Origin: Candidatus Saccharimonadia bacterium | Lineage (GTDB): Bacteria > Patescibacteriota > Saccharimonadia > CAILAD01 > BJGX01 | Assembly: GCA_044234435.1 (NCBI GenBank) | Contig: JBIIIT010000002.1 | Span: forward strand, 1-47,822 | Length of the DNA stretch: 47,822 bases | Direction of reading: 5' to 3' | Shown here: in pieces, positions 1 through 47,822 of the stretch | How the letters are laid out: each line of letters starts with the position of its first letter | Numbering within the stretch: the first letter of the stretch is position 1 | Made by a program: the position numbers and the translations under genes | Notes under the pieces: generated by a model | The model's database searches: none | Told to the model about the DNA's origin: nothing | Seen by the model: the letters and a program-made list of their open reading frames with translations, nothing else

Positions 1-870
1 TGGCTAATTATAATACCTGGTGTCGTTGTGTCTTTGCTGGCATTTTTCCAGGCTTTTTTAATTACTCCAGAGACACTTGAAAAAATTGGCTACACTGCCG
101 CAACCATCAACCCCAGACAAATTATTGATGGTTCCATAAATTTTCTCAGGTCTTTTTCTACGCTTGGAGGGCCAAACCAGCTAGGAGCTTATCTTTTAAT
201 ACCATTAGCATTCTCGCTAGTGTACGGAATTAGACAGAAAAAGTGGTTTGTACTGTTACCTTCAATGCTAATTTTAGCGGCAATAGTACTGAGTTTTTCA
301 AGAAGTGCCTGGATTGGAGCAATTATAACATTTAGTCTTTCAGTATTTTTATCAATTTCAAAAAAACAAAAAATTTATTTCTTAATAATATCGCTTCTAG
401 TGGCTTTTATTGTAGGCGGAACAATTGCTAGTCAAATTGGAACGAATGAAAGACTGCAGAATGTTTTGCTTCATGGTAGGGTTTTTGAAGGTCGCATAGA
501 AGGATCGGATCAAGGAAGGCTTGAATCTATTGCCAGAATTGCAGGTGAAGTTACGGCCAGGCCTTTTGGGCACGGTTTAGGTTCTGCTGGTCCTGCCAGC
601 TTCAGATCTGAAAACCCAATAATTCCCGAAAACTGGTTTTTGCAAATTGGATATGAAATAGGTATAGCCGGACTACTTTTGTACATTTTTGCTTTTGCGG
701 CATTGCTTGGAGAATTTATCCGCAATCGTAGTAACAATTTGGCTATAACTTTATTTTCTATTACAGCGGGCGTTTTAGTAATAAATATATTCTTGCAGGC
801 CTGGGCAGATTCAACATTGGCTCTAATGATGTTTGCGCTTTACGGAATCTATAGGTCTAATAATAAATGA
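1..870 (+). CDS. O-antigen ligase (Wzy_C)-like polytopic membrane protein, 5' end probably outside window
   Basis: Reading frame is open from nt 1 (no stop before the GTG at 28). Multi-TM protein with an SFSRSAWIG-type loop typical of O-antigen-ligase-like proteins. Stop overlaps the next start (ATGA at 867-870). Confidence 0.6.
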   Translation, partial: WLIIIPGVVVSLLAFFQAFLITPETLEKIGYTAATINPRQIIDGSINFLRSFSTLGGPNQLGAYLLIPLAFSLVYGIRQKKWFVLLPSMLILAAIVLSFSRSAWIGAIITFSLSVFLSISKKQKIYFLIISLLVAFIVGGTIASQIGTNERLQNVLLHGRVFEGRIEGSDQGRLESIARIAGEVTARPFGHGLGSAGPASFRSENPIIPENWFLQIGYEIGIAGLLLYIFAFAALLGEFIRNRSNNLAITLFSITAGVLVINIFLQAWADSTLALMMFALYGIYRSNNK

Positions 871-1973
871 AAGTAGCAATTTTACACGACTGGCTTAATC
901 AAAAGGTAGGGGGTGCCGAAGCAGTGCTTTTTCAGTTAGCAGAAATGTATCCAGGGGCAGATATTTACACAATTATCTACAACCCTAAAAAATTCGACAA
1001 GTATTTATCAGACAGAAATATTAAAACCAGCAAATTGCAAAAACTGCCTAATTTTTTTAAGAAGCGACCGAAACTTCTTTTGCCTTTTGTAAAAAATGCA
1101 GTCGAAAGCTTTGATCTTTCTGGATACGATTTAATTATTTCCTCTTCTTCTGCATGGGTAAAAAACGCAAATATCCCAAGCGAAGCAAGACACGTTTGTT
1201 ACTGCTACAGTCCTGCAAGAATGCTTTGGGATAGCTGGCCAAAGTACGTTGATGAGATAAAAATAGGACCCGTTTTGAAATTTTATATTATTAAGCTGGC
1301 CTCACAGCTGAGGATTTGGGACTACTACAAATCTCAAGAAGGGACTGAATTTATCGCAATAAGCAATCATGTCTCTGGGCGGATAAGAAAATTTTATCGA
1401 TTAGACAGCCTCGTAATTTATCCTCCTCTCAATCTTAAGCCTTTTATCAATCCAACAAAGGAATATACAAAAAAAGACTATTATCTAATTGTCTCAATCC
1501 TGGCTAAATACAAAAATATAGAGCTAGCCATTAAGGCCTTCAAGGATTCTGGCAAAAATTTGGTTATTGCAGGTGATGGACCAGATCTAAAACGACTTAA
1601 AGAAATCGCCGCCGATCATGAAAACATAGTATTTCTAGGTAGAGTTTCTGATAATCATAAAACCAGGCTTATGCGTGAGGCCAAGGGCTTTATATTCACA
1701 AATGTAGAGGATTTCGGGATTACCATGGTTGAATCTATCGCTTCAGGAACTGGAGTAATTGCACTTTCGGGTGGTGGCGCTAATGAAATCATTAAAGATG
1801 GTAAGACAGGAGTTTTTTACAAAGAACCTAACGAAGAATATCTTAACCGAGCTATAGTTAAATATGAAAAGACAATTCTTTCTGGCGGTAGATTTAATAA
1901 TGATTACATTTCAAAAAAGTTTAGTGAGAATGTTTTTATGGAAAAATTCCAAGAGGTTATCAATGCTAAATAA
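867..1973 (+). CDS. Glycosyltransferase family 4 (GT-B, retaining)
   Basis: 368 aa. C-terminal EDFGITMVESIASGTGVIA...NEIIKDGKTG block matches the E-x7-E region of GT4/GT1 enzymes. Translationally coupled to the upstream gene. Confidence 0.8.
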   Translation: MKVAILHDWLNQKVGGAEAVLFQLAEMYPGADIYTIIYNPKKFDKYLSDRNIKTSKLQKLPNFFKKRPKLLLPFVKNAVESFDLSGYDLIISSSSAWVKNANIPSEARHVCYCYSPARMLWDSWPKYVDEIKIGPVLKFYIIKLASQLRIWDYYKSQEGTEFIAISNHVSGRIRKFYRLDSLVIYPPLNLKPFINPTKEYTKKDYYLIVSILAKYKNIELAIKAFKDSGKNLVIAGDGPDLKRLKEIAADHENIVFLGRVSDNHKTRLMREAKGFIFTNVEDFGITMVESIASGTGVIALSGGGANEIIKDGKTGVFYKEPNEEYLNRAIVKYEKTILSGGRFNNDYISKKFSENVFMEKFQEVINAK

Positions 1974-2787
1974 GTCTATTAAGATACTAGGCGTAAGGAT
2001 TGATATTTTTACAATCGAAGAAATAAATAATTTAATTATTAATAAAGCTTCGGAAAAATTTAATAAAAGTACAGTAATATTTAAGCCATACGTAGAGTTT
2101 TTGTCTTTGGCTTCAAAAAACTCAGATATCAAAAAACTTTTAAACTCTTCAGACATAAACATTGCTGATTCGGTAGCTATACAGTGGTCAGCAAGTTATT
2201 TGTATGGAGCCCCCAAAACTCACCCCAACTTTTTATCAGCATACTATAGCCTGCTTTTTAGGATGAAATCGAAAAAATGGCGCACCCAGATTGTCCCTGA
2301 GCGTATGGCTGGATTAGACCAAACCTTGCCACTATTAAAATTAGCGAACTCCAAAAATCTCAAAATTGGAATTATAGGGGGGCCTAAAGATATCGAATCA
2401 ACTAAGAAGGAAATTAGCAAGAGATTCAAAAATTTAAGTGTGCATATTTGGTCGGGTTATTTTTCAGAATCCAGCGAAGAAGAAATAGTAAAAGATATCG
2501 CAAAGAAAAATCTTGATATTTTGTTTTGTGCCATGGGCTTTCCCAGACAAGAAAAATTTATAATCAACCACCGCAACGAACTTCACTCCAAGGTAATTAT
2601 TGGGGAGGGCGGAAGTTTTGATTACGATCAATTGGGAGGCGGCATCAAAAGGGCTCCCGCATGGATGCGAAAAGCTGGCCTGGAGTGGTTATGGAGACTT
2701 ATGCTTCAGCCAAAACGCATAAGGCGCCAGTTAGCTATCCCTAGCTTCATATCTAAAATTACAAAAGCCAAGAAATCCACAAAATAA
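1963..2787 (+). CDS. WecB/TagA/CpsF family glycosyltransferase (GT26)
   Basis: Protein starts MLNKSIKILGVRIDIFT and ends with GLEWLWRLMLQPKRIRRQ, both typical of GT26. I chose the ATG at 1963 rather than the track start at 1864, which would overlap the previous CDS by 110 nt. Confidence 0.75.
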   Translation: MLNKSIKILGVRIDIFTIEEINNLIINKASEKFNKSTVIFKPYVEFLSLASKNSDIKKLLNSSDINIADSVAIQWSASYLYGAPKTHPNFLSAYYSLLFRMKSKKWRTQIVPERMAGLDQTLPLLKLANSKNLKIGIIGGPKDIESTKKEISKRFKNLSVHIWSGYFSESSEEEIVKDIAKKNLDILFCAMGFPRQEKFIINHRNELHSKVIIGEGGSFDYDQLGGGIKRAPAWMRKAGLEWLWRLMLQPKRIRRQLAIPSFISKITKAKKSTK

Positions 2788-2832
2788 CTTTACGCTTATG
2801 CCTGTTTAATTTATAATGGTTATATCTAAAGG

Positions 2833-4098
2833 GTGAGTATGATAGAACTAAGCAAATGTCCAAATTGTTCAGAAGATGAAAGAGTAACTATTGCAGGAAA
2901 AGAATTCTGCATGCGTTGCGGTACCCCCTCTGAAGACAATGCAATGATGGGTGTCAATCAGGCCCAGCCTGAAGCTAATCAGGGCACAGATCCAGCGCCT
3001 GTCGTCGACCAGTCTGCCGTTCAGAAGTTTTCTGAAGTGCAAACGCCACCATCTCAGATTGAAAATACAAGCCCCGCTTCATCTATCGGAGAGTTTGTGC
3101 CTCCACCAAGAATGGAAGTCGCAGCTATGAACTCTAGTCCCGTAAACAATGCTGCCGAAGCACCTATAGCTCAAAATCAGCCTTCTATTTCAAGTCCTAT
3201 TCCAATCGTCCCAGTAACACCTCCGCCCATACAGCCACCAGCCAATGTGATGCCCCAGGTTGCTGCAATGGGCACAATGTCTCTAGACAAAAAGCAGCCT
3301 GGAGTTCTCTCTGATGACCAATTTGATCAGCTTACTGCATCGGTAAATTCTGCAGTTGCACCTACTGCCCAAGCTCCTATTGTGAATAATTCGACAGTAA
3401 CTTCAGTGCCAGATTCTTCCGGCAAACCTGGTGCCGAATTAGAAAATAAAAACATTCCCATTACAGATCCAATTGGAGCCCAGGATTTAAATAATACCCA
3501 TCAGCAAGTGTCAGCAGAGCCTGTTAAATCTAAGCTCGCAATGTCTACAGATATTTACTCTAACGACAACAAAGCCCCAGCAGCTGAAACCCACGACCAA
3601 GGTAAGGGCACTGAGCCTAAAAAGAAATCAGCTGCCAAGGTCGCTAAGCCTGTTGCAATTGCAGTTAGTATTGCCGCACTTTTTGCTACAGGTGCCTATA
3701 TTTGGAAGGTAAATTATCCCAGTCTTGCATTCAAAATAGCTAGTGCTAAGGCTGGAATTAGTGCCACTATGCCGGGCTATGTTCCTGCAGGCTACAATCT
3801 AGGAGGCAGGATACAGACAAATCCAGGGACTGTAAGCTATAGCCTGCTTGGTAATTCAAACGATAATCGTATTAGTGTCACTCAAACCAAAACAGACTGG
3901 GATAGCCAAGCACTCGCAGAAAATTACGTCGCCCCTAAGGCCGAAAACTATCTTGCCCTTCAGGCTCAGGGTCTTACAATCTACGTGATGGGAAAAAACG
4001 AAGCCACTTGGGTCAATAAGGGCACATGGTATAAGCTGGATGGTAAAGGCCAAGAGCTTAATCAAGATCAAATAATCAAGATAGCGACTAGCTTATGA
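2833..4098 (+). CDS. Zinc-ribbon / Pro-rich / single-TM protein with DUF4367-like C-terminal domain
   Basis: N-terminal CPNC...CMRCG zinc ribbon, long Pro/Gln-rich linker and one TM (VAIAVSIAALFATGAYIW). The C-terminal domain has a PGYVPAGY...VSYSL...ISVTQTK pattern as in DUF4367 anti-sigma-like proteins. The start could be ATG 2839 instead. Confidence 0.6.
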   Translation: MSMIELSKCPNCSEDERVTIAGKEFCMRCGTPSEDNAMMGVNQAQPEANQGTDPAPVVDQSAVQKFSEVQTPPSQIENTSPASSIGEFVPPPRMEVAAMNSSPVNNAAEAPIAQNQPSISSPIPIVPVTPPPIQPPANVMPQVAAMGTMSLDKKQPGVLSDDQFDQLTASVNSAVAPTAQAPIVNNSTVTSVPDSSGKPGAELENKNIPITDPIGAQDLNNTHQQVSAEPVKSKLAMSTDIYSNDNKAPAAETHDQGKGTEPKKKSAAKVAKPVAIAVSIAALFATGAYIWKVNYPSLAFKIASAKAGISATMPGYVPAGYNLGGRIQTNPGTVSYSLLGNSNDNRISVTQTKTDWDSQALAENYVAPKAENYLALQAQGLTIYVMGKNEATWVNKGTWYKLDGKGQELNQDQIIKIATSL

Positions 4099-4436
4099 AC
4101 GACAGGGCATGGGGGGAGCTTGTCGACCTAATAGACGAACAGTATGTTATTGATAATTCCGATCGACGAGAAGAATCTTTAGAGGACGATAAGAAGCTCA
4201 AGCAAACTGTAGAATCTATTGAGTTTGAAAAGGACAATATCAAGTACAGAATAGAGCGTATTACGGGTCCGCGAATCATTGATAAAAAAACTTTTTACTC
4301 TGGCCATGGTTCAGCCAATAGAATCCAATATGTTTATGACCCAGATGAGACTAGCTCAAGAGTTGTTTTTTACAAACAGCTTGCTGACGGTCATTATAAT
4401 GAGATATCTCCAGAAGACCTGATGTCGGGTACCTAA
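4095..4436 (+). CDS. Hypothetical protein (113 aa)
   Basis: ORF start overlaps the upstream stop (ATGA). Coding-like composition, no recognisable motif. Confidence 0.5.
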   Translation: MNDRAWGELVDLIDEQYVIDNSDRREESLEDDKKLKQTVESIEFEKDNIKYRIERITGPRIIDKKTFYSGHGSANRIQYVYDPDETSSRVVFYKQLADGHYNEISPEDLMSGT

Positions 4437-4454
4437 TCTGGTATAATATCAGAT

Positions 4455-5870
4455 ATGGAAAATCCAGTAAGAGTTAGATTTGCCCCAAGCCCAACCGGCT
4501 TTTTACATATTGGCGGTATTCGCACCGCACTTTTTAATTATCTTTTTGCTAAGGCTAACGGTGGGAAGTTTATTTTGCGCCTTGAAGACACCGACCGCGA
4601 ACGGTTCGTCGAAGAGGGTGTTGAGCAGATTATCAAATCACTCGACTGGCTGGGATTGCACCCAGATGAAGGCGTTTGGTATGAGGAAAAACCAGGCGAG
4701 CATGGGCCTTACGTTCAATCAAAACGGCTTAATCATTACGAGGAATACGCTAAATATCTGGTTGATGAGGGATTGGCTTATTATTCGCAGGCCACGCCTG
4801 AGCAAATCGAATCTTTAAAAGCCGAAGCTATTAAAGAAAAGCGCCCGTTTGTATACAAACACACAATGGAGCCCGAAGCCGGACCAGTATCGACCGGGGG
4901 GCTTCCAATTAGATTAAAAGTCCCCGAAGGTAAAATAAATTGGAAAGACGAAGTTCGTGGAGAGTTCGAAACTAACAATGAAATAATTGATGATTTTATT
5001 ATCATAAAGGCCGACGGCTATCCGACATACAACTTTGCCAATGTAATCGATGATCATCTTATGAAAATAACTCATGTTATAAGAGGCGACGAGTTTATTA
5101 GTAGCACCGCAAAGCACGCACTTTTGTATGATCTTTTAGGATTCGATAGACCAGCTTTTGTGCATTTGGCGCCAATACTTGGTCCCGATGGTAAAAAGAA
5201 GCTCAGTAAGCGAGATGGTGACGTTAACGTATTAGAGTACAAAGCAAAAGGGTATCTGCCGGAGGCTATACTGAACTTTTTAGCTTTACTAGGATGGAAT
5301 GATGGATCCACCCAAGAAATATTTACCCCTGAAGAATTAACAGAAAAATTCTCTATCGATAGAATACAAAAAAGCCCTGCAGTGTTTGATATTAACCGAC
5401 TAGACTGGATGAATGGCGAATACTTGCGTAATAACCTCAGCGACGAAGAACTTTTTGAATATATCAAACCATTTGTGCCAGAGTCTTGGCTTAGTGATAT
5501 GCATTATTTTAAGTCTGTACTGGAACTTGATAAAGAACGCATCAAACGCTTTGACGAAGCAAGATATATTATGGAGATATTTTTTGAAACTCCGCAAGTA
5601 TCTAAAGATTTACTATGCAAAAAGGATGACATCGAAACTATAAGAGGGTGGATTGGTAAAGCTGTAGATTCTATTGAAAACATAGACTTTAGTCATGATG
5701 AAGTCGAAAGAGCATTGCGTGAACTTACCGAAGAGCTTGGTGTCCAAACGGGTAGACTATTTTATGTGCTACGAGTCGGCCTTACTGGCAGAACAGAAGC
5801 CCCGGGGCTATTTGATATTTTCGTAACTTTAGGTAAAGATGAGTCAATAAAACGGCTAAAAAGCATTTAG
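4455..5870 (+). CDS. gltX: Glutamate--tRNA ligase
   Basis: RFAPSPTGFLHIGG (HIGH) and KLSKRDG (KMSKS) class I motifs. Length of 471 aa fits bacterial GluRS. Confidence 0.95.
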   Translation: MENPVRVRFAPSPTGFLHIGGIRTALFNYLFAKANGGKFILRLEDTDRERFVEEGVEQIIKSLDWLGLHPDEGVWYEEKPGEHGPYVQSKRLNHYEEYAKYLVDEGLAYYSQATPEQIESLKAEAIKEKRPFVYKHTMEPEAGPVSTGGLPIRLKVPEGKINWKDEVRGEFETNNEIIDDFIIIKADGYPTYNFANVIDDHLMKITHVIRGDEFISSTAKHALLYDLLGFDRPAFVHLAPILGPDGKKKLSKRDGDVNVLEYKAKGYLPEAILNFLALLGWNDGSTQEIFTPEELTEKFSIDRIQKSPAVFDINRLDWMNGEYLRNNLSDEELFEYIKPFVPESWLSDMHYFKSVLELDKERIKRFDEARYIMEIFFETPQVSKDLLCKKDDIETIRGWIGKAVDSIENIDFSHDEVERALRELTEELGVQTGRLFYVLRVGLTGRTEAPGLFDIFVTLGKDESIKRLKSI

Positions 5871-5872
5871 CG

Positions 5873-6514
5873 ATGAAATATATATTATTTTCACATGGCT
5901 TTGGTGTGCGCAAAGACAGCAAGGGCATGTTTACAGATATTGCAAAGGCCTTTCCGGCCTATAAGCCTGTGATGTTCGACTACAATAATTATGACAGCAA
6001 AACCAATACAATCACGGTTCTTAGCTACAAAAAGCAAGCTAAAATAATTAAATCTCATATATCTAGAATTGATAAAAAAGATCGTAATGCTGAAATCATT
6101 ATCATTGCTCATTCTCAGGGGGCAATTGTGGCTGGGCTTTGCAATAAAAAAACTTTCAAGGCTGTACTGCTGGCGCCACCTACCACCGTATCTGCTCGTC
6201 GCTCAAAACTAAGGCCAAATCGAAAAGTTTTAAAGAATGGCTCTGTAATGATATTTAAAAAAGATGGCAGTAAAATTCTATTAACAACTGCCTTTATGCT
6301 TGGTTTAAGATTTACTAACCCCCTAAGAATATATGAAAGGCTAGCCCTGCGTGAACGAACGATAATTATTGCGGCTAAACAAGACGAAATGGTAAATAAT
6401 TTAAATCTGCACAAAGTCCGTAGTGCTGAATTATATGAGATCGATGGCGATCATAACTTCACCGGCAAATATAGAAAAGGCCTCATAGAGACCCTTTCTA
6501 AAATTTTAACCTAA
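5873..6514 (+). CDS. Alpha/beta hydrolase fold protein
   Basis: 213 aa with an AHSQGA nucleophile elbow (GxSxG-like) and a late DGDH motif. Starts 2 nt after the gltX stop. Confidence 0.6.
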   Translation: MKYILFSHGFGVRKDSKGMFTDIAKAFPAYKPVMFDYNNYDSKTNTITVLSYKKQAKIIKSHISRIDKKDRNAEIIIIAHSQGAIVAGLCNKKTFKAVLLAPPTTVSARRSKLRPNRKVLKNGSVMIFKKDGSKILLTTAFMLGLRFTNPLRIYERLALRERTIIIAAKQDEMVNNLNLHKVRSAELYEIDGDHNFTGKYRKGLIETLSKILT

Positions 6515-6524
6515 TATTTCTTTT

Positions 6525-7559
6525 CTAATCCCAGTCCAGAGTTCCGCCGGTTTGGTATTCGATAACGCGAGTTTCGAAGAAGTTCTTTTCTTTAGAAAGG
6601 TCGGCTGCTTCGCTCATCCATGGGAATGGGTTTTTGGTGTGGAATTGTTTTGGTAAGCCTACTGAAGCTAGGCGACGGTCGGCAACGTGCTCAATATATT
6701 GCTTGAAACCGTCGGCATTCATTCCGAAGATTCCATTCGGGAATACATCCTGTGCATAGCTATATTCTAACTTGGCAGCCTCTTTAACTAGATCGATGAT
6801 TCGCTGTTGGAATTCGTCGGTCCAAAGCTCTGGTTGTTCTTCCTTAATGGCGTTGATCATATTTATACCGAAGTTTAGGTGTTGAGATTCGTCGCGCATA
6901 ATGTATTGGATTTGCTCAGCACTGCCTACAAGCTTGTTTTGGCGTTGGAATCCGAAGATAACAGCAAAGCTTGAGTAGAAGAATATACCCTCTAATATAA
7001 GCGAGAAAACGCAGAGGTTTTCTAAAAACTTCTGATCATTTTCGAAAGTTCCTGTGTGGAAATTATCATCAAATATGCCCTCGTTAAAAGTAAGTATGAA
7101 CTTGGCCTTGCTGTAGTGGGATGCATTTTCTCGGTACATATTGAATATGCTTCCGCCGTCTAAGCCTAAGCTTTCTACGATGTACTGATAGGCATGGGTA
7201 TGGATTGCCTCTTCATAAGATTGGCGCAATAAGTACATGCGACACTCTGGACTTGAAATATGCTTATAGAATGCCAGAACTAAGTTATTTGCAGCGATTG
7301 AATCGGCCGTAGTAAAGAATCCGAGTGCTGTTTGGAATGCTTGGCGTTCATCATCACTTAGTTTATCTGATTTCCACAGCTCAATATCGTCTTGCATGGC
7401 GATTTCGGTCGGCAGCCAGTGGTTGGCATTACCGGCTAAATACGCATCCCATGCAAAGTTATGTTTCATTGGGTGTAATTGAATTACATCGGCATCTTCG
7501 CCATTAATTACTCTTCTTTTGTTGATGTCTGGTCGGACATCGGTCATCTTAAGTGACAT
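6525..7559 (-). CDS. nrdB: Ribonucleoside-diphosphate reductase beta subunit (class Ia R2)
   Basis: Di-iron ligand blocks EEAIHTHAY and RDESQHLNF. GGAGGG Shine-Dalgarno (SD) sequence upstream. Lies directly downstream of nrdA. Confidence 0.95.
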   Translation of the reverse strand: MSLKMTDVRPDINKRRVINGEDADVIQLHPMKHNFAWDAYLAGNANHWLPTEIAMQDDIELWKSDKLSDDERQAFQTALGFFTTADSIAANNLVLAFYKHISSPECRMYLLRQSYEEAIHTHAYQYIVESLGLDGGSIFNMYRENASHYSKAKFILTFNEGIFDDNFHTGTFENDQKFLENLCVFSLILEGIFFYSSFAVIFGFQRQNKLVGSAEQIQYIMRDESQHLNFGINMINAIKEEQPELWTDEFQQRIIDLVKEAAKLEYSYAQDVFPNGIFGMNADGFKQYIEHVADRRLASVGLPKQFHTKNPFPWMSEAADLSKEKNFFETRVIEYQTGGTLDWD

Positions 7560-7583
7560 AGTTTACCCTCCATTATTTTATTT

Positions 7584-10286
7584 TTACTCTGCTGTAGCTG
7601 CTGATTCGCGCTTGTGGGTGGCGCCGAATTCTGCAGTGTCTACGGTTGATTTTTCGACTTGTGATATGGCCAAACTTCTTAGGTAGTAAGTAGTCTTTAA
7701 GCCCTGTTCCCAGGCAGCCATATAGATATCGCTCAATTGCTTGCCGCTAACTCCATGCACAAAGATATTAAAGCTTTGGCTTTGGTCAATCCATTTGCCA
7801 CGGTGGGCAGTGATCTTAACGAGCGCTAGAGGATTGATTTCGAACACTTCTTTGTATTTATTTCGAAGCTTTTCTGGAATTTCGGTAATCTTTTGAATCG
7901 ATCCGTCGTGGAATTTAATTTTTTTGACCATTACTTCATTCCACATGTTTAGCTTTTTGAGATCTTCGATTAGATATGAGTTGATTACCGTAAAGTCACC
8001 GCTCATATTGGACTTAACATATAGATTTTTGTAAATTGGCTCGATGCATGGGTAGCAGCCAGCAATGTTTGAAATCGAGGCGGTCGGTGCAATGGCCATG
8101 GTGTTGGAGTTGCGCATACCATGCTTTTTGACATGGGATTTGGCGTATTTCCAATCAAGCTTACCGCCGCGCTTAACATCAATTTTGCGTCCACGTTCTT
8201 TTTCTAGCAGATCGACAGTGTCGGCTGGGAAGATTCCGCGCTCCCACTTAGAACCCTTAAAGCTCTTATATGCACCACGCTCTTTGGCAAGCTTACTTGA
8301 ACCCATGATGGCGTGGTAGCTAATAAGTTCCATCGATTCGTCGGCAAATTCTACAGCTTTGGCTGAGTCGAAGTTAATATCTAACATATAAAGCGCGTCC
8401 TGGAAGCCCATAATTCCCAATCCAACCGGTCTATGCTTGAGGTTCGAATTTTCACATTCCTTAGTGGTGTAGTAGCAAATGTCTACAACATTATCAAGCA
8501 TCCGCATAGCGAGTTCGGTAGTGTTTTCGATCAGCTCTTTATCAAGTTTGCCGGCTTTGATATGTTTAGCCATGTTGATCGAACCTAAGTTACAAACGGC
8601 CGTTTCTTCAGCGCTGTTATTAAGCGTAATTTCAGTACATAGATTGGAATTATGGATTACACCCTGATGGTCTTGAGGACTTCTAACGTTACAAGCATCT
8701 TTGAAGGTAATCCATGGGTGGCCGGTTTCAAATAGCATGGTTAGCATTTTGCGCCACAGTTGGATTGCGGGAATTTTGCGAAATAGGCTGATTTTGCCTT
8801 CTTCGGCCATTTTTTCATATTCTTCATAACGCTTTTTAAATGCAGCCCCATACAGGTTGTGTAGATCTGGAGTCTCGTCTGGGCTAAATAGCGTCCATGG
8901 TTCATCATTGGCAACGCGCTCCATAAATAAATCTGGAACCCAGTTGGCGGTGTTCATGTCGTGAGTACGACGACGCTCATCACCGGTGTTTTTGCGTAGC
9001 TCTAAGAAATCTTCGATATCTAAGTGCCAGGTTTCGAGGTAGGCGCAGGTTGCACCTTTACGTTTACCTGAACGACTAATTGCAACAGTAGTATCGTTCA
9101 TGATCTTTAAGAATGGAATCACACCCTGTGATGGAATATTAACAGTCTTAATTAGCGATCCGGTAGAGCGAATATTAGACCAGTCAGTAGCGATACCGCC
9201 AGAATATTTGCTCATTAGGGCGTTGTCCAGATAAACCTTAAATATATGCTTAAGATCGTCTTCGACAGTGTTTAGGAAGCAAGAGCTAAGCTGTGGCTTG
9301 CTGGTTCCTGAGTGGAAAAGGGTAGGGGTCGATGGAACATAACGAAGAGTAGATAGCACGTCGTAAAATTCCATTGCCCATTTTTCTTTATCCTTCTTTT
9401 CAGCAACTGCTAGACCCATAGCAATACGCATCCAGAAGCCTTGAGGAACCTCGAGGCGTCGGCCGCGACCCTGGGACTGTATAAAGTAGCGATCGTGAAG
9501 CATATCTAAGCCCATAAAGTCGAGCATATTGTCGCGTTCTGGCTTCATATATTCCGCAAGCTTCTTCAGGTCGAAAGCAAGTAGCCGCTTGTCTAGACGG
9601 CCGTCTTTTACGGTGTCCTTAATGAAGTTAATAAAGCTTTCCTGATAAATTTCTTCTGTGTTCTTTTTATATTCCTTACCCAGTACTTCTTTATATACTT
9701 TACGAAGCATTAAGCGAGCTGATAGTTGAGAATAGAGGGGGTCTGATTCGATTTGGGCCTTAGCGGCCATAATCATGGCGTCCTCTAGCTCGTCGTAGGT
9801 AATGCCGTCGTAAATACTGCCCTTAACTGCCTGGGCAATATCGTCTAGATCGACATCGTCGGCAATATCATCGGCAGCTTCGATGAGGTCCTTAACAAGC
9901 TTGGCGTAGCTGAAGTTTTCAAGGCTACCATCTGGCATAGTTACTTTTAAATTGCTCTGTTCGAGTTTTTCGGCTGAGCGAGCAGCTTCAGCCTCGCGCA
10001 TGGCTTTGTGTGTATCGCGATAAATGATAAATGCACGAACTGTTTTGTAATGACCATCCTTCATTAACTGTTGTTCGATAAGATCTTGTAGGGTTTCAAC
10101 ATCGGGTGTCGATTCGCTAAAGGCCTGCTCTGCTAGCACGATTACTTCGTTAACAACAGCTACAATATCTTCTTTGGTGGCTTCACCACCCGCGCTATCA
10201 CTAGCTTTTCCGATTGCCGTTTCGATTCGGCTGCGGTCAAAATCAACCATTTGGCCATTACGTTTTTTTATTTGCTCAAAACTCAT
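7584..10286 (-). CDS. nrdA: Ribonucleoside-diphosphate reductase alpha subunit with N-terminal ATP-cone (class Ia R1)
   Basis: ATP-cone start (KRNGQMVDFDRSRIETAI), active-site NLCTEI and C-terminal TTYYLRS. AAGGAGGG SD 6 nt upstream of the ATG. Confidence 0.95.
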   Translation of the reverse strand: MSFEQIKKRNGQMVDFDRSRIETAIGKASDSAGGEATKEDIVAVVNEVIVLAEQAFSESTPDVETLQDLIEQQLMKDGHYKTVRAFIIYRDTHKAMREAEAARSAEKLEQSNLKVTMPDGSLENFSYAKLVKDLIEAADDIADDVDLDDIAQAVKGSIYDGITYDELEDAMIMAAKAQIESDPLYSQLSARLMLRKVYKEVLGKEYKKNTEEIYQESFINFIKDTVKDGRLDKRLLAFDLKKLAEYMKPERDNMLDFMGLDMLHDRYFIQSQGRGRRLEVPQGFWMRIAMGLAVAEKKDKEKWAMEFYDVLSTLRYVPSTPTLFHSGTSKPQLSSCFLNTVEDDLKHIFKVYLDNALMSKYSGGIATDWSNIRSTGSLIKTVNIPSQGVIPFLKIMNDTTVAISRSGKRKGATCAYLETWHLDIEDFLELRKNTGDERRRTHDMNTANWVPDLFMERVANDEPWTLFSPDETPDLHNLYGAAFKKRYEEYEKMAEEGKISLFRKIPAIQLWRKMLTMLFETGHPWITFKDACNVRSPQDHQGVIHNSNLCTEITLNNSAEETAVCNLGSINMAKHIKAGKLDKELIENTTELAMRMLDNVVDICYYTTKECENSNLKHRPVGLGIMGFQDALYMLDINFDSAKAVEFADESMELISYHAIMGSSKLAKERGAYKSFKGSKWERGIFPADTVDLLEKERGRKIDVKRGGKLDWKYAKSHVKKHGMRNSNTMAIAPTASISNIAGCYPCIEPIYKNLYVKSNMSGDFTVINSYLIEDLKKLNMWNEVMVKKIKFHDGSIQKITEIPEKLRNKYKEVFEINPLALVKITAHRGKWIDQSQSFNIFVHGVSGKQLSDIYMAAWEQGLKTTYYLRSLAISQVEKSTVDTAEFGATHKRESAATAE

Positions 10287-10311
10287 CTTTACCCTCCTTT
10301 ATTGGTGTTTA

Positions 10312-10375
10312 TGTCTGTATATAGTGTTTTAAAGCTCTTATGCACCACTATATACATGCTTGTTATTTAGGTCAA
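10312..10375 (-). promoter_or_regulatory. Putative nrdAB promoter with two NrdR-box-like palindromes
   Basis: The minus strand reads TTGACC (10370-10375), a 17-nt spacer, then TATAGT (10347-10352). Two copies of CACTATATACA are in inverted orientation at 10312-10327 and 10343-10360. Their TATATA cores are centred about 31 bp apart. One copy overlaps the -10 and the other lies between the -10 and the SD. Confidence 0.5.
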
Positions 10376-10559
10376 CGTGTTTTTTTTACCACACCCCCGA
10401 AAGTATCTACTCAAGCTCATTGGTGTTGTTTTGGGAAGATATCACATATAAAAATACCCCCTTATTACAACTATCTTCACAAAACCTGTTCGCTATTTAT
10501 GATACTCGTCGTAGTGCCCAGCGTCTAGACTTGTAATGAATAAAATTATTTAAATCAAA

Positions 10560-10916
10560 CTATTTTTTGAAAATTTTGGTAACTTTTTCGATGTCCACGT
10601 GGTACTTATCCATCCAAACAAATCCAACTACGTAGCTAAGCACTAGTGCCGCAATCGATAAAATTAGGCAGGTTTCGTTGCTTAGATTTAATATATTTAT
10701 GCCAAAGTAAAAGATTGGGGTAAGTATTATGATTATGCACATCGAAAACGCATAAGATTTTAATCTTGTATCTACTTTCAGCCCCATTTCTTTATGAGGC
10801 TTTTTATTTACATAATCGCTTAGCCTTTTGACTTTGTCTCTAGCGGCCCAAGCTTCAGAACAGACATGAATAAATTCATTAATGCACAGGGCCAAGACTA
10901 GATAGTATAAATTCAT
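10560..10916 (-). CDS. Hypothetical membrane protein (118 aa)
   Basis: ORF with 2-3 hydrophobic helices. No recognisable family. Confidence 0.45.
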   Translation of the reverse strand: MNLYYLVLALCINEFIHVCSEAWAARDKVKRLSDYVNKKPHKEMGLKVDTRLKSYAFSMCIIIILTPIFYFGINILNLSNETCLILSIAALVLSYVVGFVWMDKYHVDIEKVTKIFKK

Positions 10917-11016
10917 TATAAAATATTATAACAATATTATAGCAATTTTAATAAACCAAAACTATTTAGATACATTTATGTTTGCTATATAATATGGAGC
11001 ATAAAAGGTTTATTAA

Positions 11017-11712
11017 GTGCAAGAAGAAAATCAAGAAGACAAAAAAAATATAGATCTGAATGTCGGTAAAAAGCAAGAGCAAAGTGTCCAGGGAAATGAA
11101 GATAAGATTGATACAACAAGTATTTACCCTGATGCTAAGCCTGAGGCGGAGAGAAAACAGTTTAACGGTGTTTTAAACTATGAAAATCCAGCTCCTAGCA
11201 GTTTAATGGCCCTTAAACCGATTATTATCATATTTATTCTGCTGGCAATTAGTAGCTATTTATTAACTAGAATTAATACCTATCTGATCGTTTTTTATTA
11301 TTTATTCCCACTTTTATTTGCTTCGTTATTCAGCTTTTTATTATTGATTAGAAAGAATTTCATAAGAATTGTTGTGATAATTGCAATGCTCCTATCAGTG
11401 GCAGCTTCTTCATACTTACTATACATGGGCATTAGCCTGCAAATAGGTCTTAATAAGAAGCAGGCCGACTTAAGCAGAAAGATAAATACTTACAATGAAG
11501 CCGCACTCAATAGTGGACTTTGGAATCAAAGAAACCAGGCTTATGAAAATCTCGACAAAGCTTCCCAAAATACCACAGACTATTTAAACGGAACTTATTT
11601 AACTAGCAATATAATTGGGTCATTTTATATTTTATACACATTATTGATATTTATTTATCTACTCAGGCCTAACGTTGCTAAATACTATAAAACCGGCAAA
11701 AAGGAGGATTGA
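11017..11712 (+). CDS. Hypothetical polytopic membrane protein (231 aa, GTG start)
   Basis: Charged N-terminus followed by several TM helices. Its stop overlaps the next start (TGATG). Start codon uncertain. Confidence 0.5.
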   Translation: MQEENQEDKKNIDLNVGKKQEQSVQGNEDKIDTTSIYPDAKPEAERKQFNGVLNYENPAPSSLMALKPIIIIFILLAISSYLLTRINTYLIVFYYLFPLLFASLFSFLLLIRKNFIRIVVIIAMLLSVAASSYLLYMGISLQIGLNKKQADLSRKINTYNEAALNSGLWNQRNQAYENLDKASQNTTDYLNGTYLTSNIIGSFYILYTLLIFIYLLRPNVAKYYKTGKKED

Positions 11713-12518
11713 TGAAAGTTAAGAATAAAGTATTTGTAGTGACTGGTGCTGGTAGCGGCATAGGCCGTGAAATTACCAAGGCAATAATAAATAAAGGTGG
11801 TAGGGTAGCGGGCGTGGATCTGAGAAAAGACGGGCTTGAAGAGCTAAAAACCCAACTTGGTGAGCAGGGTGAAAAATTATCTATTCACGAGGCAAGCGTA
11901 GCAGACAAAAAGGCTGTCGAAGCATTGCCAAAAGAAATCATGAAGACTCAGGGGCAGGTGGATGGATTGGTAAATAACGCCGGTATTATCCAGCCATTCG
12001 TAAAAGTTAATGATCTGGACTATGAGGCAATCAATAGGGTAATGGGTGTAAACTTTTACGGGACACTATACATGATAAAGGCATTCTTGCCGGAACTTCT
12101 TAAAAGACCTGCGGCACATATCGTTAACATATCTAGTATGGGTGGCTTTTTGCCAGTTCCTGGGCAAAGTGTATATGGTGCTTCTAAAGCCGCCGTTAAG
12201 CTTTTGACCGAAGGTCTGCAATCGGAACTTATTGGCACAAGTGTAAATGCAACAGTAGTCTTCCCTGGCGCTACAAGCACTAATATAACCAAGAATTCGG
12301 GCGTTAAATCTCCTTTGAGTGAAGAGGATGCCAAAAATTCTAATATTCCAACACAATCACCAGCCGATGTTGCAAAGCTGGTAGTAAAAGCAATTGAGAA
12401 AAATATCCCCAGAGTTTACGCCGGAAAAGATTCGAAGTTTATGAATAAGCTTTATAGATTGAGTCCTAGTTATGCCACTGGCCTAATTGCGAAGCAGATG
12501 AAATCACTTTTGAAATAA
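11709..12518 (+). CDS. Short-chain dehydrogenase/reductase (SDR) family oxidoreductase
   Basis: TGAGSGIG cofactor motif, NNAG, and YGASKAA (YxxxK) catalytic motif. Confidence 0.9.
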   Translation: MMKVKNKVFVVTGAGSGIGREITKAIINKGGRVAGVDLRKDGLEELKTQLGEQGEKLSIHEASVADKKAVEALPKEIMKTQGQVDGLVNNAGIIQPFVKVNDLDYEAINRVMGVNFYGTLYMIKAFLPELLKRPAAHIVNISSMGGFLPVPGQSVYGASKAAVKLLTEGLQSELIGTSVNATVVFPGATSTNITKNSGVKSPLSEEDAKNSNIPTQSPADVAKLVVKAIEKNIPRVYAGKDSKFMNKLYRLSPSYATGLIAKQMKSLLK

Positions 12519-12527
12519 TATTTATAC

Positions 12528-12555
12528 GAAAAAACCCCGCAAATAAATTGCGAGG
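12528..12555 (-). terminator. Intrinsic terminator of GC-rich cassette 1
   Basis: The minus strand reads CCTCGCAA-tttat-TTGCGGGG followed by TTTTTT. The stem contains a G.U pair only in the minus-strand RNA (it is C.A on the plus strand), which supports minus orientation. Confidence 0.7.
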
Positions 12556-12749
12556 TGGGCTATGACCCGAGGGCTTGCTTGGCGAGAGAAGTCGAACTTC
12601 TTCAGCAAACCCCCGGGTCGATCAGTGCCTGGGTCCCTGCGGAGAGGAAGGGTGTGGGCACGTCTGCCAATGCAGGGCCCAGGCTCACGCTAGTGCGTCC
12701 ACTAGCGATTATATGCCGGCAAAGTCAAGCGACGATGCCGGACGAAATA
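12556..12749 (-). other. GC-rich, highly structured 3' untranslated region / candidate ncRNA of cassette 1
   Basis: No ATG and no plausible ORF on the minus strand. At least five stems are present: 12716-12741, 12688-12707 (8 bp with a GACG loop), 12628-12640 pairing with 12672-12683, 12564-12573 pairing with 12610-12619 (10 bp including one G.U), and 12587-12601. Confidence 0.35.
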
Positions 12750-13184
12750 TTAATCGGAAGGAGAGTTAATGCCGGCAGTGCCGGTTTCACTCCGACAATT
12801 TCCGTCTCCGACTGCACTCTGCTGAGTGCCGAAGAGAGAGCTGCCGTTGGAAGGAGGAATTACCTCGATGCCGGAGCATCGTTGGTTTCCTTCCTGCCAA
12901 CTTGCGTAGAGCTTGTAGTCGCTCCACTCAACGGCAATCTCCCGGATGGGGAGGTCGTTGAGCTCGGCGTAGGCTCGAAGCTCTCGCTCGGCCGTGGCAC
13001 GCTCTGTTTCCAGACGCTGGCCGTTGTGGTGAGTCAGCACCAAGAACAAGCTCATTGCCGACAAAGCGAGAACAGTCAGCAGAGTAAAGAAGAACGTCTT
13101 GAGCTTCACCGTTCGAGGCGGCTTGTCGTCGAACTCTTCTTCGCTCTCGATAACTTCCGAATCAATACTTTGGGTTGCCGTCAT
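12750..13184 (-). CDS. GC-rich cassette 1: single-pass membrane protein (144 aa), unknown function
   Basis: AGGAGG (13189-13194) lies 4 nt from the ATG at 13184 (MTATQSIDSE...). The protein has an acidic N-terminal tail, one TM (FFFTLLTVLALSAMSLFLVL) and a C-terminal domain with 2 Cys. Codons are mostly G/C-ending, unlike neighbouring genes. The track start at 13226 falls inside the 5' UTR. Confidence 0.7.
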   Translation of the reverse strand: MTATQSIDSEVIESEEEFDDKPPRTVKLKTFFFTLLTVLALSAMSLFLVLTHHNGQRLETERATAERELRAYAELNDLPIREIAVEWSDYKLYASWQEGNQRCSGIEVIPPSNGSSLFGTQQSAVGDGNCRSETGTAGINSPSD

Positions 13185-13231
13185 GGCACCTCCTGGTTCG
13201 TCAGGGCATACAACACCCTGAATCAAAAGTA

Positions 13232-13260
13232 ATTATAAACTTATATAGTATAAATGTCAA
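13232..13260 (-). promoter_or_regulatory. Consensus sigma-70 promoter of cassette 1
   Basis: The minus strand reads TTGACA (13255-13260), exactly 17 nt, then TATAAT (13232-13237). A 5'-proximal hairpin TCAGGG...CCCTGA follows at 13201-13221. Confidence 0.7.
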
Positions 13261-13286
13261 TAACTAATAGGTGCTAAAATGATATT

Positions 13287-13574
13287 ATGAAAAATACTAA
13301 AAAACATCATTTAATAGATTTATTATTTCGCTGTAAAGATGGAAAATACGTAGTTTTTCAATTTCCCAATCTGCCCTTAATGGTCGCTATTTTTGCTTAT
13401 GGCCTTAGATTGATTATTCCAGCACAGCCCTATAATAATCTTTTAAATGTTTTATTTAATACGGCCTTAATTATATGGGCTATTCTTGAAGTGCTATGGG
13501 GTATTAATCTGTTTAGGCGCCTATTTGGCGCCATTATCCTTGGCTTTGTGTTATTTGGATTGATTATAGGTTAG
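13287..13574 (+). CDS. Small membrane protein (95 aa)
   Basis: Three predicted hydrophobic helices. TGcTAAAAT lies 6 nt upstream of the ATG, with no SD. Confidence 0.5.
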   Translation: MKNTKKHHLIDLLFRCKDGKYVVFQFPNLPLMVAIFAYGLRLIIPAQPYNNLLNVLFNTALIIWAILEVLWGINLFRRLFGAIILGFVLFGLIIG

Positions 13575-13583
13575 AATTAAGCC

Positions 13584-14126
13584 ATGAAAGAACATGTCGT
13601 ATTAGTAGACGAATCTAACGCAAAGCTTGGACTTGAGGACAAATACAAGGTCCATACTGGCGAAACCCCTTTGCATAGGGGATTTTCTCTGTTTATGTTC
13701 AACAAAAAGGGTGAACTGCTTTTGCAGCAAAGATCAGATAGTAAAATTACTTGGCCAGGAATATGGAGCAATTCGGTTTGCGGACACCCTGCAGATGGCG
13801 AAACGGTGCAGCAGGCGGCCAAGCGAAGGGCACAATTTGAACTGGGAATTGAATTGGAACTATCAGACATTCATCTTATATTAGAGGACTACAGATACAG
13901 ATATGAGCATAAGGGGGTTGTTGAGAATGAAATTTGCCCTGTTATGGTCGCGGTCGGTGATTTTGTCCCCAGCCCTAACCCAGAAGAGGTAAAAGATACC
14001 AGATGGGTTAGCTGGAAGGACTTTCTAAAAGAAATTAGTAAACCCAATGAGTATTCGGACTGGTGCCAGGAGGAAGCCAAGTTGCTTAATAAACATCCAG
14101 AATTCAAAAAACTCATCAATCAATAG
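13584..14126 (+). CDS. idi: Isopentenyl-diphosphate delta-isomerase, type 1 (Nudix fold)
   Basis: HRGFSLFMFN...LLLQQRS..K..WPG.WSNSVCGHP..GE...AA.RR...ELG pattern matches type 1 IDI. Confidence 0.85.
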   Translation: MKEHVVLVDESNAKLGLEDKYKVHTGETPLHRGFSLFMFNKKGELLLQQRSDSKITWPGIWSNSVCGHPADGETVQQAAKRRAQFELGIELELSDIHLILEDYRYRYEHKGVVENEICPVMVAVGDFVPSPNPEEVKDTRWVSWKDFLKEISKPNEYSDWCQEEAKLLNKHPEFKKLINQ

Positions 14127-14165
14127 TCATTTGCTCAGACCAAGCATAAGGTTTATGATTATTGT

Positions 14166-15068
14166 ATGAATAATGCCATTCAAACAGTCGCATTAAGTAA
14201 AAAGTACGGTAAAAAGTGGGCTATTCGAGGTGTTGATATTGAAGTCCCTAGAGGTTCTATTTATGGTTTCCTGGGCCCCAATGGTGCCGGCAAAACCACC
14301 ACTATACGCTGCTTAATGAACTTTATTAAGCCCACCAAAGGAATAATAAACGTTTTAGGAATGGATTCTCAGGATGATGCCAAAATGATTCACAAGCGCA
14401 TTGGCTATTTAACTGGTGAAATGGACTACTATGAAAACTTAACAGGCCGACAATACATCAGCTATCTCGGCCATTTACAGGGGACCCTAGACAGTAAAGA
14501 AGTAAATAAGTTGGCCAAAAGGCTTAAGGCTGACTTGGGCGCAAAAATAAAGACATTAAGCAGGGGAAACAAGCAAAAGATTGGCTTAATCTCGGCCTTT
14601 CAGCACAAACCAGAGCTATTAGTGCTAGACGAGCCGACAAGCGGTTTAGATCCAATTTTGCAGCGCGAATTTGTCGACATGCTTTTTGAGCATAAAAAAG
14701 CAGGGGGCACTACATTTATTAGCTCACATTTTTTAATGGAAGTGGAACAGGTCTGCGATATAGTTTGCTTCATAAATAAGGGTCGGGTTGCAGAACAAAT
14801 GACTCTAGAAAAATTGCACGAAAAATCCATACATGAATTTGATGTAGTGTTTAAAGATAAACCGGCCAATAAAGCGATGCTAGATGGAGTTAAGGGCATA
14901 AAGGAGCTAAAGATTGATGGCAACTTTATGCACTGTCACATAGCAGGCTCAGTTGATAATTTTTTAAAGGCTATTGCCAAGCAACCGGTCAGAAGCTTAC
15001 GAACCAGAGAGCTTGATTTAGAAGAAATATTCTTAAAAATGTATGGCAAGGATGTGCCTAATGTTTAG
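14166..15068 (+). CDS. ABC transporter ATP-binding protein (ABC-2 type exporter)
   Basis: Walker A GPNGAGKTT, signature LSRGNKQK, Walker B LLVLDEPTSGLD. Confidence 0.9.
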   Translation: MNNAIQTVALSKKYGKKWAIRGVDIEVPRGSIYGFLGPNGAGKTTTIRCLMNFIKPTKGIINVLGMDSQDDAKMIHKRIGYLTGEMDYYENLTGRQYISYLGHLQGTLDSKEVNKLAKRLKADLGAKIKTLSRGNKQKIGLISAFQHKPELLVLDEPTSGLDPILQREFVDMLFEHKKAGGTTFISSHFLMEVEQVCDIVCFINKGRVAEQMTLEKLHEKSIHEFDVVFKDKPANKAMLDGVKGIKELKIDGNFMHCHIAGSVDNFLKAIAKQPVRSLRTRELDLEEIFLKMYGKDVPNV

Positions 15069-15851
15069 AATTCCAACTCTTAAAACTATCTATGACAAGC
15101 GTTGGGTTATTCTGGCCTGGTCTTTGGGTGCGTTTGCGATGAATTTGCTTATAACTTGGATTTTCCCAGATTTTAAAAACCCCCAGCTGGTGGAGGTATT
15201 TAAAAACCTGCCAGAATCGCTACAGGCTTTTTCGGGATCATTAGATATTGGAACAATTGATAAGTACTTAGATAGCCAGGTATTTTTCAATAACGGATCG
15301 TTTATTTTTTGGATTTTAGGAATCAGCATGGGGGTAAATTTACTTGCCACAGATGAAGATAAGGGCACGCTAGAGACCACACTATCTACTAAAATATCTA
15401 GAAATAGACTTTATATAGAAAAGTTTGTAGCCATGCTTTTGATATTTTTAATTGTGAATATTGCAGGAACCTTGGCAATATGGGTTGGTCTACAAATAAT
15501 TAACGAGTCGGTAAGTGTACTCAGGCTGGTGCAAGCCACACTTATGTTATTTGTGTTTACTTCATTGTTGGGAGCATTTTCTTTTTCTGTCGGGGCACTA
15601 TCGGGAAGGAAAAATTTGGCTATTGGGATTCCGACTCTAACTTTAGTAATTATGTTTTTGGTATATACATTTTCTCAAACCGTGGACTGGATGAAGAATT
15701 GGGATAAATTTACCTGGAATTATTATTATGCTAATGGGCAAACAGTATTAAAGGGTATTTCTTACTGGGACTTATCAGTGTTAATTATTTCTTTTGCAGT
15801 GTTTTTTGCTATTGGAATCATACTTTTTAATAAAAGAGACCTAAGAAAATA

Positions 15852-15852
<1 letters not shown>
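15061..15852 (+). CDS. ABC-2 family transporter permease
   Basis: Six-TM protein immediately following the ATPase. The ATG at 15061 overlaps the ATPase stop (AATGTTTAG). The track start at 15043 is less likely. Confidence 0.7.
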
Positions 15853-18291
<2,439 letters not shown>

Positions 18292-18404
18292 GACTCTCCT
18301 TGTGTGGGTGGGGTAGTTATTAATTTATAAAGCAATAACGCCTATTAATCAAGCTAAGTTTTGAATTTAGGGGTATAATATCGTTAGCGAGCCAAGGAGC
18401 AAAA

Positions 18405-18809
18405 ATGTCAGAGCTCTATGAAGTTCATAAGGCAATTCGCTACATTTATCCAGAGCAAGCAGTACCTGTAAAGCAAATTGTGTCAGCCCCGACAAGAGAC
18501 CCTTACAGAGTACGTCCAATTTTTGGTGCCATCGGCTTTGACTTTATCAGATTGGTTTTTTTTGAAATCGATACAGGAGAAATGCTTCGCCATATAGTGG
18601 CCGAACCAGAAACTTACTACTGGGGCGACGAAATATCCCTTGAAGAAGCATTGCTTATGAAGGGGCTAGAGGAGATCGACGAAGTGTCGAGCTGTGAGCG
18701 TTTTGTCTATACTGCCTGGGGAGCCTTTATTCCACTAAAGGACAACGAGATGGCCCTACCTTATCCTGAGCTTCCCGAACTACCAGCAAATATGAGGCTG
18801 GATTCATAG
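18405..18809 (+). CDS. Hypothetical protein, paralog A of the 19156 gene (134 aa)
   Basis: TATAAT plus an AAGGAG leader. Shares RYIYPE, GAIGFDF, LRHIV-E-ETYYWG-E, ERF and WG..PLKD blocks with the ORF at 19156. Confidence 0.65.
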   Translation: MSELYEVHKAIRYIYPEQAVPVKQIVSAPTRDPYRVRPIFGAIGFDFIRLVFFEIDTGEMLRHIVAEPETYYWGDEISLEEALLMKGLEEIDEVSSCERFVYTAWGAFIPLKDNEMALPYPELPELPANMRLDS

Positions 18810-18832
18810 CCCCTAAACAGGGGCTTATTTTA
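18809..18832 (+). terminator. Intrinsic terminator
   Basis: GCCCCT-aaac-AGGGGC followed by TTATTTT. Confidence 0.55.
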
Positions 18833-19055
18833 TTATTCGAAATATAAAAAATATAACTGTTCCTAGTAAAAGAGGATAGGCAATAAAAAGCCAAAAATAA
18901 GATGCTATCGAGGTTTTTTTGGTATTTTTTAAGAAATCGTACCAGCCTTTTAGTTTTAAAATTGAGGCTAAATAGTTTAATAATATTGCCGCAATAAGCA
19001 GTAAATAGCCATAAAGTAATAATTTTAGAATCAACATATTGTTTATTTTACACAA
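18825..19055 (-). CDS. Small membrane protein (76 aa)
   Basis: Two to three hydrophobic helices. TAAAAT lies 7 nt upstream of the ATG. Confidence 0.4.
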   Translation of the reverse strand: MCKINNMLILKLLLYGYLLLIAAILLNYLASILKLKGWYDFLKNTKKTSIASYFWLFIAYPLLLGTVIFFIFRIIK

Positions 19056-19155
19056 TTACTGGCTAAAGAAGAAAGTGCATTAAAACTATTGATTTTTAAC
19101 TAATATTATTGTATACTAATCATTACCGCAAGGAGTACCAAGAAAGGGATGTAGC

Positions 19156-19557
19156 ATGCAAGAAAGCGAAGTCTATGAGTCTCAGATTGAAGTTTTTAAG
19201 TGTGTGAGATACATTTACCCTGAAGGGGTAATTCCAATCAGGGATTTCGCGCCTCGATTGAGCGAGAACGCTGCTGACGTCGAGCCTGTGAATGGAGCAA
19301 TCGGATTTGATTTCGTCAGTCTCATTTACTTTGACTTCGAAGATCGTCGCCTGCGACACATCGTGGGCGAAGCCGAGACGTATTACTGGGGCCAGGAGCT
19401 TAGTAGGGACGAACTGGCCAATCTGCCAGATACCGATTTCGTTCTGGAGCGAATCTCTACTGAGCGATTCCTGCTAAGTTCATGGGGCGGCATTGTGCCA
19501 CTCAAAGATTTTGAGCATGGAATCACCCCAAATCTTATTCAGGCTCCAAGCAGCTAA
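19156..19557 (+). CDS. Hypothetical protein, paralog B of the 18405 gene (133 aa)
   Basis: Shares the conserved blocks listed for 18405-18809. Visibly more G+C-rich than typical genes here. Followed by a strong terminator. Confidence 0.65.
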   Translation: MQESEVYESQIEVFKCVRYIYPEGVIPIRDFAPRLSENAADVEPVNGAIGFDFVSLIYFDFEDRRLRHIVGEAETYYWGQELSRDELANLPDTDFVLERISTERFLLSSWGGIVPLKDFEHGITPNLIQAPSS

Positions 19558-19572
19558 CATAAAATACATTTA

Positions 19573-19601
19573 CCCCCGCCTTATCGCGGGGGCTTACTTT
19601 T
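19573..19601 (+). terminator. Intrinsic terminator
   Basis: CCCCCGC-cttatc-GCGGGGG followed by a T-rich tail. Confidence 0.7.
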
Positions 19602-19665
19602 ATCTAAAACACCTACTTTCAAATATGGTAAAATTTAATTGATAATAAATGTGAAAGGAAAAGAT

Positions 19666-20037
19666 ATGCATTTACAAAATCTTGAATCAAAAGCAATTGA
19701 AAACACAACCTTTAGAACGGTTTTGGCTACAGCTAAACATACCCAAGTAGTAGTAATGAGTGTAAATCCGGGAGAAGACATCGGTATGGAAATTCATCCG
19801 AATGAAGACCAGGTATTATATTTAGTTTCTGGCAGGGGGAAAGTTTTTCTAAATGGCGATGAATTTGATTTTAATTCAGGTGACGCTGTGTTGGTGCCTG
19901 CTGGCGCTAAGCATAATTTCACTACAGTCGGTGATGAACCTATGAAAATTATAACCACTTATAGTCCGCCACATCATCCCGATGGAACAGTTCACAAGAC
20001 TAAGGCAGATGCTGAGGTTGCCGAAGCTGAGCATTAA
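19666..20037 (+). CDS. Cupin domain protein
   Basis: G-x5-H-x-H..E-like block (GEDIGMEIHPNEDQ) and a second block VPAGAKHN. AAAGGA SD before the ATG at 19666. The track start at 19639 is a non-ATG extension. Confidence 0.75.
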   Translation: MHLQNLESKAIENTTFRTVLATAKHTQVVVMSVNPGEDIGMEIHPNEDQVLYLVSGRGKVFLNGDEFDFNSGDAVLVPAGAKHNFTTVGDEPMKIITTYSPPHHPDGTVHKTKADAEVAEAEH

Positions 20038-20044
20038 AATGCGG

Positions 20045-21085
20045 CTAGCTTTGATCAACCTTGCTCATAGTTGATATTTTTCTCACAAACATCAACAGCC
20101 ATCCAAATGTGATAATAAAGCCGATTAGCTCGAAAGCAGTCAGGCTGAAGTAGCCTACGACCGAGAAAAGAATATAACAAAATGCAATCAGGGCGAGGGT
20201 TAGGTAAGAGTTGGTGAGGAATGTTTTGTCGATTTTGGGAAATATAAATCTTAAGCTCAGAACTATTACCCCAAAAATAATCAACATCGAGTATCCTAAG
20301 AAATCATGAACTCCCGGAGCTTTATCGTAGGGAAAAATTCCAAGCCCAGCCATATCAATTCCTAAAACTATAAAAAGCAGGCTCAGTATGTTCAGATTTA
20401 CGTCTTTTTTATCAAATATGAATTTGGAGCGCTTTAAGTCGTTAGTGAATTGAGTACTAAGCGCAATCACTAAAAGTCCTGCCATTATAATTGTGAGATT
20501 AAAGCTCAGAGATGATATCCCACTGCCCCAGCCTAAATATGAGAAATTGACCTGCCACCAATTTGGATTATTGTTGGTTAGCATACTAAGTATGATTCCC
20601 GAGACCATAACAATCGAAAAGAGCCTGGCAACAATAGCTGTATTCATACCCATTGCAACAGGGATAATTAAATAAATCAATACGCCCGAATATATTCCTA
20701 CAAAAGCTGAAGATATAAAGGCATCAAGAGCCAAGTTCTTAAAAGAGTTGTTCAGCAGCGATATTAAAAGAAAGCTCACCATTGCGACGGTGATTGTCAG
20801 GGCAATTGTAAGCACGAAACAATTATAAATCAGAACTCCTAGGCGCAGATTTATTTTCCTTTGTCTCAGACCTTTTAAATAAAATGGTGTGAAAGTAAAA
20901 ACGCAAATTACAGCCGCCGAGATAAGCATCATAAGGCCAATAGATATATCGCCAGATAGTGTGATCGCTGGCTTACTTCGGAAAACTACGTAGCTAATTA
21001 TTGTGAAGACCAAGATGCTTGGTATTAGTAAAAGTTCAGCCGGGTTATTGACTGATGAAGCATACTTTTTAATAGCACGAAGCAT
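20045..21085 (-). CDS. Hypothetical polytopic membrane protein (about 346 aa)
   Basis: About 9-10 hydrophobic helices. The ATG at 21085 sits 1 nt after the stop of the upstream channel gene (TAAtATG). The longer track ORF would overlap that gene. Confidence 0.55.
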   Translation of the reverse strand: MLRAIKKYASSVNNPAELLLIPSILVFTIISYVVFRSKPAITLSGDISIGLMMLISAAVICVFTFTPFYLKGLRQRKINLRLGVLIYNCFVLTIALTITVAMVSFLLISLLNNSFKNLALDAFISSAFVGIYSGVLIYLIIPVAMGMNTAIVARLFSIVMVSGIILSMLTNNNPNWWQVNFSYLGWGSGISSLSFNLTIIMAGLLVIALSTQFTNDLKRSKFIFDKKDVNLNILSLLFIVLGIDMAGLGIFPYDKAPGVHDFLGYSMLIIFGVIVLSLRFIFPKIDKTFLTNSYLTLALIAFCYILFSVVGYFSLTAFELIGFIITFGWLLMFVRKISTMSKVDQS

Positions 21086-21086
21086 A

Positions 21087-21410
21087 TTATTTCCTTCTTT
21101 TGTTTTTTTGTTTTTCAATTCTTCTTTGAGCTGCAGTTCTGACAATTATATTAAGTGATGCAGCAATAATTCCAACCCCAATTAGAACGTAAAAAATAGT
21201 GAATATTTTTGTAATATCGTTTGTGGGGTGGATATCTCCATATCCCACGGTAGTTATCGTGATGACCGAAAAATAAACCGCATCAAGCCATTTTAGGGGC
21301 ATAAAGTAATGATAAAAAACCGTACCAGTAGCTATTACAGAAACAGCAGTAAGAACTACCCACTTGAATTTGAGTGCTTCTGATTCGGATTTTGTAGTCT
21401 TTTTGTTCAT
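21087..21410 (-). CDS. Minimal two-TM potassium channel (KcsA-like pore)
   Basis: Canonical selectivity filter TTVGYGD between two TM helices. 107 aa. Confidence 0.85.
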   Translation of the reverse strand: MNKKTTKSESEALKFKWVVLTAVSVIATGTVFYHYFMPLKWLDAVYFSVITITTVGYGDIHPTNDITKIFTIFYVLIGVGIIAASLNIIVRTAAQRRIEKQKNKRRK

Positions 21411-21481
21411 TTATTGTAATTTATACAGTATTTTGGGGCTTTAATCTAGCTTATAGTACTTATGTAATATATTATACCATT

Positions 21482-21877
21482 ATGGAATATGGTTCTTGGT
21501 ACTCAAGACAAAAAAAGCCCTCTTGGGCACCTCCTGAAATTGCCTTTGGCCAAATATGGAGCTTTTTGTATCCAATAATTTTTGCCGTTAATATTTATGT
21601 TTTCTATCTTTTAAGCAAGGGGCAAATATCCTGGCGAGTAGCATTGCCATTTTGGCTTAATTTATTTTTCAATTTTGCATTTTCACCACTACAGTTTGGT
21701 CTTAGATCTCAAATATTATCTTCAATAGATATAGTGTTGGTACTTGTAACGACAGTATGGTGCATTATAGCTATCTGGCCCTATAGTAAGCTTGCATCCA
21801 TAGCCTTCACGCCTTATTTGATTTGGGTATCTATAGCAACCGTTTTGCAGATTTCTATTACAGTTCTCAATAGATAG
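21482..21877 (+). CDS. tspO: TspO/MBR family (tryptophan-rich sensory) protein
   Basis: KPSWAPPEIAFGQIWSFLYP start and five Trp-rich TM helices typical of TspO. Confidence 0.8.
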   Translation: MEYGSWYSRQKKPSWAPPEIAFGQIWSFLYPIIFAVNIYVFYLLSKGQISWRVALPFWLNLFFNFAFSPLQFGLRSQILSSIDIVLVLVTTVWCIIAIWPYSKLASIAFTPYLIWVSIATVLQISITVLNR

Positions 21878-21923
21878 TTTAAAGGGCTTATGCTAAAATT
21901 AATTTATAAATAAATGGAGATTT

Positions 21924-22697
21924 ATGAAGGCTAAAACAATTCAAGGCAAAAAATTACAAAAGTTTAATTTAATTATGGGTTTAATCCATCTGGCACAGGC
22001 CGGGATACTTTTTGCTATTCTCAATTATTCATTTAAAATACCTATCTTAACCAGATTTTTTGATACAACTCCGGGCGGTGGATTTACAGTCATCACAGAA
22101 AGGCTTTGGGAAGTTCCGATTGCAGTAATTGCCCCAATATTCCTACTCATTGCCGCCTTTTTCCATCTATTGATTGCCTCGCCATTATATATTCGCCGCT
22201 ACGAGCAAAATATTAAAAATGGCATCAACCCAATTCGTTGGTGGGAGTATTCTATTAGCTCTTCTTTGATGCTTGTAGGGTTAATGATGATGGCTGGGCT
22301 TACCGAACTTCCTAGTGTAGTTTTTGTTTTTGTACTTAACTGGATAATGAATATGATGGGTCTAATGATGGAGCGCTACAACCAGCTAACAGATAAGACC
22401 AAATGGTTTCCGTACAATATTGGAGTAGTTGCTGGGCTTACCCCGTGGGTAATCGGCTTTATATATTTCTGGGTCAACACCAATAATATCTCTGATTCCA
22501 TACCGTCTTGGGCAAAAATTGGCTTTATTATTACTTTTGTCTTTTTCAACACCTTCGCAATCAATATGCTACTTCAATACAAAAAAGTCGGAAAGTGGAA
22601 GAACTACGTTTATGGAGAAAAGGGCTATATCTGGCTGAGTTTAATAGCTAAATCAGTGCTTGCATGGATAATTGTCCTGGGCACATTAAATCAGTAG
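21924..22697 (+). CDS. Heliorhodopsin
   Basis: 257 aa, 7 TM. The blocks LQKFN..G.IHLAQ, FFHLLIAS, NPIRWWEYSISSS and WLSLIAKSVLAW follow heliorhodopsin 48C12 as I recall it. The Schiff-base Lys is present (K243, nt 22650-22652), as are counterion Glu E108 and His22/His81. Confidence 0.9.
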   Translation: MKAKTIQGKKLQKFNLIMGLIHLAQAGILFAILNYSFKIPILTRFFDTTPGGGFTVITERLWEVPIAVIAPIFLLIAAFFHLLIASPLYIRRYEQNIKNGINPIRWWEYSISSSLMLVGLMMMAGLTELPSVVFVFVLNWIMNMMGLMMERYNQLTDKTKWFPYNIGVVAGLTPWVIGFIYFWVNTNNISDSIPSWAKIGFIITFVFFNTFAINMLLQYKKVGKWKNYVYGEKGYIWLSLIAKSVLAWIIVLGTLNQ

Positions 22698-22707
22698 GGC
22701 TTATCAT

Positions 22708-23373
22708 ATGAACACCACAGCAAATTTAGCTCAAGCAATCTTCATAGCAGGCAACATGGTGTGTTTTGCATTTCTAGGTTATTGGTTTATCAAGCTTAAA
22801 AAACCGACCTTCAAGCTTTTTGGTATATCTATGGCGCTTTTGGCAGTCGTCGAGCTGTGTGTGCTTGGTGTAAATATGTTATGGAATTTACCAATTTTGG
22901 ATTTTAAGTCTTTGCAATACTTAGTATACCTCTACGCTATTTTGATGTTATTTGCGACCTCCTCGTCAGCTCTACGTAGCAAAACTAGCTATTATATAAA
23001 TATTTTTCTGGCGTTTGCGGCCATACTTGTGACCGGTCTATTCTTTTTTGAAAGGACCCTAAACAACGCTACAGCTTACACGATAAACTACTATCTATCT
23101 TTTGATAATGCTGCCACGCTTAATATTTTTAGCCTTACTGTGGCTCTATCTCTTGGAATGGCGGCCCTTGTGATTGGTCAAAATATCAAAAATAAAACCT
23201 CAAAGCTTATATTTGAGTCCAGCTTTTTAGTAATAACAATTTCATTGGTTCTTAATCTCATAATATACAATGATACGGCTCGTCTCATAGCAAGTATTGT
23301 GCAGTTATTGGCCCTACTGGGCATTTGTTTGTATATCTACAAAAACCCCAAAGTATTTAAATCATCCAGCTAG
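22708..23373 (+). CDS. Unknown 7-TM membrane protein
   Basis: 221 aa with seven hydrophobic helices. Starts 10 nt after the heliorhodopsin stop. No Lys in the last helix, so not a rhodopsin. Confidence 0.55.
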   Translation: MNTTANLAQAIFIAGNMVCFAFLGYWFIKLKKPTFKLFGISMALLAVVELCVLGVNMLWNLPILDFKSLQYLVYLYAILMLFATSSSALRSKTSYYINIFLAFAAILVTGLFFFERTLNNATAYTINYYLSFDNAATLNIFSLTVALSLGMAALVIGQNIKNKTSKLIFESSFLVITISLVLNLIIYNDTARLIASIVQLLALLGICLYIYKNPKVFKSSS

Positions 23374-23437
23374 CAAATATTGACATAGTTAAGCTTTAAA
23401 AGTACTATATAGCGGCCCTACAAGCCAAGGAGGACTG

Positions 23438-24028
23438 TTGAGAGCAGCAAAACTCAAGCTTGTAACGTACCAAAAAGAGGAGCAAATCCTAGCTGAAAAA
23501 TATTTGCTAGAAACCTGCAACACTCTTACCGATACATACAATACAAAGTTTACAATTCAAGACCTTTTAAACATCGCAAGCTCTACCAATGAAATTGCTG
23601 CTAGAAGAGTATTCAATTCGGTACTTATTAAGCACGATGTGTATGTAGACAGCAACGAGATGAATAGCCAGATTGCAGACATTGTTTCTGCTTATAATAA
23701 TTACGCCACGTTGATCGGATTTGGCAACTGCGTGGGTGACGAAATCGCCCAAATTGCTCATTCCAAGGTCGCAAAAGTTAGCGACGTTTGGCCCAAGGAT
23801 GTCCAGGGTCAATATCAGTCAACTTCTGATGTATATATGACATCCAATACGGATTTCAGGCAGAATGTCAGAGACAGGGCAAGCAGAAAACTCAATTATC
23901 TTACTAACTTGGGTGTTATGCTTACCCTTACTCCACAAGAAATTGAACTTTCTAATGTGACAGTAACTTCTGTAGAAGTCCTTTGTTCGGTAATCGATCA
24001 GTTCAATCCTAGCCTGATTATTAACTGA
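23438..24028 (+). CDS. Hypothetical protein (196 aa, TTG start)
   Basis: AGGAGG lies 4 nt upstream of the TTG at 23438. Followed by a terminator at 24046-24069. Confidence 0.5.
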   Translation: MRAAKLKLVTYQKEEQILAEKYLLETCNTLTDTYNTKFTIQDLLNIASSTNEIAARRVFNSVLIKHDVYVDSNEMNSQIADIVSAYNNYATLIGFGNCVGDEIAQIAHSKVAKVSDVWPKDVQGQYQSTSDVYMTSNTDFRQNVRDRASRKLNYLTNLGVMLTLTPQEIELSNVTVTSVEVLCSVIDQFNPSLIIN

Positions 24029-24045
24029 TGCTAATGACTCAATCG

Positions 24046-24069
24046 CCCCGCCACACTGGTGGGGTTTTT
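24046..24069 (+). terminator. Intrinsic terminator
   Basis: CCCCGCCA-cac-TGGTGGGG (one G.U pair) followed by TTTTT. Confidence 0.55.
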
Positions 24070-24105
24070 ACTACCATAAATAATACATTTGAGTTATGCT
24101 TATTT

Positions 24106-24756
24106 ATGATGAAAAATTTACCAGGCAGCTATGATAGAGAAATTAATAAAGGCCACAGGCACCTATGGATACTTGCTGTTGTTTTTGCGATTGCCGTAGC
24201 TTCTGCAATTGCATTGTATTTTATTATCAGGTCCGACAATAAAACCGGCCCGACAGGTCAAAAGCTAAATAACAGTATTAGTTCTTATGAAAACAAATAT
24301 GTGGGCAGGAGTATCAAAATAGACACCACCAACATTAAGGCCCCCTGGGTGTTGCAAAATGGCAGTGAATCTAGCTTCATACTCAACAACTCAACTTGCA
24401 AGGCAAGTATTAGCAGCTCAAATGATGTCCCTGCACTCCTAAATGCAGGCCAAACCCTTAATAGTGCGGTGAATAATAAGCTTGAAGAACTTAAAAACAG
24501 CTCAAAAGATCAATCTCTAATAATAGGCGAGACCACAAGCACAAAAATTGATTCAAACAAAGGTAACATTGAGTTTATGATTAAAGACTCTGAGTATAAA
24601 GCAAAGGATGACATCACACATCAAGCCAATGTATATGGCCAATGGCTAGGAGAGTATCAACTTTTTGTAGTCGTAGATTGCAATAAAACAGATTATCTTG
24701 AGTCAAAACAAGAAATAGGTGATTTTATAAATAATCTCTCGTTAAGAATTAATTAA
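24106..24756 (+). CDS. Membrane-anchored hypothetical protein
   Basis: I chose the ATG at 24106 (MMKNLPG...) because the track start at 24028 would read through the terminator. One N-terminal TM (LWILAVVFAIAVASAIALYFII) and an extracytoplasmic Ser/Asn-rich domain. Confidence 0.5.
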   Translation: MMKNLPGSYDREINKGHRHLWILAVVFAIAVASAIALYFIIRSDNKTGPTGQKLNNSISSYENKYVGRSIKIDTTNIKAPWVLQNGSESSFILNNSTCKASISSSNDVPALLNAGQTLNSAVNNKLEELKNSSKDQSLIIGETTSTKIDSNKGNIEFMIKDSEYKAKDDITHQANVYGQWLGEYQLFVVVDCNKTDYLESKQEIGDFINNLSLRIN

Positions 24757-25159
24757 GATTACCAAGCAAATAAGTATTTAGAATTGAATCAGCTTTTGAT
24801 GAGTGCCTGCCTTCTCCGCCTTTATTATTATAAGCGGATGTGGCATCTTCTCCGCAGTAGTTAAGTATGAGATCGGCCCCGCCGGGGTGTTCATCTAGAT
24901 AGCTTGTTACATCATACACATTTCCTCGGATTGCTACCCAACAATCATTGGACTTGTTATGCTTGGAAAGTTCTGACAGATTGATGCTTTTAGCTTCTTG
25001 CTGTATAGCTTCCTCGGTGTTTTCATTTGTGGTGGGCACATCTTGCACTTTATTTTCAACATCAGATTCTTTTTTCTGAGCATCTATGAAGCCCCATACT
25101 AACATTCCAGACATCAGTACTGCTACAATTACGAATACTATTGCTACGGCTTTCTTCAT
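24749..25159 (-). CDS. Membrane-anchored cytochrome b5-like heme-binding domain protein
   Basis: N-terminal TM, then the cytochrome b5-type block CWVAIRGNVYDVTSYLDEHPGG. The start overlaps the upstream stop (ATGA). Confidence 0.8.
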   Translation of the reverse strand: MKKAVAIVFVIVAVLMSGMLVWGFIDAQKKESDVENKVQDVPTTNENTEEAIQQEAKSINLSELSKHNKSNDCWVAIRGNVYDVTSYLDEHPGGADLILNYCGEDATSAYNNKGGEGRHSSKADSILNTYLLGNLN

Positions 25160-26469
25160 GACAAATTAAACTCCTCAGTGTTAATATTTTTGCTCTTTAC
25201 ACCCTTCAGCCTGAGCTGGTACTTAAGAGACTTCATCATTGGTGCAGGACCACAGATCATGAAGTTTGCGCCATCTAAATCCTTACTTTTATCAAATATA
25301 ACATCTACGGTTAGCAGACCATCTTTATCTTCATAAAAAGGAATCAGATTAAGGTTTGTTTTTTGCTTGGCAATAGATTGTAGCTGTTCTAAATAGAAGG
25401 CATCTTGTTTTGTTTTAACTGCATAATATAAATCTATTTTCTGCGATTCGTCGGCCGATTTAGCCATAGACATAAAGGGCGTCACGCCAATTCCACCAGC
25501 TATCCAGATTTGTCTGGGGTTTTTTACTACTTTGTTTGAGAAGGTACCATATGGGCCATCAATTTTAAAAATTGAGCCAGCCTTCACCTCTTCTAGTGCA
25601 CTGGTAAAGTCGCCTAGAGCCTTAATACCAAACCTTAACTTACTTTCGGTGGGCGATGAGCTCATTGAAAAGGGGTGTGATTCTCCCAATAGACCCTTGG
25701 TGTCTTGCTTGATAAAGGCGTACTGTCCAGGAACAAAATTCATCTTCTCATCAATGGGACTTAGTACTATCTCGTAAATACTGCCAGATTTGCTAATTTC
25801 ATCAAGCTTATAGTTATAAAACTTAGCAAAATTGCCATGAAATATTGACCGATATACATAAACAACCAGCGCCATACCAATAAGCAAGGCAAAGTAAATT
25901 TGTAAGCTAATAATTCCGTTTCCGGATAGGCCCAAATCACTTCCACCAACAAAAACAGCATGAATTGCACCTACAAAAAGCAAAAGCCCCAATACTCTCT
26001 GGGCAAGGATAAATTTCTTATATTCAACTTTTAAATAGAGTGTCACAAATATCGCAACAACCATTCCAAACAACGCAATGCTTCCCAGTGCTCTGAAAGG
26101 CGAGAGGATATTTGGCTTCAAAAACTCAAATGCTGAATTGGGCGATATTAAAAAGTAACGAATTGTCAGAAACAGCGGATGCAGCAGAAGTAGAATAAAC
26201 GCCAGTGAACCAATATTGTGGTGAGCCCTGTAGGTGTTATCAAGCCCGTGAAACATTCGATTGTATATTTTGAACCTGGCACTGAGTATTACCGCCCAGG
26301 CAAAAAGCGCCATTCCGGCAAGGCCTGCTAGCTTACCCAGACTCTGAAATATATTTTGGGCGCCATCCCAATCTAGCGGCATCGCTATTAGCCACAAAAG
26401 CACTGGGGTTATAGCAATAAGTATAGTTAAAGCACCCCCAAAGTTGAAATATTTTCTGCGACTGTTCAT
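25156..26469 (-). CDS. Ferric reductase-like transmembrane domain fused to FAD/NAD(P)-binding domain (NOX/FRE-like oxidoreductase)
   Basis: Six-TM N-terminus with spaced His pairs (HHNIG...LLLHP; IHAV). HPFSMSS FAD motif and GGIGVTP NAD(P) motif. Confidence 0.8.
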   Translation of the reverse strand: MNSRRKYFNFGGALTILIAITPVLLWLIAMPLDWDGAQNIFQSLGKLAGLAGMALFAWAVILSARFKIYNRMFHGLDNTYRAHHNIGSLAFILLLLHPLFLTIRYFLISPNSAFEFLKPNILSPFRALGSIALFGMVVAIFVTLYLKVEYKKFILAQRVLGLLLFVGAIHAVFVGGSDLGLSGNGIISLQIYFALLIGMALVVYVYRSIFHGNFAKFYNYKLDEISKSGSIYEIVLSPIDEKMNFVPGQYAFIKQDTKGLLGESHPFSMSSSPTESKLRFGIKALGDFTSALEEVKAGSIFKIDGPYGTFSNKVVKNPRQIWIAGGIGVTPFMSMAKSADESQKIDLYYAVKTKQDAFYLEQLQSIAKQKTNLNLIPFYEDKDGLLTVDVIFDKSKDLDGANFMICGPAPMMKSLKYQLRLKGVKSKNINTEEFNLS

Positions 26470-26520
26470 AAAATTTATTATATCAAATAAAAAACACCAA
26501 AGTCATAACCTTGATGTTAT

Positions 26521-26868
26521 TTATAGCTGCTCCCATGGCCACATGAAGTTGGGGCTTAAGATTTCTTCTTTGCACTTTTCGATTTCTGAATCCTTAACAA
26601 TATAAAGCTCTACTGTGGTTGGAAAAAGCAATTTATTGTTTAGCAAAAATCGATCGTAGCATTCTTTGTAGTCTGCTTTGGAATTAACCTCCTGGGTGAG
26701 CGGCACAAAGGAATGTATATCCATTTCAAAAACCATGTCAGCAATCAGGGAATAACCTTTAGGTATTTTTGGCTTCTTTTTGGGTGGGTCGCCCAAATAA
26801 ATACCCAAGGTTCTCACGAAGCTCTGTTCAAAAAAGGTTCTTCCATCGATTATCGTTTTGGTGTACAC
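26521..26868 (-). CDS. Hypothetical protein (115 aa, GTG start)
   Basis: AAGGAGAGTC SD before the GTG. Shares an LG-Y---PP---PKI----SLIA motif with the ORF at 37303-37569. Confidence 0.5.
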   Translation of the reverse strand: MYTKTIIDGRTFFEQSFVRTLGIYLGDPPKKKPKIPKGYSLIADMVFEMDIHSFVPLTQEVNSKADYKECYDRFLLNNKLLFPTTVELYIVKDSEIEKCKEEILSPNFMWPWEQL

Positions 26869-26961
26869 GACTCTCCTTAGGGATGAGGCTTGATATTATG
26901 CTATTAAATTGCCTATAAGTCAATTAATTTATTTTGCTATAATATTAAAAAAGGAGGACAA

Positions 26962-27111
26962 ATGAACGATAACCTAAAATATTTAAGAAACAAGAACAAA
27001 CAAGAGGGCGACGCGCAAGAAGCAGAAGCAAATGTCCAAAAGATGGAAGCCGATAACGCAAAGGAATCTGAGATTGCCGAAACTCAAAAGCCAGAAGAAG
27101 ATAACGCCTAG
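26962..27111 (+). CDS. Small acidic protein (49 aa), not in ORF track
   Basis: TATAAT, then AGGAGG, a 5-nt spacer (acaa-a) and ATG at 26962. Open to TAG at 27109-27111. Lys/Glu-rich hydrophilic product. Confidence 0.5.
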   Translation: MNDNLKYLRNKNKQEGDAQEAEANVQKMEADNAKESEIAETQKPEEDNA

Positions 27112-27152
27112 CAGTAATTGAAGATTAGCCCAAAAAGGCGTATCCTAGCGGT

Positions 27153-27791
27153 GTGACCGCACCTACGCAACTTCCGACCGTACGCTTTAGCACCTCTTGG
27201 GAGCTTTACGAAAAAGTCATTCGAAATATTTATAGGTATCCAGACGACTCTGTAAATACCGATAAGGAAGATTTTAACGCCAGAAGAATGATCTCGGACT
27301 GGAACGGTTACGAGGACGCAGTTCTTTCAGGCGTATGTTCTATCACTGGGCTTGAATACCGCAAAAATATCATTGATATCTGCATTGCACCAAAGATTCT
27401 TAGCGTCTCTAAACCCATCATTATTGGGGTAGATGGTTACGATAAACGCTTTGTCGATGAAGTTATGTATCAATTGGTTGTTCAGCTTTTGATAGATAAT
27501 GCCAGTATTCCTTTGGTATATGATGTAGTTGAGGACTGGATAGAGATATTTAATGATACGCTTTTTGAAGATGAGGCATATTTTGTTCCTGCCTTCGCTT
27601 TGCAAAAAGCAATCTGTTTGGATGTGCTCGACGAGCCTGACAGACTACAAAGGATTGTTGAGCGCTGTGATGGGCTTTTCAGGGGTGATGAAAAGGTCGC
27701 CTGGGAGTTTGTTAACACCCACGACTATAAAGAAATAATTAATACTCTTCGAAGGCTTTATAGTGCCATTGAACAAGAGTATGATTTCTAG
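27153..27791 (+). CDS. Hypothetical protein (212 aa, GTG start uncertain)
   Basis: Long ORF with coding-like composition. No SD, no recognisable domain. Confidence 0.5.
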   Translation: MTAPTQLPTVRFSTSWELYEKVIRNIYRYPDDSVNTDKEDFNARRMISDWNGYEDAVLSGVCSITGLEYRKNIIDICIAPKILSVSKPIIIGVDGYDKRFVDEVMYQLVVQLLIDNASIPLVYDVVEDWIEIFNDTLFEDEAYFVPAFALQKAICLDVLDEPDRLQRIVERCDGLFRGDEKVAWEFVNTHDYKEIINTLRRLYSAIEQEYDF

Positions 27792-27835
27792 CCGGCAAAT
27801 GCTGGCTATTTTTATTGTGCTATACTTTATATAGT

Positions 27836-28684
27836 ATGAAAGCACGAAAAATAGCTAGGATAATCAAGGGTAGAGAAGGTTCGGACGGCGCTGGCGTAAA
27901 GCTGATAAGGCTTTTTTCGCATGCAGAGGCCAAAGACTTGGATCCTTTTTTAATGATGGATGCATTCGATAGTGTTGACCCTGAGGACTACAAGAAGGGT
28001 TTTCCGTGGCATCCGCACCGAGGCATAGAGACCATAACATACTTAATAGAAGGCAATATTGAGCACCAAGATAGCCTTGGCAATACTGGCGTATTAAATA
28101 GTGGCGATGGCCAGTGGATGACTGCTGGTTCTGGCATAATTCACAACGAAATGCCAAAGGCTTCATGGCGTATGCGTGGATTCCAGCTGTGGTTGAACCT
28201 TCCTAAGAAAGATAAAATGACCCAGCCTTCATACGGCGATATAAAATCTCATGAAATACCAGAGATTCCAGTCGGTAAAAACAAGGTTCGAATAGTGGCC
28301 GGATTATTTGACGGCATAAAGGGGGCTTTTACGGGTAAATATGTAGAGCTACAATTTTTAGATATTGATCTAATAAAAAATGACGAGATTGTAATAAAAA
28401 CAGAACCAAACAACACAGTTTTTGCTTACGTGCTAGAGGGAGATGTAAAATTTTCCAAATCAAAACATGCTATAGCACAAAAGAATGTTGTGCTTTTTGA
28501 TTCTGGAAATACCCTTACTGCCGAGGCCACATCGGATCACGCACGAATACTCATTTTTAATGCACCTCCGCTCAATGAGCCCGTTGCTTGGGCGGGTCCG
28601 ATCGTAATGAATACTGAGGATGAGCTAAGACTGGCTTTTGCTCAGCTGCAAAGAGGTACTTTTGTTCAGCCCAACTCACAATAA
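27836..28684 (+). CDS. Pirin family protein
   Basis: GFPWHPHRGIETITYLIEG..H.D metal-binding cupin motif and the two-domain pirin length. The ATG at 27836 is preferred over the track start at 27815. Confidence 0.9.
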   Translation: MKARKIARIIKGREGSDGAGVKLIRLFSHAEAKDLDPFLMMDAFDSVDPEDYKKGFPWHPHRGIETITYLIEGNIEHQDSLGNTGVLNSGDGQWMTAGSGIIHNEMPKASWRMRGFQLWLNLPKKDKMTQPSYGDIKSHEIPEIPVGKNKVRIVAGLFDGIKGAFTGKYVELQFLDIDLIKNDEIVIKTEPNNTVFAYVLEGDVKFSKSKHAIAQKNVVLFDSGNTLTAEATSDHARILIFNAPPLNEPVAWAGPIVMNTEDELRLAFAQLQRGTFVQPNSQ

Positions 28685-28716
28685 ATTTCAAAAGGGTATA
28701 TAATTAATTTAATACT

Positions 28717-29280
28717 ATGAAAAGTGAAGTAGAAATACTGCGCTCTGAGATTGCTAGGCTTAAAAAGCTTGTCTATAAAGACCATCTCACAAAACTTTTA
28801 AACCGACGCGGGTTCGAAGATTCTATTAATGTGTATATCGACGAAATAAAAAATAGCAAGTCCCAAAACCCCAGAAGGGGTTTTATAGTTAATAGCCTGA
28901 GTTTGGCAATAATTGATATTGATAACTTTAAAAATCTCAACGACAAACACGGCCATCCTGTGGGAGATGAGGTACTAAAGCATTTATCAAAGATGTCCAT
29001 AAAAAATACCCGCCGATCAGACGTCGTTGGTAGGTGGGGTGGAGAAGAAATAGTTATCGCACTTGTGGGCTCAGAGCTAGAACCTGCAGTTGAACTTATA
29101 GAAAATTTACAAAAGCAAATTAAAGATTCAAATTTCAAGCCCAATTATACATTCAGTGCTGGTGTGGCATCTATAGATAAAAAAATAAATTCATTCAAAA
29201 AGCTTTATGATTGCGCCGACAGAGCACTTTATGAAGCAAAAAGGTCTGGTAAAAATAAGGTTTTGCCCTGTAAAATATAA
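28717..29280 (+). CDS. Minimal diguanylate cyclase (coiled-coil + GGDEF domain)
   Basis: DHLTKLLNRRGF start of the GGDEF domain. Active site GGEEI preceded by an RRSD (RxxD I-site) five residues upstream. Confidence 0.85.
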   Translation: MKSEVEILRSEIARLKKLVYKDHLTKLLNRRGFEDSINVYIDEIKNSKSQNPRRGFIVNSLSLAIIDIDNFKNLNDKHGHPVGDEVLKHLSKMSIKNTRRSDVVGRWGGEEIVIALVGSELEPAVELIENLQKQIKDSNFKPNYTFSAGVASIDKKINSFKKLYDCADRALYEAKRSGKNKVLPCKI

Positions 29281-29298
29281 GCATAAGTAGGAGGAAGT

Positions 29299-30273
29299 AT
29301 GTGTACTGTAGCAACCTGGAAAGACAATGGGGTGGCAATCGTTACTGCCCGAAATATGGATTGGCACGAATCGATGCACGCCAAACTTTGGTATTTGCCT
29401 GCCGGCGAGGATAGAATGGGCCTTGAAGGCGAACCCAACTCGCTTAACTGGACAAGCAAATATTCTAGTCTCGTCGTTGCGTGCTATGATGCTGCTCCAG
29501 CTGACGGAATGAATGAAAAGGGGCTTAGCATGCACATGCTCTGGCTAGCAGAGAGCACATATCCAGCCAATGATCATTCTACAAACTCTATGAGTATTTC
29601 ATACTGGGGACAATTCTATCTGGACAGCTTTGCAACCGTAAAAGAAGCAGTTGATTACACCAAGGCAAATCCATTCAATGTATTAAGTGCCAACATTCCA
29701 GGCACCGACCAAAAAGTAACTACTCATCTTGAAATAAATGATGCCAGTGGAGATAGCGCAGTATTTGAATATGTAGACGGCAAAATAAACATTCACCATA
29801 GCTCAGAATATTGCGTTATGACCAACTCACCAACCTTCGATAAGCAACTAGAAAACATCAAGCAGTACGACGGGTTTGGTGGCACTAAGCTATTGCCTGG
29901 TAGTACAGAAGCAGACGACAGATTCGTCCGAACCGAGTACTATCTTAAGCGTCTGCAAAAACCAAAAGATTTACGAGGAGCATTGGCTGGAGTTATTTCC
30001 GTTCTCCGCTCAGCAGCCCAGCCCTATAGTACGCCAGATCCAAAGCGGCCGAATATCTCACCAACCCTGTGGCGCACAGCCATGGACCACAACAATTTGG
30101 CCTACTATTTTGAATTGAGCGATAGTCCGTTTTTGGTTTGGACTAGCTTTCAGAACTTATCTCAATTCAACACTCCAATGATGTGTGATGTCGAAAACGA
30201 AAAAGATCTGCATGGAGATATATCAGAAAAATTTAAAGCGAGCGAATTATTTAAATTCGCACCAGCAGTATAG
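29299..30273 (+). CDS. Choloylglycine hydrolase / linear amide C-N hydrolase family (Ntn hydrolase)
   Basis: The N-terminus MCT gives a Cys2 nucleophile, followed by ARNMDW. AGGAGG SD. Confidence 0.85.
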   Translation: MCTVATWKDNGVAIVTARNMDWHESMHAKLWYLPAGEDRMGLEGEPNSLNWTSKYSSLVVACYDAAPADGMNEKGLSMHMLWLAESTYPANDHSTNSMSISYWGQFYLDSFATVKEAVDYTKANPFNVLSANIPGTDQKVTTHLEINDASGDSAVFEYVDGKINIHHSSEYCVMTNSPTFDKQLENIKQYDGFGGTKLLPGSTEADDRFVRTEYYLKRLQKPKDLRGALAGVISVLRSAAQPYSTPDPKRPNISPTLWRTAMDHNNLAYYFELSDSPFLVWTSFQNLSQFNTPMMCDVENEKDLHGDISEKFKASELFKFAPAV

Positions 30274-30281
30274 GAATAATC

Positions 30282-30911
30282 ATGAAAACTTCAGAAAAAT
30301 TAATTCAATCAGAACGATATTCCAAAAATAGAGTAGAAAATTTAAGTGATGGCGTATTTGGCTTTGCAATGACGCTATTGGTACTTAATATCGCAATCCC
30401 TAATAGCAGTATTATTACTAGCAATAATGAATTGTGGCAGGCTATTTCTGGCCAGGGCCGCGCATTTTTGAGCTTTACAATTGCGTTTTTCATACTGGCC
30501 TCAATGTGGAGTCTACACGTTAGACAGTTTGAAAATTTACAGAAGGTCGATAGGCGCTTTGTTTTTATAAATTCAATCCGGCTTTTTATAGCGATCTTGA
30601 TAGCTTTCAGTACTGGTATTGCCAGCAGCTACGAAAATCTTGAATTAGCCAGAATGATATTGCCAATCAACTTATTACTATTAGCTATCATCGGTTCAAT
30701 ACAGTGGCATTATGCAGTTTATTCTAAACCTCCGCTTCTTACTGGAATTACCGAAGAAGAAAAGCGAATGCACAAAATAAGAGCGCTAATATTTATTTTG
30801 TTTTCAAGTATTACTGTAATTGGATCTTATTTTATTGGAGAATTGGCTTTTATTATATTTGCATTTATGCCGATTGCCATAAGAATTACCAGGATAAGGA
30901 ATGACCAGTAA
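30282..30911 (+). CDS. TMEM175/DUF1211 family potassium channel-like protein
   Basis: RVENLSDGVFGFAMTLLVL signature helix 1 and six TM helices. Confidence 0.75.
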   Translation: MKTSEKLIQSERYSKNRVENLSDGVFGFAMTLLVLNIAIPNSSIITSNNELWQAISGQGRAFLSFTIAFFILASMWSLHVRQFENLQKVDRRFVFINSIRLFIAILIAFSTGIASSYENLELARMILPINLLLLAIIGSIQWHYAVYSKPPLLTGITEEEKRMHKIRALIFILFSSITVIGSYFIGELAFIIFAFMPIAIRITRIRNDQ

Positions 30912-30957
30912 TGTTAAAATGTTTGTGCTTATAGCATTGAGTGATACTATATAAAAG

Positions 30958-32217
30958 ATGACTGATCTTTATCCAAGAAACCCATCTAATCCACTCAACC
31001 CCGAAGTTAAAAGACCTGAAGGGCGCTTTGAAGTAGGTTCAGAGACGATTGCTAAGAATAATCCCAACGAAGACACTACTCTTGTTGATGAGTCTTTAGA
31101 TTTGTATGCGATATTTGATGGTGCGGGTGGTCACGAAGGTGGAGTTGATGCATCAAAAAAGTCTGCAAGAGAAATTAGAAAAGCATATCAAATAGATAAA
31201 AATGCAGATATGGCTATTTCTTTGGCTGAAGCATCTAAATCAATAGAGCGTGGACACGCCACAGCTGCAGTGGTTAAGGTAGTTGAAGGATCTCAGACAT
31301 CTGAATCATGCAAAATACAATTCGCAACCGTTGGCGATAGTAGGGTTTATATAATAAACAAAGACGGCTCCTTGAGGGGAGTAACAACTGATAATATATC
31401 TACCTACTCTAGCCAGGAAGACCGCACAGCTGCTCACCTGAAACAGGCTAGATTCTCTAACTTCAAAGACTATGATGATATGACAGAGGATGAATGGATA
31501 CAATTTAACCGAAGGAACATCATATATGCATCTATGGGTGGGGATGATCCTAATGCGGTAGTATACGAGGAAATAATCCATGACGGAGACTTAGTCTTGA
31601 TAACATCAGATGGTGTTCATGATAATCTCACGGATGCCGAGATTCTTGAATTGGTAAACTCTGGCTTATCTGCCCAAGAAATTGCTAGCTCAATTGCTCA
31701 AAAGTCAAAGTCTCGATCAAAAGAAGGGCATATCAGATCTAAGCCCGATGACACTTCTGTACTGGCCTTGCGGTATAAAGGGGGCTCTGACTCAAATATC
31801 GAAGCTCCACTGGAAGTTCTGGATGAATCTGAAAATGAGATATCCAAGCAAACATCTCTTAAGAGGGGTGAGTCTATTGAGTTCCCTCTGCTGGGCGAAA
31901 AATTTCCTATGGAATTATATCTTGGAGCATTCAAATTAAATCTAAGTTTGAGAGAAAATTCAGATAAAAAAAGTGTACTGGTTTCTGTGCCCGAAAAATC
32001 TGCTGGCGAATACCTATCGGGCATGTATCTTTTTGAAATACCTATTTCAGAAGAGCCAACTGAGGTAGTAATCGGTAGGAATGAAGAAACAGAGAATCTT
32101 CTTAAAGTAAATCTGCCGGATACGGTTTCGAGAGAACACATAATTATCTCCTTAAGTGAAGACGGCCTGAAAATAACCGACACCAGCACCAACGGCACAG
32201 AAATTGTTACTAAGTAA
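30958..32217 (+). CDS. PP2C-family Ser/Thr phosphatase fused to C-terminal FHA domain
   Basis: AIFDGAGGHEGG and ITSDGVHDNL PP2C metal motifs. C-terminal GRNEE...VSREHIIIS...TDTSTNGT FHA pattern. Confidence 0.8.
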   Translation: MTDLYPRNPSNPLNPEVKRPEGRFEVGSETIAKNNPNEDTTLVDESLDLYAIFDGAGGHEGGVDASKKSAREIRKAYQIDKNADMAISLAEASKSIERGHATAAVVKVVEGSQTSESCKIQFATVGDSRVYIINKDGSLRGVTTDNISTYSSQEDRTAAHLKQARFSNFKDYDDMTEDEWIQFNRRNIIYASMGGDDPNAVVYEEIIHDGDLVLITSDGVHDNLTDAEILELVNSGLSAQEIASSIAQKSKSRSKEGHIRSKPDDTSVLALRYKGGSDSNIEAPLEVLDESENEISKQTSLKRGESIEFPLLGEKFPMELYLGAFKLNLSLRENSDKKSVLVSVPEKSAGEYLSGMYLFEIPISEEPTEVVIGRNEETENLLKVNLPDTVSREHIIISLSEDGLKITDTSTNGTEIVTK

Positions 32218-32261
32218 TATAGCATTCTGTGTTTAAATTCCACTTATGTTAAAATGAATAT

Positions 32262-33833
32262 ATGGATAACAATTCGCCTGAGCAACCTCAAAATAATAGC
32301 AGCCCTGAACAACCAAATACTAATTTGCCAAATAACGACGCCGGCAATCCGATTAAACCAGCTCCAGTAAGACTTGCTGGACAGGAAGACTCTACTTTTG
32401 GTCAGCCTTCGATGTCAGCGCAAACTGCACAGCCCAGGGTAGCGCCAATGAATCCTTCAATGATGCAAGCCACGCCTCCAGCACGACCTAGGGGTAGAAT
32501 GATAATTATTGTTGTAGGAATTTTGGCACTCCTTTCAGGCATAGTAGCTTTGATATTCTATTTTTCTTATTGGATAAACCCTAGTGTTGTGTTTTCAAGA
32601 TTTCAAAGAAACGCTAATAATGTTCTATTACAGGCGATTACTAATCAGTCAAAATTAATAAGCAATGTTAAGTATAGCCTAACAGCCGAGTCTACAGACT
32701 CTGATTTAAGAGCAGGCATTACATCAAGCGGTAAAGCATTGGAATCAAGTTCGGAGAGTATTAGTACTTTAACCTACAAAAATAGCACTCTCGGCTTAGA
32801 ATTCAAACAGCCACCACCCAATAATGGCCAAAGCATACTATATTTTAAATACCAAAATCTTAATAAGTTTCTAGTCGATACTATCGGCACAAAGCAGGTT
32901 AAGAATCTTGGATTACAGACTGCTGGAATCCAAAAATACGATAATAAATGGATATCTTTAGATACGAGCTCCTTATTGGCATCTCCCAGTAGTAGCGAGC
33001 CTACAAATACAACAGACGCAACGTTGTCTCAATCGGACTACGACTCGTTAAATAAGGCGTTTGCGCCCATCATTGCAACCGCCATCTCAGGAACAGATAA
33101 AAAGAAAGCGATATTTAGCTACGATAAGCCTAAGTCAGAAAGAGTCAACGGTATAGACACCTACGCCTATAGCATGAAATACAATCAAGAAGCATATAAT
33201 ACTATGATTAGTGACCTCTCTTCTGCAGTCGATTCTACATCATTATCCGATAGAAAAAAAACCGATATCAAAACTGCCTTAGAGGGCTTCGTGCAGCAAT
33301 CTGATGCAAATAACAGCGGAGGCAATGAAACAGAACTACGCGATACGCCTCTCGAACTTAACGAAGATCAAAATGACATAACCCAAAGTATTAGCAACTC
33401 CCTATCGGAAAATAAAACCTCTACAACTTTTACAATTTGGCTCGAAAAGAATACATCACTTCCTGTTCAGATATCAATCGTTACTGATATTACCAATGCT
33501 GGCAGCTTAACAAACCAAACTACTTTCAAAACAAATGTCAAAACATTCAGTAGCTCATCATTTACAGGGGAAATATCTTTAGTGTCAATTGATAAGAAGA
33601 ATAATTTTAACTTAGTAGATTCTAAGATTGGGTACACAATAAATCCAAACAGTAGCAAAATTGAGCTATCCGGAACGACAATATACAAAGCCTCCAAAGA
33701 TGCTAAAGATAACAATTTCAAGTTAGAATTAACGTTGGAACCCAGCACTGATAATACACCTGTTCAAAAGCCAGCTCAGTCCACCAAATTTGAAACAGTG
33801 TTACAGCAAATATTGAACACCTCAGCCCGATAA
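32262..33833 (+). CDS. Membrane-anchored hypothetical protein with Pro/Gln-rich N-terminus (523 aa)
   Basis: Low-complexity N-terminus, one TM (MIIIVVGILALLSGIVALIFYF) and a large Ser/Thr/Asn-rich extracytoplasmic domain. Confidence 0.6.
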   Translation: MDNNSPEQPQNNSSPEQPNTNLPNNDAGNPIKPAPVRLAGQEDSTFGQPSMSAQTAQPRVAPMNPSMMQATPPARPRGRMIIIVVGILALLSGIVALIFYFSYWINPSVVFSRFQRNANNVLLQAITNQSKLISNVKYSLTAESTDSDLRAGITSSGKALESSSESISTLTYKNSTLGLEFKQPPPNNGQSILYFKYQNLNKFLVDTIGTKQVKNLGLQTAGIQKYDNKWISLDTSSLLASPSSSEPTNTTDATLSQSDYDSLNKAFAPIIATAISGTDKKKAIFSYDKPKSERVNGIDTYAYSMKYNQEAYNTMISDLSSAVDSTSLSDRKKTDIKTALEGFVQQSDANNSGGNETELRDTPLELNEDQNDITQSISNSLSENKTSTTFTIWLEKNTSLPVQISIVTDITNAGSLTNQTTFKTNVKTFSSSSFTGEISLVSIDKKNNFNLVDSKIGYTINPNSSKIELSGTTIYKASKDAKDNNFKLELTLEPSTDNTPVQKPAQSTKFETVLQQILNTSAR

Positions 33834-33852
33834 TTGCTATATAATATAGCTC

Positions 33853-34566
33853 ATGAAACCATACGCAGTATTTGATCTTGACGGCACACTAATCCGCTGG
33901 CAATTATTTCATGTGATTGTCGATAGGCTCGGCAAGACTGGCCGAATCGATAAAAAGACCTACCAAGACATACTAGATTCGCGTATGGCCTGGAAACGCC
34001 GTGAAGAAATAGATGGCTTTGATAGATACCAAATTAAGCTTATTGAGGCCTACAATTCGATTGTGACCAATTTAAGCCAGCTTGAGCTGGAAGAGCTGGC
34101 AAACCGAGCATTCGAGGAACATAAGGACCAAAGCTATGTGTATACCCGTAATTTAATGAAAGATCTAAAATCCAAAGGCTATATGCTTTTTGCAATATCA
34201 GGCTCATTTAGCGAAGTAGTTCAGTTAATAGCCAAGCACTATGGCTTTGATGATTCAGCCGGGACTATGCATGCTAAAAGCAAAGGAAAGTTCACCGGAG
34301 GTATAGATGTAGTCCAGTATGAACGAAAGGTCGATATGCTAGACCAGCTTAAGAAAAAATATAAGCTAACCGATGAAGGTAGCGTTGCCGTAGGCGATTC
34401 AATGGGTGATTACGCGATATTAAAGCATGTGCAAAATCCAATTGTGTTTAACCCGGCTCGGGAATTATTTATAAAAGCCCAAGATCATGGCTGGAAGATA
34501 GTGGTAGAGCGCAAGAACGTTATTTATGAAATGACCAAGCAGGGCAATGACTATATAGTTAAATAA
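33853..34566 (+). CDS. HAD-IB family hydrolase (phosphoserine phosphatase-like)
   Basis: FDLDGTL motif I, ISGS motif II, K...GDSMGD motifs III/IV. Confidence 0.8.
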   Translation: MKPYAVFDLDGTLIRWQLFHVIVDRLGKTGRIDKKTYQDILDSRMAWKRREEIDGFDRYQIKLIEAYNSIVTNLSQLELEELANRAFEEHKDQSYVYTRNLMKDLKSKGYMLFAISGSFSEVVQLIAKHYGFDDSAGTMHAKSKGKFTGGIDVVQYERKVDMLDQLKKKYKLTDEGSVAVGDSMGDYAILKHVQNPIVFNPARELFIKAQDHGWKIVVERKNVIYEMTKQGNDYIVK

Positions 34567-34611
34567 AAATAATGTTGACAGCATTACTTTACTTTGGTAA
34601 AGTATATCATT

Positions 34612-34932
34612 ATGAAAAACAGCAACAAAATTTGGTCCGATAAAGCCAAGCTAAATTTTGCAAATTCTCTTACGGACATTAGAGATGCCGATTTAATGAT
34701 GAGTTTTTTAGGTGATATTATGACGCAAAAAGAAATTGCTGAAATGTCCGCAAGGCTAGAGGCTGCGAAAATGCTCACAAGAGGCGAAAATTATATTTTA
34801 ATCACAGACAAAACCAAATTAAGCAGTCGTACTGTTGCCCGCATTAGTAATTGGCTTAAGAATGGCTATGGTGGCTATGAAAAAGTGATAGCTATGGGAG
34901 AATCACATATTAAGCCAGCACGCGCTGACTAA
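34612..34932 (+). CDS. YerC/YecD (TrpR-like) family DNA-binding protein
   Basis: About 106 aa with L..LLT..E...L..R..I...L and an SSRTVARISN helix-turn-helix. TTGACA-17-TAAAGT lies upstream. The ATG at 34612 is preferred. Confidence 0.65.
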   Translation: MKNSNKIWSDKAKLNFANSLTDIRDADLMMSFLGDIMTQKEIAEMSARLEAAKMLTRGENYILITDKTKLSSRTVARISNWLKNGYGGYEKVIAMGESHIKPARAD

Positions 34933-34954
34933 TTTTTGAGATATTTATTTTTTA

Positions 34955-34980
34955 GCCAGCGACTGCTGGCCCTTTTTATT
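34955..34980 (+). terminator. Intrinsic terminator
   Basis: GCCAGC-gact-GCTGGC followed by CCTTTTTATTT. Confidence 0.6.
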
Positions 34981-35004
34981 TATCAATAATCAGAAAGGAA
35001 TAAT

Positions 35005-35547
35005 ATGAAAAAATTACAAATCGGAATAATTGGCTCGTGCAGCGATCTAAAGTACTCACCAAAAGCCGAAGAATTTGCGGCTAGTCTCGGTAAACTCATA
35101 GCTAAATCTGGCAACACTCTTATTTATGGAGCAGAAAAAGATATAAATTCACTACCGACTATTGCCGCCAAGTCAGCCAGAGACTCAGGAGGTAACACTG
35201 TTGGAGTAACATACGAAAAAGGACTGGAGCTTTTTGAAGACGCGGCTTCCACTGTAGTCATAGCTTCTGGATTAGTTCGGGGCGGAGGACGTGAAACTAC
35301 ATTAATGCTAAGTTGCGATGTGGCCATAGCAATCTCCGGCGGATCTGGAACACTGAATGAAATATGTGTTGCTTACCAGGCAAATATCCCAGTTGTGGCA
35401 GTAGTTGGCTTTGGAGGCTGGAGTGAAAAGCTAGCAAATGAGTATTTAGACGACAGAAAAAGATATAAATTCAAAAGTGCTTCTAGTCCAGAAGAAATTC
35501 TAAGCTTAGCGATTAAATCCACCAGGCAAACAACAACTGTTGTATAA
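35005..35547 (+). CDS. LOG/TIGR00725-like (SLOG superfamily) Rossmann protein
   Basis: IGIIGS start and an SGGSGTLNE block (PGGxGTxxE-like). Confidence 0.7.
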   Translation: MKKLQIGIIGSCSDLKYSPKAEEFAASLGKLIAKSGNTLIYGAEKDINSLPTIAAKSARDSGGNTVGVTYEKGLELFEDAASTVVIASGLVRGGGRETTLMLSCDVAIAISGGSGTLNEICVAYQANIPVVAVVGFGGWSEKLANEYLDDRKRYKFKSASSPEEILSLAIKSTRQTTTVV

Positions 35548-35554
35548 TACTTGA

Positions 35555-37090
35555 ATGGCAAAAGTAATACTCTCTAAGTCCGAATACATGATGTATTTAA
35601 AGCACCCAGCTTGGCTGTGGCTAAAAAAGCACGACAAATCAAAACTTCCAGAAGTTAGTGCTGATCTTCAAGCGATGTTCGATGCTGGCCATAATTTCGA
35701 AAAGTACGCCGAAGCTCACTTCCCAGATGCCGTAATGCTCGGCTTTAATGATTTCAGTGAATATAGCAGTTTACCCCAAAAAACAGCCGATGCACTCAAA
35801 AATGGTGCCAAGACTATTTTTCAAGGACGGTTTGAAGCAGAGAACATTACATTTATTTGCGATGTCTTGAGGGTTGTCGGCCAAAACGAAGTTGATCTCT
35901 ATGAAATTAAATCCAGCACTAAGGTCAAAACTGACCACATTTTAGATCTAGCATTCCAGGTAACTGTGCTAGAAAAATGCGGCTATGCAGTTCGCGATGT
36001 TTTTGTAATGCATGTAGATACTAATTATGTTCGCAAAGGGGAGATAGATAGCAAACAAATAGTAGCTACCGAAAATGTTACCGAAGATGTTAAATCTGAA
36101 CTTAATCGTACTGCTCGACATATCAAGGGGGCACTTGAAGTAATCCAAAGCTCTGAGATGCCAGACCCAACACCTGCACGATGTGCACTCGGATCATATA
36201 AAGAATGGCTAGAGGTATATAAAAATATCCGACCGCTCGAAGAGGGTAGCATATTTGAACTCTGCAGATTAAACCCTAAAACTGTTCGCTTGCTTGAAGA
36301 GGAAAATATCATAAGGCTAGCCGATATTCCAGAACAGATTGTTGATAAAAAACAACAAAAATGGCAAATTCGAGCTGTCCAAAAAGGCGAGCCGATAGTC
36401 GATAAGGAAAAAATTAAAAAGTTTCTCGCAAAACTTGAATATCCACTTTACTTCTTTGATTACGAGACTCTTTCTGATGTTGTGCCTCCATATGACAACA
36501 CCACGCCATATGAACAAATTCCTTTCCAATATTCTCTGCATGTATTGGAATCGCCGTCTAGCGAGCTGAAGCATATGGGCTACCTTCATGACACCATAGA
36601 TAATCCAGCAAAACCCCTAAGCGAAACATTAAAAGGGCAGATTGGTGATAAGGGCACAGTAATTGCCTGGAATATGAGCTTTGAAAAGGGTTGCAATACT
36701 CGACTAGGTCGAATCGAGCCAAACTACAAAGTATTTTATGAGGACTTAAATTCCAGAATGGCAGATCTTATGATTCCTTTTAGTAATGGCTATTATATCG
36801 ATGCAAAATTTGGTGGTAGCGCTAGTATAAAAAATGTTCTGCCTGTTTTGGTTCCAGAGCTGAGCTATAAGGAGCTAGGCATTCAAGAAGGGGGTAGTGC
36901 TCAGCGGTCTTGGATGGACGCCGTACTATACGAAAAACGAAACGATAAAGACCAAGTACTAAAGGATCTCGAAGAATATTGCAAACTCGATACCTTAGCA
37001 ATGGTCGAGATATTTAATTTCTTAACTAAACTTGTTGCTGGGGAAGGTGGTAATGCCTCAAGACCCGAACAGCTTAGTATTGAGCTATAA
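35555..37090 (+). CDS. DUF2779-type protein: N-terminal PD-(D/E)xK nuclease + C-terminal DEDD-like exonuclease fold
   Basis: LSKSEYMMYLKHPAWLWL start typical of DUF2779. DLYEIKSS (D..E.K) motif. FFDYET (DxE) and YCKLDT (Yx3D) exonuclease-like motifs. Confidence 0.7.
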   Translation: MAKVILSKSEYMMYLKHPAWLWLKKHDKSKLPEVSADLQAMFDAGHNFEKYAEAHFPDAVMLGFNDFSEYSSLPQKTADALKNGAKTIFQGRFEAENITFICDVLRVVGQNEVDLYEIKSSTKVKTDHILDLAFQVTVLEKCGYAVRDVFVMHVDTNYVRKGEIDSKQIVATENVTEDVKSELNRTARHIKGALEVIQSSEMPDPTPARCALGSYKEWLEVYKNIRPLEEGSIFELCRLNPKTVRLLEEENIIRLADIPEQIVDKKQQKWQIRAVQKGEPIVDKEKIKKFLAKLEYPLYFFDYETLSDVVPPYDNTTPYEQIPFQYSLHVLESPSSELKHMGYLHDTIDNPAKPLSETLKGQIGDKGTVIAWNMSFEKGCNTRLGRIEPNYKVFYEDLNSRMADLMIPFSNGYYIDAKFGGSASIKNVLPVLVPELSYKELGIQEGGSAQRSWMDAVLYEKRNDKDQVLKDLEEYCKLDTLAMVEIFNFLTKLVAGEGGNASRPEQLSIEL

Positions 37091-37092
37091 AT

Positions 37093-37117
37093 AAAAACTA
37101 CCTACTGGCGTAGGTAG
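37093..37117 (-). terminator. Intrinsic terminator (minus-strand T-tail; hairpin also abuts the plus-strand DUF2779 stop)
   Basis: CTACCTAC-gcca-GTAGGTAG followed by TTTTT on the minus strand. Confidence 0.6.
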
Positions 37118-37132
37118 CGCTAGGTACAAACT

Positions 37133-37294
37133 TTACTTTTCATAGTACTTCAAAATTGAGTAGAAAAAGTAAACACCAATGATTATTGGAATGGAAGAAA
37201 TAAGAGGTGCAAAATATATTGCTGCCACCAATAGAGAGATAGATACAGAAAATCCTATCCAAAGCTTAGCGCTGTAATGCAATTTTGTTTGCAT
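37133..37294 (-). CDS. Small two-TM membrane protein (53 aa), not in ORF track
   Basis: GGAG lies 5 nt before the ATG at 37294. The product MQTKLHYSAKLWIGFSVSISLLVAAIYFAPLISSIPIIIGVYFFYSILKYYEK ends at TAA (37133-37135), just before the terminator. Confidence 0.5.
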   Translation of the reverse strand: MQTKLHYSAKLWIGFSVSISLLVAAIYFAPLISSIPIIIGVYFFYSILKYYEK

Positions 37295-37302
37295 TTTATC
37301 TC

Positions 37303-37569
37303 CTATCTTGTATCCGGGTGGTCTTCAACCTTACAGTTCTTCAGAACAAATGTAGCAACAGCATAAAGCTCGAAGCTAAGGTAATGACCGTTCGTAAAGT
37401 CTCTGAAATACATATCGTAATCTAAGAAATTTGTGACATTAATTGCGATAACACGACTCTTAGATTCAATAATTGCTATAAGGGACTGATCTGGCAAAAT
37501 TTTTGGCATGTGTCTTGGAGGGCCGGGGATGTACCTACCAAGATTTTCTATCAAGCTTGGCTTGTACAT
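37303..37569 (-). CDS. Hypothetical protein (88 aa)
   Basis: GGAAGGA SD. Shares the LG-Y---PP---PKI----SLIA motif with 26521-26868. Confidence 0.5.
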   Translation of the reverse strand: MYKPSLIENLGRYIPGPPRHMPKILPDQSLIAIIESKSRVIAINVTNFLDYDMYFRDFTNGHYLSFELYAVATFVLKNCKVEDHPDTR

Positions 37570-37635
37570 CGTCCTTCCTTTGATAGGTGCGAAGTGCGGA
37601 TATTATCCCACTTTTAACTAAACTATGCAATTAAG

Positions 37636-39264
37636 CTATGATTCAGATCCTTCTCTGAGCTTTAAATCACTTACTTTTTCAATTTTGACATCAGGAATGT
37701 TTCTAGATAGAAAAAGAGACATTACCGATAGAAATATCAAAAGAACCATTGCCTGCTTCAATCCAGCCAACTGCGAAGAGGTGTATAGCTCAACAATACC
37801 TTGCGTTTGCTCTTCGTTATAGCCTTTTGATTTAACCTCATCTTCAACTTGCTGTGTGGAGAGTATAGGTATTCCCTTGTTGGCCTGTTCGGCCACAGCC
37901 TGCTTTATGTTGTCTGGTATTTGAGCGTCTGCCGATACCTTTGCGCTAAAACCACTAGACAACGTCATTATAAGTACTGAGCCAATAATTGCTGTGCCAA
38001 ATGACGAACCAATATTTTGCGCGGTTCCTTGCATACCGCCAACTTCGCTAGAATGGCGCCTATCTACAGCGTTCATATTAATATTACCAAGCTGTGAGGC
38101 AAGAAGTCCTAGCCCAGCCCCAAGCAAAAACATACCTATAAATAACGGGGCGCCGGTAAGCTCAGGGTCAATCGTGGTAGTTATAATCACCACACCAGCA
38201 ATCAAAAGCAATTGTCCGAATTTAACAATTCTTTTAGGGCTAAATTTTTGCACCAATTTCGACCCAAACATCGAAAAAAGTATCAGAGAGATTGAAAGTG
38301 GCAATATCCTTATTCCAGTTTCAAGTGCATCCAAGCCAATCACCATCTGTAGATAAATCGGGAGCACAAAAAATACCGCACCGACTATTAAATATTGCGA
38401 AGTCAATACACCCAGGCCGCTTCGTAGCTGCGGAATCTTTATTACGCTTACATCCAAAAGTGGAGTTTTACCTTTATTGATAAGGCTTTGCTGGCGGCTC
38501 ATAAACCAGCTTAGTAGGACTATTCCTGCAAAAATTAAATATGTAACAATAGATATTCCAAACGGCGCAAGCTGGTATCCAAAGACTTCAGGAACAGTCA
38601 TTGGCTTGACCCAACCCCAAACCTTGCTTTGAAGTATACCAAACACCAACAGCGCCATACCGCCAGCCGATAATATGACGCTCAACATGTCTAGTTTTAC
38701 ATTTTTAGTCTTGTTAGATTCTGGCACGGCTCTGTGCAGCAAAAGGATTCCAATCACAATAAGAGTTTCGAATGCGAACACAAACCTCCAGCTCAAGTAG
38801 GTGGTTACGAATCCGCCAATCAATGGCCCAGCCGCTGCCGCAGCTCCAGCCACAGCGCCAATAATTGCAAAGGCTGTTATGCGATCTTTACCCTCATACC
38901 TTGAGGCAACCAAAGCTGCTACTGCAGGGATTACCAATACTGCGCCTAGGCCCTCTATGAGCGACCAACCCAGCATCAGAGAAGCAATATTTGGGCTTAT
39001 TGCTGTTATAAAAGAGCCGACTCCATATATACTAAGCCCGATCAAAAATGCCTTTTTGCGGCCCAAGATATCTCCGAGCTTTCCACCGGTAAGCATGAAC
39101 GCAGCCATGGTCAGTGTAAAAAAAGTAATTGCCGCCTGCATGGCAGCTACCGACGTTCCCAAATCCTTCACGACTGTAGATATTGAAACGTTCATTACAG
39201 TACTATCAAGCACCATTATAAATTGGGCTGATGCCAATATTATTATTGCCGACCATTTCTTCAT
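37636..39264 (-). CDS. MFS transporter, DHA2 (EmrB/QacA-like, 14 TM) family
   Basis: 542 aa, 14 hydrophobic helices. GKLGDILGRKK motif A and PLIGG motif C. Confidence 0.85.
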   Translation of the reverse strand: MKKWSAIIILASAQFIMVLDSTVMNVSISTVVKDLGTSVAAMQAAITFFTLTMAAFMLTGGKLGDILGRKKAFLIGLSIYGVGSFITAISPNIASLMLGWSLIEGLGAVLVIPAVAALVASRYEGKDRITAFAIIGAVAGAAAAAGPLIGGFVTTYLSWRFVFAFETLIVIGILLLHRAVPESNKTKNVKLDMLSVILSAGGMALLVFGILQSKVWGWVKPMTVPEVFGYQLAPFGISIVTYLIFAGIVLLSWFMSRQQSLINKGKTPLLDVSVIKIPQLRSGLGVLTSQYLIVGAVFFVLPIYLQMVIGLDALETGIRILPLSISLILFSMFGSKLVQKFSPKRIVKFGQLLLIAGVVIITTTIDPELTGAPLFIGMFLLGAGLGLLASQLGNINMNAVDRRHSSEVGGMQGTAQNIGSSFGTAIIGSVLIMTLSSGFSAKVSADAQIPDNIKQAVAEQANKGIPILSTQQVEDEVKSKGYNEEQTQGIVELYTSSQLAGLKQAMVLLIFLSVMSLFLSRNIPDVKIEKVSDLKLREGSES

Positions 39265-39321
39265 AATTCAATTATAAATTACGGTAAATAAAGTATCTAG
39301 TAACATGCTATTATTATATGT

Positions 39322-41451
39322 ATGAGTACAGAAACATTAGAAGACAATACTAATGTAGAAAAAAAGTCTGAAAATCACGCCAGAAAAATATCTGAACTCC
39401 AAGAAGATCTGCACGAAATAGCAGAAGATATTGAGTCTGGCGAAATAAACCCCAAGCTTAAACTACCAGAGGAGGGCGAGGAGGTTGCCGAATTTATCGA
39501 TAGCAAGGGGCAAGAACGTAAGGCCTCCAGAGAAATTGCACTTCTTGGTCCAGAGCAAATCGTAGCTATTGATAGTTTTTTCAGAGAGCACGACGAGCTG
39601 GCCGATTCGGTAGAAACCATGCTTAGTTTTGCCCAAGACATTAATACTGAGCTTAAAAACGTCGGGCCAGATGGCAAATACCAGCCCCTTTCTCGTATTA
39701 CAGATCCAGAAAAAGTATTAGAACATATCAAAAGCCCGGAGCCCCTAGAGCCGAACTCCGAGCAAGTACAGCTACCCGAAGACGATCGCAAGAAGCTTAC
39801 CGATTTAACAGCTCAAATAGCCGAACTCAAAAGCCTACTTGCAATTGCTCCTCTTGGTGATGACTATAAAAGCATCAAAGAATATATAGATTCCTACTAT
39901 CAGACTCTAGGGCCCGATGAAATGCCCCAAATAGCCAAGCTTGGCATGATGGCCAGAATAAATTCAGGGGCAAGAGAGTCTTCATTGCAAGAAATCGAGG
40001 CATTTAGGGCCGAGCAACAAAGAATGCTAGACTTACAAATAGATTTAGCTAATAAATTAATATCGAAAATCACTCAAGGTCAATTAGATGCCAAGCTTGC
40101 TAGCTTTCCATCCGCGTTATTCGAGCCATACAGCACAGGCAGTGGTTATGACCCAGGTGAGGGGCTAGACCCAACCAACGGCCCTTTGCAAAATGAGGTC
40201 TGCATTATAGAGGAGGCTCAGGAATTAGCTAATTACTATCAGCAGTTTGAGTATATGCATGTGCTCGAAGACGACACTTTAAGCGTGCTTAAAGCTCCAG
40301 AAATTAGAGCCGTCTTAGATCAACTCAGTCCTCAAGAACAATCCCAATTATCTACTCTAATTGCAACAAGTATACAAAAAGACTTAGAGTCTAATCATGA
40401 ATTAAAGCTAGGGCAAATTACCAAGGCAGCCTATGATGCCAAGCTAAAAGTTACAGATACCGCAAAGGACGCTGATTTCCTGCTTCGAAACGCGCTATAT
40501 CAAGAAAAGGCATTGGCAGATTTATATATTTCTGAGAGGGAAGAAGAGAGAATCGCCGGGCTATTAGAAACAATAAAATTAATTTACCCCGAATCTACAG
40601 CAGATCCGCAAAAAATTATTGATTCTATAAAAGAGCCGGACTTTAAAATAGTAAGTGCATCTAGCCTACTCGTTCACAATTCTGGATTTGCTAGAGAAAT
40701 TGTAGAATCTGGCGAACTCAGAACCAAACAAACTCAAATAAATAAAACAGGTACTCTTAATGAGACCACGAAGCCCGGCACCGAGACTCAGAGTGGACTT
40801 AAAACCCATAGCAGGTCAATACACTACTCAGACAAATTGCATTTGGGCTATTCATCAGTAGAAAGGGTGGCTCCTGGAGAGGCAGGAGTAATACTGGTTC
40901 CTATTGGAAAAATAGTAGAGCATTCACCCATAAACAAAGATGGTATGCAGTTAACTAGCGTGAAGGCTTCTGGAAACGAAACTGGCACTATAAACTTGCC
41001 AAATAACCAACCAGATGAAAATGGAAAATGGGGTGATGAGGTATTTTTCTCATCCCCAATTGAAGAAGAAAGTGATATCTTTGAAGTCACCCTCGATAGC
41101 ACAACGGCCGCCATAATAGTCGGGGGTGAAATGGGAGAAAGACAAACTGAGGCTGGAGCTACAATCTATAATGTAGAGCCTCAGTATGATAAAGATAAGC
41201 AGATTGATCTAGGGGCTACGATGGTAAAATCCGGCTTAATAAGTGGGCAAATAATTCCTAAAATAAGCTCAGACCCTAAAATAGCAGGACGCATTGTCGT
41301 GCCCTTAAGAAGGGCGCCTTTAGATTTTGTGCCCGAAATAGTTGATAATATTGGGCAGAACACAGTTACAAGAAATCGCTTCAGAAAAGACACCCAAGTC
41401 TCCACACTAGATACTAATGGTGGCGTAGAACGTACCCACGTTCGAGATTGA
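39322..41451 (+). CDS. Large acidic hypothetical protein (709 aa)
   Basis: Uninterrupted ORF. The N-terminal two-thirds is Glu/Leu/Gln-rich and helical, and the C-terminal third is Gly/Thr-rich. No TM or signal peptide evident. Confidence 0.6.
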   Translation: MSTETLEDNTNVEKKSENHARKISELQEDLHEIAEDIESGEINPKLKLPEEGEEVAEFIDSKGQERKASREIALLGPEQIVAIDSFFREHDELADSVETMLSFAQDINTELKNVGPDGKYQPLSRITDPEKVLEHIKSPEPLEPNSEQVQLPEDDRKKLTDLTAQIAELKSLLAIAPLGDDYKSIKEYIDSYYQTLGPDEMPQIAKLGMMARINSGARESSLQEIEAFRAEQQRMLDLQIDLANKLISKITQGQLDAKLASFPSALFEPYSTGSGYDPGEGLDPTNGPLQNEVCIIEEAQELANYYQQFEYMHVLEDDTLSVLKAPEIRAVLDQLSPQEQSQLSTLIATSIQKDLESNHELKLGQITKAAYDAKLKVTDTAKDADFLLRNALYQEKALADLYISEREEERIAGLLETIKLIYPESTADPQKIIDSIKEPDFKIVSASSLLVHNSGFAREIVESGELRTKQTQINKTGTLNETTKPGTETQSGLKTHSRSIHYSDKLHLGYSSVERVAPGEAGVILVPIGKIVEHSPINKDGMQLTSVKASGNETGTINLPNNQPDENGKWGDEVFFSSPIEEESDIFEVTLDSTTAAIIVGGEMGERQTEAGATIYNVEPQYDKDKQIDLGATMVKSGLISGQIIPKISSDPKIAGRIVVPLRRAPLDFVPEIVDNIGQNTVTRNRFRKDTQVSTLDTNGGVERTHVRD

Positions 41452-41480
41452 ATTTATAAATCCAATATTTTTAAACTGTG

Positions 41481-42743
41481 CTAATTGTACACAACTTTAT
41501 AAATCAAGTTTTGCTTGTCGTCACTAATATACATATTTCCAGCAGGGTCAAAGCCAACCCCAACAGGGCGGCCCCAAGCACCGCTACCATCTAACCAGCC
41601 AGTAATAAAGTTATATTCCTTCATTGGAGTAGACTTGGTATCAACCCAAATCACTTTATAGCCAGTCGGGACGGTGCGGTTCCAAGATCCGTGCATCGCT
41701 CCAAAAAAGCCACTCGAGAATACACTTGGCCAGCTCGCTTTAGCGGCCTCATTTTCAAATGTAATTCCAAGCGGGGCATAGTGAGCCTGAAGGCCTAGCA
41801 CTGGAGCTTGGGTTTGGGTTTTGCAATATTCAACGCGGTCTTTGTATTCAGGATTATTAATTTTGTCGCCATAGCAATACGGCCAGCCATAATTCTTGCC
41901 TTGTTCGATAATATTAACTTCTTCTGGGGGAATGTCGTCTCCAATTTGGTCTCGGCCCATATCCAAGCCCCAAAGTTTGCCGTCATTAAATGCAAAGCCT
42001 ACAGTATTGCGAAGCCCACTAGCATATATTTCACCGCCAGTACCATCGAGGTTATAACGCATAATAGTCGCCCGTCGATTATCGTTTTCAATACAAACGT
42101 TGCAAGACGAACCAACCGATACATACATTTTATTGTCAGGCCCAATCACCACGGTGCGGGTAGTGTGTCCGCCTCCAGTTAATTTGTTGCCTCCTGGCAA
42201 GTTATCAACCAACACTTCTTTTGAATTATATGTGCCATCGCTCTTAATACCTCTGTACACACTCACGCGGGTTTGTTCGGCCAAGTATAAATCGCCGTTG
42301 TAGTAATAAACCGAGTGCGGGGTATTTAAATTGTCTTCAATCACCACGGGTATGCCGGCGCTGCCGCCATTATTTGGAATGGCATAAATACTATCTCCGG
42401 TGTTACTACCCACAAACATTGTTCCGTCTGGGGAAAATGAAAAGAATCTGGCACCTTTAATATTTGTGGCATAAATGCTAATTTTAAAGCCTTCCGGAGC
42501 AAAGAGCTCCTTGCCGCCAACCATCTGCGGAACCAATTTAAATGGTGCAGACAGCTGATTTTGATTATTGCTATTGAGCTGTTGTTGATTCAGCTTTCCG
42601 CTTAGGAACGCAGTGTTATTAATTATCCAAAATATTACGTAGCCAATTGCCGATAGCAGTACTAACGCAATTACAACCAAAGCAATATTGCGTTTTTGGT
42701 GGTTTTTGCTTTTCTTTTTAGGCATAAGAACATTATACAACAT
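41481..42743 (-). CDS. PQQ-dependent (sorbosone/aldose) sugar dehydrogenase family protein, membrane-anchored
   Basis: N-terminal KKKSK plus TM anchor and beta-propeller blocks including NYGWPYCYG. The start may be the ATG at 42725, which has TATAAT 6 nt upstream. Confidence 0.8.
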   Translation of the reverse strand: MLYNVLMPKKKSKNHQKRNIALVVIALVLLSAIGYVIFWIINNTAFLSGKLNQQQLNSNNQNQLSAPFKLVPQMVGGKELFAPEGFKISIYATNIKGARFFSFSPDGTMFVGSNTGDSIYAIPNNGGSAGIPVVIEDNLNTPHSVYYYNGDLYLAEQTRVSVYRGIKSDGTYNSKEVLVDNLPGGNKLTGGGHTTRTVVIGPDNKMYVSVGSSCNVCIENDNRRATIMRYNLDGTGGEIYASGLRNTVGFAFNDGKLWGLDMGRDQIGDDIPPEEVNIIEQGKNYGWPYCYGDKINNPEYKDRVEYCKTQTQAPVLGLQAHYAPLGITFENEAAKASWPSVFSSGFFGAMHGSWNRTVPTGYKVIWVDTKSTPMKEYNFITGWLDGSGAWGRPVGVGFDPAGNMYISDDKQNLIYKVVYN

Positions 42744-42770
42744 TCAGCTACGGTGTATTTATGTGTAATG

Positions 42771-42801
42771 GAAAAGCCGCACTACGTCGTTGTAGTGCGG
42801 C
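42771..42801 (-). terminator. Intrinsic terminator of GC-rich cassette 2
   Basis: The minus strand reads GCCGCACTAC-aacgac-GTAGTGCGGC (perfect 10-bp stem) followed by TTTTC. Confidence 0.7.
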
Positions 42802-42821
42802 CGGGAGTCGAGTTGATCGAC

Positions 42822-43121
42822 TCAGTTGTAAATGCTCTGGGAGTGAGTCTGATCCTCGTAGAGCATCCTGAAGTAGTCGGCTTCCGCCTTCAGCTCGGTG
42901 TACATGTAGTGCACGCCGGCGATGACGCCGATCAGAATCGACACGAGGGGAGCCCACTCCCAGAAGGAGTTCAGTCCCTTGTCGGAGACCACTCCGACGG
43001 CGTTCAGGCCACCGAAGATGGCTGCGATGCAGCCCAGGGAGAAGATCATGGTGTATGCGTACACGATGACCGAGCGCCACTTGACGCTCTTGGCCGGGTT
43101 GGGCCGAATGAACTTGTACAT
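42822..43121 (-). CDS. GC-rich cassette 2: two-TM small membrane protein (99 aa), unknown function
   Basis: AAGGAGG (43126-43132) lies 4 nt from the ATG at 43121. Strongly G/C-ending codons. Two TM helices followed by an amphipathic charged tail (TELKAEADYFRMLYEDQ). Confidence 0.7.
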   Translation of the reverse strand: MYKFIRPNPAKSVKWRSVIVYAYTMIFSLGCIAAIFGGLNAVGVVSDKGLNSFWEWAPLVSILIGVIAGVHYMYTELKAEADYFRMLYEDQTHSQSIYN

Positions 43122-43164
43122 GGTGCCTCCTTAGGCAGGGTAACCGACCTGGTTACGGCCTGAA

Positions 43165-43193
43165 ATTATACTAAATATGCTTAATTTTGTCAA
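43165..43193 (-). promoter_or_regulatory. Consensus sigma-70 promoter of cassette 2
   Basis: The minus strand reads TTGACA (43188-43193), exactly 17 nt, then TATAAT (43165-43170). A 5'-proximal hairpin (CAGG-GTAACC ... GGTTAC-GG-CCTG) follows at 43136-43162. Confidence 0.7.
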
Positions 43194-43204
43194 TATATTA
43201 TGTC

Positions 43205-43241
43205 GAAAATAAAACAGCACTGTCATATAACGACAGTGCTG
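43205..43241 (-). terminator. Intrinsic terminator of GC-rich cassette 3
   Basis: The minus strand reads CAGCACTGTC-gttatat-GACAGTGCTG (perfect 10-bp stem) followed by TTTTATTTT. Confidence 0.75.
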
Positions 43242-43257
43242 CAGCAGTACATACAAC

Positions 43258-43716
43258 TCAGACCATGCTGTGCGATGTGCCGAAGCTATCAGCCAGCCGG
43301 GTAAGTGCGATCTGCTCCTGCTGGAGTTGTTTCACTTCCCTTCGGTAGATATCGGCGGATGAGTAGTATCCGTTCGACAAGGCCTGCTGGATTCTCTTCT
43401 CCATCTTTGCAATGGACTCCGACAAGATCGCCAATCTCTGCAAGAGTGATGCAGCCATTGCCTGACGTGCGTACTCGCCGACCTTGTCCATGAGCTCGGG
43501 CTTTTCCTGGATAGCATCCAAGAACTGCAAGGTTCCCTCGATGTCTGCGTGCCTCTGTGTCAGCTGCGCAGTCTCCTGACGATGGCTGAACATCGCCAGG
43601 TAGTACGCGCGCTTCTGCTCTCGCAGTAGCAAGAGCATGAACACCATTAGCATTAGTCCTAGTACTGAGATTCCTAGGATCAATTCTCTGCTGTTTACTA
43701 TCTCTTCGAAGCTCAT
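43258..43716 (-). CDS. GC-rich cassette 3: N-terminally anchored helical protein (152 aa), unknown function
   Basis: AGGAGG (43721-43726) lies 4 nt from the ATG at 43716 (MSFEEIVNS...). One TM (LILGISVLGLMLMVFMLLLL), then a long Gln/Glu/Leu-rich helical region. The track start at 43749 abuts the -10 box (43750-43755), upstream of the expected transcription start. Confidence 0.7.
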   Translation of the reverse strand: MSFEEIVNSRELILGISVLGLMLMVFMLLLLREQKRAYYLAMFSHRQETAQLTQRHADIEGTLQFLDAIQEKPELMDKVGEYARQAMAASLLQRLAILSESIAKMEKRIQQALSNGYYSSADIYRREVKQLQQEQIALTRLADSFGTSHSMV

Positions 43717-43749
43717 GTTTCCTCCTGAGCTGTTGGGTACGATGCGCAT

Positions 43750-43778
43750 ATTCTAGGCTATTATAAATTTTTTGTCAA
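43750..43778 (-). promoter_or_regulatory. Near-consensus sigma-70 promoter of cassette 3
   Basis: The minus strand reads TTGACA (43773-43778), exactly 17 nt, then TAGAAT (43750-43755). Confidence 0.6.
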
Positions 43779-43870
43779 TATTAGCTAACAATATTTCCGT
43801 GGTATAAATAATTAACTCCTTCTCAAATAGCATATTTTACATTCAACCACTAAACTGCTAATGTTAAAAA

Positions 43871-44281
43871 ATGGAAATCACACTAACTACACCGGCATTA
43901 CTTTTTCCTGCGATATCATTGCTTCTGTTGGCTTTCACCAATCGCTATATAACTGTTGCTAATGTGATTCGAACTCTCAAAAACCAATTCGACAAGGGCG
44001 ACCGCAGCGACAATCTAGACTTACAGCTCAAATCCCTATATGAAAGAATAGAGATTATTAGGTATATGCAGCAGTTCGGCATTGGATCATTGCTTTTTGC
44101 ATCAATTTCAATGTTTTTAATATTTGCTAACCTCCAATTACTAGGGAAGGTATCATTTGGGATATCTTTAATTTTGCTTATTGCTAGTATGTTTCTTTCG
44201 CTTCACGAAACCACCTTATCCAACAAGGCCATAGAACTAGAAATTAAAACTATTCTTAAAAAAGAAAAGCACATAAAATAA
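43871..44281 (+). CDS. DUF2721 family membrane protein
   Basis: The N-terminus LTTPALLFPAISLLLLAFTNRY matches my recollection of DUF2721. Three TM helices. Confidence 0.65.
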   Translation: MEITLTTPALLFPAISLLLLAFTNRYITVANVIRTLKNQFDKGDRSDNLDLQLKSLYERIEIIRYMQQFGIGSLLFASISMFLIFANLQLLGKVSFGISLILLIASMFLSLHETTLSNKAIELEIKTILKKEKHIK

Positions 44282-44333
44282 TTTTTTTAAGCCGTCAATA
44301 CTGCGTCATTAAATTTAATGATATATTTATAGT

Positions 44334-44879
44334 GTGAATATATTCAAAAAGACAATTCGATTTTTTAGAAAGCACCAAAGTGAATACTTCTTCGCATGGG
44401 GAGCCAACATAGAGGTTGAAATGTTAGAGGCAATTATCGGCAGAAAGCCAGAGTTTATATCAAATGTCGTTATGAGTGGTTATGAATTGTGTGTACAAAC
44501 CTTAATTGATATTCCTACCTCGGGAGCTAACCCAAGGGCAATCTTGCACAAAGCCTGGGGAGATAATTTCAAGAGCTATGCAATTAGAGAAAGCCGCGGC
44601 CAAAAAGTTGCTGGTACGCTTTACAAAATTACAAGCTACGAAAGAAAAATGGTCGATGCCTGGGAGCTTGTGCCAGAAGGTTGGTTTAAATCTGATTTAG
44701 TAGAAGTTACCGACTCTAATGGTAAAAAATACAAAGCTCGAACCCAAGTTCTTCCAGCTAGCCACAATACAGGCAAACCAGTTGACGGCTTAAATTACAA
44801 GCCCTGGATTGTTCCCAAGGAGGATCTATTACGAATCGCCAAAAAAGACTCGAAAAGATACCCGGGCTATGTTTATTAA
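44334..44879 (+). CDS. Gamma-glutamylcyclotransferase (GGCT/AIG2-like) fold protein, tentative (GTG start)
   Basis: YFFAWGANI near the N-terminus (compare YFAYGSN) and G.LYKIT..E...D.WE later in the protein. Weak motif-level call. Confidence 0.4.
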   Translation: MNIFKKTIRFFRKHQSEYFFAWGANIEVEMLEAIIGRKPEFISNVVMSGYELCVQTLIDIPTSGANPRAILHKAWGDNFKSYAIRESRGQKVAGTLYKITSYERKMVDAWELVPEGWFKSDLVEVTDSNGKKYKARTQVLPASHNTGKPVDGLNYKPWIVPKEDLLRIAKKDSKRYPGYVY

Positions 44880-44946
44880 AAGCCTCATTTTAATAGATCA
44901 TAGCTAATTCAAATTATGAAAATATTATTTATTATAGAATATAAAT

Positions 44947-45651
44947 ATGAATCAATTAGAAACACTCAATTCATTCCAGCCGAAGATTATTCCGAAAGAA
45001 AAGCTTTTTAATGCCGAATTAAATAGTGCAATAGCACGGTCTAAATACGTATTTCTGGGCGAAATGCACGGCGCCAAAGAAGATGCAGACGTACTTTATT
45101 CGCTTGTAAAACATTATAATGTCAAAAATCTCGCAATCGAATACGACATCGCATTTAAACCGTTCCTGGATAGCTGCATCGAAAACAAGCCAGATTTTAG
45201 CCTCGTTGATTACGAATATTTTATTGGCAGCGTTGTTTCTCTGGAAATCGCCAAAACTATCGCAATTATGATCCAGCAAGGTATCATCGAAAATCTTTAC
45301 TATATCGGCAATGATGAAGAACAAGAGGTTGCGGACAAAATTATGGATATAAAACAAGATGCACCAGTTTTCTGCCTGCGTGGAAACTGGCATACTCTTC
45401 CATATATTTTTAAAGAAAAAGGCCAGCCTGACTTCAAATCTTCTTATTTAATCGTTAAAGTTAAATTCCCAGATTCAGTCAATATTGAATACAAAATCCA
45501 ATCGGGTGCAATCTATAATTTGGGCAATGGAATAATGCCATTCGATGACATTGAAAATCCCAAATCGAACTATCAAATAATCAAATCCAACAAGTACCCA
45601 GACTACTATGAGTTGATAATTCCAAGGGCAACACCAATCTGGCATAATTAA
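44947..45651 (+). CDS. ChaN/erythromycin-esterase-like (Tiki/TraB superfamily) protein, tentative
   Basis: YVFLGEMHGAKED (GExH signature) near the N-terminus. 234 aa. Confidence 0.45.
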   Translation: MNQLETLNSFQPKIIPKEKLFNAELNSAIARSKYVFLGEMHGAKEDADVLYSLVKHYNVKNLAIEYDIAFKPFLDSCIENKPDFSLVDYEYFIGSVVSLEIAKTIAIMIQQGIIENLYYIGNDEEQEVADKIMDIKQDAPVFCLRGNWHTLPYIFKEKGQPDFKSSYLIVKVKFPDSVNIEYKIQSGAIYNLGNGIMPFDDIENPKSNYQIIKSNKYPDYYELIIPRATPIWHN

Positions 45652-45818
45652 TTAATATGAGCGTTACTAATAAAGTATCTCTGCAATTATGAAGCTTTAA
45701 AATTCCAATATCAATATAATTAATCGTATTCTTAGAAGAAATGGCATAATCGAATTTTTTTTCTAATTCCAAAAATTGAATTGTGGTCTCATAAAAAAGC
45801 ATAAGCTATAATAAAATT

Positions 45819-47822
45819 ATGAGTAGCGAAACACTCGATGACGTTAAATCATCTGCTCCACAAAAAACTACTACCTATAACGAATTAGAGCAGATACAGC
45901 AGAAGAACAATGAGCAAATTCAGGCCGATATCGATTTGGTAAATTTGTATACCTGCTTTGGTCCAGACCAAATACAAACCCAGCCCATCAGTGAGGAGCT
46001 CAAACAAATACTTTTAAATCCAAGCAATCTCACCGAAAGCCTCGACTTACTAAGAGAAGATACAAACAGCAGCAATCAGTCCGTATCGACGCAAGCAAAA
46101 GCGCTCCTCTCGGAGTACGACATTTATGTACGAAATTTAAGAGACATCCGAAAGCTTCAAAGACAAGAAATTAGCAACGTTAAAAAACTTCATGTTGAAG
46201 ATCCGAAGCCAGAACAAAGACAGGCCTTTATGCAAAGTCTGGCTTTCAGCAGCGTCATATCAGAAATGGTATATATGCGGTTACGGGACGATGGATACTT
46301 GCCGCCTGTTCAGAACGATGAACTAATCAAAGCGACAGAAACACCCGAGGGCTTTAAAGGAGCAGTAGAGGCCTTGGCAATCACCAAGCCTCAGCTTCTT
46401 ATCATGCATCTGGAACTTTACGAGCAAATGTTCGGAAAAGAAGACCTTCAAAACATTGCCAAAACCATCCTCGAGGGTGGCCAAGTAAACTTAATTGGCC
46501 TAGCTTCGGTAAAGCCCATACTAGAGCTGGTCCCAGAAGAAGAAAAACAAGAATTGGTTACTAATGTATTTAAAGAGTTCGGAACAGACAGCATTTCCGG
46601 CTTAATCGTTGATAAATTCATTGAATGCGCAGATATAATTGGGCCTGAAAAATCCAAAGAAATAGCAACCAATGCATTGAATGGCACCGGTCTTGGCTCT
46701 AAAGAAGTAAAATCCTTGCTAGGGGCGGGCTTATTAACATTAGAACAAATTCAGTCTGCTGTAGATTCAAAGATCAGTCCAGACGGCACAGAGACCATAA
46801 GAAATATAAGGCAATTAATTGATTTTGCAGACAGTGGGTTATTTGAGGATAATCAGTTTCCTATAAGGGCAACTGTCGAAAATTTCATCATGAATTCGAC
46901 ACAAATCATAATTGAATATCCTTTTGAAATAAACAGCATATGTAAATTTCTTGGCACAGAAAAATCAAAGCAGCTTCATGGGCTATTGTTTAAGCTCAAT
47001 CCTATTGAATACGAAAAAAGGCTAGGCGTCGTCAAGAATGCTGAATTATTAGAGGAATCCTCTCTTGCCGAACTAACTGAGATAATTAAAAATAACTTTT
47101 CTTTAGATAGTGTTGATGCTGCAGAACTTTGTGAGACTTTTATGAGCAGCCCCAGCGCTAGCTTCGAAGAAAAGAAGCAATGGATTCAAAACTACACAGA
47201 CCTTCAAAGGGCTTTTTTGTATGACATATTAAGCGAGGACAACCCCAAGACAAAAGAGCTGATAACCCAAATATACAGCCCTACTGAAATTAACGAAATA
47301 CTTCAGGAAGTTTTGCTTCAAAACGAAGACTTCACAGTCACTGCAGCGGCAGACATTCTAGAATTCATCCCGGATAATCAAAAAGAAATATTTATTAATT
47401 CATTTTTACAATCCAGAGCGACATTAAGTTTTGCATCTGAGTATCGACTGCTCGTAGAAGATAGAGGTGAGGAATTTTTTAAGCCTTTTCTGGATAAAGA
47501 TAAATTGGAAAATCAACTTAATATTTATCTAGATTCTATTGGCAACAAAGACTCTATAGATTTAGGTTGGCGAGAATTAAATTATATTAAAGAAATATTT
47601 GGTACGGACAAATCCAAGCAAGTAGTAGACGTTTTTTTAATCAATAAGCCAGAAGTAGTAGTCGATAATTTAGAATTCATTTCTCAAAATTACACCCCAG
47701 AGGAATCTAAGCAAATACTTTTAAAATTAATGGAAGTTAATAGCAATTCAATAAAGAATTTAATAAAAAATCTAAATGGCGACCAAGGAATATTAAGCTC
47801 AGGGGATGATTTTAAATGGCCA
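45819..47822 (+). CDS. Large helical repeat protein, 3' end outside window (more than 668 codons); absent from ORF track
   Basis: I translated the frame codon by codon from the ATG at 45819 to the last base and found no stop. TATAAT (45807-45812) lies 6 nt upstream of the ATG. A motif like G-[TP]-[ED]-K-S-K-[QE]-[ILV] recurs. Confidence 0.7.
   Translation, partial: MSSETLDDVKSSAPQKTTTYNELEQIQQKNNEQIQADIDLVNLYTCFGPDQIQTQPISEELKQILLNPSNLTESLDLLREDTNSSNQSVSTQAKALLSEYDIYVRNLRDIRKLQRQEISNVKKLHVEDPKPEQRQAFMQSLAFSSVISEMVYMRLRDDGYLPPVQNDELIKATETPEGFKGAVEALAITKPQLLIMHLELYEQMFGKEDLQNIAKTILEGGQVNLIGLASVKPILELVPEEEKQELVTNVFKEFGTDSISGLIVDKFIECADIIGPEKSKEIATNALNGTGLGSKEVKSLLGAGLLTLEQIQSAVDSKISPDGTETIRNIRQLIDFADSGLFEDNQFPIRATVENFIMNSTQIIIEYPFEINSICKFLGTEKSKQLHGLLFKLNPIEYEKRLGVVKNAELLEESSLAELTEIIKNNFSLDSVDAAELCETFMSSPSASFEEKKQWIQNYTDLQRAFLYDILSEDNPKTKELITQIYSPTEINEILQEVLLQNEDFTVTAAADILEFIPDNQKEIFINSFLQSRATLSFASEYRLLVEDRGEEFFKPFLDKDKLENQLNIYLDSIGNKDSIDLGWRELNYIKEIFGTDKSKQVVDVFLINKPEVVVDNLEFISQNYTPEESKQILLKLMEVNSNSIKNLIKNLNGDQGILSSGDDFKWP

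Follow-up and report, generated by a model that had tools for sequence, protein, structure and literature searches.

In E. coli, lpp and ompA are monocistronic genes with a strong promoter, a stem-loop in the 5′UTR, a strong Shine-Dalgarno (SD) sequence and a terminator hairpin, and they give very abundant small envelope proteins from long-lived mRNAs. The gene described here, c1, has the same layout, predicts a small envelope protein and, by extension, may have a long-lived mRNA, though there is no relation to lpp or ompA in sequence or fold. It also differs from them in that its whole transcript lies 15-20 GC points above the genome, that it carries a conserved multi-hairpin 3′UTR of about 150 nt, and that its ORF is swapped between species. 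A second comparison concerns 3′UTR-derived small RNAs such as CpxQ (from cpxP) and DapZ (from dapB), the search for which relies on one hallmark, a 3′UTR that exceeds its coding sequence in conservation. Here, c1 shares the hallmark, and likewise its 3′ end is structured and closed by a terminator, one single-stranded tract (a putative seed) is invariant and the parent gene is predicted to encode an envelope protein, whereas its 3′ RNA has no Rfam match, no target was found and the 3′ fragment is putative.

Loci of the pilin, capsule/O-antigen and pherotype type carry very divergent alleles between near-identical flanks, with an allele distribution that is incongruent with the backbone and with breakpoints in conserved arms. 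All of this is seen in c1 (31% identity between alleles), except that the arms are its own promoter and 3′UTR RNA instead of neighbour genes, and that silent donor copies were not found in the window. Phage morons and other atypical islets are autonomous promoter-ORF-terminator units with a composition unlike their surroundings, which is the classic moron anatomy. The c1 unit likewise has its own promoter and terminator around one deviant ORF; unlike morons, it is chromosomal, syntenic and vertically persistent, its composition is maintained, no phage genes lie in the annotated parts of the window, and it has no phage association. Finally, type IV pilins occur in large amounts, evolve fast and recombine, and type IV pili are important when Saccharibacteria make contact with their hosts. 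The structural model of c1 has the 'lollipop' shape of a pilin, with an N-terminal helix, an antiparallel beta-sheet and two conserved cysteines, but c1 begins with a 27-aa acidic tail and not with a short basic leader. A pilin identity was rejected, as c1 lacks a class III signal peptide, the 20 family members show no conserved Gly-1/Glu+5, there is no N_methyl/pilin match in Pfam, and no pilin is among the 50 best Foldseek matches listed (PDB). A literature search returned no description of these cassettes or of the 3′ RNA.

The c1 transcription unit and its boundaries

The window, i.e., the whole stretch of 47,822 nt that was analysed, encodes a GltX that is 83% and 82% identical to those of the two closest Saccharimonadia MAGs (Lake Mendota, Lake Biwa), which makes the organism a freshwater Saccharibacterium. 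This bears out the earlier guess of an episymbiont. In this genome of 40% GC lies a sharply bounded gene unit of 55-60% GC. The c1 island (12528-13260, minus strand) has 56% GC; between 12557 and 13225, 378 of 669 nucleotides are G or C (56.5%), compared with 40% and 36% in the flanks and 40.0% in the whole window. The base counts that had first drawn attention to the abrupt change, 39/60 at 12601-12660 and 11/60 at 13261-13320, were reproduced exactly. Identical junctions recur on independent contigs from JGI, ENA, NCBI and Logan assemblies, and the island is therefore not an assembly chimera. The features of c1, and of two further cassettes (c2 and c3), are the following.

13232..13260, minus strand: sigma-70-type consensus promoter, TTGACA-17 nt-TATAAT, 12/12 match
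13202..13221, minus strand: 5′-proximal mRNA stem-loop (UCAGGGUGU...GCCCUGA), 9-bp stem, -13.1 kcal/mol
13189..13194, minus strand: Shine-Dalgarno AGGAGG, then N4 and ATG at 13184
12750..13184, minus strand: ORF c1, 144-aa bitopic membrane protein with a single hydrophobic segment
13017..13103, minus strand: c1 transmembrane (TM) segment, codons 28-56; Kyte-Doolittle hydrophobic windows start at residues 26-35
12753..13016, minus strand: c1 ectodomain, codons 57-144; helix extension, three beta-strands, two invariant Cys
12715..12743, minus strand: hairpin H1 (CCGGCA...UGCCGG), with compensatory CCGACA/UGUCGG in L002 and L053
12688..12707, minus strand: hairpin H2 (CGCUAGUG-GACG-CACUAGCG), 3/8 pairs changed on both sides
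12627..12684, minus strand: hairpin H3, variable apical part and unpaired tract CCCUUCCUCUCC (12641-12652)
12564..12619, minus strand: hairpin H4 (GACCCGGGGGUUUGCUG...CAAGCAAGCCCUCGGGUC), covariation in the lower stem
12528..12556, minus strand: intrinsic terminator, 9-bp stem and U-run (stem 12556-12534, then T-run)
42775..43193, minus strand: cassette c2, TTGACA-17-TATAAT (43193-43165, 12/12), 5′ hairpin, AGGAGG-N4-ATG, terminator
43121..42822, minus strand: c2 ORF, 99-aa protein with two TM segments, GC3 0.87
43214..43778, minus strand: cassette c3, TTGACA-17-TAGAAT (43778-43750, 11/12), AGGAGG-N4-ATG, terminator
43716..43258, minus strand: c3 ORF, 152-aa helical protein with an N-terminal TM segment, GC3 0.69

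The elements that the preliminary description had assigned to c1, namely promoter (13260-13232), hairpin (13201-13221), AGGAGG-N4-ATG (13184), 144-aa ORF and terminator, are all in place, and so is the twofold recurrence of the architecture at 42.8-43.8 kb, with its 17-nt spacers, AGGAGG-N4-ATG and terminators. The pattern TTGACA-N17-TAKAAT occurs three times in the window, where 0.03 occurrences are expected, and the sites are exactly the three GC islands. The promoter hexamers and spacer length of c1 do not vary in the orthologous loci L002, L053, L010, L060 and L056. For AGGAGG-N4-ATG, six occurrences in the window compare with 0.31 expected; an SD is lacking in about 28 of 39 background genes, and 9 of the 39 look leaderless. 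The 5′ hairpin of c1 reads CAGGGUGUU/...GCCCUG (about 13221-13202), and its stem is kept by compensatory change, with CAGGG/CCCUG in the window and L010, CGAGG/CCUCG in L058 and L045, and CGGGG/CCUCG in L056. We infer that this stem-loop has a stabilising role.

The ORFs of c1, c2 and c3 have GC3 values of 0.63, 0.87 and 0.69, respectively, and the 39 background genes 0.377 +/- 0.044 (maximum 0.46). The enrichment is found mostly in third codon positions and in the non-coding UTRs, which in c1 are as GC-rich as the ORF. In all three cassettes, which are unrelated to each other, the high-GC edges are base-sharp and coincide with the predicted transcription start and the terminator. Flanking repeats were not found around the c1 island, and its neighbours (SDR, NUDIX/idi, ABC and RNR genes) include no integrase or transposase, so that neighbour annotation and repeat check agree with the first impression that none were visible.

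The c1 protein, its orthologous loci and its alleles

Secondary structure was taken from an AF2 model of c1 (pLDDT 79), which shows a long N-terminal helix with a hydrophobic first half, followed by the beta-sheet. Across the ORF, dN/dS is about 0.3, but this average conceals a contrast between the ectodomain (0.10-0.20), which is under purifying selection, and the TM segment (about 0.4-1.2). The latter is the most variable part of the ORF: type-A alleles have 56-58% nucleotide identity there and 88-98% on either side. Invariant columns across 20 family members include R67, E68, L69, A73, V85, W96, C103, C130 and G138. The proteins of c1-c3 gave no match to sequence profiles of Pfam, NCBIfam, PHROGs and PDB, except for a holin PHROG with c2 (E = 0.018), and Foldseek with the c1 model returned nothing significant (best E = 1.2 in PDB, 0.098 among the viral structures of BFVD). 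Among 1.84 billion representative proteins, an HMM search detected no more than about 15 small clusters of c1 homologues, and every cluster for which the DNA was read sits in an AT-rich context of Saccharibacteria type. The representative genomes of GTDB gave no match to a pattern derived from the close-family alignment, and the diverged orthologues in L010 and L045 were detected only by tblastn on GltX neighbourhoods. The c1 protein defines a new family, with a variable tail and TM segment and a two-cysteine ectodomain. Profile matches to repeat proteins of 400-2000 aa (P0019, P0034-36) were discarded as spurious (hhalign probability 2.8%).

An ORF of 225 aa on the plus strand (12555-13232), antisense to c1, is open only in the window and L002 and is reduced to 66-74 aa in L010, L060 and L056; it was dismissed, and within the c1 cassette the opposite strand showed no promoter-like site. 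A type I toxin-antitoxin system, with a toxin under about 60 aa and an antisense RNA, was rejected as well, given the 144 aa of c1, its conserved ectodomain and the unconserved antisense ORF.

In at least six related lineages c1 adjoins idi, and in most of them it lies between the SDR gene and idi. The window, L001-L008, L053, L010, L060 and L056/57 all have the full gene order SDR, c1, p95, idi, ABC. In L058 and L059 the p95/idi/ABC side is kept and the gene on the other side differs, and in L045 c1 adjoins idi. L024 is cleanly without the cassette, which is best read as a deletion; hence, c1 is dispensable in some lineages. A tRNA gene adjoins this presence/absence difference between L045 and L024. 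The composition travels with the gene: in L002-L010 the ORF has a GC content of 0.53-0.56 and the 3′UTR of about 0.60, and distant family members reach 0.60-0.63 (GC3 0.77-0.84) within AT-rich flanks, and carry TTGACT-17-TAnnAT, a 5′ hairpin and an SD. The excess is weaker in L059 (GC3 0.46) and L056 (GC3 0.53). Relatives thus have the same gene, at the same locus and with the same composition, which contradicts the foreign origin proposed in the preliminary description by the very condition that this description had set for its refutation.

What does differ between lineages is the coding sequence. Between the window and L010, amino-acid identity is 85% for SDR, 71% for p95, 77% for idi and 90% for ABC, but 31% for c1, with a pS of 0.66-0.94 in the flanks. 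The backbone of L002 groups with L010 and L060 (SDR 96-97%, ABC 98%), and yet its c1 is 82% identical to that of the window, with a dS of 0.33, although the flanks are saturated. When identity is followed along the locus in a sliding comparison, one breakpoint falls at the -10 box/transcription start (about 13235) and the other within the 3′ RNA. The exchange can also be sub-genic, since L002 and L053 form a mosaic with a dS of 0.05 in the TM segment and 0.38 in the ectodomain. The 5′UTR and ORF of c1 thus behave as an exchangeable allele, and one lineage has another's ORF type on its own backbone. Horizontal movement does take place, namely between related Saccharibacteria and by homologous allele replacement.

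The 3′ RNA

The c1 3′UTR, 193 nt from stop codon to terminator, has an MFE of -109 kcal/mol (z = -9.1). It is the most conserved and most GC-rich part of the unit, with 86-98% identity where the ORFs are 31% identical (14-52% within the ORF, window against L010). In an alignment of 47 pairs, 97.7% of the cells are paired and 6 pairs are changed on both sides; none of 500 shuffles matches this, and slid controls give 0-2, with covariation drawn from only about 5 independent lineages. G-U pairs assign the RNA to the c1 strand, and a covariance model matches only the c1 locus in 763 kb. H1 is missing from L056 and L058 and therefore falls outside the conserved core. L058 retains H3, although its stem there has a different sequence, GGCCCGGGACCUGCG/CGCAGGGGCCCGGGCC. 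In the lower stem of H4, 3/16 pairs are compensatory with all cells paired, its 7-pair upper stem never varies, and L056 has the version GGUCCGAGAG/CUCUCGGACC. The unpaired 12-mer CCCUUCCUCUCC is present as a single copy in the window and in each orthologous locus; of the orthologues read, L010 alone deviates from it, with CCCUUCUCCUCC. Distant family members, too, have CU-rich tracts in their 3′ hairpins. The terminator, whose stem is maintained in orthologues through G-U/A-U changes, also lies 10 nt beyond the point where the convergent SDR gene has its stop codon, and has no U-tract on the plus strand. Taken together, c1 appears to have a new structured RNA as its 3′UTR, more conserved than the protein and with compensatory changes; this combination is what characterises 3′UTR-derived small RNAs.

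No Rfam match was found in the window at gathering score (the best sub-threshold match in the island has 18.5 bits, with a cut-off of 38), and Rfam at E <= 10 and ARAGORN found nothing in the island, which rules out a gene for rRNA, tRNA, tmRNA, SRP, 6S or RNase P RNA as modelled there. An icaR-like circularisation, with the CU tract binding the SD/5′UTR of its own mRNA, was rejected too, as pairing in 7 orthologues is no better than with shuffled motifs.

This conservation could mean that the RNA is the main product, i.e., that c1 is a non-coding or dual-function gene with a fast-evolving, secondary ORF, whose 3′UTR-derived small RNA would use its CU-rich seed in trans on purine-rich (SD-like) targets or titrate a protein. 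The identity beyond that of the ORF, which is the hallmark mentioned above, the compensatory changes, the near-invariant 12-mer and the recurring CU-rich tracts all speak for it. We nevertheless consider it improbable. The ectodomain is under purifying selection (dN/dS about 0.1) in an ORF family of about 15 clusters, and where parts of the locus are lost it is the RNA that goes: H4 in L058, and the whole 3′ RNA in L059 and L045, with the ORF remaining in all three. Moreover, an internal promoter is lacking (a candidate in the 3′UTR, TTGACT...TATAAT, was rejected because its boxes are 9 nt apart and unconserved), shuffled versions of the CU tract pair just as well with the SD of the cassette, and c2 and c3 lack a long 3′UTR.

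Origin of the high GC content

The composition is matched by folding. Against synonymous shuffles, the ORFs of c1, c2 and c3 have folding z-scores of -2.95, -4.32 and -3.07, and fold more stably than these shuffles and than all of the 39 background genes (mean -0.45, sd 0.97, minimum -2.76). Set against the tail of the background, the excess is modest. From the folding of the ORFs, selection probably acts on the transcript of the cassettes. In L054, the ATP-synthase genes have a GC3 of 0.40-0.51 and the c1 homologue 0.77; therefore, the codon choice of c1 is not generic for well-expressed genes.

We regard it as somewhat better than an even chance, with a probability of roughly 55%, that c1 is a native, lineage-specific unit of freshwater Saccharibacteria, with a folded high-expression mRNA and an ORF that is swapped by recombination, and not a recent foreign insert. 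The consensus promoter, 5′ stem-loop and consensus SD would drive a monocistronic mRNA for a small N-in/C-out bitopic envelope protein with a variable short cytoplasmic tail and TM helix and a conserved, probably disulfide-bonded ectodomain. This mRNA would end in the structured RNA of about 150 nt (H2-H4 with the unpaired CU-rich 12-mer) and the intrinsic terminator. High G+C would belong to the transcript as a whole, from its first nucleotides to the terminator, kept by selection and not left over from a donor, and selection would most likely favour a heavily folded, nuclease-resistant mRNA giving very high expression. The conserved promoter and 3′ RNA could serve as homology arms, between which homologous recombination among related species would replace 5′UTR and ORF, giving divergent alleles on near-identical scaffolds. 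Such a pattern is commonly seen where contact with hosts, or phage, puts exposed envelope proteins under pressure to diversify. Promoter activity, transcription start, mRNA half-life and protein abundance are predictions from the DNA, as are, for c1-c3, high expression, mRNA stabilisation, surface exposure and an envelope or host-interface role. The alternative raised earlier, an uncharacterised family of envelope or host-interface proteins with high expression, agrees with these data: such a family does exist, is anchored in the membrane and has a Cys-bearing ectodomain, whereas its high expression and host role are of the predicted kind.

When an AT-rich genome contains a sharply bounded GC island, horizontal transfer is the usual conclusion, and c1-c3 had initially been taken for foreign high-GC genes, e.g., from an actinobacterial host, with un-ameliorated composition under strong native signals. 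The abrupt break with a GC3 of up to 0.87, the orphan status of the three proteins and the fact that the organism is a Saccharibacterium fit this proposal, as cultivated Saccharibacteria live on Actinomycetota. However, the same gene with the same composition occupies the same site in at least six diverged lineages, and GC3 stays at 0.60-0.68 between alleles of 31% identity while synonymous sites in the flanks are saturated. As orthologues with no more than 27-32% identity still have the GC excess, it is not an un-ameliorated relic. The UTRs are equally GC-rich, the boundaries are those of the transcript, and homologues are restricted to Saccharibacteria-like contexts in a search of 1.84 billion representative proteins / 5.8 billion clusters. 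Of the signs of a horizontal island, atypical composition and codon use are present in the cassettes; patchy presence, donor homologues, mobility signatures and amelioration are not, and neither phage or plasmid matches nor repeats turned up. A foreign donor is therefore highly improbable. A prophage as the source, which would make the cassettes 'moron'-like or defence/toxin modules (holin-like, superinfection-exclusion or type I toxin-like), could draw on the autonomy and deviant composition of each promoter-gene-terminator unit, on the small membrane protein encoded by all three, on the weak holin match of c2, and on the tRNA gene beside the presence/absence difference. We consider it very unlikely, because there are no phage genes nearby among the annotated parts of the window, chromosomal synteny is stable across lineages, and c1 with its conserved ectodomain is unlike type I toxins. 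There is also no BFVD fold match and no PHROG match at a meaningful E-value, and an IMG/VR pattern search, tblastn and blastn against INPHARED, and tblastn against PLSDB (c1 only) gave no match.

Biased gene conversion is a route by which recombination alone could raise GC, and the GC excess might then be a by-product of a recombination hot spot, where repeated conversion between the conserved arms would push the exchanged segment towards G/C without selection on the RNA. For bacteria this is an established hypothesis, reportedly discussed as such by Lassalle and colleagues in 2015. It gains from the inter-species and sub-genic recombination demonstrated in exactly the exchanged segment, from the coincidence of GC-rich and exchanged tract, and from the enrichment mainly in third codon positions and non-coding UTR. 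Still, the reported effects on GC3 are a few points and not 25-50, the edges are base-sharp at transcription start and terminator in three unrelated cassettes, and the most GC-rich part is the 3′ RNA, the most conserved one, with its compensatory changes. In addition, the ORFs fold better than synonymous permutations of their own codons, and composition alone is therefore insufficient. Biased gene conversion thus seems an unlikely source of the pattern.

Going beyond the native-unit reading of c1, we suggest, tentatively and as a rather speculative generalisation, that freshwater Saccharibacteria keep 'transcript islands', i.e., maximally expressed, hyper-structured and GC-rich mRNAs for small orphan envelope proteins, with the promoter and 3′UTR of c1 as recombination arms and a trans-acting small RNA, with an anti-SD-like CU seed, released from the 3′UTR. 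If this were true, alleles of a surface determinant would be exchanged under frequency-dependent selection, e.g., of a host-attachment or host-range factor or a phage receptor. Saccharibacteria live as obligate episymbionts, and to our knowledge their contact-surface molecules are largely unknown. As c1 looks designed for maximal expression, evolves much faster than the genes around it and is exchanged between species, it is a testable candidate for a host- or phage-interface determinant. We also know of almost no regulatory RNAs described for this phylum, to which the c1 locus adds a structured RNA motif. For composition-based detection of horizontal transfer in CPR genomes the locus counsels caution, as transfer can be rejected here and composition seems to be maintained on the transcript instead.

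By their anatomy, c2 and c3 may belong under the same reading as c1. Their homologues are few, with only 4 for c2 (67-97% identical, all metagenomic) and only 4 for c3 (64-100% identical). A fourth cassette was considered at 19.2-19.5 kb and rejected for lack of the consensus signals; the mild GC bump at this position is a paralogous gene pair.

A recurrent cassette

Re-checking of composition, promoter, hairpin, Shine-Dalgarno sequence (SD), ORF and terminator showed that the preliminary description of the GC-rich island c1 (12528-13260, minus strand) was exact to the base level. G+C is 39/60 at 12601-12660 versus 11/60 at 13261-13320, and 12557-13225 has 56.5% GC, compared to 40% on one side, 36% on the other and 40.0% in the window.

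Features of the c1 cassette
13260-13232, minus: promoter TTGACA-17-TATAAT, 12/12 match
~13221-13202, minus: 9-bp stem-loop
13194-13189, minus: SD AGGAGG, 4 bases ahead of the ATG at 13184
13184..12750, minus: ORF of 144 aa with a single hydrophobic segment
Between ORF and terminator, minus: 193-nt 3′ region, folding energy -109 kcal/mol (z = -9.1)
12556-12534, minus: terminator, U-run after it

At 13261-13290, the c1 promoter meets, back to back, a promoter (-10 TAAAAT) that seems to be leaderless and belongs to a divergent 95-aa membrane protein gene, p95 (start 13287), the two genes having a common intergenic region of ~100 nt.

The architecture does recur in the window, as had been noticed, in two further minus-strand units, c2 (43193-42775) and c3 (43778-43214), which have the promoter spacing and the AGGAGG-N4-ATG of c1 and a terminator each. 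TTGACA-N17-TAKAAT occurs three times in the window versus 0.03 expected, and these sites are the positions of its only three GC islands. GC3 is 0.63, 0.87 and 0.69 in the ORFs of c1, c2 and c3, and 0.377 +/- 0.044 (maximum 0.46) in the 39 other ORFs. The pattern is well beyond chance. Most of the other genes (~28/39) have no SD, and 9/39 appear to be leaderless, with a -10-like hexamer ending 6-7 nt ahead of the start codon (1.8% of random positions); example starts from the set of 39 are 4455, 13287, 13584, 26469 (minus), 32262, 33853, 35555, 39264 (minus) and 44947. Initiation in this genome seems to be mostly leaderless or SD-less, which makes the leadered, SD-driven cassettes even more distinctive. 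A CGTACC-like box lies between 5′ hairpin and SD in c3 (43735-43727) and in four loci from related genomes (L010, L060, L045, L054), whose leaders are otherwise unrelated.

The c1 family and its protein

The guess that the organism is an episymbiont was right: it is a Saccharibacterium, its GltX being 83% and 82% identical to those of the two closest MAGs, Candidatus Saccharimonadia from Lake Mendota and Saccharibacteria from Lake Biwa, respectively. A 257-aa ORF at 21924-22697 (plus strand) is a putative heliorhodopsin, judged from its counterpart in the near-identical contig L001, and adjoins a TspO/MBR gene; these neighbours would fit a sunlit freshwater Saccharibacterium.

For the c1 protein, nine close homologues of 80-90% identity were found, without exception from metagenomes, and every readable contig among them retains both the cassette GC and the gene order SDR / c1 / p95 / NUDIX (idi) / ABC. 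With tblastn on fetched Saccharibacteria loci, an orthologue of 31-33% identity was found at the same site in L010 (Lake Biwa MAG), and a further one adjoining idi in L045 (Baikal MAG). Searching 1.84 billion representative proteins with a profile gave a family of ~15 clusters, with proteins of 136-165 aa and one layout; matches to giant repeat proteins were spurious. Members of 27-30% identity (L056/57, L058, L059, L060) likewise adjoin p95/idi, while MCA9309342.1 (Candidatus Saccharibacteria bacterium, NCBI) adjoins an ATP synthase operon as well as genes for an ArsR-type regulator, glutaredoxin, thioredoxin and a DsbD-like protein. The distant members L051 and L052 (short contigs) and L054 have the c1 design within AT-rich flanks (TTGACT-17-TAnnAT, 5′ hairpin, SD, 3′ hairpins, terminator), and their ORFs have 60-63% GC and GC3 of 0.77-0.84.

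In L024, which is closely related to L045, the site is cleanly empty, and the idi upstream region joins tRNA-Glu directly. Between L024 15580-15700 and L045 4724-5520 there is a clean indel of ~690 nt, the whole cassette, immediately adjoining the tRNA-Glu(CTC) 3′ end; the idi genes are roughly 85% identical, estimated by eye. At 3360-4773 of L054 (Saccharibacteria GCA_020427905.1), two small GC-rich orphan ORFs for multi-TM proteins (66 and 115 aa, GC3 0.55 and 0.66) lie ahead of the c1 homologue, with similar 5′UTRs (hairpin, CAGCGTA and SD, in this order). After it come ArsR, glutaredoxin, thioredoxin and DsbD-like genes. The region resembles a group of such cassettes next to genes of thiol-disulfide chemistry.

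Judged from its sequence, c1 is a real coding gene. Over the whole ORF its dN/dS is ~0.3; the acidic N-terminal tail has 0.35-0.53 when compared with the window allele, the transmembrane segment ~0.4-1.2, and the 88 C-terminal residues 0.10-0.20. The family consensus, RELRAYA..LP..I.V....L.ASW.QGNQ.C...PP....LW.T...GSG.C.T.GS.GI, includes two invariant cysteines. An AlphaFold2 model (pLDDT 79) has one long helix (residues 24-75), its first part membrane-spanning, and then three beta-strands. The basic residues ahead of the hydrophobic segment and the cysteines after it suggest an N-in/C-out orientation and a disulfide bond in the ectodomain. The fold has no significant Foldseek match in PDB or BFVD, and Pfam, NCBIfam, PHROGs and PDB-sequence profile searches gave no match. 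A pilin, suggested by the shape, was ruled out by the lack of a class III signal peptide and of pilin matches, and a long antisense ORF across c1 was rejected because it is not conserved.

Conserved RNA and exchange of alleles

Two features went beyond the view of the preliminary description: a new conserved structured 3′UTR RNA and the swapping of the ORF between species within conserved regulatory arms. The 3′UTR is conserved better than any other part of the locus (86-98% identical where the ORF is 14-52%), and its core, 12710-12564, forms three hairpins, H2 to H4. When eight sequences representing about five lineages are aligned, 97.7% of cells at 47 pairs are paired; six pairs have changes on both sides, a number reached by 0/500 shuffles (slid controls, 0-2). 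In L056, GACCCGGGGG/CCCUCGGGUC has become GGUCCGAGAG/CUCUCGGACC, and in L058 the H3 stem is re-written in a compensatory manner. G-U pairs assign the RNA to the c1 strand. The 5′ hairpin is likewise kept via compensatory changes (CAGGG/CCCUG to CGAGG/CCUCG). H3 has an unpaired tract, CCCUUCCUCUCC, at 12652-12641, which occurs only once in the window and is identical in all orthologues read except L010 (CCCUUCUCCUCC); its pairing with the cassette's own SD was no better than that of shuffled versions. The RNA has no Rfam match, and a covariance model run on 763 kb of Saccharibacteria sequence found it at the c1 locus only. The 3′UTRs of L051, L052 and L054 are without the H2-H4 RNA and have a long hairpin with a CU-rich 3′ arm (CUCCCACCUCC, CUUCCCACCCUCC) resembling CCCUUCCUCUCC.

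The flanking genes place the loci in backbone groups: W contains the window, L001, L053 and L008, and B contains L002/3, L010 and L060. L002 belongs to group B, sharing 96-97% (SDR) and 98% (ABC) identity with L010 and L060, yet its c1 ORF is 82% identical to that of the window, whereas L010 and L060 have the 31% type; between window and L002, dS is 0.33 in c1, with flanks saturated. Upstream of the -10 box (~13235) and beyond the terminator, L002 matches L010 at 78-98% identity; from transcription start to ORF end it matches the window at 88-98% (TM block 56-78%); in the 3′ RNA, all sequences compared converge. Sub-genic mosaics are also found: L002 versus L053 has a dS of 0.05 in the TM segment and 0.38 in the ectodomain. 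From the L002 mosaic, the identity profile and the sub-genic mosaics we infer that 5′UTR and ORF are swapped among species through homologous recombination, the arms being the conserved promoter and the 3′ RNA.

Origin and upkeep of the high GC

It had been proposed that the cassettes are foreign genes from a high-GC host. We reject this reading. Window and L010 share 71-90% identity in the neighbouring proteins, with pS of 0.66-0.94 (near or at saturation), and only 31% in c1; both c1 alleles nevertheless have GC3 of ~0.6 and UTRs of ~60% GC. A donor signature could not outlast such divergence; the composition is therefore maintained. Moreover, no homologues in high-GC contexts were found, the profile search of 1.84 billion representative proteins included, phage and plasmid searches gave no matches, and c1 has neither mobility genes nor flanking repeats around it. 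The alternative that had been offered, an uncharacterised envelope or host-interface family, stands, with such a function being a plausible reading of the sequence.

As to what maintains the GC, we prefer selection on the transcript, because the cassette ORFs are excessively folded and the GC edges coincide with transcript ends. The ORFs of c1-c3 are more stably folded than their own synonymous codon permutations (z = -2.95, -4.32 and -3.07), and 39 background genes all lie above them (mean -0.45, sd 0.97, minimum -2.76). In these three unrelated genes, the GC edges are the transcript ends as given by predicted signals. Codon choice is not simply that of well-expressed genes, since GC3 in L054 is 0.40-0.51 for the ATP synthase genes and 0.77 for the c1 homologue. 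A serious rival is GC-biased gene conversion at a recombination hot spot, but it leaves both the folding excess and the sharp edges unexplained. Selection on the transcript would act towards a heavily folded, long-lived and strongly translated mRNA, whose product may be an abundant small envelope protein.

Elsewhere in the window, tandem paralogues of 134 and 133 aa (18405-18809 and 19156-19557, plus strand) have no family assignment and have the motifs YIYPE...IGFDF...RHIV.E.ETYYWG in common; the second is mildly GC-elevated, without consensus cassette signals.

Follow-up and report, generated by a model that had tools for sequence, protein, structure and literature searches.

A heliorhodopsin and an orphan seven-helix membrane protein, its candidate partner, encoded as a conserved gene pair in one lineage of freshwater Saccharimonadia

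The physiological role of heliorhodopsins (HeRs) is still largely open; in the known cases they bind a partner encoded by a neighbouring gene (glutamine synthetase, photolyase or an ABC transporter). Many HeRs of Saccharimonadia have appeared in the literature and, to our knowledge, the only function ascribed to them is a proposed connection with oxidative stress. Cho et al. (2024) distinguished ten groups of HeR neighbours, namely glutamine synthetase (GS), NAD+ synthetase, photolyase, MerR, TerC, ABC transporter, SDR, alpha/beta hydrolase, DUF2177 and DUF2238 (PMC11109279). In one of these systems the partner of OcHeR is OmrDE, an ABC transporter of the membrane, which OcHeR binds and regulates (PMC11109279), so that the view, expressed in an earlier note on the DNA studied here, that the reported partners are soluble proteins is out of date. 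Two other rhodopsin systems are relevant. Sensory rhodopsins and their Htr transducers, a photoreceptor and a membrane partner encoded in one operon, are thought to signal through lateral helix contacts, while the retinal-free seven-helix (7-TM) Rh-noK proteins are encoded beside a working rhodopsin, with which they have been proposed to form regulatory heteromers.

The locus described here lies in a window of 47,822 nt (the whole stretch of DNA analysed) from the genome of a freshwater Candidatus Saccharimonadia bacterium, and contains an HeR gene followed by a gene for an orphan 7-TM protein, a candidate partner for this photoreceptor. As in the HeR operons of Cho et al. (2024), HeR is co-directional with the adjacent gene and a single promoter is predicted; however, the partner gene is here located downstream of HeR, whereas it is upstream in those operons, and the association is a putative one, proposed from gene order. 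The likeness to OcHeR-OmrDE is that the partner may be an integral membrane protein and that the proposed role of the rhodopsin is regulation through protein-protein contact. A membrane partner for HeR is therefore already known in kind; the family of this partner was previously unannotated, and searches of Pfam and NCBIfam (E up to 5) with the 221-aa protein and its 11 homologs gave no match to any of the ten partner families. Htr proteins consist of two TM helices and large cytoplasmic HAMP and methyl-accepting domains, whereas the partner is a protein of seven TM helices in which no HAMP/MCP cytoplasmic signalling domain was found. Since it has no soluble domain (its longest loop, of 23 residues, faces outward), it cannot pass signals on to a cytoplasmic pathway as Htr does. 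With Rh-noK the partner shares the N-out/C-in topology and a last helix without lysine. The best Foldseek matches of its AlphaFold2 (AF2) model in the PDB are type-1 rhodopsins, at non-significant values (E = 0.02-0.2, TM ~0.45, rmsd 7-9 A). Nevertheless, Rh-noK proteins are recognisable as rhodopsin homologs, whereas the partner shows no sequence relation to HeR or to Bac_rhodopsin, the latter giving no match in 12 members of the partner family.

What the analysis establishes are the gene identities and the anatomy of the operon, together with its conservation, the topology and the distribution of the family. The five open reading frames recognised in the earlier note were all borne out, as were the gaps of 46 nt and 10 nt and the junction TAAtATG, and strong profile matches were obtained for HeR, for TspO and for a K+ channel that consists of the pore only. 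HeR (257 aa; 21924-22697, plus strand) matches PF18761 (E = 2.5e-82; 276.3 bits, cutoff 26.7) and NF038020 (288.7 bits, cutoff 100). Alignment to TaHeR (6is6) revealed that the Schiff-base Lys243 (SLIAK, SxxxK in TM7), the counterion Glu108 (RWWEY, TM3), His22 and His81 are kept. All chromophore residues are thus retained, and the protein is apparently functional, as judged from these positions. Its N-terminus is rich in lysine (K2, K4, K9, K10 and K13), which fits the inverted topology of HeRs, with a cytoplasmic N-terminus. This HeR is much closer to HeRs of freshwater actinobacteria than to most HeRs of Saccharibacteria, a pattern that would fit an exchange of genes between the epibiont and the bacteria presumed to be its hosts.

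The downstream gene (22708-23373, plus strand) encodes the 221-aa partner. Its AF2 model (pLDDT 82.7, pTM 0.81) contains seven long helices and one short loop helix and, together with the positive-inside rule (12 K/R inside, 3 outside), supports a seven-helix protein with the N-terminus outside and the C-terminus inside. The most conserved part of the protein faces outward, and outer loop 4 carries a conserved motif (Y124, Y128, S131, F132, N134, N139 and F141); Glu170 is placed in TM6, and the only residues constant throughout the family are G39 and A152. Scanned in full with HMMER, 1.84 billion representative proteins yielded only 13 members of this family, and a metagenome scan with closer sequences added only five further close relatives. 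Neither the sequence nor the profile gave a credible match in Pfam, NCBIfam or the PDB sequences, and fold searches with two AF2 models returned nothing at E <= 0.001. The cluster genes were compared with those of one strain, to which they are 97-100% identical, and on this comparison all of them are under purifying selection (dN/dS of 0.044 for the partner, 0.029 for HeR, 0.019 for TspO, ~0 for the K+ channel and 0.040 for a 346-aa membrane protein). The tightly coupled 7-TM frame is thus a real, constrained gene for an orphan membrane protein. Several other identities were considered for it and rejected. It is not a degenerate HeR duplicate (hhalign probability of 0.1% against the HeR profile), nor a Blh-like carotenoid oxygenase, as the family has no conserved His. 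Matches to 7TMR-DISM_7TM (PF07695), seen in 4 of 12 members, are far from significance (best E = 0.33), and the JGI label "cytochrome/quinol oxidase subunit 4", carried by two distant homologs, received no support from a Pfam scan.

HeR has expression signals of its own. A promoter scan located an extended -10 promoter-like element, CTTATGCTAAAAT, at 21887-21899 (plus strand), within the 46-nt gap between TspO and HeR (21878-21923); its conserved form, cttaTGcTAaAAT, precedes HeR whether or not the locus contains TspO. The same gap contains a Shine-Dalgarno site belonging to HeR, which also occurs at loci devoid of TspO. The exact extended -10 motif appears twice in the window (0.1 expected). 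Relaxed forms of CTTATGnTAwwAT precede several unrelated genes, which excludes it as a cluster-specific operator and identifies it as the generic extended -10 promoter of this organism. Between HeR and the partner (10-nt gap, 22698-22707) we found neither a promoter nor a Shine-Dalgarno site, and such a site is absent before the partner in every lineage, whereas clear ones precede both HeR and the gene after the partner. Expression of the partner should therefore depend on translation of HeR, to which it is probably translationally coupled. The 3' limit of the unit is marked by a promoter-like site, TTGACA-17-TACTAT (23380-23408, plus strand), the best sigma-70-type match of the region (10/12). 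This site, kept as TTGACA-17-TAnTAT in L100, L001, L102 and L088, precedes a ribosome-binding site (AAGGAGG) and the start codon of the next gene. With its own conserved promoter-like element, HeR forms a core unit with the partner; the single transcript running from TspO through HeR to the 7-TM gene, as proposed in the earlier note, is not supported, in view of the HeR signals and of the absence of TspO from three lineages.

The reading that we tentatively prefer, giving it slightly less than an even chance, is that HeR and the orphan 7-TM protein constitute a two-gene operon with its own promoter and a complex in the membrane, in which the 7-TM protein is an effector regulated by HeR. We infer this functional link from gene order; transcription of the two genes together, the coupling of their translation, contact between the proteins and the kind of output are likewise inferred. 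The partner would probably be translated by reinitiation past the HeR stop codon, so that the two products would be synthesised side by side and would enter the membrane at one place. HeR may act as a regulatory rhodopsin with a slow photocycle, as OcHeR does with OmrDE, and any output would have to occur within or across the membrane, because the partner lacks a soluble domain. A hint as to this output comes from a homologous subfamily (hhalign probability 98.7%, E = 2e-16), which in four independent contexts, all without HeR, adjoins genes for UbiA, PlsC/AT3 acyltransferase and CDP-OH_P_transf; homologs of the partner also adjoin polyprenyl synthase genes. With its closest homologs, the only relatives it has, in clusters for lipids and prenyl lipids (UbiA, CDP-alcohol phosphatidyltransferase, acyltransferases), the output would most likely be a process involving membrane lipids or small hydrophobic molecules, and not a signalling cascade. 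This compact and strictly conserved pair of Saccharimonadia thus provides a concrete hypothesis on HeR function. A bolder version, which we regard as rather improbable, is that the partner is a retinal-free opsin-like bundle, oriented oppositely to HeR (N-in/C-out), and that the two form a two-subunit photoreceptor, in which light-induced changes in HeR gate a translocation of lipids or prenyl lipids (or of small molecules) inherited from the paralogs of the lipid clusters. If true, a membrane effector of HeR would be defined for the first time in the Candidate Phyla Radiation, and light would control a new type of membrane process where epibiont and host meet.

How much weight gene order can bear depends on the background against which it is seen. 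The partner directly follows HeR on the same strand in 18 loci of 8 lineages, i.e. in every HeR-linked member with upstream DNA, and the distance from the HeR stop codon is 1-12 nt in all eight; the adjacency persists even where the partners are only 26-30% identical and the HeRs 72-78% identical. However, the whole 15-kb region is collinear throughout the lineage (from SfLAP, TGT and cupin genes through to a ferric reductase), and 15 of the 37 same-strand gene pairs in the window (41%) are separated by 12 nt or less. Adjacency alone is therefore weak evidence, and its conservation may partly reflect shared descent. It is accordingly conceivable, although we consider it less likely, that no functional link exists and that a fast-evolving 7-TM gene remains downstream of HeR by descent and operon packing in a compact, collinear genome. 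The rate of the partner agrees with this: at the protein level it evolves about five times faster than HeR (dN 0.245 vs 0.043), which is unusual for an obligate subunit, and its family has no invariant polar residues. Moreover, the homologous subfamily functions without HeR, and relatives of this HeR outside the lineage, such as the 67% identical Saccharimonas HeRs of L009 and L010, lack the partner family, so that HeR works elsewhere without it. Outside the lineage, the enrichment beside HeR that the earlier note proposed to look for was not found: 79 other HeR loci contain the 7-TM family in no case, a K+ channel in none and TspO in one. What argues against mere packing is the behaviour of the pair where its surroundings have changed. 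In L090 the 346-aa gene on one side and the 196-aa and 242-aa genes on the other have been lost, and yet the adjacency and the 1-12-nt gap are retained. The missing Shine-Dalgarno site, which ties expression of the partner to translation of HeR, points in the same direction, as does the distribution of the HeR-linked subfamily, of which no HeR-independent copy was found among the 1.84 billion representatives.

Two further explanations accept a link and place it elsewhere. The partner might acquire, hold or deliver retinal, a carotenoid or another prenyl lipid to HeR, in an organism that would be unable to make retinal and would have to obtain it from the actinobacterial host. In Saccharibacteria blh is missing and import of retinal is assumed, and supply genes such as blh often adjoin rhodopsin genes (PMC9296517); the outward-facing position of the most conserved part of the partner, and the polyprenyl synthase and UbiA prenyltransferase genes beside its homologs, would also suit such a role. 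Nevertheless, HeR takes up external retinal rapidly and unaided through a lateral opening, as cited in a passage of PMC9296517, other HeRs of Saccharimonadia manage without such a partner, and neither His nor any other residue of a catalytic type is conserved in the family, which together make chromophore handling improbable. We attach a similarly small probability to the idea that the whole cluster is one light-controlled system of ion homeostasis, with the K+ channel modulated by HeR, alone or together with the 7-TM protein, and TspO contributing the sensing of tetrapyrroles or oxygen; light-modulated K+ homeostasis, suggested in the earlier note, is pure conjecture. In its favour, the channel (72-100% identical) divergently adjoins HeR or TspO at every lineage locus with upstream DNA, the shared intergenic region of 57-113 nt could permit co-regulation, and a channel with no regulatory domain would need an external regulator. 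The promoters are separate, however, and the 346-aa protein, translationally coupled to the channel, is a more obvious channel partner. The window also encodes a second K+ channel (TMEM175), three lineages have lost TspO, and of the 79 other HeR loci none has a K+ channel and one has TspO.

Around the HeR-partner pair lie TspO, the paired genes of the K+ channel and the 346-aa protein, and a pair for cytochrome b5 and a NOX-like reductase. These neighbours are conserved and have promoters of their own; the HeR-partner pair does not require them, and they fit a common theme of light, oxygen and ion stress. The channel (107 aa; 21087-21410, minus strand) is a pore-only 2-TM protein with a TTVGYGD filter, which matches Ion_trans_2 (PF07885; E = 2.3e-21, 75.9 bits, cutoff 22.5) and, over the full pore, NaK2K (3ouf, E = 9e-18) as its best PDB match. 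It has its own extended -10-like element (21482-21471, minus strand) and is joined through the TAAtATG junction (21089-21083, minus strand) to the gene of a polytopic membrane protein with ~10 TM helices (20045-21085, minus strand). The frame of the latter extends over 20045-21145; the ATG at 21085 gives 346 aa, in agreement with homologs of 345-346 aa. The protein shows a match to DUF998 below the cutoff (24.9 bits, cutoff 30; residues 178-354, profile positions 5-182 of 184), and its homologs are also weakly flagged for this domain. In L001, L007, L088, L100 and L103 the corresponding gene overlaps the channel gene or lies within 2 nt of it. The pair, as the earlier note had it, is divergent to HeR, and within the lineage it is a conserved neighbour.

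TspO (131 aa, four helices; 21482-21877, plus strand), which probably has its own promoter, matches PF03073 (E = 1.5e-27; 96.6 bits, cutoff 24) over profile positions 21-143 of 145, and scores far below the cutoff of the NCBIfam equivalog NF047825 (69 bits, cutoff 180). Homology to RsTspO (4uc1; residues 27-145) and BcTspO (4ryi; residues 58-178) is clear in TM2-TM5 and in the loop between TM1 and TM2, and extends to the W..KP.W.PP motif. Canonical bacterial TspO proteins, however, have ~150-160 aa and a TM1, whereas this protein begins at the equivalent of RsTspO residue 27-29, and the conserved Met start leaves no space for the first of the five helices. The start and the length are identical in L100 and L090, while in L001 and L008 longer read-on frames enclose the conserved ATG. 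The gene was missed by the metagenome gene caller in L001 and L002 and recovered by a direct ORF search. Identity across the lineage is 72-100%, and the absence of TspO from L007, L103 and L088/89, which keep HeR and the partner, makes it dispensable for the pair. A conserved TspO without TM1 bears on the minimal fold of this family.

Downstream of the partner are two fast-evolving genes of variable occurrence (23438-24756, plus strand; products of 196 aa, soluble, and 242 aa, with one TM helix) without a Pfam match and with 28-90% identity to their homologs; neither occurs in L090, and even the near-identical strain L100 lacks the 242-aa gene. They are followed, in convergent orientation (24749-26469, minus strand), by genes for a membrane-anchored cytochrome b5 (136 aa; Cyt-b5, E = 8e-26) and a NOX-like ferric reductase (437 aa), in which Ferric_reduct (PF01794), FAD_binding_8 (PF08022) and NAD_binding_1 (PF00175) all score above their cutoffs. 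This pair is present at every lineage locus that extends far enough. On the opposite flank, the gene of a cupin-domain protein (132 aa; 19639-20037, plus strand; Cupin_2, E = 9e-18) is also found in L007, L008, L088, L090 and L100.

The five open reading frames that an earlier note had placed in this part of the window from the sequence alone were all borne out, and profiles back three of the proposed identities: a K+ channel of 107 aa with the motif TTVGYGD (21087-21410, minus strand; Ion_trans_2, E = 2.3e-21), TspO (21482-21877, plus strand; TspO_MBR, E = 1.5e-27) and heliorhodopsin (HeR; 21924-22697, plus strand; PF18761, E = 2.5e-82; NF038020, 288.7 bits). A polytopic ORF on the minus strand (20045-21145) encodes 346 aa from the ATG at 21085, a length in agreement with its 345-346-aa homologs, and gave only a sub-threshold DUF998 match in the profile search; one base separates this ATG from the TAA stop codon of the channel gene. 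The fifth ORF, encoding a 221-aa 7-TM protein (the partner; 22708-23373, plus strand), had zero matches in Pfam and NCBIfam profile searches. The gaps are 46 nt between TspO and HeR and 10 nt between HeR and the partner. GC content around the cluster is approximately 0.36-0.40, and a search for tRNA genes detected none. The observation is confirmed, and its interpretation is partly supported.

The partner family is rare: six relatives were recovered from 5.8 billion clusters by a word-indexed search, and 13 members from 1.84 billion representatives by a full HMMER scan. Genomic contexts were retrieved by contig look-ups and one metagenome scan, and re-annotated by direct ORF searches. At every locus where a subfamily member with the SF.N loop motif had upstream DNA (18/18, from 8 lineages), the partner gene lies on the same strand as HeR and starts 1-12 nt past its stop codon. 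Compared with the window copies, HeR and partner identities are 98% and 97% in the near-identical strain L100, and in more distant loci 94% and 67% (L001), 86% and 59% (L007), 85% and 64% (L103), 79% and 44% (L088), 78% and 30% (L099), 74% and 26% (L097), and 72% and 30% (L090). As these values and the dN between the window and L001 (0.245 for the partner, 0.043 for HeR) demonstrate, the partner changes much more rapidly than HeR but remains under clear constraint (dN/dS = 0.044, window versus L100).

An extended -10-like element, cttaTGcTAaAAT, is always found 5' of HeR (21887-21899 in the window) together with a Shine-Dalgarno site, and both are kept in loci with TspO (window, L100, L001, L008) and in those without it (L088, L007, L103). 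Relaxed versions precede the cupin, K+ channel and PP2C-FHA genes and a 523-aa ORF, and the element is therefore predicted to be the generic promoter form of this organism. A Shine-Dalgarno site before the partner is absent in every lineage, so that the simplest reading is translation of the partner by reinitiation after HeR. The region's best sigma-70-type match (TTGACA-17-TACTAT, 23380-23408) lies 3' of the partner and precedes AAGGAGG and then the next gene, an arrangement kept in L100, L001, L102 and L088. Taken together, the promoter-like element 5' of HeR, the missing Shine-Dalgarno site and the sigma-70-type site 3' of the partner define HeR plus partner as the putative core unit. Against the single TspO-HeR-7-TM transcript previously proposed, TspO has its own -10-like element and is missing from L007, L103 and L088/89, although its transcription may read through into HeR. 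In L088 the element equivalent to that of the window is 11 nt before the HeR ATG. An exact second copy of CTTATGnTAAAAT is present at 32243-32255; just 6 nt separate its end from the ATG (32262) of the 523-aa ORF, which has no Pfam match, and this spacing suggests a leaderless or very short-leader mRNA.

An AlphaFold2 model of the partner built from a 12-sequence alignment (pLDDT 82.7, pTM 0.81; only pLDDT 73 for an earlier model from 7 sequences) contains seven long helices, with a further short one in loop 4. The distribution of K/R residues (12 inside, 3 outside) gives a predicted N-out/C-in topology, the inverse of that of HeR. Residues conserved in the HeR-linked subfamily are located in outward loop 4 (Y124, Y128, S131, F132, N134, N139, F141) and in TM6 (Glu170). 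Foldseek searches of the PDB with the partner models returned no significant match; the top matches of the better model were type-1 rhodopsins, at non-significant values (E = 0.02-0.2, TM ~0.45). A profile-profile comparison showed no relationship of the partner to HeR (probability 0.1%), and the last helix of the partner has no internal lysine. A conceptual analogue may be found in the Rh-noK proteins, rhodopsin paralogs without the lysine whose genes sit in tandem with that of a functional rhodopsin, which they have been proposed to regulate (PMC10308929).

A second subfamily, comprising at least 38 clusters (including P0134, P0135 and P0137), shows genuine homology to the HeR-linked subfamily (hhalign probability 98.7%, E = 2e-16, 191 columns) but is not adjacent to HeR. 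In four independent contexts (L094, 444-4533; L098, 3-3442; L105, 7001-14651; L106, 4788-13184), its neighbours form a recurring lipid/prenyl cluster of UbiA prenyltransferases, PlsC-type or AT3 acyltransferases, a PPDK_N/PEP-utilising enzyme and a CDP-alcohol phosphatidyltransferase (CDP-OH_P_transf), with a polyprenyl synthase in one context of the four; the cluster also holds a weak CarS-like match. The database label of P0137, cytochrome/quinol oxidase subunit 4 (carried also by P0145), had no supporting Pfam match at E up to 5. In L001, whose genome also has a HeR-linked copy, a 79-aa ORF (13212-13451) gives a profile match (E = 1e-19) to the final three helices of the 7-TM family; it resembles the lipid-cluster subfamily and probably represents the remains of a paralog, and no equivalent was found in the window. 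Both forms thus occur in one lineage, and the two subfamilies are probably paralogs.

The window HeR looks functional, as the Schiff-base lysine (SLIAK, K243), the counterion Glu108, His22 and His81 are all retained in alignment with TaHeR (6is6). Its nearest genomic relative (L008, 91% identity) comes from a Lake Mendota MAG labelled Candidatus Saccharimonadia. In comparisons of 21924-22697 with L009-L024 and L028-L063, identity was 63-67% to HeRs of freshwater Actinomycetota (Aquiluna, Planktophila) and just 41-46% to most other Saccharibacteria HeRs, a pattern that points to exchange of HeR between Saccharimonadia and the actinobacteria presumed to host them. Freshwater Saccharimonadia commonly carry HeRs (80 occurrences; PMC9166423). 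An oxidative-stress role was proposed by Bulzu et al., who detected genes such as those for glutaredoxin and GSHPx no more than 10 bp from HeR (PMC8612252). The premise of the earlier note that known HeR partners are soluble is outdated: the ten HeR operon groups of Cho et al. include membrane proteins (ABC transporter, TerC, DUF2177, DUF2238), and OcHeR binds and up-regulates the OmrDE transporter (PMC11109279). The searched literature contained no joint mention of heliorhodopsin and TspO, and that on heliorhodopsin and potassium channels did not have gene neighbourhoods as its subject.

Within the lineage, the gene order is cupin; the 346-aa protein and K+ channel (minus strand); (TspO), HeR and partner (plus strand); 196-aa and 242-aa genes; cytochrome b5 and NOX-like ferric reductase (minus strand). 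L090 lacks the 346-, 196- and 242-aa genes. The 242-aa single-TM gene (24028-24756) is absent from L100, whose cluster is otherwise 97-100% identical, and thus represents a strain-level indel beside the HeR operon. We also surveyed, by iterative searches within 6 kb of HeR, 79 other HeR loci in GTDB genomes of Actinomycetota, Chloroflexota, Bacillota, other Saccharibacteria (including Saccharimonas genomes with a HeR 67% identical to that of the window) and archaea. The envisaged enrichment of TspO or the 7-TM family next to HeR was not seen there: TspO occurred at 1/79 loci (L019, from an actinobacterium; 106 nt from HeR, in divergent orientation), and partner-family members, K+ channels and NOX-like reductases each at 0/79. 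The arrangement is therefore lineage-specific.

The alignment of TspO with solved TspOs begins only at residue 27-29, and the protein always starts at the same Met in the TM1-TM2 loop. The 131-aa length and this Met (MEYGSWY or MNYSSWY) are shared by loci with as little as 72% identity (range 72-100%), and dN/dS is 0.019; the protein is therefore a conserved four-helix variant without TM1, not a truncation, and is structurally unusual, solved TspOs having five helices. The 131-aa form occurs in the window, L090 (2397-2792) and L100 (4775-5170), and inside longer ORFs in L001 (6170-6604) and L008 (5173-5676). Precomputed gene calls under-count TspO, as the metagenome gene caller missed it in L001 and in L002 (178-612) and called an opposite-strand 56-aa ORF.

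We tentatively favour a model in which HeR and the orphan 7-TM protein would be made as a translationally coupled pair, with HeR as the photoreceptor that regulates a membrane-embedded effector descended from a lipid-cluster-associated family. Inherited synteny, with no functional link between the two, seems rather unlikely but has to be taken seriously: the outer flanks (SfLAP, TGT, NUDIX, GGDEF, DUF2779) are likewise collinear, so that much of the conservation may be inherited, and 15/37 same-strand gene pairs in the window are no more than 12 nt apart, both of which limit what adjacency alone proves. All functional links considered here are drawn from gene order in a narrow, collinear lineage.

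That the partner handles retinal or isoprenoids is improbable. In favour of this reading, rhodopsin-bearing Saccharibacteria have no blh and are believed to depend on actinobacterial hosts for retinal (PMC9296517); the invariance of only G39 and A152 over the whole 7-TM family argues against a classical enzyme active site. We give equally little credence to the cluster-wide light and K+ model of the earlier note. The channel is a pore-only 2-TM protein without a regulatory domain (closest to NaK2K, 3ouf, E = 9e-18), and its most obvious partner, given the translational coupling of their genes, is the 346-aa protein. TspO, cupin and the cytochrome b5/NOX-like pair are in keeping with the theme of light and oxidative stress put forward for HeRs, a purely thematic correspondence. 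What is novel in the favoured coupled pair is that the operon partner of HeR comes from an orphan family that lacks annotation and is confined to a single freshwater lineage of Saccharimonadia; the locus provides a concrete candidate for the function of HeR in CPR that can be put to the test.

Two paralogous ORFs of 133-134 aa without Pfam matches (18405-18809 and 19156-19557) share the motifs RYIYPE, GAIGFDF, LRHIV and ETYYWG; a gene of 133-136 aa in the corresponding relative position in L001, L088 and L090 is a candidate homolog. Just 3' of the cluster (27815-32217) are genes for a pirin, a stand-alone GGDEF diguanylate cyclase (187 aa), a choloylglycine-type hydrolase and a PP2C-FHA phosphatase, as well as a second K+ channel, of the TMEM175 type (30282-30911). 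The GGDEF and TMEM175 genes are also present in the related loci L001 and L006.

Follow-up and report, generated by a model that had tools for sequence, protein, structure and literature searches.

Among heliorhodopsins (HeRs) of solved structure, the nearest to the one described here is TaHeR of the Thermoplasmatales archaeon SG8-52-1 (PDB 6IS6, 7CLJ, 7U55), whose host has no retinal pathway according to PMC9296517. The founding member of the family, 48C12 (PDB 6SU3, 6UH3), is more distant. Within the organism group concerned, 80 HeRs of Saccharimonadia, SLIAK motif included, have been catalogued (Chiriac et al. 2022, PMC9166423), and the NCBI annotation pipeline already names such proteins by an equivalog model. 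As for function, AbHeR binds and regulates glutamine synthetase, the product of an adjacent operon gene (PMC9529153), and HeRs have been placed in an oxidative-stress setting (PMC8612252). Proton transport has been reported for the viral V2HeR3 (PMC9448325), and ABC transporter modulation has been ascribed to yet another HeR. The initial annotation of our locus regarded the physiological output of HeRs as largely unresolved; published outputs of other HeRs now make this only partly true, but none of them is directly transferable to the protein considered here.

The window, which is the whole 47.8-kb stretch of DNA that we analysed, comes from a freshwater member of the Saccharimonadia (CPR) and shares organism group, habitat and SLIAK motif with the Saccharimonadia/CPR HeRs of Chiriac et al. 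Profile searches confirmed the predicted product of its HeR gene (Table 1) as a genuine, intact heliorhodopsin, with matches far above chance level: 276.3 bits against PF18761, the Pfam Heliorhodopsin model (cutoff 26.7, E = 2.5e-82), spanning model positions 1-242 of 242 and thus the whole length of the protein, and 288.7 bits against the NCBIfam equivalog NF038020 (cutoff 100). A PDB search retrieved TaHeR (6is6, E = 1.7e-59) and 48C12 (6su3, E = 1e-45). Both the open reading frame, found as the initial annotation had described it, and its assignment to the family hold up in these searches and in the alignment. Hydropathy gave seven hydrophobic segments, and the N-terminus together with the even loops carries 17 lysines plus arginines, compared with 3 for the odd loops together with the C-terminus, by which the inverted topology of the family (N-terminus cytoplasmic, C-terminus outside) is predicted.

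Table 1. Positions of genes and functional codons in the window
Feature	Positions	Strand	Details
idi, type-1 isopentenyl-diphosphate isomerase	13584-14126	+	NF002995 206.5 bits (cutoff 127); TIGR02150 140.8 bits (cutoff 105.8)
ABC transporter pair	14166-15852		about 6 kb upstream of HeR
Two-TM K+ channel-like gene	21087-21410	-	Ion_trans_2 76 bits; divergent from TspO/HeR
TspO/MBR-family gene without TM helix 1	21482-21877	+	131 aa; gap of 46 nt to HeR
Heliorhodopsin gene (HeR)	21924-22697	+	ATG start; 257 aa; 7 TM; N-terminus predicted inside
His22 codon	21987-21989	+	His23 of 48C12
Ala77 codon	22152-22154	+	position of Ser76 of 48C12
His81 codon	22164-22166	+	partner of His22; His80 of 48C12
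Glu108 codon (GAG)	22245-22247	+	TM3 counterion to the Schiff base; Glu107 of 48C12
Ser239 codon	22638-22640	+	serine of the SxxxK motif; Ser237 of 48C12
Lys243 codon (AAA)	22650-22652	+	Schiff-base lysine for retinal, in the SLIAK motif; Lys241 of 48C12
Orphan 7-TM membrane protein	22708-23373	+	221 aa; N-terminus predicted outside; 10 nt downstream of HeR
Cytochrome b5-like gene and ferric-reductase/NOX-like flavocytochrome	24749-26469	-	Cyt-b5 90 bits; Ferric_reduct, FAD_binding_8 and NAD_binding_1

A block-by-block match to 48C12 had been claimed. In an alignment to 48C12 and TaHeR all four blocks do align (LQKFN/IHLAQ with LQNFN/FHLLQ, FFHLLIAS with LFHFIVSS, RWWEYSISSS with RWVEYSLSSS and LSLIAKSVLAW with LSLVAKSALAW), but the nearest solved relative is TaHeR, with 46% identity over the full length, and not 48C12 with 36%. 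TaHeR has in common with the window HeR the set of Lys, Glu, two His and Ser, as well as a Met at the position of Gln213 in 48C12, and differs by its archaeal rather than CPR bacterial host, by a Ser in place of Ala77 and by an extracellular TM5-TM6 loop that is five residues shorter. We know of no TspO or 7-TM partner of TaHeR. In 48C12, which falls outside the clade of the window HeR, the same functional set is found at the equivalent positions, while Gln213 is replaced by Met215 and Ser76 by Ala77 in the window protein.

The residues expected to hold the chromophore are in place. The positions of Lys243 and, in the same motif, Ser239 are invariant in 85 of 85 HeRs, as is that of Glu108, and the Lys and the Glu are retained in all 143 aligned HeRs of the clade; the positions of His22 and His81 are likewise both invariant (85/85). 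Further conserved polar residues are Asn15, Asn102, Arg105, Trp106, Tyr109, Glu150 and Tyr228. The earlier claim of intact retinal-binding residues, for which a failed alignment had been named as one refuting outcome, was put to that alignment, and the Lys, Glu and His positions do correspond to the functional residues of heliorhodopsins, with an exact match for Ser239 and Lys243. The lateral fenestration between TM5 and TM6, defined in 48C12 numbering by an aromatic pair at 162/206, Gly169, Asn207 and a small residue at 210 (bioRxiv 10.1101/2025.11.27.691015), is represented in full by Tyr164, Gly171, Phe208, Asn209 and Ala212, the same residues as in TaHeR, where the fenestration is the route for external retinal. 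The architecture is thus complete, and an apparently functional apoprotein can be read from the sequence.

The one departure concerns Ala77. Ser76 of 48C12 hydrogen-bonds the counterion (PMC6951262); a Ser occupies this position in 80 of 85 HeRs, and an Ala in the sub-lineage of the window. Within the clade the residue is polymorphic (31 Ala vs 111 Ser). As it is not a defining residue in the family models, Ala77 should be taken as the mark of a variant and no bar to membership, and a natural exchange of Ser for Ala at a counterion-bonding residue would be of use for spectroscopy. Co-variation of Ala77 with the presence of the downstream 7-TM gene was considered and rejected, given that one related locus (L086) carries Ser77 together with that gene.

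Where the chromophore comes from is a separate matter. Among the scanned ORFs of at least 90 aa and the ORF at the 3' end of the window, none belongs to the carotenoid or retinal synthesis families (crt, blh/brp, carotenoid cleavage oxygenase), and the absence of such genes from the window that had been noted before is thereby upheld. The previously noted idi is real, is the sole isoprenoid gene of the window and lies outside the retinal pathway. Rhodopsin-bearing Saccharibacteria, the subject of the retinal-auxotroph model of Jaffe et al. (2022), have been described as devoid of blh, with Actinobacteria as the likely source of retinal (PMC9296517). The host bacterium is thus probably unable to make retinal itself, although with 47.8 kb of its genome covered a pathway elsewhere is excluded solely by the literature on related genomes. 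Such a cell would obtain all-trans-retinal produced by its neighbours or its host, with freshwater Actinomycetota as the most plausible supplier, and the retinal would enter the apoprotein through the TM5/TM6 fenestration. The initial annotation had left host-derived retinal as an open question: the proposed source agrees with published work (PMC9296517), but the question has lost its novelty with the catalogue of Saccharimonadia HeRs mentioned above (PMC9166423).

The same observations could be read as a protein that remains free of chromophore in vivo, either a relic of horizontal transfer unused as a photoreceptor or a membrane protein with a light-independent role, considering that the retinal pathway is absent from the window and that the HeR lineage was acquired or exchanged horizontally. 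We regard this as highly improbable. Rapid uptake of external retinal has been published both for an HeR, via an opening in the apoprotein, and for Saccharibacteria rhodopsins (PMC9296517), and the Schiff-base lysine, counterion and pocket residues are invariant across 143 clade members. The class I (aerobic-type) ribonucleotide reductase genes nrdA and nrdB within the window would suit an oxic habitat. In addition, the case for purifying selection on the HeR gene is strong: the comparison with the syntenic locus L001 gave a pN of 0.057, with pS at 0.86 and saturated. All HeR comparisons show this saturation of synonymous sites, so such values are usable as pN/pS only and not as dN/dS.

In a neighbor-joining tree, HeRs of the window type from Saccharimonadia and those of their presumed hosts, freshwater Actinomycetota (Aquiluna/Luna-1, Planktophila/acI; L004-L017, L091), form one clade with 100% bootstrap. 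These Actinomycetota HeRs are the nearest relatives outside Saccharimonadia, with 63-70% identity to the window protein, versus 41-46% for the other Saccharibacteria HeRs sampled (L021-L056), which belong to a different CPR-type clade and from which the window lineage stands apart. Two MAGs named in the style of Chiriac et al. (L002 and L003) carry HeRs that are 66-67% identical. The assignment of the window to its organism group is supported by synteny with L001 and by the encoded GltX, which has relatives almost only in Saccharibacteria and other Patescibacteria; the rest are unclassified MAGs and one weak Chitinophagales match (37%), and none is from Actinomycetota. We infer that the HeR lineage is common to Saccharimonadia and freshwater Actinomycetota through horizontal transfer, which may have run either way, as the low bootstrap values for monophyly (50% for window-type Saccharimonadia, 0.5% for Actinomycetota) leave the direction irresolvable from this tree. 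The scan of the window found zero tRNA genes, and composition around the HeR gene is without anomaly; a recently acquired island is therefore not indicated. The envelope of Saccharibacteria is of the monoderm type. According to a preprint, HeRs are confined to monoderms (bioRxiv 10.1101/2025.11.27.691015). Freshwater Actinomycetota that carry HeRs have, according to the literature, their own retinal pathway and actinorhodopsin (PMC9296517).

Of greater interest than the gene may be its immediate neighbourhood. The upstream gene matches PF03073 with 96.6 bits at model positions 21-143 of 145; it aligns from its own residue 5 to residues 27-29 of Rhodobacter TspO chains, and an earlier start for the ORF is impossible. 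Its score against the NCBIfam TspO equivalog is 69 bits (cutoff 180), and with TM1 absent its predicted product is a member of the superfamily and not a canonical five-TM, Trp-rich TspO. Such a TspO gene lies 5' of HeR in L001, L084, L086/87 and L089, and is absent in L081-83. As a general trait of HeRs the adjacency is not supported, with only a single case, the Actinomycetota locus L012, among the other loci examined outside the window lineage. A literature search for heliorhodopsin and TspO returned no papers. No 7-TM orphan adjoins HeR in the Actinomycetota loci, where genes for KatG, a peroxiredoxin-like product and a Trp-rich membrane protein of 289 aa are found next to it; this Trp-rich neighbour in Aquiluna has no Pfam TspO match.

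The downstream 7-TM orphan has no match in Pfam or NCBIfam, and its relatives amount to 13 cluster representatives among 1.84 billion. An AF2 model has seven helices (pLDDT 72.6), for which Foldseek reported only generic 7-TM similarity (E >0.05) and no specific fold, and the family has almost no invariant residues. Two identities were considered and rejected. A Blh/Brp-type beta-carotene dioxygenase is contradicted by zero histidines, the lack of Pfam or NCBIfam matches and the near absence of invariant residues, and a degenerate, lysine-less rhodopsin paralogue by hhalign probabilities of 0.1% against both the HeR profile and bacteriorhodopsin; the mid-TM7 lysine expected of a microbial rhodopsin is absent.

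The gene lies directly 3' of HeR in six further syntenic contexts (L081-83, L084, L085, L086/87, L088 and L089), all of them beyond synonymous saturation. In all close relatives with sequence past the end of HeR, the two genes are separated by 3-12 nt or overlap by 4 nt, a linkage tighter than for any other neighbour of HeR. It does not extend throughout the 7-TM family, failing in the two most distant members with readable context (P0134, P0136). In the window, TspO, HeR and 7-TM genes share a strand, and terminator-like sites lie in neither gap; the two reported for positions 21482-23373 are both internal to genes, namely TspO and HeR. A promoter-like site is located between TspO and HeR, which raises the possibility that the two are transcribed separately. 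In the published work consulted, this TspO-HeR-7TM operon goes unmentioned.

It should be kept in mind that other flanking genes are syntenic too. The K+ channel-like gene is conserved in L001, L081-84, L086 and L089, and the cytochrome b5/ferric-reductase pair is conserved near HeR and abuts the operon in L086 and L089. With such flanking genes (K+ channel, cupin, cytochrome b5/ferric reductase) retained in what is a single lineage, overall stability of the genome may account for part of the conservation in gene order. This high general synteny would fit a genuine HeR sensor whose soluble or transport target is encoded elsewhere, the adjacent 7-TM and TspO genes being unrelated neighbours. 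Characterised HeR partners are indeed enzymes, for example glutamine synthetase for AbHeR (PMC9529153), with photolyase named likewise, and the ABC transporter pair of the window is syntenic in L081, L084 and L089, which recalls the transporter partner cited for another HeR. We nonetheless consider a distant target unlikely. Neither a glutamine synthetase nor a photolyase gene is present in the 47.8-kb window; AbHeR belongs to another HeR group and has a Gln at the Gln213 position of 48C12, where the window HeR has Met215; and the 7-TM gene keeps its close spacing to HeR even where its identity has fallen to 25-31%, in the most distant HeR-linked loci (L085-L089).

Under another explanation, which we find very unlikely, the HeR by itself would transport ions, either driven or gated by light, in the manner of the viral V2HeR3, or would harvest light with a carotenoid antenna and so contribute to energy capture. 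The nearest solved relatives are TaHeR and 48C12, whose original papers reportedly showed no ion transport. A viral HeR is reported to move protons (PMC9448325), and type-1 rhodopsins pump protons in Saccharibacteria (PMC9296517), but the window HeR falls outside the viral subfamily, in which the fenestration is missing (bioRxiv 10.1101/2025.11.27.691015). The same study argues that 91% of HeRs bear a carotenoid-binding fenestration, the residues of which are conserved here; an antenna by itself, though, would have no energy-conserving output.

Taken together, we favour, with a probability of roughly 60%, a retinal-scavenging HeR that acts as a light sensor of freshwater Saccharimonadia and signals via its operon partners. 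By analogy with characterised HeRs, light would isomerise the retinal, the Schiff-base proton would shift to the region of Glu108 without leaving the protein, and signalling would proceed from a long-lived intermediate by protein-protein contact instead of ion pumping. Judging from gene order, the likeliest contacts would be the downstream 7-TM orphan and the upstream TspO without TM1. The output would likely be protection from light or oxidative stress, because genes for tetrapyrrole binding and heme proteins (TspO, cytochrome b5, NOX-like reductase) are nearby. Sensory rhodopsin II and HtrII offer a functional analogy only, in that a non-pumping rhodopsin sits beside a probably co-transcribed membrane protein as a possible signal relay. 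Unlike HtrII, the 7-TM orphan lacks HAMP and MCP domains as well as detectable similarity to any family, and is a candidate partner only. A more far-reaching version, which is possible but doubtful, would see in TspO(ΔTM1)-HeR-7TM a dedicated membrane photosensory module of freshwater Saccharimonadia, exchanged, as regards its HeR, between host and episymbiont, with the 7-TM protein as the first membrane-embedded HeR transducer or partner. This fast-evolving, outward-facing protein might then also take part in the uptake of retinal or tetrapyrrole supplied by the actinobacterial host.

Taken alone, the HeR gene is unremarkable within its group, and both the HeRs of Saccharimonadia and their reliance on external retinal have already been published. 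The signalling targets of most HeRs have been elusive, and a lineage-restricted 7-TM protein and a truncated TspO provide two concrete candidates that could be tested cheaply. Furthermore, the HeR clade shared with freshwater Actinomycetota would lend independent genetic support to a proposed host-symbiont pairing that has so far been based on co-occurrence.

The open reading frame reported by the initial annotation at 21924-22697 is present exactly as claimed (plus strand, 257 aa), with an ATG start codon and a GGAG motif 7 nt 5' of it. The profile check recommended for this protein returned a match over the entire length of the Pfam Heliorhodopsin model (276.3 bits, E = 2.5e-82; cutoff 26.7 bits), and the NCBI heliorhodopsin (HeR) equivalog model scored 288.7 bits (cutoff 100 bits). 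Among solved structures the top match was TaHeR (6is6, E = 1.7e-59) and the second 48C12 (6su3/6uh3, E about 1e-45); in a three-way alignment the protein is 46% and 36% identical to them, respectively, and all four sequence blocks previously matched to 48C12 align to their counterparts. Hydropathy analysis gave seven segments; by the positive-inside rule (counts of 17 vs 3) the N-terminus is predicted to be cytoplasmic, as in the inverted topology of HeRs. We put the probability that the protein is a HeR at about 98%.

Alignment to 48C12 and TaHeR also bears out the proposed correspondence of the Lys, Glu and His residues. Lys243 (codon AAA, 22650-22652) aligns with the Schiff-base Lys241 of 48C12, Glu108 with the counterion Glu107, His22 and His81 with His23 and His80, and Ser239 with Ser237, which gives an SLIAK motif. 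Asn15, Asn102, Arg105, Trp106, Tyr109, Glu150, Tyr228 and Trp248 are likewise kept, and across 85 diverse HeRs the functional-residue columns are mostly invariant and the remainder nearly so. All residues of the lateral TM5/TM6 fenestration are retained (Tyr164, Gly171, Phe208, Asn209, Ala212); this opening is the route by which external retinal enters TaHeR, according to work cited in PMC9296517, and has been proposed as a carotenoid site (preprint, bioRxiv 10.1101/2025.11.27.691015). The sole departure found is Ala77, at the position of 48C12 Ser76, which hydrogen-bonds the counterion (PMC6951262). This position is Ser in 80 of the 85 HeRs and polymorphic within the clade of the window HeR (31 Ala vs 111 Ser). 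Comparison with L001, a syntenic contig of a Lake Mendota Saccharimonadia MAG, points to purifying selection (pN 0.057 vs saturated pS). As far as sequence can tell, all determinants of a retinal-binding HeR are shown to be present and under such selection.

With a GC content of about 40%, the window derives from a cellular chromosome, and it encodes gltX, class I RNR genes, tgt, ABC and MFS transporters, and GGDEF and PP2C-FHA genes. Relatives of its glutamyl-tRNA synthetase come almost only from Saccharibacteria and other Patescibacteria, plus unclassified MAGs and one weak Chitinophagales match (37%), and no Actinomycetota were found among them. The best match (83%) is from the Lake Mendota 'Candidatus Saccharimonadia' MAG that also contains L001, where the HeR is 91% identical and its neighbours 60-96%; next come LBMAG_Ca.Saccharibacteria_epi.bin1 (82%) and 'UBA4664' MAGs (about 72-75%). 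Three large ORFs may encode large surface proteins, as expected in CPR episymbionts.

Pfam and NCBIfam scans of the 47.8-kb window, covering gene-like ORFs of at least 90 aa and the ORF cut off at the 3' end, gave no match to phytoene synthase or desaturase, lycopene cyclase, Blh/Brp or carotenoid oxygenase, in agreement with the earlier statement that carotenoid and retinal synthesis genes are absent here. The idi gene noted at 13584 was confirmed as a type-1 IPP isomerase; it serves general isoprenoid metabolism and does not in itself point to carotenoid synthesis. In rhodopsin-bearing Saccharibacteria, no blh was detected and added retinal was rapidly taken up, while nearly all blh of those lakes was assigned to Nanopelagicales Actinobacteria (Jaffe et al., PMC9296517). 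The suggestion of a host-derived chromophore agrees with that study, and we consider it likely that the window HeR uses external, scavenged retinal.

Homology searches returned 760 homologues at E <=1e-3, many of them 63-96% identical to the window HeR. Among species-representative genomes the closest are two Saccharimonas MAGs (66-67%), followed by freshwater Actinomycetota (63-66%), including Aquiluna, Planktophila/acI and others. One HeR with 70% identity adjoins a Pup ligase gene, which we take as a sign of an actinobacterial contig. Other Saccharibacteria HeRs (n = 13 sampled) share only 41-46% identity with the window HeR and group apart from it in a CPR-type clade. In a neighbour-joining tree (250 columns, 200 bootstrap replicates), window-type Saccharimonadia and freshwater Actinomycetota HeRs form a clade with 100% bootstrap, within which the two groups are not reciprocally monophyletic. 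Together with the placement of gltX among Saccharibacteria, this joint clade indicates, from sequence comparison, a horizontal exchange of the window-type HeR lineage between Saccharimonadia and their proposed host bacteria. The type-1 rhodopsins of the hosts are phylogenetically distinct from those of Saccharibacteria (Jaffe et al., PMC9296517), so HeR, common to both phyla, behaves differently; we found no statement of this contrast in the text of the papers examined, published tree figures aside. A side observation concerns L053 (JAYVTZ010000007.1), a contig assigned by binning to the diderm family Burkholderiaceae, whose HeR clusters with Saccharibacteria HeRs; mis-binning is the probable cause here, more so than a real departure from the monoderm rule.

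Features of the window discussed in the text
Feature	Positions	Strand	Remarks
idi, type-1 IPP isomerase	13584-14126	+	NCBIfam; NUDIX gene syntenic in L081, L084
Small hypothetical genes, about 133 aa	18405-18809; 19156-19557	+	tandem paralogues upstream of HeR block; each roughly 44% identical to the L001 counterpart of the other; pair kept in L001, L081, L086
DUF998-like ORF	20045-21145	-	weak match; TTG start
K+ channel gene, 2-TM	21087-21410	-	divergent from TspO/HeR
TspO-family gene	21482-21877	+	upstream of HeR
HeR gene	21924-22697	+	ATG start, 257 aa
Orphan 7-TM protein, 221 aa	22708-23373	+	downstream of HeR
Cytochrome b5-like and ferric-reductase/NOX-like flavocytochrome genes	24749-26469	-	Ferric_reduct, FAD and NAD domains
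Large ORFs without Pfam match at E <=0.1	32262-33833; 39322-41451; 45795-47822	+	523 aa; 709 aa; >668 aa

The HeR gene is preceded by a TspO-family gene (46-nt gap) and followed by that of a 221-aa membrane protein (10-nt gap). No terminator-like sites were found in either gap; the two reported in the stretch both lie within the TspO and HeR coding sequences, and a strong promoter-like site at 23380 follows the 7-TM gene, ahead of the next gene. Upstream and divergent lie the K+ channel and DUF998-like genes, a pair kept beside HeR in relatives; the DUF998-like ORF shares 59 nt with the end of the channel ORF, and its translation probably begins at an ATG further downstream. About 1.4 kb downstream of the block are overlapping cytochrome b5-like and ferric-reductase/NOX-like genes, a pair kept by the HeR operon in L081, L084, L086 and L089 (HeR-bearing loci of other genomes) and directly abutting it in L086 and L089. 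The pair occurs here in a CPR bacterium, for which no respiratory chain would be expected; it might produce or remove reactive oxygen species, or serve in iron reduction.

The block recurs in relatives with HeRs 72-91% identical: complete as TspO-HeR-7TM in L084, L086/87 and L089, without TspO in L081-83, and with its upstream part shared in L001, where the contig ends inside HeR. Between these genomes, synonymous sites have reached saturation (pS 0.75-0.87), and the kept gene order therefore does not simply reflect recent common ancestry. The order differs in the 66-67% identical Saccharimonas MAGs, with HeR between SOUL heme-binding protein and DsbA-like genes (L002, 137-739), and is not kept in Actinomycetota. 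Same-clade HeRs elsewhere adjoin different tetrapyrrole-binding, heme or redox genes. Aquiluna (L007, 7562-11698) has HeR beside genes for KatG, a peroxiredoxin-like protein and a 289-aa Trp-rich membrane protein with no Pfam match, and in the actinomycetotal L012 a TspO gene is divergent from HeR.

The TspO-family protein (131 aa) scores 96.6 bits with Pfam, above threshold, over model positions 21-143 of 145 only, and 69 bits with the NCBI TspO equivalog, well under the 180-bit cutoff. Since its residue 5 onward aligns to residues 27-29 of Rhodobacter TspO chains and an earlier start is impossible, we conclude that TM1 is missing. L084, L086 and L089 encode the same short form (122-131 aa), and the gene is strongly constrained (dN/dS about 0.04 vs L001). 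A TspO with four TM helices would depart in an unusual way from the 5-TM ligand-binding bundle.

The downstream protein has no Pfam or NCBIfam match; a word-indexed search returned six homologues, and an exhaustive profile search only 13 cluster representatives among 1.84 billion. Copies in L085, L086/87, L088 and L089 are only 25-31% identical to that of the window, yet lie 3-12 nt 3' of HeRs that are 72-78% identical; L084 shows a 4-nt overlap of the two genes instead. The two most distant members with readable context, P0134 and P0136 (E about 1e-5 to 1e-7), have no HeR gene beside them. The protein evolves much faster than HeR (pN 0.26-0.53 vs 0.10-0.19) but keeps its length and topology, predicted as N-out/C-in, opposite to HeR. 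Histidine is absent from the protein, as is a lysine in mid-TM7, and the family shares just two invariant residues, Gly39 and Ala152. Its AF2 model (pLDDT 72.6, pTM 0.70) shows seven bundled helices and a further short helix in the long outer loop; for this model Foldseek found generic GPCR/rhodopsin-like bundles only (E >0.05, TM-scores 0.22-0.52). Profile comparisons for kinship with HeR or bacteriorhodopsin were null. This is a real gene and, from gene order alone, the best candidate for a HeR partner.

From family knowledge, the window HeR would bind retinal at Lys243 with Glu108 as counterion, undergo a slow photocycle with no net ion transport and signal via protein contacts; AbHeR signals via contact with glutamine synthetase, both encoded in one operon (PMC9529153). 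Its genomic context suggests that retinal would be scavenged from outside, that the 7-TM orphan and/or TspO may be the partners, and that the output may be tied to light or oxidative stress. Such an output fits published HeR contexts (glutaredoxin, peroxidase, catalase; PMC8612252) and the tetrapyrrole-binding and heme genes near HeRs of this clade (TspO, SOUL, KatG, cyt b5, NOX-like). That the operon neighbours are the partners is a tentative proposal, to which we give somewhat less than even odds. The core finding, a HeR in Saccharimonadia that probably relies on outside retinal, is already in the literature, given published retinal scavenging and the 80 Saccharimonadia HeRs already counted, with SLVAK, SLIAK and SFVAK motifs (Chiriac et al., PMC9166423). 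New here are the HeR clade common to host and symbiont phyla, the conserved pair of HeR and 7-TM orphan with a TM1-less TspO, and the Ala77 variant.

Follow-up and report, generated by a model that had tools for sequence, protein, structure and literature searches.

Two adjacent short genes in the chromosome of a freshwater Candidatus Saccharimonadia bacterium (candidate phyla radiation), each lying between a promoter and a terminator of its own and both richer in G+C than their surroundings, raise the question of whether such genes are recent imports, remnants of a mobile element or long-standing members of the lineage whose coding parts are exchanged. The tiny genomes of Saccharimonadia and other candidate-phyla-radiation bacteria encode many unannotated small proteins, and the means by which these bacteria vary their envelopes are, to our knowledge, largely uncharted. 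The window, by which we mean the whole stretch of 47,822 nt analysed here, contains genes for GluRS, RNR, TGT and heliorhodopsin, and the named genome nearest to it, a MAG from Lake Mendota, is assigned to Candidatus Saccharimonadia. Genes around the pair are GSDH-like, DUF2721 and AIG2-like. We refer to the two units as cassette 3 (ORF c3, in the c3 slot) and cassette 2 (ORF c2), and to related loci by L numbers.

Anatomy of the two units

Each unit would be read from a near-consensus σ70 promoter through a leader of 33-43 nt to a strong SD-N4-ATG start, a short membrane-protein ORF and an intrinsic terminator, and judging from these signals the units would be transcribed independently and strongly. 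Such expression would contrast with many neighbouring genes of leaderless appearance; in about 16/50 window genes an SD is absent and a −10 hexamer stands 4-11 nt ahead of the start codon. Direct reading bore out all of the promoter, ribosome-binding-site and ORF coordinates that an earlier note on this DNA had given for the two cassettes (Table 1), and its hand counts of 36/60 G+C at 42961-43020 and at 43441-43500 were exact.

Table 1 Features of cassettes 3 and 2, with cassette 1 as context outside the finding
Feature	Position	Strand	Description
Promoter, cassette 3	43750-43778	-	TTGACA (43778-43773), 17 nt, TAGAAT (43755-43750), inside TATTGACAAAAAA
Leader, cassette 3 (33 nt)	43717-43749	-	AGGAGG (43726-43721), 4 nt, then ATG at 43716
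c3 ORF (152 aa)	43258-43716	-	N-terminal TM anchor (~residues 6-34) and all-helical domain of ~115 aa
Terminator, cassette 3	43204-43242	-	Hairpin 43242-43214, 13-pair stem, then TTTTATTTT
Promoter, cassette 2	43165-43193	-	TTGACA (43193-43188), 17 nt, TATAAT (43170-43165)
Leader, cassette 2 (43 nt)	43122-43164	-	Two hairpins, AAGGAGG (43132-43126), 4 nt, ATG at 43121
c2 ORF (99 aa)	42822-43121	-	Basic N-terminus, two TM helices, charged C-terminal helix; hypervariable allele
3' end, cassette 2	42771-42821	-	Small hairpin GTCGA/TCGAC (42821-42807), main terminator (42802-42775), T run
Cassette 1	12750-13260	-	TTGACA-17-TATAAT (13260-13232), leader hairpin, AGGAGG-N4-ATG at 13184
Cassette 1 ORF (144 aa)	12750-13184	-	Single-TM

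In a scan of promoter-like sites, the promoters of cassettes 2 and 3 matched the consensus at 12/12 and 11/12 positions and were the top two of 21 such sites between 36 and 47.8 kb. The sequence ATATTGACAAAA is common to both, as the earlier note had observed in describing a shared −35 context. The pattern TTGACA-N17-TAnAAT occurs exactly 3 times on the two strands of the 47.8 kb, with 0.09 occurrences expected and 0/100 shuffles reaching 3, and all three sites precede a GC-rich small ORF. The argument of the earlier note that this repeated promoter, RBS and terminator design is hard to attribute to chance is borne out.

The leader of cassette 3 is barely structured (−1.8 kcal/mol by folding). 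That of cassette 2 contains a 5'-proximal hairpin, GTAACC/GGTTAC at 43156-43140, and a short second hairpin, GCCU/AGGC (43136-43125), in which part of the SD is embedded. Leader hairpin energies did not differ significantly from those of shuffles (z = −1.1 and −1.7); the hairpins are supported by their conservation and not by folding energy. The first was paired in 9/9 distinct sequences, with changes only from U-A to U-G and from A-U to G-U, and other alleles, read by eye, form the second from different stems.

Both terminators are borne out in sequence, though the 10-bp stems of the earlier account proved too short: the stem has 13 pairs in cassette 3 (−20.1 kcal/mol, z = −4.6 versus shuffles) and 11 in the main terminator of cassette 2 (−25.9 kcal/mol, z = −6.5 versus shuffles). 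In cassette 3, the stem was 100% paired across 7 loci with 3 unrelated ORFs, 4/10 pairs showed changes on both sides, and the covariation score was reached by 0/500 shuffles. In cassette 2, one stem pair is G:C or A:U depending on the locus, and the small hairpin at the 3' end has U:A in some loci and C:G in others.

Hydropathy gave one TM segment in the 152-aa product and two in the 99-aa product, in agreement with their description as small membrane proteins, and both would be located in the cytoplasmic membrane. The AF2 model of the c3 protein is all helix (pLDDT 68.6), and that of the c2 protein is a helical hairpin consistent with its hydropathy (pLDDT 69.7); a conserved loop, SDKGLxxFWExAP, connects the two TM helices of the latter.

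Conserved control sequences and replaced ORFs

The non-coding shell of promoter, leader hairpin and terminator is more constrained than the ORF inside it. Across 12 loci, the cassette 2 promoter, 17-nt spacer included, is 90-100% identical between species, compared with 56-79% nucleotide identity for the CDS, and no locus departs from the 18-mer CACTACAACGACGTAGTG in the terminator core. Shell hairpins stay paired by wobble and compensatory changes. The 30 nt upstream of this promoter fall to 47% identity where the neighbouring gene differs. Conservation of the spacer exceeds what promoter function alone explains; when a second copy was sought in the window as a sign of a regulon, none was found.

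Comparison of close relatives revealed where the coding part has been replaced. From 44411 to 43132, identity between L012 and the window is 95-100%, and from the c2 ATG onward it is ~60-70%. The L012 contig ends inside the c2 ORF, such that only the breakpoint on the ATG side is in view. Between the window and L004, dS is 0.09 for c3 and 0.70 for the adjoining c2. Overall, c2 falls into three allele classes that are 34-57% identical, next to a GSDH gene that is 88-95% identical. The shell thus marks the edges of coding-part replacement, and backgrounds that are otherwise identical carry divergent, exchanged c2 alleles.

The c3 slot holds at least three unrelated ORFs, depending on the genome: the window, L004 and L012 have c3 itself, L008 and L017 a 121-aa 3-TM ORF, and L020 one of 85 aa. 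All of them are preceded by a homologous promoter and start region and followed by a homologous, covarying terminator; L005, L006, L008, L017 and L020 share a homologous promoter block, and GGAGGAAAyATGAGCTT is kept at the start of the slot even where the remaining ORF is unrelated. The encoded proteins retain an N-terminal MSF.E and are otherwise unrelated in both the TM anchor and the C-terminal part. The units also occur beside different neighbours: in L007, L009 and L010 an NmrA-like gene immediately precedes c2, and in L005 and L006 c3 is flanked by the AIG2-like gene and a 234-aa gene; across the clade, c2 is syntenic with the GSDH gene. Together with the conserved control sequences and exchanged ORFs, these contexts support the earlier suggestion of self-contained modules.

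We considered a toxin-immunity relationship between c3 and c2 and rejected it. Between the window and L012, c3 is near-identical and c2 differs by more than 50%, and because the two do not co-vary they are not a cognate pair.

Composition and codon usage

The deviation in composition on which the earlier note had built its case is pronounced when measured against 48 window genes. Whole-gene G+C is 0.53 for c3 and 0.58 for c2 (window 0.40; z = 3.7 and 5.2), and GC3 is 0.69 and 0.87 (window genes 0.379 ± 0.049; z = 6.4 and 10.1). This excess lies almost wholly at third positions, GC1 and GC2 being normal, and codon choice in the cassettes is extreme (Lys AAG 14/15, Tyr TAC 17/17).

All c2 and c3 homologues keep a high GC3. 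Orthologues at 40-70% amino-acid identity in genomes of 40-42% G+C have GC3 values of 0.64-0.87 at dS of ~0.7 to >1, and in genomes of 40, 41, 48 and 55% G+C the GC3 of c3-family genes is 0.10 to 0.35 above that of annotated neighbours. The label "compositionally foreign" is therefore not supported, given an excess that lies almost wholly at third positions and is kept in saturated orthologues, the synteny of c2 with the GSDH gene and the lack of an outside donor in the protein searches described below. The earlier note had allowed that the genes might prove to be core genes of the lineage whose composition is typical elsewhere; they are lineage-conserved, but their atypical composition is conserved as well. 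G+C richness is a persistent GC3 property over long evolutionary times and not a mark of recent import. Polarised synonymous changes numbered 26 from GC to AT and 14 from AT to GC, a lean towards A+T that would allow for some decay from a G+C-richer state, although this flow is weaker than neutral decay predicts (p = 0.001-0.04, from small counts).

Protein families

The c3 protein belongs to an undescribed family of ~145-167 aa, in which an N-terminal TM anchor is joined to a helical domain with the core motif PELxxxLxEYSRQxVAAALLxRVNxL. At E ≤ 1e-3 the family has 26 cluster representatives, each of full length, and no member has a consistent Pfam domain. Homologues of both c2 and c3 were found on Saccharimonadia-like contigs only: a word-indexed search of 5.8 billion proteins returned no donor outside such contigs, and a full HMMER search of 1.84 billion cluster representatives returned no c3-family member outside them. 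Among the contexts of this family, the gene lies between rpsU and hisS in L024 and adjoins an Eco57I/ResIII gene in L022, and in L013 a cassette-type gene beside the c3 homologue matches phrog_26039 at 1e-40.

Searches of Pfam, NCBIfam, PHROGs and PADLOC with the 99-, 152- and 144-aa proteins and the alternative c3-slot ORFs returned nothing significant. The c3 family profile gave coiled-coil noise against PDB sequences (best E = 0.0024, a polyketide synthase linker), and Foldseek searches of PDB and BFVD with the AF2 models (pLDDT ~69) gave no match at E < 0.1; ESCRT-III/Vipp1-like helical hairpins ranked highest, at E ~1. In Rfam, nothing reached the gathering score, and a chance Qrr match (E = 0.14) fell outside the units. 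The likeness to SLATT/DUF4231 or holin proteins that had been suggested for the 99-aa product found no backing, with no Pfam match at E ≤ 1 beyond noise, nothing in PADLOC and no lysin gene nearby; the sole match among holin family models was PHROG phrog_1299 (E = 0.018), over residues 55-74, that is, one TM helix. In the literature on Saccharibacteria, we found no description of such units.

Likeness to known systems

Phage morons, HK97 gene 15 among them, were reportedly described by Juhala et al. in 2000. Morons are defined by their own promoter, their own terminator and deviant G+C (PMC3594210). The cassettes resemble them in being single small ORFs with their own promoter (by sequence match, 12/12 and 11/12) and their own factor-independent terminator, which covariation supports for both, in a G+C unlike that of the flanking genes (0.53 and 0.58 versus 0.40 for the window), and in being present, absent or different among related genomes. 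HK97 gp15, a small exclusion protein of the inner membrane, has an N-terminal part that is conserved and a C-terminus that has diverged relative to chromosomal homologues (PMC3594210), and the c3 slot likewise retains its N-terminal start, the rest of the ORF being unrelated. Unlike morons, however, the cassettes are chromosomal, stand in no phage or prophage setting and have no viral homologues in IMG/VR or INPHARED; their ORFs are exchanged inside a shell that stays conserved between species, a feature absent from the moron definition; and their G+C shift is long-lived and limited to the third position.

Hypervariable allelic loci of the pherotype or immunity type in naturally transformable bacteria have conserved flanks and are subject to frequency-dependent selection. 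The c2 locus is comparable in its deep allele classes among close relatives, its breakpoint at the ORF edge, its conserved flanks and its place in a group of organisms known to be competent. It differs in that there is no evident partner gene (toxin, peptide or receptor) and in that the conserved flanks are only the promoter and leader and the terminator of one gene. T4 Imm and HK97 gp15 are small two-TM superinfection-exclusion proteins, and c2 is similar to them in size, in its hairpin topology in the membrane and in being an autonomous unit for which constitutive expression is predicted; the cassette products nevertheless have no sequence or structural similarity to them.

Integron cassettes end in an attC site, lie near an intI integrase gene and attI, and are usually promoterless. 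Tandem, exchangeable single-ORF units with unrelated content are common to both systems, but c2 and c3 carry promoters of their own, no integrase domain occurs among the scanned ORFs, and the 3' elements are 28-29-nt G+C-rich terminator hairpins with T runs, not attC. The two TM helices and charged C-terminal tail of c2 recall class II holins, a generic feature, but linkage to an endolysin or lysis gene is absent and the neighbours are the GSDH-like, DUF2721 and AIG2-like genes. Type I toxins are hydrophobic, usually <60 aa, and paired with an antisense RNA gene that overlaps or adjoins the toxin gene; a type I toxin-antitoxin system was rejected given products of 99 and 152 aa, which are too long, and the promoter scan found no opposite-strand promoter-like site inside 42771-43778. 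A recently acquired genomic island would be expected to show a shift at all codon positions towards an identifiable donor lineage, along with integrase or tRNA landmarks. We likewise rejected this reading, in view of normal GC1 and GC2, homologues restricted to Saccharimonadia-like contigs and the absence of a tRNA gene and, among the scanned ORFs, of an integrase.

Interpretation and alternative explanations

We judge that the locus probably holds two tandem, moron-like, self-contained accessory genes within a variable locus driven by recombination, chromosomal rather than phage-borne. Replacement would proceed through natural transformation followed by homologous recombination, in which the shells and flanks serve as homology arms; both natural competence and homologous recombination have been demonstrated in Saccharibacteria (PMC10633639). 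We would guess that c2 and c3 act as strain-variable envelope factors, for instance in blocking phage DNA entry in the manner of HK97 gp15 or T4 Imm or in tuning contact with the host bacterium, and such a role would explain why deep allele classes are kept among close relatives. The conservation pattern of c2 counts against this guess, since the protein is most conserved in the predicted outward loop and variable in the predicted cytoplasmic N-terminus and tail, which is not the classic pattern for a surface protein targeted by phage or host.

The ORFs might instead be imports from G+C-richer organisms that have yet to drift to the local composition, most likely from G+C-richer Saccharimonadia and not from another phylum, with the local promoter and terminator either carried along or acting as landing sites. 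This we regard as unlikely, though it has several points in its favour: the G+C of 0.53-0.58 in a window of 0.40, the presence of the c3 family in Saccharimonadia-like genomes of 48% and 55% G+C with GC3 of 0.79-0.91, the unrelated neighbourhoods of that family in L024 and L022, the net A+T-ward synonymous flow and the natural competence of Saccharibacteria (PMC10633639). Yet GC1 and GC2 match the host genome, and saturated orthologues keep their GC3 in at least four different genomes of 40-42% G+C, which would demand a separate recent import for each. Synteny of c2 with the GSDH gene argues against import as well, as do the c2-family contexts that were read (L004, L007-L012 and L017-L021, from 7/11 clusters), all of which are low in G+C, the A+T-ward flow below the neutral expectation, and the c3 homologue in the 55% G+C genome, which is still G+C-richer than its annotated neighbours. 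It is very improbable that these are ordinary native genes expressed at very high levels, in which GC3 reflects translational codon bias and consensus signals reflect high expression. Consensus promoters, optimal SD spacing, ATG starts and strong terminators do fit maximal expression, C-ending two-fold codons are strongly preferred, and the SD-led RNR genes have the next-highest GC3 (0.45-0.46). However, the ribosomal protein S21 gene of L024 has a GC3 of 0.34 and a c3-family gene 800 bp away one of 0.79, and SD-led window genes, cassettes excluded, are not GC3-rich relative to leaderless-like ones (0.40 versus 0.38, p = 0.11). The preference extends to Lys, Glu and Gln codons ending in G, and the bias therefore looks compositional rather than matched to tRNAs; the proteins are also rare, fast-evolving and replaceable, unlike those of core highly expressed genes.

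We attach very little probability to a prophage or mobile-element remnant, whether in the form of true morons or of a holin, type I toxin or SLATT-like pore. The moron anatomy of the unit (PMC3594210), the class II holin-like layout of c2 with its weak PHROG holin match and the phrog_26039 match in L013 speak for it. Against these stand the absence of phage, integrase, transposase and lysin genes among the window ORFs scanned against Pfam, the absence of a tRNA gene from the window, and 0 matches in IMG/VR to shell DNA motifs and in IMG/VR, INPHARED and PLSDB to the c2 and c3 proteins, in addition to the Pfam and PADLOC results and the product lengths and promoter scan described above. As to an assembly chimera or contaminating sequence, composition does change sharply at the cassettes, and several metagenome contigs break near them (L001 stops 130 bp upstream of c2). 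Nevertheless, the locus sequence recurs in at least four other assemblies (L001, L002, L003 and L012), the junction is identical across independent JGI, Logan and ENA assemblies, and the arrangement is unchanged in diverged orthologous loci. Because identical sequence recurs in independent assemblies, the locus is not a misassembly, a possibility that the earlier note had raised, and the chimera or contaminant reading, with a probability close to nil, is refuted for practical purposes.

Wider reading

Beyond the two tandem accessory genes, we tentatively consider, as a rather doubtful extension, that promoter-to-terminator shells constitute a cassette-exchange system in Saccharimonadia, with regulatory ends as portable homology arms. 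Competent cells would then swap small ORFs, for envelope and soluble proteins alike, through fixed, always-on slots, each strain would come to have its own repertoire for excluding phages or recognising hosts, and the GC3 excess would either follow from such a lifestyle or be required by it. The excess might come from a recombination hot spot with GC-biased gene conversion or, alternatively, from selection that favours stable leadered mRNAs where housekeeping genes are largely leaderless.

The units make up a recognisable gene class of consensus promoter, structured leader, SD, GC3-rich ORF and terminator beside leaderless-looking housekeeping genes, and they provide evidence of exchange in which the coding part is replaced and the control sequences are kept. 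This sequence signature may be used to find accessory genes in such genomes, and the shells are native expression parts ready for new Saccharibacteria genetic tools. A high GC3 kept for so long in an A+T-rich genome also urges caution in equating a G+C island with recent transfer.

The third TTGACA-N17-TAnAAT site of the window belongs to cassette 1. The ORF of this unit has a GC3 of 0.63, and its neighbours are unchanged in an independent 43.5-kb JGI contig.

Architecture of the two units

Two transcription units stand in tandem on the minus strand at 42771-43778: unit 3, whose ORF encodes a 152-aa protein, and unit 2, whose ORF encodes a 99-aa protein and is preceded by a leader hairpin. An earlier note had laid out their elements by eye, and on reading the minus strand we found all of its positions right and its hand counts of G+C exact. 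In a promoter scan over 12 kb the sites of units 2 and 3 took ranks one and two, and the whole window holds three matches to TTGACA-N17-TAnAAT against 0.09 expected, the third of which precedes a 144-aa, single-TM ORF with the same design (cassette 1, 12750-13184, minus strand). By scan, the terminator stems comprise 13 pairs in unit 3 and 11 in unit 2, with folding z scores against shuffles of -4.6 and -6.5. The earlier reading of engineered-looking modules is right and more interesting than first put. As for the description of small membrane proteins, hydropathy predicts a single TM segment for the 152-aa product and a pair for the 99-aa product. We infer that both units are strongly and independently transcribed and that both products insert into the membrane.

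Features of units 3 and 2, with examples of leaderless-like starts in the window
Feature	Position	Strand	Basis
Unit 3 promoter, TTGACA-17-TAGAAT	43778-43750	-	read from sequence
Unit 3 ribosome site, AGGAGG-N4-ATG	ATG at 43716	-	read from sequence
Unit 3 ORF, 152 aa	43258-43716	-	read from sequence
Unit 3 terminator hairpin, then TTTTATTTT	43242-43214	-	sequence and scan
Unit 2 promoter, TTGACA-17-TATAAT	43193-43165	-	read from sequence
Unit 2 leader hairpin, GTAACC/GGTTAC	43156-43140	-	read from sequence
Unit 2 ribosome site, AAGGAGG-N4-ATG	ATG at 43121	-	read from sequence
Unit 2 ORF, 99 aa	42822-43121	-	read from sequence
Unit 2 terminator hairpin, then T run	42802-42775	-	sequence and scan
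Leaderless-like starts (examples)	4455, 10560, 13584, 25156, 33853, 35555, 37636(-), 44947		hexamer, no Shine-Dalgarno (SD) sequence

On its own strand, cassette 1 is followed by a G+C-rich stretch of ~200 nt (12527-12750) with no ORF over 30 aa, perhaps a long 3' UTR or a reading frame in decay, which reaches a hairpin that might serve both cassette 1 and the SDR gene as terminator.

Leadered units among leaderless-like genes

Roughly 16 of the 50 window genes look leaderless: they lack an SD, and a TAnAAT hexamer ends 4-11 nt ahead of the start codon, as is typical of leaderless mRNAs. Among them is the GSDH gene that follows unit 2 (TATAAT 42737-42732, ATG 42725, minus strand), for which the mechanical ORF start at 42743 is probably wrong, as the ATG 6 nt after TATAAT fits better. 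The cassettes belong instead to a minority class whose genes have both a -35 and a -10 box, a leader of 33-47 nt and AGGAGG. A run of such units occurs in the assembly of a relative (L013, 4500-8500; GCA_964413715.1, 55% G+C), where at least five small orphan genes, all monocistronic and some with soluble products, surround a homologue of the 152-aa gene, with TTGAC(A/T)-16/17-TAnAAT promoters and third-position G+C (GC3) of 0.76-0.91.

Elsewhere in the window, two leadered orphans with a -35/-10 pair and a strong SD have near-normal G+C: 23438-24028 (+), with TATTGACA-17-TACTAT, AAGGAGG and a TTG start, and 26521-26868 (-), with TTGACT-17-CATAAT, AAGGAG and a GTG start. Two paralogous orphans of 134 and 133 aa (18405-18809 and 19156-19557, both +; 41% identity, ~350 bp apart) each carry their own promoter-like site, SD and hairpin-plus-T terminator, and neither gave a family match; the second has the highest GC3 (0.50) among non-cassette genes.

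Conserved control sequences and exchangeable coding parts

We compared unit 2 across twelve loci, gathered by looking up proteins and by scanning metagenomes for the promoter motif. In all twelve, the 29-nt promoter, spacer included, is 90-100% identical. The terminator core CACTACAACGACGTAGTG does not vary, whereas the coding sequence retains only 56-79% identity in DNA and 34-71% in protein; the control sequences vary less than the gene. Identity in the 30 nt before the -35 falls to as little as 47% where the neighbouring gene differs, and conservation therefore spans the -35 to the T run. The 5' hairpin keeps its pairing in 9/9 distinct sequences, changing only from U-A to U-G and from A-U to G-U, one pair of the main terminator stem alternates between G:C and A:U from locus to locus, and a small hairpin upstream of it switches between U:A and C:G. 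In these comparisons the hairpins act like RNA structures. A second short leader hairpin contains the SD, with stems read by eye as GCCU/AGGC, GCAC/GUGC, GGUAC/GUGCC and GGAAC/GUUCC; its rebuilding with different stem sequences is only suggestive because the register shifts between allele groups.

Within this architecture, coding parts have been exchanged. The related locus L012 matches the window at 95-100% identity from 44411 down to 43132, through DUF2721, unit 3 and the unit 2 promoter and leader, and then, precisely where the 99-aa gene begins with its ATG, drops to ~60-70%; the L012 allele of this gene is nearest to the class present in other species. Between the window and locus L004, dS is 0.09 for the 152-aa gene and 0.70 for the adjacent 99-aa gene, which falls into three allele classes of 34-57% identity next door to a GSDH gene at 88-95%. 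In the upstream slot, the window, L004 and L012 carry the 152-aa gene, L008 and L017 an unrelated 121-aa ORF with three TM segments, and L020 an unrelated 85-aa ORF; in L007 and L009 the slot is empty. A homologous promoter precedes all of these ORFs, two of the three share the first codons MSF.E, and the terminator is likewise homologous, being 100% paired in 7 sequences with 4/10 pairs changed on both sides, a covariation score reached by 0/500 shuffles. In other settings unit 2 follows directly on an NmrA-like gene, and unit 3 lies between the AIG2-like and 234-aa genes. Natural competence and the recombination of homologous DNA are established for Saccharibacteria (PMC10633639) and would offer a plausible route for the exchange.

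Composition and origin of the units

Whole-gene G+C of the unit 3 and unit 2 ORFs lies 3.7 and 5.2 SD above that of the 48 other window genes. By codon position, window genes have GC1/GC2/GC3 of 0.46/0.35/0.38 (SD of GC3 0.049), against 0.48/0.38/0.87 for the 99-aa gene, 0.54/0.34/0.69 for the 152-aa gene and 0.57/0.45/0.63 for cassette 1. G- or C-ending forms make up nearly all two-fold codons (Lys AAG 14/15 vs 39% in the background, Tyr TAC 17/17 vs 40%, Phe TTC 15/16 vs 32%).

The units had been called compositionally foreign, and import from G+C-richer Saccharimonadia is a rival explanation; GC3 of the 152-aa family is 0.52, 0.79 and 0.91 in genomes of 41, 48 and 55% G+C. In every one of these genomes, it exceeds that of annotated neighbours by 0.10-0.35, and homologues at 40-86% amino-acid identity all lie on contigs of ~40-42% G+C and keep GC3 at 0.64-0.79, with dS of ~0.7 to over 1. 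Polarised synonymous changes, in small counts and against saturated outgroups, lean A+T-ward (26 GC-to-AT vs 14 AT-to-GC) by less than neutral decay to the genome level predicts. The label of foreign DNA is thus not supported: the excess is an old third-position effect, kept over such distances, that recent foreign DNA does not explain. Ordinary expression-linked codon bias is unlikely, because the gene for ribosomal protein S21 in the 48% G+C genome has a GC3 of only 0.34 ~800 bp from the 152-aa family gene (0.79), and SD-led window genes are not GC3-rich (0.40 vs 0.38, p = 0.11). Misassembly, which the earlier note allowed for, fails as well, since the same DNA occurs in independent JGI, Logan and ENA assemblies and is therefore no chimera.

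A prophage, toxin or holin module would fit one match, that of the cassette-type gene at 5792-6190 in L013 to phage family phrog_26039 at 1e-40. The window itself is cellular chromosome, encoding GluRS, class I ribonucleotide reductase, tRNA-guanine transglycosylase, heliorhodopsin, TspO, glycosyltransferases and transporters, with no tRNA gene within it and no integrase, transposase or phage gene among the ORFs scanned. The two products are both orphans: even a profile query gave just 11 clusters of the 99-aa family among 5.8 billion proteins, and the 152-aa family has 26 in 1.84 billion representatives, of common layout and 129-167 aa long (all but one 143-167 aa), with no relatives in Pfam, NCBIfam, PHROG, PADLOC or PDB. 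AF2 predicted, with modest confidence, a helical hairpin for the 99-aa protein and a TM helix plus three long helices for the 152-aa protein; Foldseek on both models returned nothing significant, and protein matches in IMG/VR, INPHARED and PLSDB were zero. The suggested likeness to SLATT/DUF4231 and holins was therefore not supported by the tests that were possible.

Of known concepts, the phage moron comes nearest: one ORF that brings its own promoter and terminator and deviates in G+C content. Its founding case, HK97 gp15, is a small protein of the inner membrane that keeps phage DNA from entering and shares just its N-terminal part with chromosomal homologues (PMC3594210). Our units have three of the four defining features but sit outside any phage, and for that reason we do not file them as morons. 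In our reading they are moron-like accessory genes of the chromosome, at a variable locus driven by recombination, and are of interest for the conserved shell around an exchangeable ORF, the contrast with leaderless-like neighbours and the long-lived GC3 excess. That they act in phage exclusion or host contact is a guess, weakened because what is conserved in the 99-aa protein is a predicted outward loop, and the variable parts are predicted to be cytoplasmic.

Neighbouring genes

A clean instance of the compositional contrast amid core genes is L024 3415-4462 (GCA_016191105.1, 48% G+C), where two small genes with GC3 of 0.78 and 0.79, one a member of the 152-aa family, lie between rpsU (0.34) and hisS. 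In the window, at 21482-22697 (+), a TspO/MBR gene is followed directly by the heliorhodopsin gene. Among species-representative genomes, only one has a close copy of the AIG2-like neighbour, a Candidatus Saccharimonadia MAG from Lake Mendota (L008). The DUF2721 protein (43871-44281, +) is 96% identical to that of L008 (999-1409) with synonymous sites saturated (pS 0.75), and the AIG2-like gene next after it is 72% identical. The DUF2721 pattern suggests either that this protein of unknown function is under very strong purifying selection or that its history is mosaic.
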